Of a DNA stretch of 23,082 bases, positions 1 through 23,082 are shown one piece after another (the stretch's first letter is position 1; the number at the start of each line of letters is the position of its first letter). Source of the stretch: a virus; the IMG/VR virus record IMGVR_UViG_3300032038_006582, positions 1 through 23,082 of that record. The stretch is one strand, 5' to 3'. The position numbers and the translations under genes are program-made. The notes beneath the pieces were generated by a model. It had not been told where the DNA came from and did no database searches. It worked only from the letters and a program-made list of their open reading frames with translations.

Positions 1-106
1 CATAATTAACACTCACTTTAACAATTTTCTCACCATCTCCATTTTCAATCAAGTGCAATAGATGACTTGCTAAATCCCTAACAGTTATTCCCTTTTTTTC
101 ACTCAT
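1..106 (-). CDS. Hypothetical protein, 5' part only (MSEKKGITVRDLASHLLHLIENGDGEKIVKVSVNY...)
   Basis: Manual translation. ATG at 106 overlaps the upstream stop (TGATG) and the frame is open to the window edge. Confidence 0.7.
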   Translation of the reverse strand, partial: MSEKKGITVRDLASHLLHLIENGDGEKIVKVSVNY

Positions 107-255
107 CAATCATCACCACTACCTTTTCGCCATCGTATATACTCTATTGCTAAATCTTTACTAACAAGGAAAGCATTCAAAGATTTCACTTCCCCTTCCA
201 ATTCACTTATCCTTTCTTCAAGGTCGGTTTCACCGAATAACTGGTCATCAGTCAA
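106..255 (-). CDS. Hypothetical 49-aa acidic, coiled-coil-like protein (MTDDQLFGETDLEERISELEGEVKSL...)
   Basis: Manual translation. TTG start preceded by GGAGG; the stop overlaps the next start. Below the ORF-track cutoff. Confidence 0.7.
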   Translation of the reverse strand: MTDDQLFGETDLEERISELEGEVKSLNAFLVSKDLAIEYIRWRKGSGDD

Positions 256-258
256 TCT

Positions 259-342
259 CTAATCCTCCTTATACTTGATTATACAATACCTACACCATTG
301 GCAAAATCCTTCTCCTAAAATGCAATAATCAGCTTCACTCAT
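259..342 (-). CDS. 27-aa Cys-rich micro-protein (MSEADYCILGEGFCQWCRYCIIKYKED)
   Basis: ATGA overlap with the methyltransferase stop and GGAG upstream. It fills the gap to the next RBS. Confidence 0.6.
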   Translation of the reverse strand: MSEADYCILGEGFCQWCRYCIIKYKED

Positions 343-1118
343 ATTAATCTCCTCTGTGCTTTCGCTTCATTTATTCTCTGCTTTGCAATATCATAATATT
401 TCTTGTCAAGTTCTATTCCTATGAAGTTTCGGTTGGTTTCAAGACAAGCAACACCAGTCGAACCACTACCCATTGTGAAATCAAGGACAAGGCTATCTTC
501 ATTAGTATAAGTCTTAATTAAGTATTCTAACAATTTAACTGGCTTCTGTGTTGGGTGCAACCTTTCATTATTAGCAGTATTAACTCCTTTAAAATATTGT
601 ACACTTTCAGGATATTTCCCTCTTTTAAAAGATATGGGATGATGTTTAGGCACTAACCCATCGTGTATTCTATTAGGGCTTTTACCTTTATGAGTCTCTC
701 CCTCTTTAAATCTTTTTTTTGTAGTTTCAGAATACTCTTGAAATTGAGGATTATATGTAGGTTGTTTTTTATAAAATATGGATATTATTTCGTGGTATTT
801 CATAGGCATTTTTTTAGCAGTTACAAAACCGCCACTATAATTTTTATGCCATATCCAATCATATCGGTAATTTTGAATATTTGACAATCTTAAATAACTG
901 CTAAATGGTTCGCTTCCGAATAGGGCTATTGGTGTGTTATCATAGGTTAAGCCGTTCAAACATTCCCACATTGACTCAAAAGGTATGATGCTATCCCATT
1001 TACAAGCAGTAGTGCCATAAGGCGGGTCGGTTAATACCATATCCGCCTTTACACCCTCATCAATGAGTTTCTGCATTTCATCTATGCAATCACCATTGAT
1101 TAATTTGACCTCACTCAT
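339..1118 (-). CDS. DNA amino-methyltransferase (N6-adenine/N4-cytosine, beta class), apparently orphan
   Basis: Catalytic DPPY near the N-terminus, then HPTQKP, then the SAM-binding DFTMGSGST near the C-terminus (beta motif order). Confidence 0.93.
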   Translation of the reverse strand: MSEVKLINGDCIDEMQKLIDEGVKADMVLTDPPYGTTACKWDSIIPFESMWECLNGLTYDNTPIALFGSEPFSSYLRLSNIQNYRYDWIWHKNYSGGFVTAKKMPMKYHEIISIFYKKQPTYNPQFQEYSETTKKRFKEGETHKGKSPNRIHDGLVPKHHPISFKRGKYPESVQYFKGVNTANNERLHPTQKPVKLLEYLIKTYTNEDSLVLDFTMGSGSTGVACLETNRNFIGIELDKKYYDIAKQRINEAKAQRRLI

Positions 1119-1327
1119 AATATTCTCTCCTCGTAATCCTTGATTAAATCCTCCAACTCATCCACCAACTCCATAAAAGCAGTATCAAAGTCTTCACTAT
1201 GGTAATCAAGTGGTAAGTCAAGCATTAACTGGCTATGCCCAATCCTGAGATTACTCAAACTTAATTTGATATAATCCAAATCCTTACGGCATTTACTCTT
1301 ATCCTCCGCTTGTACTACTTCCAACAT
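1115..1327 (-). CDS. Hypothetical 70-aa protein
   Basis: ORF coupled by an ATGA overlap to the methyltransferase; GGAGG upstream. Confidence 0.7.
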   Translation of the reverse strand: MLEVVQAEDKSKCRKDLDYIKLSLSNLRIGHSQLMLDLPLDYHSEDFDTAFMELVDELEDLIKDYEERIL

Positions 1328-1359
1328 CTTTACTCAATCCTCCATATTTTTCGCTTCAA

Positions 1360-2016
1360 TCAATCTAACATCTCCCTAATAAATTTAGAAAAAGTCTCTT
1401 GTTTGCCATTCCACCCATATCTTTTATGATATTTTTTATGGCAGTCTTTACATAATGTCACTCCATTCTTTACACTTGTCGCTAACTCCAAATTGTCTTT
1501 AAATGACCTTATATGGTGTACTTGCAAATCTTTTTCATTATCATTGCCACAACAAAGGCATTTATAATCATCTCGGATTAAAACAAGTCTTCTGAATGCA
1601 CCATAATCCTTAATAAAATCATAACGATTAAAACTCACCCAATCATTTAATCTAACATAATGTTTGCATTTATCACAAGGGTCTTCCCCTTCTTCAACAA
1701 CTGGACAATCACCACCTATACTCCCACAATAACCCTTAATTATTGAACCTTCAATAAGTTGCTTAAATTCTTCACCAGTTAATTTAACTTCCAGTCCTCT
1801 CTCTTTAAAATAAGTCAAAGCATCTATTAAATCTGAAAAATAGTCTACTGGATAGTACTCTAAAACTGGAACCACTCCCAACTCTGGGTGGTATATCTCT
1901 CCCATACCATAACCTTTTGATAATGTATAATTATATGGTGCGACATAAAGGTCTCCTTCGTGTCTGCTAAATACATAATTTCCTATTTTTGTAGGATTAT
2001 CTTCTAAATCCAACAT
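1360..2016 (-). CDS. HNH endonuclease domain protein with an unassigned N-terminal region
   Basis: C-terminal RDDYKCLCCG...LQVHHI...NGVTLCKDCHKKYH is an HNH motif with Zn-binding CxxC pairs. Confidence 0.88.
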   Translation of the reverse strand: MLDLEDNPTKIGNYVFSRHEGDLYVAPYNYTLSKGYGMGEIYHPELGVVPVLEYYPVDYFSDLIDALTYFKERGLEVKLTGEEFKQLIEGSIIKGYCGSIGGDCPVVEEGEDPCDKCKHYVRLNDWVSFNRYDFIKDYGAFRRLVLIRDDYKCLCCGNDNEKDLQVHHIRSFKDNLELATSVKNGVTLCKDCHKKYHKRYGWNGKQETFSKFIREMLD

Positions 2017-2029
2017 TCTAATCCCTCCA

Positions 2030-2275
2030 TTAATAATCTCCTAAACTTGTCTGTATTGATCGCTTATCCTTTTTGCAATAATACCTTGGTGTAGTTTTGC
2101 TTGTGCAACCGGTTTGTCTGATGTCGCACATATGACAACTAACCACACCATCACTATCCTTGTTTAATACTACATAATCCTTCCAATCATAGCCACGCCT
2201 TGGCTCCTGATAAGGCTTGTACCCCTTATAATCCTTGCTGTTGAAATCAGCACTAGTTTCACAAAATATTATCAA
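2030..2275 (-). CDS. Hypothetical Cys-containing 81-aa protein (start uncertain)
   Basis: ORF in operon context; CHMC...C...C may bind metal. Confidence 0.6.
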   Translation of the reverse strand: MIIFCETSADFNSKDYKGYKPYQEPRRGYDWKDYVVLNKDSDGVVSCHMCDIRQTGCTSKTTPRYYCKKDKRSIQTSLGDY

Positions 2276-2985
2276 TCCTCCACATTATGTATAAATGAGT
2301 ATATATTATTCGCAGTGATTTCCCCTATTGATTTGACCTTGTTAAAATCCTCAATAGTAGCCCCCATTAAATCAGTTAAACTTTTAATCTTTAAGGTTTC
2401 CTTAATCAGTTTTGCCTTTTTATCACTCACACCCTTAACACTACACAAGACACTATCCACCGCGGAAGCAGATTTAACAAGATTCTTAACTTCACTACCA
2501 TAAACCTTACTCTCGCAACATTTCTGAGCCTGTAAAAGCATCTCTTGGAAAGCCACACTCTCAGATGATGCATAGATTACTGGGCATATGGTCTGCACCC
2601 GTCTTATTGCTCCTTCATACCTTGCATAAGTGGATTTGATATATTTTTGGTAATCATATGTGTATTGCTTTCTCACAATATATGATTCCCAAGTGTCCAA
2701 GATATAATCCTGCAAGTTGCCTTCAACAATCAGGTAACTGTAAGGGTAGGTTACTGTTTGGTTAACACACTCATCAAAGAGTCTGCCGTTTGTGATGCTC
2801 TTCATCAGGTCATCGATTAGTTTATACTCAAAAACCACTTGGTTATTGAATAGGTAATCACCGAATTCAAGTTGCCGTATTTCGCAATCGTAGCCCTTAC
2901 TGGAATAATACTCTTGGGCTCGGCTCTTCCTTGTAGATGTTAAACCATGCGGACCATGCTCACGAGTATCAACAATTATCCTCAT
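2272..2985 (-). CDS. ERCC4-domain (XPF/Mus81/Hef-like) structure-specific nuclease with C-terminal tandem helix-hairpin-helix
   Basis: IVDTRE, GDY and EYKxxxD match the ERCC4 VDxRE / GDxnERKxxxD motifs. VKGVSDKKAK and VKSIGEITA are HhH motifs. Confidence 0.9.
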   Translation of the reverse strand: MRIIVDTREHGPHGLTSTRKSRAQEYYSSKGYDCEIRQLEFGDYLFNNQVVFEYKLIDDLMKSITNGRLFDECVNQTVTYPYSYLIVEGNLQDYILDTWESYIVRKQYTYDYQKYIKSTYARYEGAIRRVQTICPVIYASSESVAFQEMLLQAQKCCESKVYGSEVKNLVKSASAVDSVLCSVKGVSDKKAKLIKETLKIKSLTDLMGATIEDFNKVKSIGEITANNIYSFIHNVED

Positions 2986-3350
2986 AATTTATTCACCACT
3001 TCTTTAATCAATTCGAATTCCTTACGCCGGTACAATTTAAGCTCATACCGTAAATCATCCAACTCTTCAGCCACTTCATCCCTTGGTGGATAATTGGCAA
3101 CATCACTAACCTTTGTTATTGGATCGCCGAAGATGTTTCTTTGTTTCTCGTATAATCCATTATCAATGAATCGTTGTATTTTGTCGATTGTGTTTAGGTC
3201 TGTTTCTGCCGTGTTTATCATTTTGAGTAGGTCCCGTATGTGGTCTTGTATTTGTCTTAGGCTGGGTGTTAGTCCTATTTTGAGTAGGCAGTTGTTTTCT
3301 AGTTTGCAGCCTTTGCATTGGTTTCTTTCATCGTATTCACAAGTTAACAT
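2982..3350 (-). CDS. Hypothetical 122-aa protein, N-terminal Cys cluster plus helical region
   Basis: GGAG RBS; ATGA overlap with the ERCC4 gene. Confidence 0.7.
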   Translation of the reverse strand: MLTCEYDERNQCKGCKLENNCLLKIGLTPSLRQIQDHIRDLLKMINTAETDLNTIDKIQRFIDNGLYEKQRNIFGDPITKVSDVANYPPRDEVAEELDDLRYELKLYRRKEFELIKEVVNKL

Positions 3351-3374
3351 AAGTTGTCTCCTTATATTTTTTTT

Positions 3375-3593
3375 GAAATTACAAAATTACAAAATTACAT
3401 TGCTTATCTTATTGTTTAGAATTACATTATTACAAAATTACAAACAATAAAAAAGGTCTCTCTGTAATATACCAATACCCATTGAAAAAATTTTGTAATT
3501 TTATAATAAATCCTATGAATACTCAAAACTACAAAATACTGGGTTTTCCAATGTTTTGGAATTACAAAGACAAAATGTAATTTCAAATGTAAT
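3375..3593. repeat. ATTACA iteron array, putative replication origin
   Basis: ATTACA at 3378, 3386, 3394, 3421, 3429, 3437 and 3561. Inverted TGTAAT at 3463, 3494, 3576 and 3588. Perfect 14-bp inverted repeat at 3383-3396 / 3489-3502. AT-rich intergenic stretch directly downstream of the helicase gene. Confidence 0.75.
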
Positions 3594-3602
3594 CTTGTGT
3601 TT

Positions 3603-5639
3603 TTACCTTATCACCTCAAAGTTGCCTTCGCCATCATACTCGTCAAGTTTAGGATACAGGAAATCCAAGAAATCATGATAATTAACAATCATCATCCGCT
3701 TAGTTTTACCATTAATCAATATTGGCTTGTATTCCCAGCCTAACAATTCGCTAATGGATTGCAAGTTATAGCTGCTGCTAGTAATCTGTTTAAGCTCCTT
3801 CTTTATACCACTACTGCAAACCACATTAATAGTTCCATCACGGCCACGGTGAAGGTCAAGCCAAGGAATCAGCTTCTCATTCAACACACTCCATACCCTA
3901 TCATTGAAATCATCATTGGTTTTGAAATCCGTGTCAAGGTCTTGTTGGTTTAATGGTCTGCCGGTTTCTTCACTCCATACTTGGACTTTCTGTGTGGCTC
4001 GGTTGATTTTCTCTATCAGGAATAATCTGATTTCTTCGATTTCTTCTTCATCTAGATCGTCGAGTGTTTCGGTTTTGTGCCAGTCCAGTATCCAACTTGG
4101 CATATCGTGACCGGTGTCTAGGTATGCTCTTCCTACTAGTAGGTCCGCGGTTTCTTGCCAATCGTTGAGTAATAATTCTGGGTTGCTTTTTATTTCGGTT
4201 ATGAAATAATTACCCAGAGCCTTTAATTTGTTGAGTATGCTTCTTTTAGGACTGTTTATTTTGAAGATTTCATCAAATTCTTTCTTGTTATCTGCGGCCT
4301 TTTTTTCGTTGTGGCTGAATAGGATGCTGGTGAATCTTCTGAATAATGCATCACCTGAAGGCAATCCTTGGTTTGCGGTTATTATTCCACAACTGAAGCT
4401 TGGTATTGTTCTGTAGGCTTTGCCTTGGTATCTTCCACGGGCGGTTGTGGATTCTATCGCGGTTTTGAGCATTCCAACGATTGAAGGCTTGTTGAGTGCT
4501 CCTTCTGGTTCGCTTACCATTATTGGTTTGGTGAATTGGCTTACTCTGCTTCCGACTCTTGCTACTGTATCAAAGGATGAGCCTCCTAGGTTGTTATCCT
4601 CGTTTGGGATATCATAGATGAAGAGTATGATTTCGCCAAGGGTGGTCTTACCACTTCCAGCCTTACCATACAAGTATAGCCAAGGCATCCATTTACCACC
4701 TATCTGTTTGATACTGTAATCAAATATACTCATTAATCCCCATTTTAAACAGGTACTTAGTTTGGTTTCATGTCCTTTAAAGAAGGGAGCAAGTAAATCT
4801 ATGACATTAAGTGCCTCATTTACTTCATCTTGGCTTGGCTCATCTACATCAAGGTGGATGATTTTCAATTCTTCATTGGTTTTATCCCAGTACACTCCAG
4901 GGTTGTCAATCTCGTTATGCATTTGGGCGAGTTTGTACTTTACACTTATTTGTATCACCGCGGCGAGTGTTCCTTTTAATCGTCTTGGTGTTATTACCCA
5001 TCCGGCTTCTTCAAGGTATTGTTCGATTTCCTTGATGGTTTTACGATTGGTCTCGAATACTCTGCTACTGGTTTTACTCACCCATCGTATAGTGAATGTC
5101 CTGCCAATATCATCGAGTGGACTGTCATGGATTATAACTTCCTGAGGGTAAGCATTAATCACAGTTTCAAGGTTCCTTTCGCCTTTTTTACCATTATCCC
5201 ATTCATACTGGATTATCTCCAGTTTCTGATTAAGTATGATACTGGTGTTGGTTCCGGTTTTCTCCCTGTAAACCTTTTTAGTACCATACGGAGCCAAAGC
5301 CTTTTTCAACCGACGATTGAACATTGTGGTTTCAGCCTCATCATAATTCCTAGATAATAAAAAACTAACACCATCTAATCCAGTATTAGGCTTATCCTCT
5401 AAGGAGTAGATATTGTTTAGGTATGTGTTTATGTCGGCCCAGTCAAACATGGTTTCAAAATCAGGATTGTTGACAAGGTTTTCACATAATGGCCTTATGA
5501 TGTCTTCACAGGTTTCTGGATCTACTTCTTGTGTGAACATTTCGCTTATGATTTGTCTGAGTAGTGTGTCTGTGAGTTCTGGTTTGATTTCGGTTAGTGT
5601 TTGGGTTAGGCTTTGTATTGTTTTGACTTGTGCTGTCAT
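3603..5639 (-). CDS. AAA+ NTPase, putative replicative helicase/initiator (SF3- or Cch/DUF927-like) with a probable C-terminal winged helix
   Basis: Walker A LYGKAGSGKTT, Walker B-like IMVSE, sensor IITAN and an Arg-finger-like FRRF. It lies next to the SSB, the SSAP and the repeat array. Confidence 0.75.
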   Translation of the reverse strand: MTAQVKTIQSLTQTLTEIKPELTDTLLRQIISEMFTQEVDPETCEDIIRPLCENLVNNPDFETMFDWADINTYLNNIYSLEDKPNTGLDGVSFLLSRNYDEAETTMFNRRLKKALAPYGTKKVYREKTGTNTSIILNQKLEIIQYEWDNGKKGERNLETVINAYPQEVIIHDSPLDDIGRTFTIRWVSKTSSRVFETNRKTIKEIEQYLEEAGWVITPRRLKGTLAAVIQISVKYKLAQMHNEIDNPGVYWDKTNEELKIIHLDVDEPSQDEVNEALNVIDLLAPFFKGHETKLSTCLKWGLMSIFDYSIKQIGGKWMPWLYLYGKAGSGKTTLGEIILFIYDIPNEDNNLGGSSFDTVARVGSRVSQFTKPIMVSEPEGALNKPSIVGMLKTAIESTTARGRYQGKAYRTIPSFSCGIITANQGLPSGDALFRRFTSILFSHNEKKAADNKKEFDEIFKINSPKRSILNKLKALGNYFITEIKSNPELLLNDWQETADLLVGRAYLDTGHDMPSWILDWHKTETLDDLDEEEIEEIRLFLIEKINRATQKVQVWSEETGRPLNQQDLDTDFKTNDDFNDRVWSVLNEKLIPWLDLHRGRDGTINVVCSSGIKKELKQITSSSYNLQSISELLGWEYKPILINGKTKRMMIVNYHDFLDFLYPKLDEYDGEGNFEVIR

Positions 5640-5674
5640 TGTGGTTTTTCACCTCCCGTATTTGTTTGGGTGAT

Positions 5675-5682
5675 AAAAAAAA
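5675..5682 (-). terminator. Oligo-T tract after the SSAP gene, possible archaeal intrinsic terminator
   Basis: T8 on the coding strand shortly after the stop codon. Confidence 0.35.
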
Positions 5683-5694
5683 GTGGTGGAAGAT

Positions 5695-6525
5695 TTATGC
5701 TTCTTCCACATGGTTTAATAATTCTTTGCAGGTTTCTTCAGTGAAGTCTGGGTATTGGTTATCATAGGCCCAAAGCTTACTGATGCGAGCAAAATTCTTT
5801 AGGGTGAATTCGTCTCCGCGTCTTTCGAGTTTTTGGATTATTTTCCTGAACCATTCACCTAAGACCACATTGTTGGTTCCTTTTAGGACTAATGCAGGGT
5901 TATCGGATTTTGGTTTTTCTTCAACTATCTCGGCATCGATGACTTCGGCTTCTTCAGCTTCTTCAACCTTTTTTGATTGTGCCGGTGCTTTCTTAACCCT
6001 CTTTTTACGGCTTGTGCTATTTTTCTGTGCATTGTTTATCCCTACCATTTCTTCGGATGGTGTACCATTAAGGTTCTTATCCAAGGAGACGAATCCTCTT
6101 AACTGGTTGGAAAGGGCCTTCGAACCAGCACGAGTTTGTGCCATACTGGCCATTTGGAAGTAATCCTTGTTTCTCCAATTCCTTTCATTGTTCAAGCAGT
6201 AAGCTTCGGCTCCTCCAATGATTATGCCATCGGATACTCTGACTACTTCGGCTCTTGCTTTGAATCCTTTGGCTTCGAATATCTCGACTGGTTCTGCTTC
6301 ACCGGTTCTTACAGCAATACCAAAAGCATTACCTAAAGCGATCCAGTCCTCGAATTCAAGATGCCTTTTACCGTTCACGATAACAGGCTTCTCCTTGTTG
6401 TGCAATACTTCGTGTACTACTGCTAGGGCGTTATGGTTTTCGGTTTTGAGTTTGTTTTCGTCTTTGATTAGGTCGAGGGAGGAGGTTTTTGCCTCCGCCT
6501 CTATGATTTCGTTTTTAGTAGTCAT
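5695..6525 (-). CDS. Single-strand annealing protein (Rad52/RecT/Red-beta superfamily-like); likely start ATG 6525
   Basis: NGKRHLEFEDW...AEAYC...SMAQTRAGSKAL resembles phage SSAP cores, followed by a charged linker. GGTGA RBS precedes ATG 6525. Confidence 0.65.
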   Translation of the reverse strand: MTTKNEIIEAEAKTSSLDLIKDENKLKTENHNALAVVHEVLHNKEKPVIVNGKRHLEFEDWIALGNAFGIAVRTGEAEPVEIFEAKGFKARAEVVRVSDGIIIGGAEAYCLNNERNWRNKDYFQMASMAQTRAGSKALSNQLRGFVSLDKNLNGTPSEEMVGINNAQKNSTSRKKRVKKAPAQSKKVEEAEEAEVIDAEIVEEKPKSDNPALVLKGTNNVVLGEWFRKIIQKLERRGDEFTLKNFARISKLWAYDNQYPDFTEETCKELLNHVEEA

Positions 6526-6868
6526 ATACTTCACCTTCGTCTTCTTCGTACTCTACACGGCGTGATGGGTCTTTTTCAACCTTGTAAACCCTTTTATCTG
6601 CATAGTTTTCATTGTTAGATGGGATTATCTTCGCAAGGGTTACTCTGATGTAGTCGCCGATGTCTACTTTGCGGTTGTATCTTTGCAGGTCCCTGTGGCT
6701 TGGTAGTTCTTTTTCGAAGCCACTTTCAAGTTCTAATAATATTCTTGTGTTGCCGTAGTTGTCTTCTACGAAATCGATTACGTTTCCTTCTATTTGGTCT
6801 CCAACTGTTAGTGGTTCCCAGTATCTGCTTGTTTCGTCTATTCCTGGTGTGATTGTTTCAAATGCCAT
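6515..6868 (-). CDS. Single-stranded DNA-binding protein (OB-fold) with acidic C-terminal tail
   Basis: W...GDQIEG...GDYIRVT beta-strand pattern; ends YEEDEGEVYDY; adjacent to the SSAP. Confidence 0.65.
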   Translation of the reverse strand: MAFETITPGIDETSRYWEPLTVGDQIEGNVIDFVEDNYGNTRILLELESGFEKELPSHRDLQRYNRKVDIGDYIRVTLAKIIPSNNENYADKRVYKVEKDPSRRVEYEEDEGEVYDY

Positions 6869-6874
6869 ACTATC

Positions 6875-7249
6875 TTACTCCTTGATTGCATCATAAATTC
6901 TTAATAGTGTCTCATACTCTACTGTGAGTGTGTTTAGTTCTCTTTTTTCTTGTACGAGTTGAGAGTCAATGTAAGCCTTTCTCATACTCTCGTTGCTGAT
7001 TTTTTGTAATCCTTGTGATTTTCTTTCTTCGTTCACCTTGTCCCAATTGGTTTCAAGCAACAGGGTGTTTTTGTCAATGTCGACTTTCTGTCGGTAGACG
7101 TCTAGGTTTTTCTTTGCTCCTTCTAGTTCTTTGATTAGCATCATGTTGACGTCGATGCCTTTTTGTCTCCATAGTCCGATGCAGTTGTATACTGTGTCGG
7201 TGTATCGTAATGGTTTCATTTCTTGGGTTTCTTCTTTTTTAGTTGCCAT
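6875..7249 (-). CDS. Hypothetical 124-aa coiled-coil protein (start revised to ATG 7249, MATKKEE...)
   Basis: GGAGG upstream of ATG 7249; helical heptad character. Confidence 0.65.
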   Translation of the reverse strand: MATKKEETQEMKPLRYTDTVYNCIGLWRQKGIDVNMMLIKELEGAKKNLDVYRQKVDIDKNTLLLETNWDKVNEERKSQGLQKISNESMRKAYIDSQLVQEKRELNTLTVEYETLLRIYDAIKE

Positions 7250-7433
7250 TCTTGGTCCTCCATAGGTTAAAATCTTCAAGTTTCTTTTGTTCGTTTGGTA
7301 TTTCAAAGACAAGGACTTTGCATTCATTCGCCCTTGTCCTCATTGTATAAAAACCGTGCCGTTGGAAGTATGCTTCGTCTTCCTTGGCAATGGTTTCTAA
7401 TAGTTCATCTGCTAACTCTCCAATACTAGTCAT
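7239..7433 (-). CDS. Hypothetical 64-aa early protein
   Basis: Tightly packed ORF overlapping its neighbours. Confidence 0.65.
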   Translation of the reverse strand: MTSIGELADELLETIAKEDEAYFQRHGFYTMRTRANECKVLVFEIPNEQKKLEDFNLWRTKNGN

Positions 7434-7614
7434 CTCTCTCCTCCAAAGTATTGATAGTAAGGGTGTACTCTGGTTTATTATGTAGGTCTGACTCGTATTG
7501 CTTGATGCTGATGGTTTGTACTTTCTTGGCTCCGAAGACCCCTATTTTGTTTATTTCTTTGAGTACTCCGTGCCAGTCTGTAATGATTTTTTCTTCTTTC
7601 TTAATAACTCTCAT
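7426..7614 (-). CDS. Hypothetical 62-aa early protein
   Basis: Tightly packed ORF; GGGGA upstream. Confidence 0.65.
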   Translation of the reverse strand: MRVIKKEEKIITDWHGVLKEINKIGVFGAKKVQTISIKQYESDLHNKPEYTLTINTLEERDD

Positions 7615-7627
7615 AAACTAAATCCCC

Positions 7628-7837
7628 CTATAAGAATGCCAAAGGTGTGCTATAATATTCCGGTGGCTTTATAATGAAGCAAAGTGCTACAAGTCCTAGA
7701 AATGCTAAAACAAGGAGTGTTACAAAACCGACCAGGACAAGTGTCCTGTGGATGTCAGTTTGTACACGGTCAAGTCTTGCCTTGCCAGTGTAACACATAT
7801 AGGCGTATGCTAGGAGGTTTTGCAGTCCATTCTTCAT
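7628..7837 (-). CDS. Small membrane protein, 69 aa (start revised to ATG 7837)
   Basis: Hydrophobic stretch LVLVGFVTLLVLAFLGLVALCFII; GAGGTG RBS and ATGA overlap. Confidence 0.7.
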   Translation of the reverse strand: MKNGLQNLLAYAYMCYTGKARLDRVQTDIHRTLVLVGFVTLLVLAFLGLVALCFIIKPPEYYSTPLAFL

Positions 7838-8016
7838 AATTTCACCTCTTCGCCTATCCATCTGCTTATCTGAGCCTCCAAATAAGCCTCATCGTTTAAG
7901 TGACAATCCACAAGGTAATCCTCTTCATCTTTTGGATCGTACCATGGGATTTCTTCATCTGGTGCATCAAGTGAGTGTGTTGTGTTGAATATTTCGTCAT
8001 GTTCCCATGGTTCCAT
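7834..8016 (-). CDS. Hypothetical acidic 60-aa protein (start revised to ATG 8016)
   Basis: TAATG overlap with the upstream ORF, GGAG RBS, very D/E-rich. Confidence 0.65.
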   Translation of the reverse strand: MEPWEHDEIFNTTHSLDAPDEEIPWYDPKDEEDYLVDCHLNDEAYLEAQISRWIGEEVKL

Positions 8017-8195
8017 TATTGGCACACTCCTTTGATGTAGGCTTTGTGATTGTGGAATTCGACTTCTACTGTCTTGCCAAGTTTGAGTTGGCTTCGTTTA
8101 ACAGTTCTGCCGAGGTAGGCTTCGTAGCATTTACCACGACTGCCGATGCACCAGATGCTGTCTGGGTTGATGGCATAAAGTTTCTGCTTAACCAT
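8016..8195 (-). CDS. Hypothetical basic 59-aa protein (start revised to ATG 8195)
   Basis: GGTGA RBS upstream of ATG 8195. Confidence 0.65.
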   Translation of the reverse strand: MVKQKLYAINPDSIWCIGSRGKCYEAYLGRTVKRSQLKLGKTVEVEFHNHKAYIKGVCQ

Positions 8196-8319
8196 TGTTT
8201 TCACCTTCTTTGGCAAATTTCAGTATTCTTTCTTCGAGCTTTAATGCTCGTATTATGTTTTCTCCGTTGGTCAGTTCACCATTAGGGAGTATGACCAGGG
8301 TTTCGTTTTCGATTTTCAT
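8188..8319 (-). CDS. Hypothetical 43-aa protein, first gene of the early operon (MKIENETLVILPNGELTNGENIIRALKLEERILKFAKEGENNG)
   Basis: Manual translation. It overlaps the next gene's start and lies downstream of a TATA box. Confidence 0.6.
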   Translation of the reverse strand: MKIENETLVILPNGELTNGENIIRALKLEERILKFAKEGENNG

Positions 8320-8356
8320 AGTACCAAAATTCCTATTTTGTGCAAAAATTTTTAAG
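8313..8356. repeat. Imperfect direct repeat, copy A
   Basis: Shares TTTTCATAGT, TCCTATT, TGTGCAAAA and TTTAAG in the same order with 8751-8793. Confidence 0.7.
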
Positions 8357-8398
8357 TCAAGAAATTAAGTCTTGCTTATATTATAGTTAGTCGTCATC

Positions 8399-8420
8399 TT
8401 ATATAAAAGTTACTACTTTT
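8399..8420 (-). promoter_or_regulatory. TATA box of the leftward (early) promoter with an adjacent palindrome
   Basis: Minus strand reads AAAAGTAGTAACTTTTATATAA. AAAAGT-N4-ACTTTT (8405-8420) overlaps the BRE/TATA position. Confidence 0.6.
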
Positions 8421-8455
8421 TAGTGTGAAGTGATAGTAACATATATTAATCATAA

Positions 8456-8474
8456 AAAGTATAATTATATATAA
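8456..8474 (+). promoter_or_regulatory. BRE/TATA of the rightward promoter for the AbrB-like gene
   Basis: AAAAGTATAA followed by TTATATATAA (8465-8474), about 20 nt before the ORF. Confidence 0.6.
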
Positions 8475-8493
8475 CAAAAATAGATATAGGAGT

Positions 8494-8673
8494 ATGATAA
8501 TTTTGAAACAACATACAAAAGTACATAAAGCAAATAACACCAGTAATAGCCTTAAAGCGACTATTCCAAAGGCTATCTGTGATGTTTTAGAACTTGAGCA
8601 TTTAGATGAAGTAACTTGGACTGTCAATGTAATTGACGATCAGAAGGTGGTGACAATCAAGAAGAGAGAATAG
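8494..8673 (+). CDS. AbrB/MazE/SpoVT-like swapped-hairpin transcription regulator, 59 aa, putative repressor (alternative start TTG 8503)
   Basis: Manual translation MIILKQHTKVHKANNTSNSLKATIPKAICDVLELEHLDEVTWTVNVIDDQKVVTIKKRE. TKV...SL-x-TIPK-I...L-L...D-V-W is the archaeal AbrB pattern. It has its own TATA box and GGAG, and is the only credible plus-strand gene. Confidence 0.85.
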   Translation: MIILKQHTKVHKANNTSNSLKATIPKAICDVLELEHLDEVTWTVNVIDDQKVVTIKKRE

Positions 8674-8750
8674 TAACAAACTATATATGCAATCATCTTT
8701 AAAAATAGTAACATGGTTGCTGAAGATAAACAATGCTATAAAGTAAAGGT

Positions 8751-8793
8751 TTTTCATAGTTCAAAAAATATATCCTATTGTGCAAAATTTAAG
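8751..8793. repeat. Imperfect direct repeat, copy B
   Basis: See copy A at 8313-8356. Confidence 0.7.
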
Positions 8794-8892
8794 GTTAATT
8801 ATTATTTTAACTAATGGAACTCTCTTTTTTTTTATCGTATTATTCTCTATTCTAACTGCTTTGGCAGCCATACCCCTACTAATTTTTATTTT

Positions 8893-10011
8893 CTATAACT
8901 TGTAACCTAATTCTTCAAGTATCTTTTTCACCTCCAAACGTGCAGCCTCCTTAACATTGGCTTGTAATTCATCATACCGTCTTTGCAATTCTGCAAATTC
9001 ATTCGTTGTGTCCCTCTTCTCTTCAAGAATAAACAACCGGTGCATATTCAAAGCATACTTTCTTTTCATATCCAGGGGATTGTCAAGGAAATAAGCCTGA
9101 TGCACTTTATTTTTACCCCTGCCCTGCAAACTATCCACCAAATTGACCGGTAAAGCATTCTCGCCCTGCGATAATTGGCTCGCATGAAACTTACGGAGCA
9201 TATGTGGCCTGAACCGACGATTATGACCAACCTTCCCCAAACCGAGCTTGTCATTCAGGTGTATGAATTTCTGTGTCAGGTAAAGGTGGCCAATCCCGAA
9301 TAAGGCACTATCATTCGTTAGGCTTCTTTCACAGCCGCATAGGTAATCGATTAAGGCCCTACTTGACTCTGGACTGCTGAAAGTGTAATAGTCCTTACCT
9401 GTTTTTTGTCTGTGGATTTTCCAACAAGGCACAATATCCTGGTTTGGATCCAACTCTTCCAGGACTTCATTTATTGTTTTGGAATTATGGTATTCCTTTG
9501 TTGCTTGGATGAAGTCTTGTACTTGTAGGTTTGTGGTTTCGGCTCGTGCCGTTCCGCTGCTACTCATGAATAGTATGATGGCTCTCATCTGGGAGTCGGT
9601 ATTGTTGACTGCTCTTCGGATTATGTCCCTGGTTGGTAAATCCTCGTACCTTATTTGAGTGTTGGGCTTGTTGCGTGTGCTGACACTTGGCAGGGCTTGT
9701 AACTCGATTTCGTAGTATCGGTAGATTGTTAGTATCCTTGCCAGGTATGTTTTTGTTGTGGCCTTGTACTCGTATTTTTGGAGTAGGTATGCTCGGAAAC
9801 CTATCAATCGTCGTCTTATTGTTCGGTGTTTCCATCTTACTCCGTCCTCCTCTTCTTTTTCTGCTTCTTGTATTAACTCGTACATGCTCATTTGGTTGTA
9901 GGTGGTGTATTGTCTCATGGCACATTCGTAGTTTTTTATCGAGGACAGGGTTAGGTTTTTGGATTGTCTTATTTCTTGAAGTATTTTTTTGTCTTCAATA
10001 ATCATAGGCAT
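8893..10011 (-). CDS. int: Tyrosine recombinase / integrase
   Basis: SSGTAR (R), RQKTGK (K), HMLRK (HxxR), LQGR and QAYF (Y), with an N-terminal helical core-binding region. It lies between the lysis module and the switch. Confidence 0.9.
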   Translation of the reverse strand: MPMIIEDKKILQEIRQSKNLTLSSIKNYECAMRQYTTYNQMSMYELIQEAEKEEEDGVRWKHRTIRRRLIGFRAYLLQKYEYKATTKTYLARILTIYRYYEIELQALPSVSTRNKPNTQIRYEDLPTRDIIRRAVNNTDSQMRAIILFMSSSGTARAETTNLQVQDFIQATKEYHNSKTINEVLEELDPNQDIVPCWKIHRQKTGKDYYTFSSPESSRALIDYLCGCERSLTNDSALFGIGHLYLTQKFIHLNDKLGLGKVGHNRRFRPHMLRKFHASQLSQGENALPVNLVDSLQGRGKNKVHQAYFLDNPLDMKRKYALNMHRLFILEEKRDTTNEFAELQRRYDELQANVKEAARLEVKKILEELGYKL

Positions 10012-10054
10012 TCCTTATGTTTGTCTGTCTGTTTTTTTATAAAATAAGTGAGAG

Positions 10055-10152
10055 CATTTGATAAGTATTCGGGTAAAGTTATTGTAAATGGGTGTTTATT
10101 AAATATGTAAGTTTTGTTTTATCCTAACTTTATCAGGGTTTTTTATCAAATG
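10055..10152. repeat. 10-bp inverted repeat plus phased TTTATC motifs upstream of int
   Basis: CATTTGATAA (10055-10064) / TTATCAAATG (10143-10152); TTTATC at 10118, 10129 and 10142. Confidence 0.55.
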
Positions 10153-10208
10153 TGTATGGGATACCTAATTTTTTGTCCTTTTTTGGTTATAAAATGGGGT
10201 GTTGGTAA

Positions 10209-10259
10209 TAAAAAAAGGGAGTGAAAGTAATAAAAAAAGAATAAAAAAAGTAAAAAAAG
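10209..10259 (-). terminator. Four T7 tracts ending the late/lysis operon
   Basis: A7 runs on the plus strand at 10210, 10232, 10243 and 10252, directly after the holin stop. Confidence 0.65.
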
Positions 10260-10269
10260 TTTTATGGTT

Positions 10270-10572
10270 TTAGCAGTCAGCCTCCTCATCGTCTTGTTCG
10301 ACTGGTGGCACTGGTTCGATGTACTCCTCGTTCAGGATTATGGGTTGTCTGATTTCACCGACCTGTGCCGGCTCATCAATAGTTGGAGTATTATCAAGGA
10401 AAGCCAATGTATTCGGATACTTCGCATCAACATAAGCAATAATAAGACCCACTATTGCAAGGATTATGCTTATCACTTGGTCTTGTGTCTGAGTGTCTGC
10501 TATGATATAGGGGAGGACGGTTAATAAGACCATTTTCACGATTGTACTAATATTTCCAGTATGATTACTCAA
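10270..10572 (-). CDS. Holin-like membrane protein, about 100 aa (likely start TTG 10572)
   Basis: Two hydrophobic segments (IVKMVLLTVLPYII; VISIILAIVGLIIAYV) and an acidic tail, downstream of the endolysin. GAGGTGA RBS precedes TTG 10572. Confidence 0.7.
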   Translation of the reverse strand: MSNHTGNISTIVKMVLLTVLPYIIADTQTQDQVISIILAIVGLIIAYVDAKYPNTLAFLDNTPTIDEPAQVGEIRQPIILNEEYIEPVPPVEQDDEEADC

Positions 10573-10588
10573 TTCTTTCACCTCATTA

Positions 10589-10777
10589 TTATTGTACATA
10601 GTTCCCATTCTCATCCGTAAAGACAATATCACTCTTATTAATAATATTCTCCTTATGGTTTCTTTCATTGATTTTTGCTTGGTATTCAATCACGAGTTTA
10701 TGATCGCCCAGGCAATCATATAGTCGGTTGGCTATTTTTTGGTTTATTAAGATTTTTTGTATTGTCATAAGCATCAT
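10589..10777 (-). CDS. Hypothetical 62-aa protein in the lysis cassette (start revised to ATG 10777)
   Basis: TAATG overlap with the endolysin stop. Confidence 0.6.
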   Translation of the reverse strand: MMLMTIQKILINQKIANRLYDCLGDHKLVIEYQAKINERNHKENIINKSDIVFTDENGNYVQ

Positions 10778-11865
10778 TATTTTTTTGTAACTATCATCAA
10801 AGCAGGCTGCCCTCCAGGAGTATTTGCTGCATAATGAGCCTGCAAGGAATACGGCCTCCATTGAAGATGACCTTGATAAGCATTAGCGTTAACCTTGTAG
10901 CCTAAACTGTTCAAAACCCTTATTCTCTTGTTAACAGTATCTATCTTATCCGCCTCTTCGTAATGTCCGCAGATTGTGCCGGTTGCTTTTTCTCCTGAAT
11001 CCTGATAACCTATATGCCATCCTACCGCGGTATCGGGTCTTGACATTAGTTTTCCAACTGCTTCGAATCTTTCATCAATTGTGTCTCCCATACTGCTGAA
11101 GTTTTTCCAGGTAACGTGTAGGTTGACTTTGTATTTTTTAGCAGCTATTGCGATTGCGGTTTCCAAGCCTAAGTGACTTGTACCTGCGGTTGTGGTTCCG
11201 GCCCAGCTCATCAAGGTTGTTTCAGGGATGGTGATTCCTAATAGTTTTTTCAGCAATTGTTGCAGTAGGTTTGCTCCGCAGCTGTATGGGAATTTCTGTC
11301 CTAGGTCTTCTGCGGTTGTTAACAAGTGTGGTTTGCTTGTGTAAATTTTAGTTTTTCCACTTGTTTTTTTATTGGTTGATGTAGGTTTACTTGGTTCGGT
11401 TTTTGTTTTTGTAGTCTCCTTTTTATTTACATCAATATACTTGCTTGTAAATAGGCAAGTCTTCGGCAAAACCTTATTTTCCTTGTAGTATACTATGATT
11501 TTAGAGATGCCGTATAGGTAGGTTGTGAAGTCTGCCTTGTTTCTTATGGTTACTACATATGAGGGTACACGATTATTTTTACTGCAATACTCGTTAAATC
11601 GGTTTATCATATCCAAATAGGTGGTTTTACTGCAATTCTCATTCAGTTTTACACTAAATCCTTGATTAGACTTGCCAATTGCTTTAACATTAAAAGTATC
11701 TGCTTTAAGGTTGCTGATGGTTCGGCTTATCAAGTAGGCGACCGTGTATGGTGTGTATTGGTTGCCTTGGATTGTGCAGTACCGTGGAAGCTTCTTGTTT
11801 TTCTCGATGAATGTTTTGATTTCAACTGCTTCTTTGATTATGTTTTTTTGTGTTATTCGTGGCAT
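10777..11865 (-). CDS. Endolysin: pseudomurein-binding repeats plus a C39-like cysteine peptidase (PeiR-like pseudomurein endoisopeptidase)
   Basis: N-terminal repeats (FIEKNKKLPRY; YCSKNNRVPSY; YYKENKVLPKT) resemble PMBR. A K/T-rich linker is followed by SCG (Cys196)...GTS...GHY (His301). The gene is upstream of the holin. Confidence 0.85.
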   Translation of the reverse strand: MPRITQKNIIKEAVEIKTFIEKNKKLPRYCTIQGNQYTPYTVAYLISRTISNLKADTFNVKAIGKSNQGFSVKLNENCSKTTYLDMINRFNEYCSKNNRVPSYVVTIRNKADFTTYLYGISKIIVYYKENKVLPKTCLFTSKYIDVNKKETTKTKTEPSKPTSTNKKTSGKTKIYTSKPHLLTTAEDLGQKFPYSCGANLLQQLLKKLLGITIPETTLMSWAGTTTAGTSHLGLETAIAIAAKKYKVNLHVTWKNFSSMGDTIDERFEAVGKLMSRPDTAVGWHIGYQDSGEKATGTICGHYEEADKIDTVNKRIRVLNSLGYKVNANAYQGHLQWRPYSLQAHYAANTPGGQPALMIVTKK

Positions 11866-11910
11866 AATCTTCTTTTCCTATCATTATTATTCTTTTTTTG
11901 TGTCTGTCAA

Positions 11911-12612
11911 TTAAAATAATGCATATACCCCAGTAAAAACACAAGGAGTTGCTTGATTTGTGCCAGTCCACCAGCAATATAATTGGACTTGACCATTAGG
12001 TATTATGCAGAGACTTGTCTGCCTACCCTTATCAAAATTAAGACTGTATGCTTGTGTGAACCAAGTTTGAGTAGTTGGTCGATACTTCTCTGGGAGTGTA
12101 CCCAAAACATTGTAACTTCCAACACTACTGCTTGTAACTGTAACACTATTATCAATCCAACTTAATTTTACAAGTTTATCACCCAATAATGTGAAATTCA
12201 TAGGAGCTGCACCACTTACATTGCTCGGATTGATGGTAGTAGATTCGGTAGTAATTATACTGTCGCTTATCGAACAAACAACACAATCATCTCTACCATC
12301 GGATACGGTGATGGTATCCGCAACATTCACACTTAAGCCAAGTGTAACAGTACCACCACTACCAGTAGTAACCTCTACACTACTTGATGCAGTAATGCTA
12401 GTACCATTCATACTAACAAAACTGCCACCAGTACAAGTAACAGTACGGGTCTGTCCATTGGCAGGGTCGCCGAACACATCATTAACAAGTAAGGTTATTG
12501 TAACAGTATCCCCTACACTAGGACTGTAATCATTACTGGTTAACTTGTCAATGTAATAATTATCCCCTAGAATTTCACTTATACTTACATTACTTCTCTC
12601 ACTCATACTCAC
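11911..12612 (-). CDS. Putative receptor-binding / tail fibre protein: Ig-like domain plus a C-terminal head domain
   Basis: VGDTVTITLLVNDVFGDP...GTVTLGL is an Ig-like (Big_1-type) pattern. LGTLPEKYRP...LCIIPNGQVQLY is typical of phage fibre C-terminal heads. It is the last gene of the tail module. Confidence 0.6.
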   Translation of the reverse strand: MSMSERSNVSISEILGDNYYIDKLTSNDYSPSVGDTVTITLLVNDVFGDPANGQTRTVTCTGGSFVSMNGTSITASSSVEVTTGSGGTVTLGLSVNVADTITVSDGRDDCVVCSISDSIITTESTTINPSNVSGAAPMNFTLLGDKLVKLSWIDNSVTVTSSSVGSYNVLGTLPEKYRPTTQTWFTQAYSLNFDKGRQTSLCIIPNGQVQLYCWWTGTNQATPCVFTGVYALF

Positions 12613-12956
12613 ACCTCATCTACTTCAATATACACACTCTTATTCAGTACACCAATACTGCAAGTCATATCCTCATCAGTTGTTTCCACGTACAAACTCT
12701 TATTAGTCAAGCCGAAGCTTAACAATCCCGTATTCTCGGTCTGCACGTACAATTCTTTTAACCCAGTATCCACGCCGAAGATGAAACCATAAAGGGTGTA
12801 GCCGAACTGATAAACAGTCTGCAACACACCATTGACTGTATCGGTCATCTTCACCAGGATACTCTTATTCAGCATATAATCTTCAAGACTATGCTCACTT
12901 ATTACATTCCCATAGCACCTTAAACGGGTTGGGCTTATTAGGATTTTCTCAACCAA
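12609..12956 (-). CDS. Small tail/fibre-associated protein, 115 aa (TTG start)
   Basis: Coupled to the next gene (ATGA). The C-terminal half has three similar strands (GLKELYVQT / TNKSLYVET / LNKSVYIEV). Confidence 0.55.
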   Translation of the reverse strand: MVEKILISPTRLRCYGNVISEHSLEDYMLNKSILVKMTDTVNGVLQTVYQFGYTLYGFIFGVDTGLKELYVQTENTGLLSFGLTNKSLYVETTDEDMTCSIGVLNKSVYIEVDEV

Positions 12957-12986
12957 TTTAATTCACACTCCAATACTACTTTTTTT

Positions 12987-15900
12987 TTAGAAGAAACCAT
13001 TAGGATAATTCGGACCCTGATAACTATGAATAGTCCCAGGAACATTACCATATTTTGGGTTATTTAAGTGGTTGCCCCAAGGCTTACGATACTTCAACAC
13101 AGGGTCCACATACCGCCACTTCCCCGTGCTAATAGTGGTAATCTTACCCAAAACATGACCATCACGACCGCGACTAGTATGCACATACTCCAACCTTAAT
13201 GTTTCAGTGCAACCGGCAGCATCCATAAGGGTAAACATGAACCTTGTACTATCACAACAATTCGCACCCTTCACCTTCATAACATAGGTTGGTGAACGCC
13301 TGAAATTATCATAATAATCATACCTAAGATTACTCTTTTTACCACACCACGCAGCAATCTTCTTAGCCGCTGCCAAACCTGTACTATTGCCAACTATGTT
13401 TTTGGCAAGTTGGACTAGGTTCTTATTGATCGTGTAACTCTGGGTTCTTGTTTTACTGGACTCAACATTCTTGGCTTTGACGGTCTTTGTGACTGTGTCA
13501 TAGTACATCTTACCCTTTTTAAGGGTGTAGGCTTCGGTTTTCTTGCTTATTACTGGTTTCTTGTACATTTTCAACTTTTTAGGGTTGCTTCCGTGGTTTG
13601 CACCAGTAATTGTTGAGAAATCGGCATCGCATTTTTTACAGAATATGTGTCCTTCGGCTGAGCCTCCTTCTCTTTTGCCTGTGGCTGGGAATTTTCCCCA
13701 GTTCGCAGATTCATTACCTGCCCAGAAGATACTCCAATACAATTCCTTACTGCCACAGAATGGACATTTCCTTTTAAACACGGTTTTATAAAATTTGTAA
13801 CCATATTTTGCAAGTTCACCACTCGCGGATGGTCGACCAATAGCCATCAAGTATTTACCATCAGGTGATACACCATACTTTGAGTAGTATCGTTTGACAC
13901 TCTTTGTAGACTTACTTGTCTTTTTAGTGGTTTTCTGCTTCAAATTCGCAGGGGTCTTCTTCTTGGTATCCACAGGCTTCGGCGGTGTCTCCACAGTACC
14001 AGACACATTGACCTGGACAGTATTTGTGGCTTCTTCGTACTCTTCATCACCACCAAAACTTATGACCAGTTCGTAGTCTCCTGGGTTAAATTGCAGGTTC
14101 AGCCTTGCGTAACCATCAGCATCAGTCAACCTGTTATATGTGTGCTTGGTCAAGGTCTTACTACTGCCATTATCCTTTACCGTGTACAAGGCGAAAGTAA
14201 CCAGTTTATTTGCCAAGTATTGGGTGCTATAGGTGTCGGTCTCATCATAATCCAAATTCTCAAGCCTAATACTGTATAATTTTTCATTCGGATATTTAAA
14301 TGATACATTACTTGCAAGGATGCTTGTTTCCTTTGTCACTGCTTTAATATTATTCAAACTATAATTGGATAACTCAATAGTGTTTTTGGCTACATCATGA
14401 GCCTCCTTATGAGTCTTAACCACACGGGCAGTAACAAGTTCTGAATAATCAGGGAGTTTCACATAAACCTTATCGTGCAGTTCATAATCGTTGAAGCTTC
14501 CTTCTTTCCGTAGGTTAGCGACATCTAAGGTGATGTTGAATTCCCTAGTGGATTTTTCTTTGAGTTTCATTGCAACATCATTGTAGATTGCTAGGGCTAC
14601 TTCGTCACTGGTTTCGACGGTTCCCATCTTCGGACGATTCAACAAGAAATCGTCTCTTACATCTGGGTTGCCATACACGGTTGTGTATTCCATATTAGGA
14701 ATATTTTCGGTGCTTACGTGCAAATCACCCGCCAGTTTCGTATATGGTGCTTTCCAGTAAGCAGTTGCTCGCCAGTATTCCCATTGACTATTAGATGCGG
14801 TTTGTGTGTCAACTTGGTCTTGTGGGTGGTATGGTCTCTGCCAGAAATTACTCTTGGAACTTGCTCCCATTTGCTGCTGTGCCATACTGGTATCATTCGC
14901 TTGTATCTGCACCTTCTCGATTATCATCGGTATTGTTTCGCCCTTAGTGACGGATAGGTTCTTCCACGCTGTTATGATGTTGTTCATATCATTCCTTGTA
15001 AGACCATTATTGTCATCAAGGCTTAGGATTGGGCTTATGCTGGTGAATGTTTCGGTCTCATCTGTCTCGAATTGCACATTCTCCAAGTTAAAACCGAAAT
15101 CCAATACTTCCTCGTGCACATGACCTATTTCACGATTGATACAAGTCATATACAAGATTAACTCGTTTTCAGTATCATAGATTGTAAAGTAGCAATCATC
15201 TGGAATGGTAGTGTTTTCAATAGTGTCAGGGTCATCTGCTACTGTGATGAAGCTTTTAGGTTGAACACCACAAACATCAGAGGGTGCGACGGCGAAGCTT
15301 TTACCCTTGATTTCCATTCCGAGTGTGCCGTGATTCATTGAAAGGCAGATTACAATATTTGCATCACTGCCATCTAATCCGACTGTTTCAGCGTTCCAAC
15401 TGAGTGGTGTGTCTCCTTCCTTGTAGACCAACCCATCACTATTCAACAATTCACCATCAGAGTTAGTGATTCGGAGTTCCGTACTTGTTGGATCTATATT
15501 TGCTAATACGGTTCCATCTTCAAAGTTTACTATGTCGTCTTCTTCTTCGACGTCTTCGTAGGTGTCGGTTGTTGGGTTGCCATCGGAGTCGTAGATTTCT
15601 GGGGTTGTATTGTTTTCGGTTACGAAATCATACTCTATATTCAATTGCCAGTTCTTGCTTACATCTATCGGATTCAAGAAGTCAAGGTAACGGTGGATTG
15701 TATTGTTTAAACAATCCTTCTCGTACCTTGTAACAAAGACATTACCGGTTTCCTCTTCAATATACCTTAACAATGCCATCAAGTTAATTGTACCATTCAA
15801 GCTAATATGGTTGTAGGCTTTGTTCATTGCATATTGTACTACTCCAATATTAAACCAGTCTCCAAACCAGTAATGCAGGGCATTGTAGTCAATATTCACT

Positions 15901-16277
15901 GATTGTTGTCCATTGGTTACACTTACATCAAAACCATTGCTACTGGTTAGTTCGTTCTGTGTGAATAATGGAGCATAGTTAAGCTCGACTAATACTTCTT
16001 CCAATTCAGTATGGAAACTGTTCTCTTGGTATACATCGGTCTCGACTGGTGTGTTTATGACGTATAGGCAGTCGGTTAGGTTGTTGTCGCCACTTATCCA
16101 GACCTTATTACCAATTCGGAATAGTTGCTTGTCTTCGTGCAAGTCTTGGAACTGGTAGGTGAAATCAAGTGAGCGTAAGCCTCCTTGTTCGTGTGTCTCT
16201 GTCAAGTCACATAATTCTGGGTCGAGGAATCGTAGGAATTCCTCATCACCAGTCATTACAACAATAGTTAATCCCAT
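12987..16277 (-). CDS. Tail-tip / tail-associated lysin (Tal-like hub) with an Ig-like domain, a Cys4 domain and a C-terminal transglutaminase-like Cys protease
   Basis: Follows the Dit gene and has a hub-like N-terminus. TD-x-DG-x-A...G-x-Y...F-x-G-D Ig repeat at about aa 666-758; CPFC (838/841)...CKKC (880/883); NCCD (Cys1007), GHV (His1041), YVDP (Asp1058). Confidence 0.8.
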
Positions 16278-16280
16278 ATT

Positions 16281-19200
16281 TTACCATCTCTCCGTAAATT
16301 CAACTTTCCTTACAGTACAACCAGTGGCGTTGAAGTTGTATTCTCCGTGCAGATTAAACCAATCACTGTTGAAGTCTACATACTTGCTTAGGTCGGTTGG
16401 TTCTGTATCGTCCTCGTTGGTTCGGTGGTATACTTTCCGTTCTTCGCAATCTATCTCAACAATACCTGTTTGCCAGTTTCCATCGTAGCCGATTGTGAAT
16501 TTTTGACCGGTTACGGTTTCTTCTAGTGTGATTACATCCTCTTGTGCTTTTAGGCTTATGATTGGATTAACTGATGCTATTCCTTGTACAAAACCGGTAA
16601 TATTTGTGCTGGTGTTTTGTTTTGAATAGGCTGTACCTGCTGGTATTGTTAGTTTGGCTTTGATATTATAGGAGCCTGCACTTGTGCTTATGTCCATTGT
16701 ATCGGTCATAATATACTCGAAGTAGACATCAGGGTAATGAGTGAATTCGATCGTGTTTGGTATTGGTCGGTTGTACTCGTCTTTTTCATTTACTAATAGT
16801 TTGGTTAGTTGTCTGAGCATATCAGTTGATGTTTGTAGGTCGCATTCGCCGATGCTCATTTCGAGTTCTATGGTTTTTTCTCTGATGTTTTGTCGGTAGG
16901 CATCATTGGTGTCGGTTCCATCGATTGACAAGAAGCTTGTGTCGGTGTCTAATCCCTCAGGTATTTTGGCATCTTCTATGAAGGCACCATAGTAGGATAG
17001 GTCTTCGCCGTTGACTTTAACATTAATCAGTTGCTCTTGCAGTTCTTCAATGTAGAAGCCTATTCTGATGTCTCCGAAGTTTAGGTTGGCTTCTTCTTCG
17101 AGTAGGATATTGTTGGCGAAGATTTGCACCTCCCAATCCTCTAAACTGGTTAGGTCGGTGGTTTGGAAGCCCCAAAGGTCGCCTAAGCCTCCGAACTTGA
17201 ACTCGGTTTGGGAGTCGATAGTGTCTTGGTTGTTAATGATTATGGTTCTTTCACCGGTTTCACCAGATGGGCTTACTATTTTGGCGGATAAGACCATTTC
17301 ATCGGCTTGCTCGATGGTTCCAGTTACCTCTATTCCACGGATACTATGGGTTTCGTCGGTTCCGTAGTCCTCATCTAATGGGAAATCGTAGAGTATGATT
17401 GTTTCTGTGGTGTCGAGGTTTGGTATACTGGTTTCCGAGATATTCTCATCAAGCAAATTACTTATTGGTTCCGGATAATTGCCAGTAGGTTCTCTTCCCT
17501 TGTACACCTGTTTCTCGATAATTGCGGGATTATTATGGGTTATTGTACCCATATCATAACCAAGGGTGGTTGTTTCTGGGTAATCCCCTGTGAATATTAG
17601 GTATAATGGGTAGTTTTCGTTGTAGGTGAATTCGCATTCTAGGTTGTTGTACTCGTTCACAATGGTTGGTGCATTAGACCAGTATTCGGCATTCTCGAGT
17701 ATTTGACTTGGTGTTAGGTTCTCGTAATCGGTAGTATCGGTTATGGTCTCGGTTACTTCCCCAGTCTCAGGGTCAGTAGTCTTAGTTATGGTTATATTAT
17801 CACTTATAGCATTGTTGAATACTCCTAAACGATTATTCTTGTACCAATCCCTCTCATAAATATCACTTGTAGTATGTTTGACATCTGATTGCAGGACATA
17901 CGGGTAACCAGTACCCAAACGGTCAAACTCTTCCTCGGTCGGTTCAAGGAAAGTAAAGTTAGGAATGGTTAAATCATTTTCTTCTGGCACCACTTCAAAG
18001 AAATAACTGATGTCTGGGGTCAAATCCTTAAAGGTATCCCAATTATTGACATTCCTATCATCATCATAAATCAACTCATCCAATCCAAAGCAATAGAACA
18101 CATATTTGCCCACATCTGTGCCTCTGAAAACAGCCTCCTTATACATTTCAGGTGGCTTCCAGAGACCCCAATACCGACCGTGCTGATAGAATGTGATTGT
18201 CGCCCATTGGATAGAAGGGTCATCGAAAGTGGTTTTCCATTGCATTTTTGTGTTTTGTTCAAGTAACAAAGGTTCTCCTCTATCATTGCAAGGAAAACCG
18301 AATATAATAATATCCTTTTTGGTTAATACCTTTTCAAGACTGTTAGTTATCGCTTCGTTTACTAATGTCTTAACCCATTTGATTGGCACCGGCACATTAT
18401 CATCATCAGTAATATTAGGTGCGGAGTCTGGTGCTGTTTCCTCACTTGTTACTGGTCTTTCACGAATACTAACCGATTTAGTAGCATTCGCACCATTCAA
18501 ACTCTCACTCAATGTAAATGTTCCAGTGAAAACATCAGACCCACTAGGATAAGTCACACTCGGTGTAAACCTTAATGTAACATTACTAGTACCACTACCA
18601 CCAACATTCGGCTCCCAACGATAAGTCGTATTATTAACCTTGGTAACCCGTCCAGTTCCCTCATAAGACTCATAAGAGAACCCAATAGGAGTCGTAAGTG
18701 TCAATGATGGATTATACCTTGTAAGGTTCTTATTACTAATCCTTAAAGTAACATCAAAAGCCTCACCATTATAACCATCAACCGCATCAACCTTAACAGT
18801 ATAATCACTCAGCACATATTCGACACGGACACGAACATAACTAATCCTCAGGTAACCATTCCATTTATTGGTATTTGTCGGATAATTGATACGGCAACCG
18901 AAATTGCCACTATTTAGTTGTGCACGTGTAATCTTGCCCTTAACATTAAAGGTCTTGGTATTAGTTTTCATACTAGTGGTAGGTGCTACGCCCTTCGCAC
19001 TAAAACCACTCACACCCAACAATGATATAGTTGGAGCAGGAATATTCACAACCCTCTTCGGATACTTGCTACTATAATCACTGCCAGTATTCTTACGATG
19101 CCTATATTCCACGATAATCTTAGTCGGTTCCGCCCCGAGTGGCAGATTAAAACCGAACCCAGTACAACTAATCGTACTTGGTCGGTTCTTAGTCTCCGCC

Positions 19201-19337
19201 TTACCCTGAATAAGCACACTTGATACGGCATGACTATCCTCAGCAGCATTACGAATATTACTCAAATAATCAAAGGTTACATAATGACCACCAGTGGTCT
19301 GAGTCACGGTACCTGCATACTTTGTTACTGATGCCAT
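16281..19337 (-). CDS. Distal tail protein (Dit-like, C-terminal about 250 aa) with an N-terminal adhesin-like extension of about 770 aa
   Basis: Follows the tape measure gene. C-terminal VKVNGEDLSYYG...IDGTD...REKTIELE...IEF...PDVYF is a siphovirus Dit pattern. The N-terminus has beta-rich jelly-roll-like and DUF11-like segments. Confidence 0.7.
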   Translation of the reverse strand: MASVTKYAGTVTQTTGGHYVTFDYLSNIRNAAEDSHAVSSVLIQGKAETKNRPSTISCTGFGFNLPLGAEPTKIIVEYRHRKNTGSDYSSKYPKRVVNIPAPTISLLGVSGFSAKGVAPTTSMKTNTKTFNVKGKITRAQLNSGNFGCRINYPTNTNKWNGYLRISYVRVRVEYVLSDYTVKVDAVDGYNGEAFDVTLRISNKNLTRYNPSLTLTTPIGFSYESYEGTGRVTKVNNTTYRWEPNVGGSGTSNVTLRFTPSVTYPSGSDVFTGTFTLSESLNGANATKSVSIRERPVTSEETAPDSAPNITDDDNVPVPIKWVKTLVNEAITNSLEKVLTKKDIIIFGFPCNDRGEPLLLEQNTKMQWKTTFDDPSIQWATITFYQHGRYWGLWKPPEMYKEAVFRGTDVGKYVFYCFGLDELIYDDDRNVNNWDTFKDLTPDISYFFEVVPEENDLTIPNFTFLEPTEEEFDRLGTGYPYVLQSDVKHTTSDIYERDWYKNNRLGVFNNAISDNITITKTTDPETGEVTETITDTTDYENLTPSQILENAEYWSNAPTIVNEYNNLECEFTYNENYPLYLIFTGDYPETTTLGYDMGTITHNNPAIIEKQVYKGREPTGNYPEPISNLLDENISETSIPNLDTTETIILYDFPLDEDYGTDETHSIRGIEVTGTIEQADEMVLSAKIVSPSGETGERTIIINNQDTIDSQTEFKFGGLGDLWGFQTTDLTSLEDWEVQIFANNILLEEEANLNFGDIRIGFYIEELQEQLINVKVNGEDLSYYGAFIEDAKIPEGLDTDTSFLSIDGTDTNDAYRQNIREKTIELEMSIGECDLQTSTDMLRQLTKLLVNEKDEYNRPIPNTIEFTHYPDVYFEYIMTDTMDISTSAGSYNIKAKLTIPAGTAYSKQNTSTNITGFVQGIASVNPIISLKAQEDVITLEETVTGQKFTIGYDGNWQTGIVEIDCEERKVYHRTNEDDTEPTDLSKYVDFNSDWFNLHGEYNFNATGCTVRKVEFTERW

Positions 19338-19340
19338 ACT

Positions 19341-21365
19341 TTACACTCCTTTTGCACGATTATTCCGTGCCAAAATCCTATTCTTCGCCCTACTATCCAA
19401 ACTTTGGAAATCATTATTATTCACCAACACAGACAACACACTCTTATCAGTCAAACTCTCAACTAATGCATTCCTTAAAACAACCTCATCAATATTAGAT
19501 GGAACATTTTTTAGATCCAAACTCAAATTAACATCATTTGTGGTGTGGATTTCCATCTTCTCAATACCACTTACTTGTGATGGTGTTAGGTCTTCGCCAC
19601 CATAAGCACCGCCTAGTGGCAGGTCCTCACCACCAAAAGCACCACCAATAACCGGAATACTATTAGCCTTAGCCTTAATCTGATTAACCACACGGACAAT
19701 ACTATTATAAGCATTACGGAATGGTTGAGTCAGCTTATTTGTGATTCCACCTATATTGATGCCACCAGTCAAACCATTAGCCGCACCTTTAATCCTATTT
19801 ATTACGCTATGTATACTATTATAACCTGCGGTGAATGGTGCCAATAATATATGAGCAATACTGGATATAGCACCTCTTATCATACCAGGCAAAGCACGGA
19901 ACCAATTCCTTATGCCGTTAATGATTGCTTTCACACGATTGCCAGTAGCAATCATAGTGGAAATGAACAACTTAACCGCGGCGATAACCAATCGTATCGG
20001 AGCAGTTAACAATCTCCAAGAAGTACCAATATTATTAATCATAACCCTCACAATATCAAACTTACTGCTACTGCTCACACCAAAGAACTTAAGCACGGCA
20101 TTAACCACACTACTTACTACTGGCACGAGCCAATTCCAAGCCGCAGTCAAAGCAGATAAGAATGATTGTACATCAGGGTGGTTAATGAAAGCATTCCATA
20201 ATCTTTGAATACCAGCCCATACTGCATCAATCATACTAGATGCATCAGTCCACCATCCAAAGGCTTTACCAATCTCATAAATAAGCACAACAATAGCCGC
20301 ACCAATCGCAATGAATGGCAACCACGGAGCCAATAAAGCCCATGATGCAGTAATCGCAGGCAACAAACTCGCTTCAAACAAGGTCATCGCTCCTTGAACA
20401 GCCATTATTGCAGGAACCAGTAAAGCAAAACCGGCAACAACTGCACCAATCACACTTATAATTCCACCTAAAGGACCATTCATGACACTACTGACAGTAT
20501 CTCCAACAAAGTTCAATACTCGACCGGCAACTTCCAAAGCAGGCACCAATACTGGTAACAACACTTCACCTGCTAATCTTTCAAGCCGTCCTTTCGCGAT
20601 ATCTATCTGTGCCTGCAAACCGGCCCAACTCTTCTTATACTCCTCATTCGCGGTCTTACCCTCATTCATGCTTGCGGCCATACCAAGTGCGGCGGCTCTT
20701 TGGTTGGTGTCCATGGTCGCCCATTTGGCATTAACATCATCAATGGTGGCTCCTTGAATGCCAAGAGCATTACCCAACTCTTCAACAGTGATACCAGTAT
20801 TCGCTAATGTTCTCTCCATAACGGATGATCGCATCGCCAATCCGCTCATCTTGTCAGCCATTGTACCGATGTCAGTTCCAAGGAGTGTTGCTTGTGCACC
20901 GGCTCCTTGCATCATTGACTTGAAACTACCTATATCAGTGATACCTCTTGCAGTAGCTGTGATGAAGGATTCTCTGATTTCACCACCTGCTCTTCCAGTT
21001 TCAGATGATAACTGGCTCACTGCATCGGTCATTGCATTGACATCAATACCGGCTCCTTCTGCTTCCAACCTTGCACGCATCAAGGAGTCCTCGAAGTTAC
21101 CTGCCTTGTCGGCGACATCCCATAATCCTTCCGCTAACTGGTTGAATATCTCTGCACCTGCCAAGCCACTAATGATTGAGCTTATCTGTTCAAGTGGGTC
21201 TTCGGCGGTACTGGCGGATTCTTCCATCTCATCCAATCCTTGACTGCCTTGCTCTGCACCGCCTTGTACAGATTCGCCCATATTCTCGGCGGCACCTGTA
21301 ACACTCTCAAAGGTATCGGAAGCCTCATCCACTGCACGAAGTATGACTTCTAACTCTTCTTCCAT
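19341..21365 (-). CDS. Tail tape measure protein, 674 aa
   Basis: Ala/Gly-rich helical protein with the N-terminal VILRAVDEAS motif and a central hydrophobic segment, located after the chaperone genes. Confidence 0.9.
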   Translation of the reverse strand: MEEELEVILRAVDEASDTFESVTGAAENMGESVQGGAEQGSQGLDEMEESASTAEDPLEQISSIISGLAGAEIFNQLAEGLWDVADKAGNFEDSLMRARLEAEGAGIDVNAMTDAVSQLSSETGRAGGEIRESFITATARGITDIGSFKSMMQGAGAQATLLGTDIGTMADKMSGLAMRSSVMERTLANTGITVEELGNALGIQGATIDDVNAKWATMDTNQRAAALGMAASMNEGKTANEEYKKSWAGLQAQIDIAKGRLERLAGEVLLPVLVPALEVAGRVLNFVGDTVSSVMNGPLGGIISVIGAVVAGFALLVPAIMAVQGAMTLFEASLLPAITASWALLAPWLPFIAIGAAIVVLIYEIGKAFGWWTDASSMIDAVWAGIQRLWNAFINHPDVQSFLSALTAAWNWLVPVVSSVVNAVLKFFGVSSSSKFDIVRVMINNIGTSWRLLTAPIRLVIAAVKLFISTMIATGNRVKAIINGIRNWFRALPGMIRGAISSIAHILLAPFTAGYNSIHSVINRIKGAANGLTGGINIGGITNKLTQPFRNAYNSIVRVVNQIKAKANSIPVIGGAFGGEDLPLGGAYGGEDLTPSQVSGIEKMEIHTTNDVNLSLDLKNVPSNIDEVVLRNALVESLTDKSVLSVLVNNNDFQSLDSRAKNRILARNNRAKGV

Positions 21366-21368
21366 ATC

Positions 21369-21578
21369 TTACCTCTTTTGTTTTTTGAATTTCACTCCGT
21401 TCGCTTCGCAAAGGGCAGTAATTTTAGTATCCAAAGTCTCCTTGAAACGTATGTCTTCTGCTGCTCCTATGCTAAAAAAAGTTTGCTGGCATAAGGTCTG
21501 CTCCCAAAAACTGGGTGCGTGGATTATGCCAGCACGGTATTGTTCGTAGAGTATTCTGCCTTCATTACTCTTTGCGAA
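21369..21578 (-). CDS. Frameshift extension of the tail assembly chaperone (gpGT-like C-terminal part), reached by a +1 shift
   Basis: The frame FAKSNEGRILYEQYRAG...GVKFKKQKR* is open from 21587 to 21369, has no start codon near its beginning, and ends 3 nt before the tape measure ATG. Confidence 0.8.
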   Translation of the reverse strand, partial: FAKSNEGRILYEQYRAGIIHAPSFWEQTLCQQTFFSIGAAEDIRFKETLDTKITALCEANGVKFKKQKR

Positions 21579-21990
21579 AGTTTTTAATTATTGTTAAATC
21601 GTTATCGTTAATGTTGCTTATGCTGATTATGTGTCTGAATATTTGTTCTGGTACTCCTGCTGGTAGGTTTTGTATTGTGTCTGGTTTCACGGTTTCGCCA
21701 TTGACACTAAGGCCATAAGCAACTCCCTTGTATAATGCTTCTGTTTGGTAATGGGTGAATTCCCCTGCATTAATATCCACATCTGTATTGTTGGTTTCTA
21801 CTTTTGTCCTTTTGCCTTTGGCTCCCAATCCTACTTTCATCACGAAACCCTTTTTCTCAATGGTTTGCAATTCTGATAATTCGCCACTGGTTAATGGTCT
21901 TATCATTATTTCCTCATCATTGATTGTGATTGTTTCGGTTGCTTCTGTGCCGAGGGTTAGTTTCTGTAATATTTCAAGGTTACTCATCAT
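21565..21990 (-). CDS. Tail assembly chaperone (gpG-like), 141 aa
   Basis: Lies between the tail tube and tape measure genes; IMIRPLTSGEL is a typical chaperone motif. Confidence 0.8.
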   Translation of the reverse strand: MMSNLEILQKLTLGTEATETITINDEEIMIRPLTSGELSELQTIEKKGFVMKVGLGAKGKRTKVETNNTDVDINAGEFTHYQTEALYKGVAYGLSVNGETVKPDTIQNLPAGVPEQIFRHIISISNINDNDLTIIKNFRKE

Positions 21991-22002
21991 TAATCACCTA
22001 AT

Positions 22003-22017
22003 AAAAAAAAGAAAAAA
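22003..22017 (-). terminator. Oligo-T tract after the tail tube gene
   Basis: TTTTTTCTTTTTTTT on the coding strand between the tube stop and the chaperone RBS (GGTGA). Confidence 0.55.
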
Positions 22018-22030
22018 GCCTCCAAAAGTA

Positions 22031-23071
22031 TTAGTTGGAGGCGGTGAGTTCTTCCTGGTAATTCATAAGTTTTACATACATATCGGTTTCGACTTCGGTT
22101 CCACTTGCTAGTGCGACCTTGGCACTGCCAAGGCTTTCGAGTGTCATTGTCACTTCCACTGTATCTGTTCCGCTCATACTGTATTCGACATTCACGGTGC
22201 ATCTTGGGAATACGATCTTGCAGTTTATGTCGGTGTCTTCGCAGTGTGCGATATTAACTTCAAGTGGCAATTGTAATAACTTACAACTGCTTGGTTCTAA
22301 TACTCCGACTTCCCCGTACTGTGCATTGAGTATGCTTCTCACAGTATCGGATGTTAATGTGGTGGTAATGGATACTTCGTTTTCTCTTTTACCTGCTTGC
22401 GCTCTTTTCTGAGGATACCTGCTGCCTAATCCAATGGTACTGTCTACATCATGGTTGTTGTTTCCTTCAAATGAGAAGGCAGTAGATACTCCATCAAGTG
22501 GCAGGTTATTCAATTTAAGGCTCACATCGTAGAACATGATGAATATTTGTTCTGCGGTTAACTCATCAGGCCTTGTGAATGTTTCGCCATCTGTTCCGAT
22601 TATTCCTGCTTTTTCAGTCTTGTATATCCAATCAGCACCGACAGTCATTGATTCATCAGATACTTCAAGGCTCATTCCATCACATAATAAACCGTACAAG
22701 TATTTTTTGAGCATATCATAGACTGCTATTCCACGGAAACTTGGCAGTTCCTTGCCTTCGCCACCATAGAATTCATGAGTGTGAACATCACCATTACCGG
22801 CGGTGTAAACATAATTATCCAAGTAGCCACGGAAGTACCAAGTTAGTTGTTGTAAGTCTGCATCGGCACTAGTTGAGCCGGTTGGTTTCATTATCCCTGC
22901 TCTTGCCCTTTTATTCATACGGGAACCACCGGATTTGGTGATTGGTTCGTCATTAAGTTTGAACTCGACTTCTTCGGCTTGGTTCCAGAAGTTAGGGTCA
23001 AATGAGGATTTACTGACACTAGTGTCGCCGTATGTTTCTTCTAATTCTAATCCGAATCCTCTATCTACCAT
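22031..23071 (-). CDS. Major tail (tube) protein, 346 aa
   Basis: N-terminal GFGLELEETYG and an acidic beta-rich sequence, positioned upstream of the chaperone and tape measure genes. Confidence 0.8.
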   Translation of the reverse strand: MVDRGFGLELEETYGDTSVSKSSFDPNFWNQAEEVEFKLNDEPITKSGGSRMNKRARAGIMKPTGSTSADADLQQLTWYFRGYLDNYVYTAGNGDVHTHEFYGGEGKELPSFRGIAVYDMLKKYLYGLLCDGMSLEVSDESMTVGADWIYKTEKAGIIGTDGETFTRPDELTAEQIFIMFYDVSLKLNNLPLDGVSTAFSFEGNNNHDVDSTIGLGSRYPQKRAQAGKRENEVSITTTLTSDTVRSILNAQYGEVGVLEPSSCKLLQLPLEVNIAHCEDTDINCKIVFPRCTVNVEYSMSGTDTVEVTMTLESLGSAKVALASGTEVETDMYVKLMNYQEELTASN

Positions 23072-23082
23072 GTTATCATTAT

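Follow-up and report, generated by a model that had tools for sequence, protein, structure and literature searches.

[quoted passage not shown]

The window is the whole stretch of DNA that was analysed, 23,082 nucleotides of the virus record IMGVR_UViG_3300032038_006582. Its tail genes all lie on the minus strand, in the order tail tube, an ORF of 141 aa, around 200 nt without a called gene, tape measure, a Dit-like gene and a tail-tip gene. The 141-aa ORF is here called G and the extension that follows it in the +1 frame is called T; the features of this region are as follows.

22031-23071, minus strand: gene for the tail tube (major tail) protein, 346 aa, directly 5' of the chaperone gene; match to phrog_35581, E about 4.5e-101
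21565-21990, minus strand: G, tail assembly chaperone, 141 aa, zero frame, with stop TAA at 21567-21565 and a GGTGA ribosome-binding motif just 5'
21588-21590, minus strand: last +1-frame stop (TAA) before the junction, which marks the 5' limit for a shift in this genome
21574-21579, minus strand: predicted shift site TTT_CGC, with P-site UUU at 21579-21577 and zero-frame A-site CGC at 21576-21574
21372-21578, minus strand: T, the +1-frame extension read from UUC, 69 codons (F and 68 further aa), with no start of its own
21369-21371, minus strand: TAA, stop of the T frame, 3 nt 5' of the tape-measure start
21369-21990, minus strand: predicted GT fusion, 206 aa, junction ...IIKNF/AKSNEG..., with TTTC read as one step
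[quoted passage not shown]

The tape-measure gene has a ribosome-binding motif, GAGGT at 21375-21371, which overlaps the 3' end of T. The T stop and the tape-measure ATG lie in the same frame with GAT between them (21363-21371, minus strand); this shared phasing is probably incidental, since it is not kept in relatives. Beyond the tape measure, a 1018-aa protein (16281-19337, minus strand) ends in an SPP1 Dit C-terminal domain (PF22768, E 1.9e-8), and the 1096-aa tail-tip protein (12987-16277, minus strand) carries a C-terminal transglutaminase-core domain (PF01841, E 3.6e-5).

The tube protein is 57% identical to the annotated tail tube of vir075, a virus of Methanobrevibacter gottschalkii, 34% identical to that of Drs3 and 25% to that of PhiF3. 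The host of the window virus is presumably an archaeon of the Methanobacteriales, since all of the named relatives of its tube and chaperone proteins infect Methanobrevibacter, Methanobacterium or Methanothermobacter, which belong to this order.

G matches the tail assembly chaperone family phrog_344 weakly; a Pfam search gave no match for either G or T, and a PDB sequence search with a profile of the G family (alignment A1) returned nothing meaningful. An AlphaFold model of G, built on 50 homologues, reached a pLDDT of 82.6. Its best match in the PDB is the HK97 tail assembly chaperone 2ob9, with a probability of 1.0 and TM-scores of 0.52 and 0.65 (the latter by target) at a weak E value of 0.07, and its matches in BFVD include the Drs3 protein (E 5.7e-5) and many annotated chaperones, haloarchaeal ones included. 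Judged from this model, G has the tail-assembly-chaperone fold. The layout is also that of a G/GT pair: the tube and tape-measure genes enclose two ORFs, the second of which, in the +1 frame, overlaps the 3' end of the first. Longer homologues of 184-207 aa, found in the representative search, were considered as in-frame G-T fusions and rejected; their additional residues are low-complexity zero-frame tails.

The initial annotation had read the end of the chaperone as ATT AAA AAC TTT CGC AAA GAG TAA and had placed there a +1 shift to an extension without an early start codon. The sequence bears out this description of the frames. After the TAA at 21590-21588 the +1 frame is open for 72 codons (21587-21372) as far as the TAA at 21371-21369; GAT and then the tape-measure ATG (21365) come next. 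The first possible start in this open stretch is a TTG some two thirds along its length, with no ATG, GTG or other TTG before it. The -1 frame is closed, with only 19 codons open around the junction, and there is no in-frame X_XXY_YYZ heptamer; reading TTTC as a single step gives a fusion of 206 aa, as had been estimated. A 72-codon open +1 frame is rare by chance, since only 2 of the 504 +1-frame stretches in the 17 long genes of the window reach at least this length, and the geometric expectation is about 0.003. The junction is also the only in-frame TTT_CGN among the 6417 codons of the window.

T has a median pairwise dN/dS of 0.17 in the +1 frame, and its protein, conserved in every relative, aligns from its first residues (alignment A3). 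By this measure of substitution T is a coding sequence under purifying selection. Furthermore, conservation at the junction is higher for the +1 reading, F-[AVS]-K-[ST], than for the zero-frame tail of G, which varies in both length and sequence.

The region was compared across 48 loci, comprising the window, 37 IMG/VR contigs, 8 metagenome contigs with distant representatives, vir075 and PhiF3; the records of Drs3, MSTV1 and HSTV-2 were read separately, outside this table. The 48 loci span 15-93% protein identity and 32-73% GC. A conserved extension in the +1 frame, with the -1 frame closed, is present in 46 of them, and the three separately read records have the same +1 arrangement at TTT_C.

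An alignment of 50 representatives (22-52% identity) has only two invariant columns, and one of them is the Phe that stands three residues before the G stop; all 48 loci encode it with TTT. This TTT is followed by CGC in 36 loci, CGT in 5, CCT in 2, and CAT, CAG, CTC, CCG and GTT in one each; the following codon begins with C in 47 of the 48 and is CGY in 41. Control columns of the same alignment differ: two Phe columns gave TTC 33 / TTT 5 and TTC 29 / TTT 9, and control Arg columns mostly use AGR, as the invariant Arg31 does in 36 of 48 loci, against CGY in 41 of 41 for the junction Arg. Fisher tests of the junction against the control columns gave p of about 1e-21 for Phe and 1e-22 for Arg; as the sequences share ancestry, which these values leave uncorrected, the real significance is at most that high. 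By these comparisons the TTT_C motif is conserved at the nucleotide level beyond what the protein would need. Part of the invariance of CGC is due to double coding, as its nucleotides contribute to an Arg codon of frame 0 and to an Ala codon of frame +1. The initial annotation had looked to TTT-CGN as the motif to be conserved across methanogen viruses; TTT is indeed fixed, but CGN is not universal.

Three loci deserve separate description. The first (L054:1177-1900) has a GC content of 73%; it carries ACC TTT CGC with a T ORF in the +1 frame, that TTT is the sole one among the 23 Phe codons counted there, and its tube protein is closest to those of archaeal viruses (33% identity to Drs3). The second (L049:68-750, GC 51%) has a T-like ORF in the -1 frame, with the invariant Phe codon inside a perfect A_AAT_TTT heptamer. 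Its -1 reading, K-F-S-A-S-R-E-G, mirrors the +1 reading F-A-K-S-x-E-G of the other loci, and an ATG that overlaps its G stop could start T separately. This lineage appears, from its sequence, to have re-used the same UUU within an A_AAU_UUU heptamer for a -1 shift. The third (L051:67-690) is the locus with GTT after the aligned TTT, where re-pairing from UUU to UUG would be poor; here the open +1 frame extends upstream by over 30 codons and the zero-frame tail has 14 codons, with CCC_A or AAA_G as candidate sites.

The public records of MSTV1, Drs3, PhiF3 and vir075 contain no joined G-T feature; in each of the four, TTT_C is present and T follows in the +1 frame. The junction codons are AAA TTT CCT in Drs3 (L057), CAA TTT CAT in PhiF3 (L013), GAC TTT CCT in vir075 (L002) and GAA TTT CGT in MSTV1 (L058, PP537965.1, 23290-24013). 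The only frameshift mentioned in the MSTV1 paper is a -1 shift in the capsid gene.

T might instead be made as a separate small protein, by independent initiation or by termination-reinitiation near the end of G, without any frameshift. The GenBank record of MSTV1 presents it in this way, as an independent hypothetical protein with a GTG start right after TTC; in the clade with CGT the +1 codon after TTC can be GTG, and the ATG over the G stop of L049 would serve the same purpose. Against this, the window and the 36 CGC loci have GCA, which is no start, as the codon after TTC. In the window, T contains no ATG, GTG or TTG over the first two thirds of its length and lacks a ribosome-binding motif in front of it. 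The +1 residues F-A-K-S-x-E-G are moreover conserved upstream of any possible start, and separate synthesis of T would leave unexplained why TTC never occurs at the junction (0 of 48 loci). We regard it as distinctly unlikely.

Where a frameshift is made can be narrowed by comparison, as the shift must fall between the last stop in the +1 frame and the stop of G. In one locus (L048) this interval is AAC TTT CTC TAA only, in another (L031) it is 14 nt, and in about 15 loci, L016 among them, the +1 frame opens just 5 nt before TTT. Re-pairing of tRNA-Phe from UUU to UUC is the only one common to all of the loci with narrow intervals, and the shift site is therefore pinned to UUU_C. A -1 shift was rejected, the -1 frame being closed, as was a -2 shift, since no codon in the interval re-pairs at -2.

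Recoding of another kind within the same short interval, by a +1 shift at AAA_A or AAA_G, by a -2 shift, or by out-of-frame tRNA binding without slippage in the P site, is very unlikely. The initial annotation had named AAA_A and AAA_G as alternative +1 sites; the window does have both (21585-21582 and 21573-21570), and CGC AAA AAC or CGC AAA GAG occurs in many relatives. Neither survives the comparison. AAA_A is replaced by AAG or CGT in L016, L010 and L011 and lies upstream of the +1-frame stop in many loci, while the AAA_G or AAA_A that would follow CGC is missing in L011, L023, L027, L031, L046, L048, vir075, Drs3 and PhiF3. A mechanism that required no slippage in the P site would also tolerate TTC, which is never seen in the 48 loci.

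That the shift lies in the nucleic acid (transcriptional slippage or editing), or that it reflects an assembly indel or a decaying gene, is extremely unlikely: assembly error is excluded because the same frames recur in 48 loci from independently assembled contigs and in four named methanogen-virus genomes, purifying selection on T speaks against decay, and the longest homopolymers, T3 and A5 (the A5 not conserved), are far shorter than known slippage tracts.

The comparison thus supports a +1 shift at UUU_C as the only reading that fits the related loci, 46 of 48 of which need +1. The slip at UUU_CGC proposed in the initial annotation is supported by the comparison in its direction and its P-site codon; CGN as the next codon turns out not to be strictly kept. 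On these alignments UUU_C is the strict, conserved core of the signal, because seven loci replace CGN, and CGY is a preferred but dispensable context. Drs3 and vir075 (UUU_CCU) and PhiF3 (UUU_CAU) are examples of predicted +1 shifts without CGN. Taken together, we think it very probable that the long form of the chaperone is made by a +1 slip at the conserved UUU_C, giving a G/GT pair in a siphovirus of the Methanobacteriales type.

We infer the slip itself, its efficiency, the role of CGC rarity and the function of T, and the following scheme is offered in that sense. The majority of ribosomes would terminate at the TAA and release G of 141 aa. A minority would pause with peptidyl-tRNA-Phe (anticodon GAA) in the P site, paired to UUU through a G:U wobble, while the A-site CGC awaits a single tRNA-Arg(GCG). 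The tRNA-Phe could then slide one base forward onto UUC, where the C at 21576 completes a full Watson-Crick match, and the next codon would be GCA (21575-21573). Translation would add 68 further residues and end just before the tape-measure gene, yielding a 206-aa G-T fusion whose junction-spanning Glu-C/Asp-N peptide in this virus would be DLTIIKNFAKSNE. By analogy with lambda gpG/gpGT, G might coat the tape measure and the T part might recruit the tail tube protein; a complex prediction for T (A3) with the tube protein (A4) gave no verdict (score 0.00), the fold of the partner itself being uncertain, and speaks neither for nor against such binding.

One Methanobacteriaceae genome with an MSTV1-like provirus, found by a genome scan with the MSTV1 tube protein, was used as a proxy for the host; a scan of genome contigs with a further alignment (A2) found no prophage. 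The proxy encodes one tRNA-Phe(GAA) and one each of tRNA-Arg GCG, UCG, UCU and CCU. Since there is a single tRNA-Phe(GAA), UUU would be read by G:U wobble and UUC would be the better match. With 8 occurrences in 6417 codons (1.25 per 1000), CGC is rarer in the window than every sense codon but one, and in the proxy it is the rarest codon of all (1 of 10230, or 0.1 per 1000); GCA, the A-site codon after the slip, is common (35 per 1000 in the pooled loci). Rarity of CGC together with a common GCA fits a slow A-site codon that favours slippage in the P site. However, a slow A-site codon cannot be the whole story, since relatives have CCT, CAT or CAG after TTT, of which the CCT and CAT variants are not rare codons, and CGC is the commonest Arg codon in the relative with 73% GC.

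No upstream motif resembling a ribosome-binding site was found near the shift site in the window sequence. Downstream, 43 nt past UUU and within the sequence that encodes T, is a hairpin at 21484-21534 (minus strand) with an 11-bp stem GCUGGCAUAAU ... AUUAUGCCAGC; the 121-nt region 21480-21600 folds with a z of -4.6. The nearest relatives retain the hairpin, one pair of which varies among CG, AU and GU; in L016 and L011 it is disrupted, and loci farther away lack it. A role as general stimulator was rejected: the hairpin is confined to the nearest clade, its covariation term is unfavourable and it lies too far from the site.

For archaeal viruses a +1 shift is not a new idea, and one was reportedly predicted for the HSTV-2 chaperone by Pietila/Sencilo in 2013. 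The HSTV-2 record has a chaperone ending in AAG TCC TTT CGC AGA and, further on, TAG, with the T ORF in the +1 frame and the join annotated. Reviews call the HSTV-2 shift "very likely +1" (PMC8211752, PMC5009743). According to Dyall-Smith et al. 2020 (PMC7230728), the HF1 group of haloviruses needs a +1 chaperone fusion and carries TTT-CGC within 15 bp that are fully conserved; these authors likened it to the TTT-CGn of eukaryotic viruses (PA-X, amalgaviruses) and called for experiments. The idea behind the initial annotation had therefore already been published for a sister group (PMC7230728): HSTV-2 and the HF1 group carry TTT-CGC, and the comparison with PA-X and amalgaviruses was made in 2020. 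What is new is that the idea now reaches siphoviruses of methanogens; the cultured MSTV1, Drs3 and PhiF3 are among these, and their records carry no annotated join. The published archaeal +1 cases are sequence predictions in haloarchaeal viruses only, and the same UUU_C(GY) signal would now be found in methanogen viruses, among them MSTV1, a virus of the dominant methanogen of the human gut. The consequences are a simple annotation rule for this chaperone family, a site pinned by comparison to four nucleotides, and culturable systems in which to test it; the picture of tail assembly is unchanged.

There is, in our judgement, an even chance that UUU_C, usually as UUU_CGY, is an ancient +1 signal of one chaperone family that extends from haloarchaeal myoviruses to methanogen siphoviruses. 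If so, it would have been kept through a fall to about 15% protein identity and across 32-73% GC, and it would be an intrinsic property of archaeal tRNA-Phe and ribosomes and not one of a hungry codon. For no archaeon has +1 frameshifting been demonstrated by experiment (PMC8211752), and the cultured systems of MSTV1 with M. smithii, Drs3 with M. formicicum and PhiF3 with M. thermautotrophicus would then allow the first such proof.

The G/GT arrangement is that of tailed phages generally, whose tail-chaperone frameshift, as in lambda gpG/gpGT, is said to be conserved, reportedly by Levin in 1993 and by Xu, Hendrix and Duda in 2004. As in lambda, two overlapping ORFs lie between the major tail and tape-measure genes, the second has no start and G has, in the model, a chaperone fold; lambda makes its fusion by a low-level programmed shift near the end of G, and such a fusion is predicted here. 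The shift differs in kind. That of lambda is a -1 shift at an X_XXY_YYZ heptamer, whereas that of the window would be +1 at UUU_C, and there is no detectable similarity to lambda G or T.

Forward joins are an established minority among the chaperone genes of actinobacteriophages, where the SEA-PHAGES set analysed with PRFect has 350 forward against 2368 backward sites (PMC10885494). The predicted shift of the window resembles these +1 joins, but they belong to bacterial hosts and to unrelated chaperone families. The Gordonia phage Amore2, which has a related tube protein, carries an ordinary -1 site at A_AAA_AAG, and in HHTV-1 the gene order after the tube gene is different.

For the site itself the closest likeness is with RNA viruses of eukaryotes, in which +1 frameshift sites were reportedly described for influenza A PA-X (UCC_UUU_CGU) by Firth in 2012 and for amalgaviruses (UUU_CGN) by Nibert in 2016. 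In these, as is predicted here, tRNA-Phe slips from UUU to UUC while CGN occupies the A site, and an evident stimulatory structure is not required. The PA-X and amalgavirus shifts are made by eukaryotic ribosomes, and peptide sequencing has proven the site; here the ribosome would be archaeal, the site is predicted from sequence, and in relatives CGN can be replaced by other codons that start with C. UUU_Ynn is held to be intrinsically prone to +1 slippage, with UCC_UUU_CGU as the proven PA-X site (PMC5009743), and TCC TTT CGY is present in five of the relatives studied here.

The nearest known system is that of HSTV-2 and the HF1 group (Hafunaviridae). These are myoviruses of halophiles, with about 60% GC, in which TTT is rare and CGC common, whereas the window belongs to a putative methanogen siphovirus of 40% GC in which CGC is rare; protein identity between them is only about 15%, and the methanogen-virus records have no annotated join. 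Even so, an hhalign comparison of the chaperone family of the window (A1) with HSTV-2 gene 22 gave a probability of 91.7% and an E value of 7.9e-7 over 134 columns, the C-terminal FR included, and by this profile match the window chaperone is homologous to that of HSTV-2. In both, the tube and tape-measure genes flank a homologous G and, after it, a second ORF in the +1 frame, TTT CGC stands a few codons before the G stop, and a +1 shift is predicted from the sequence.
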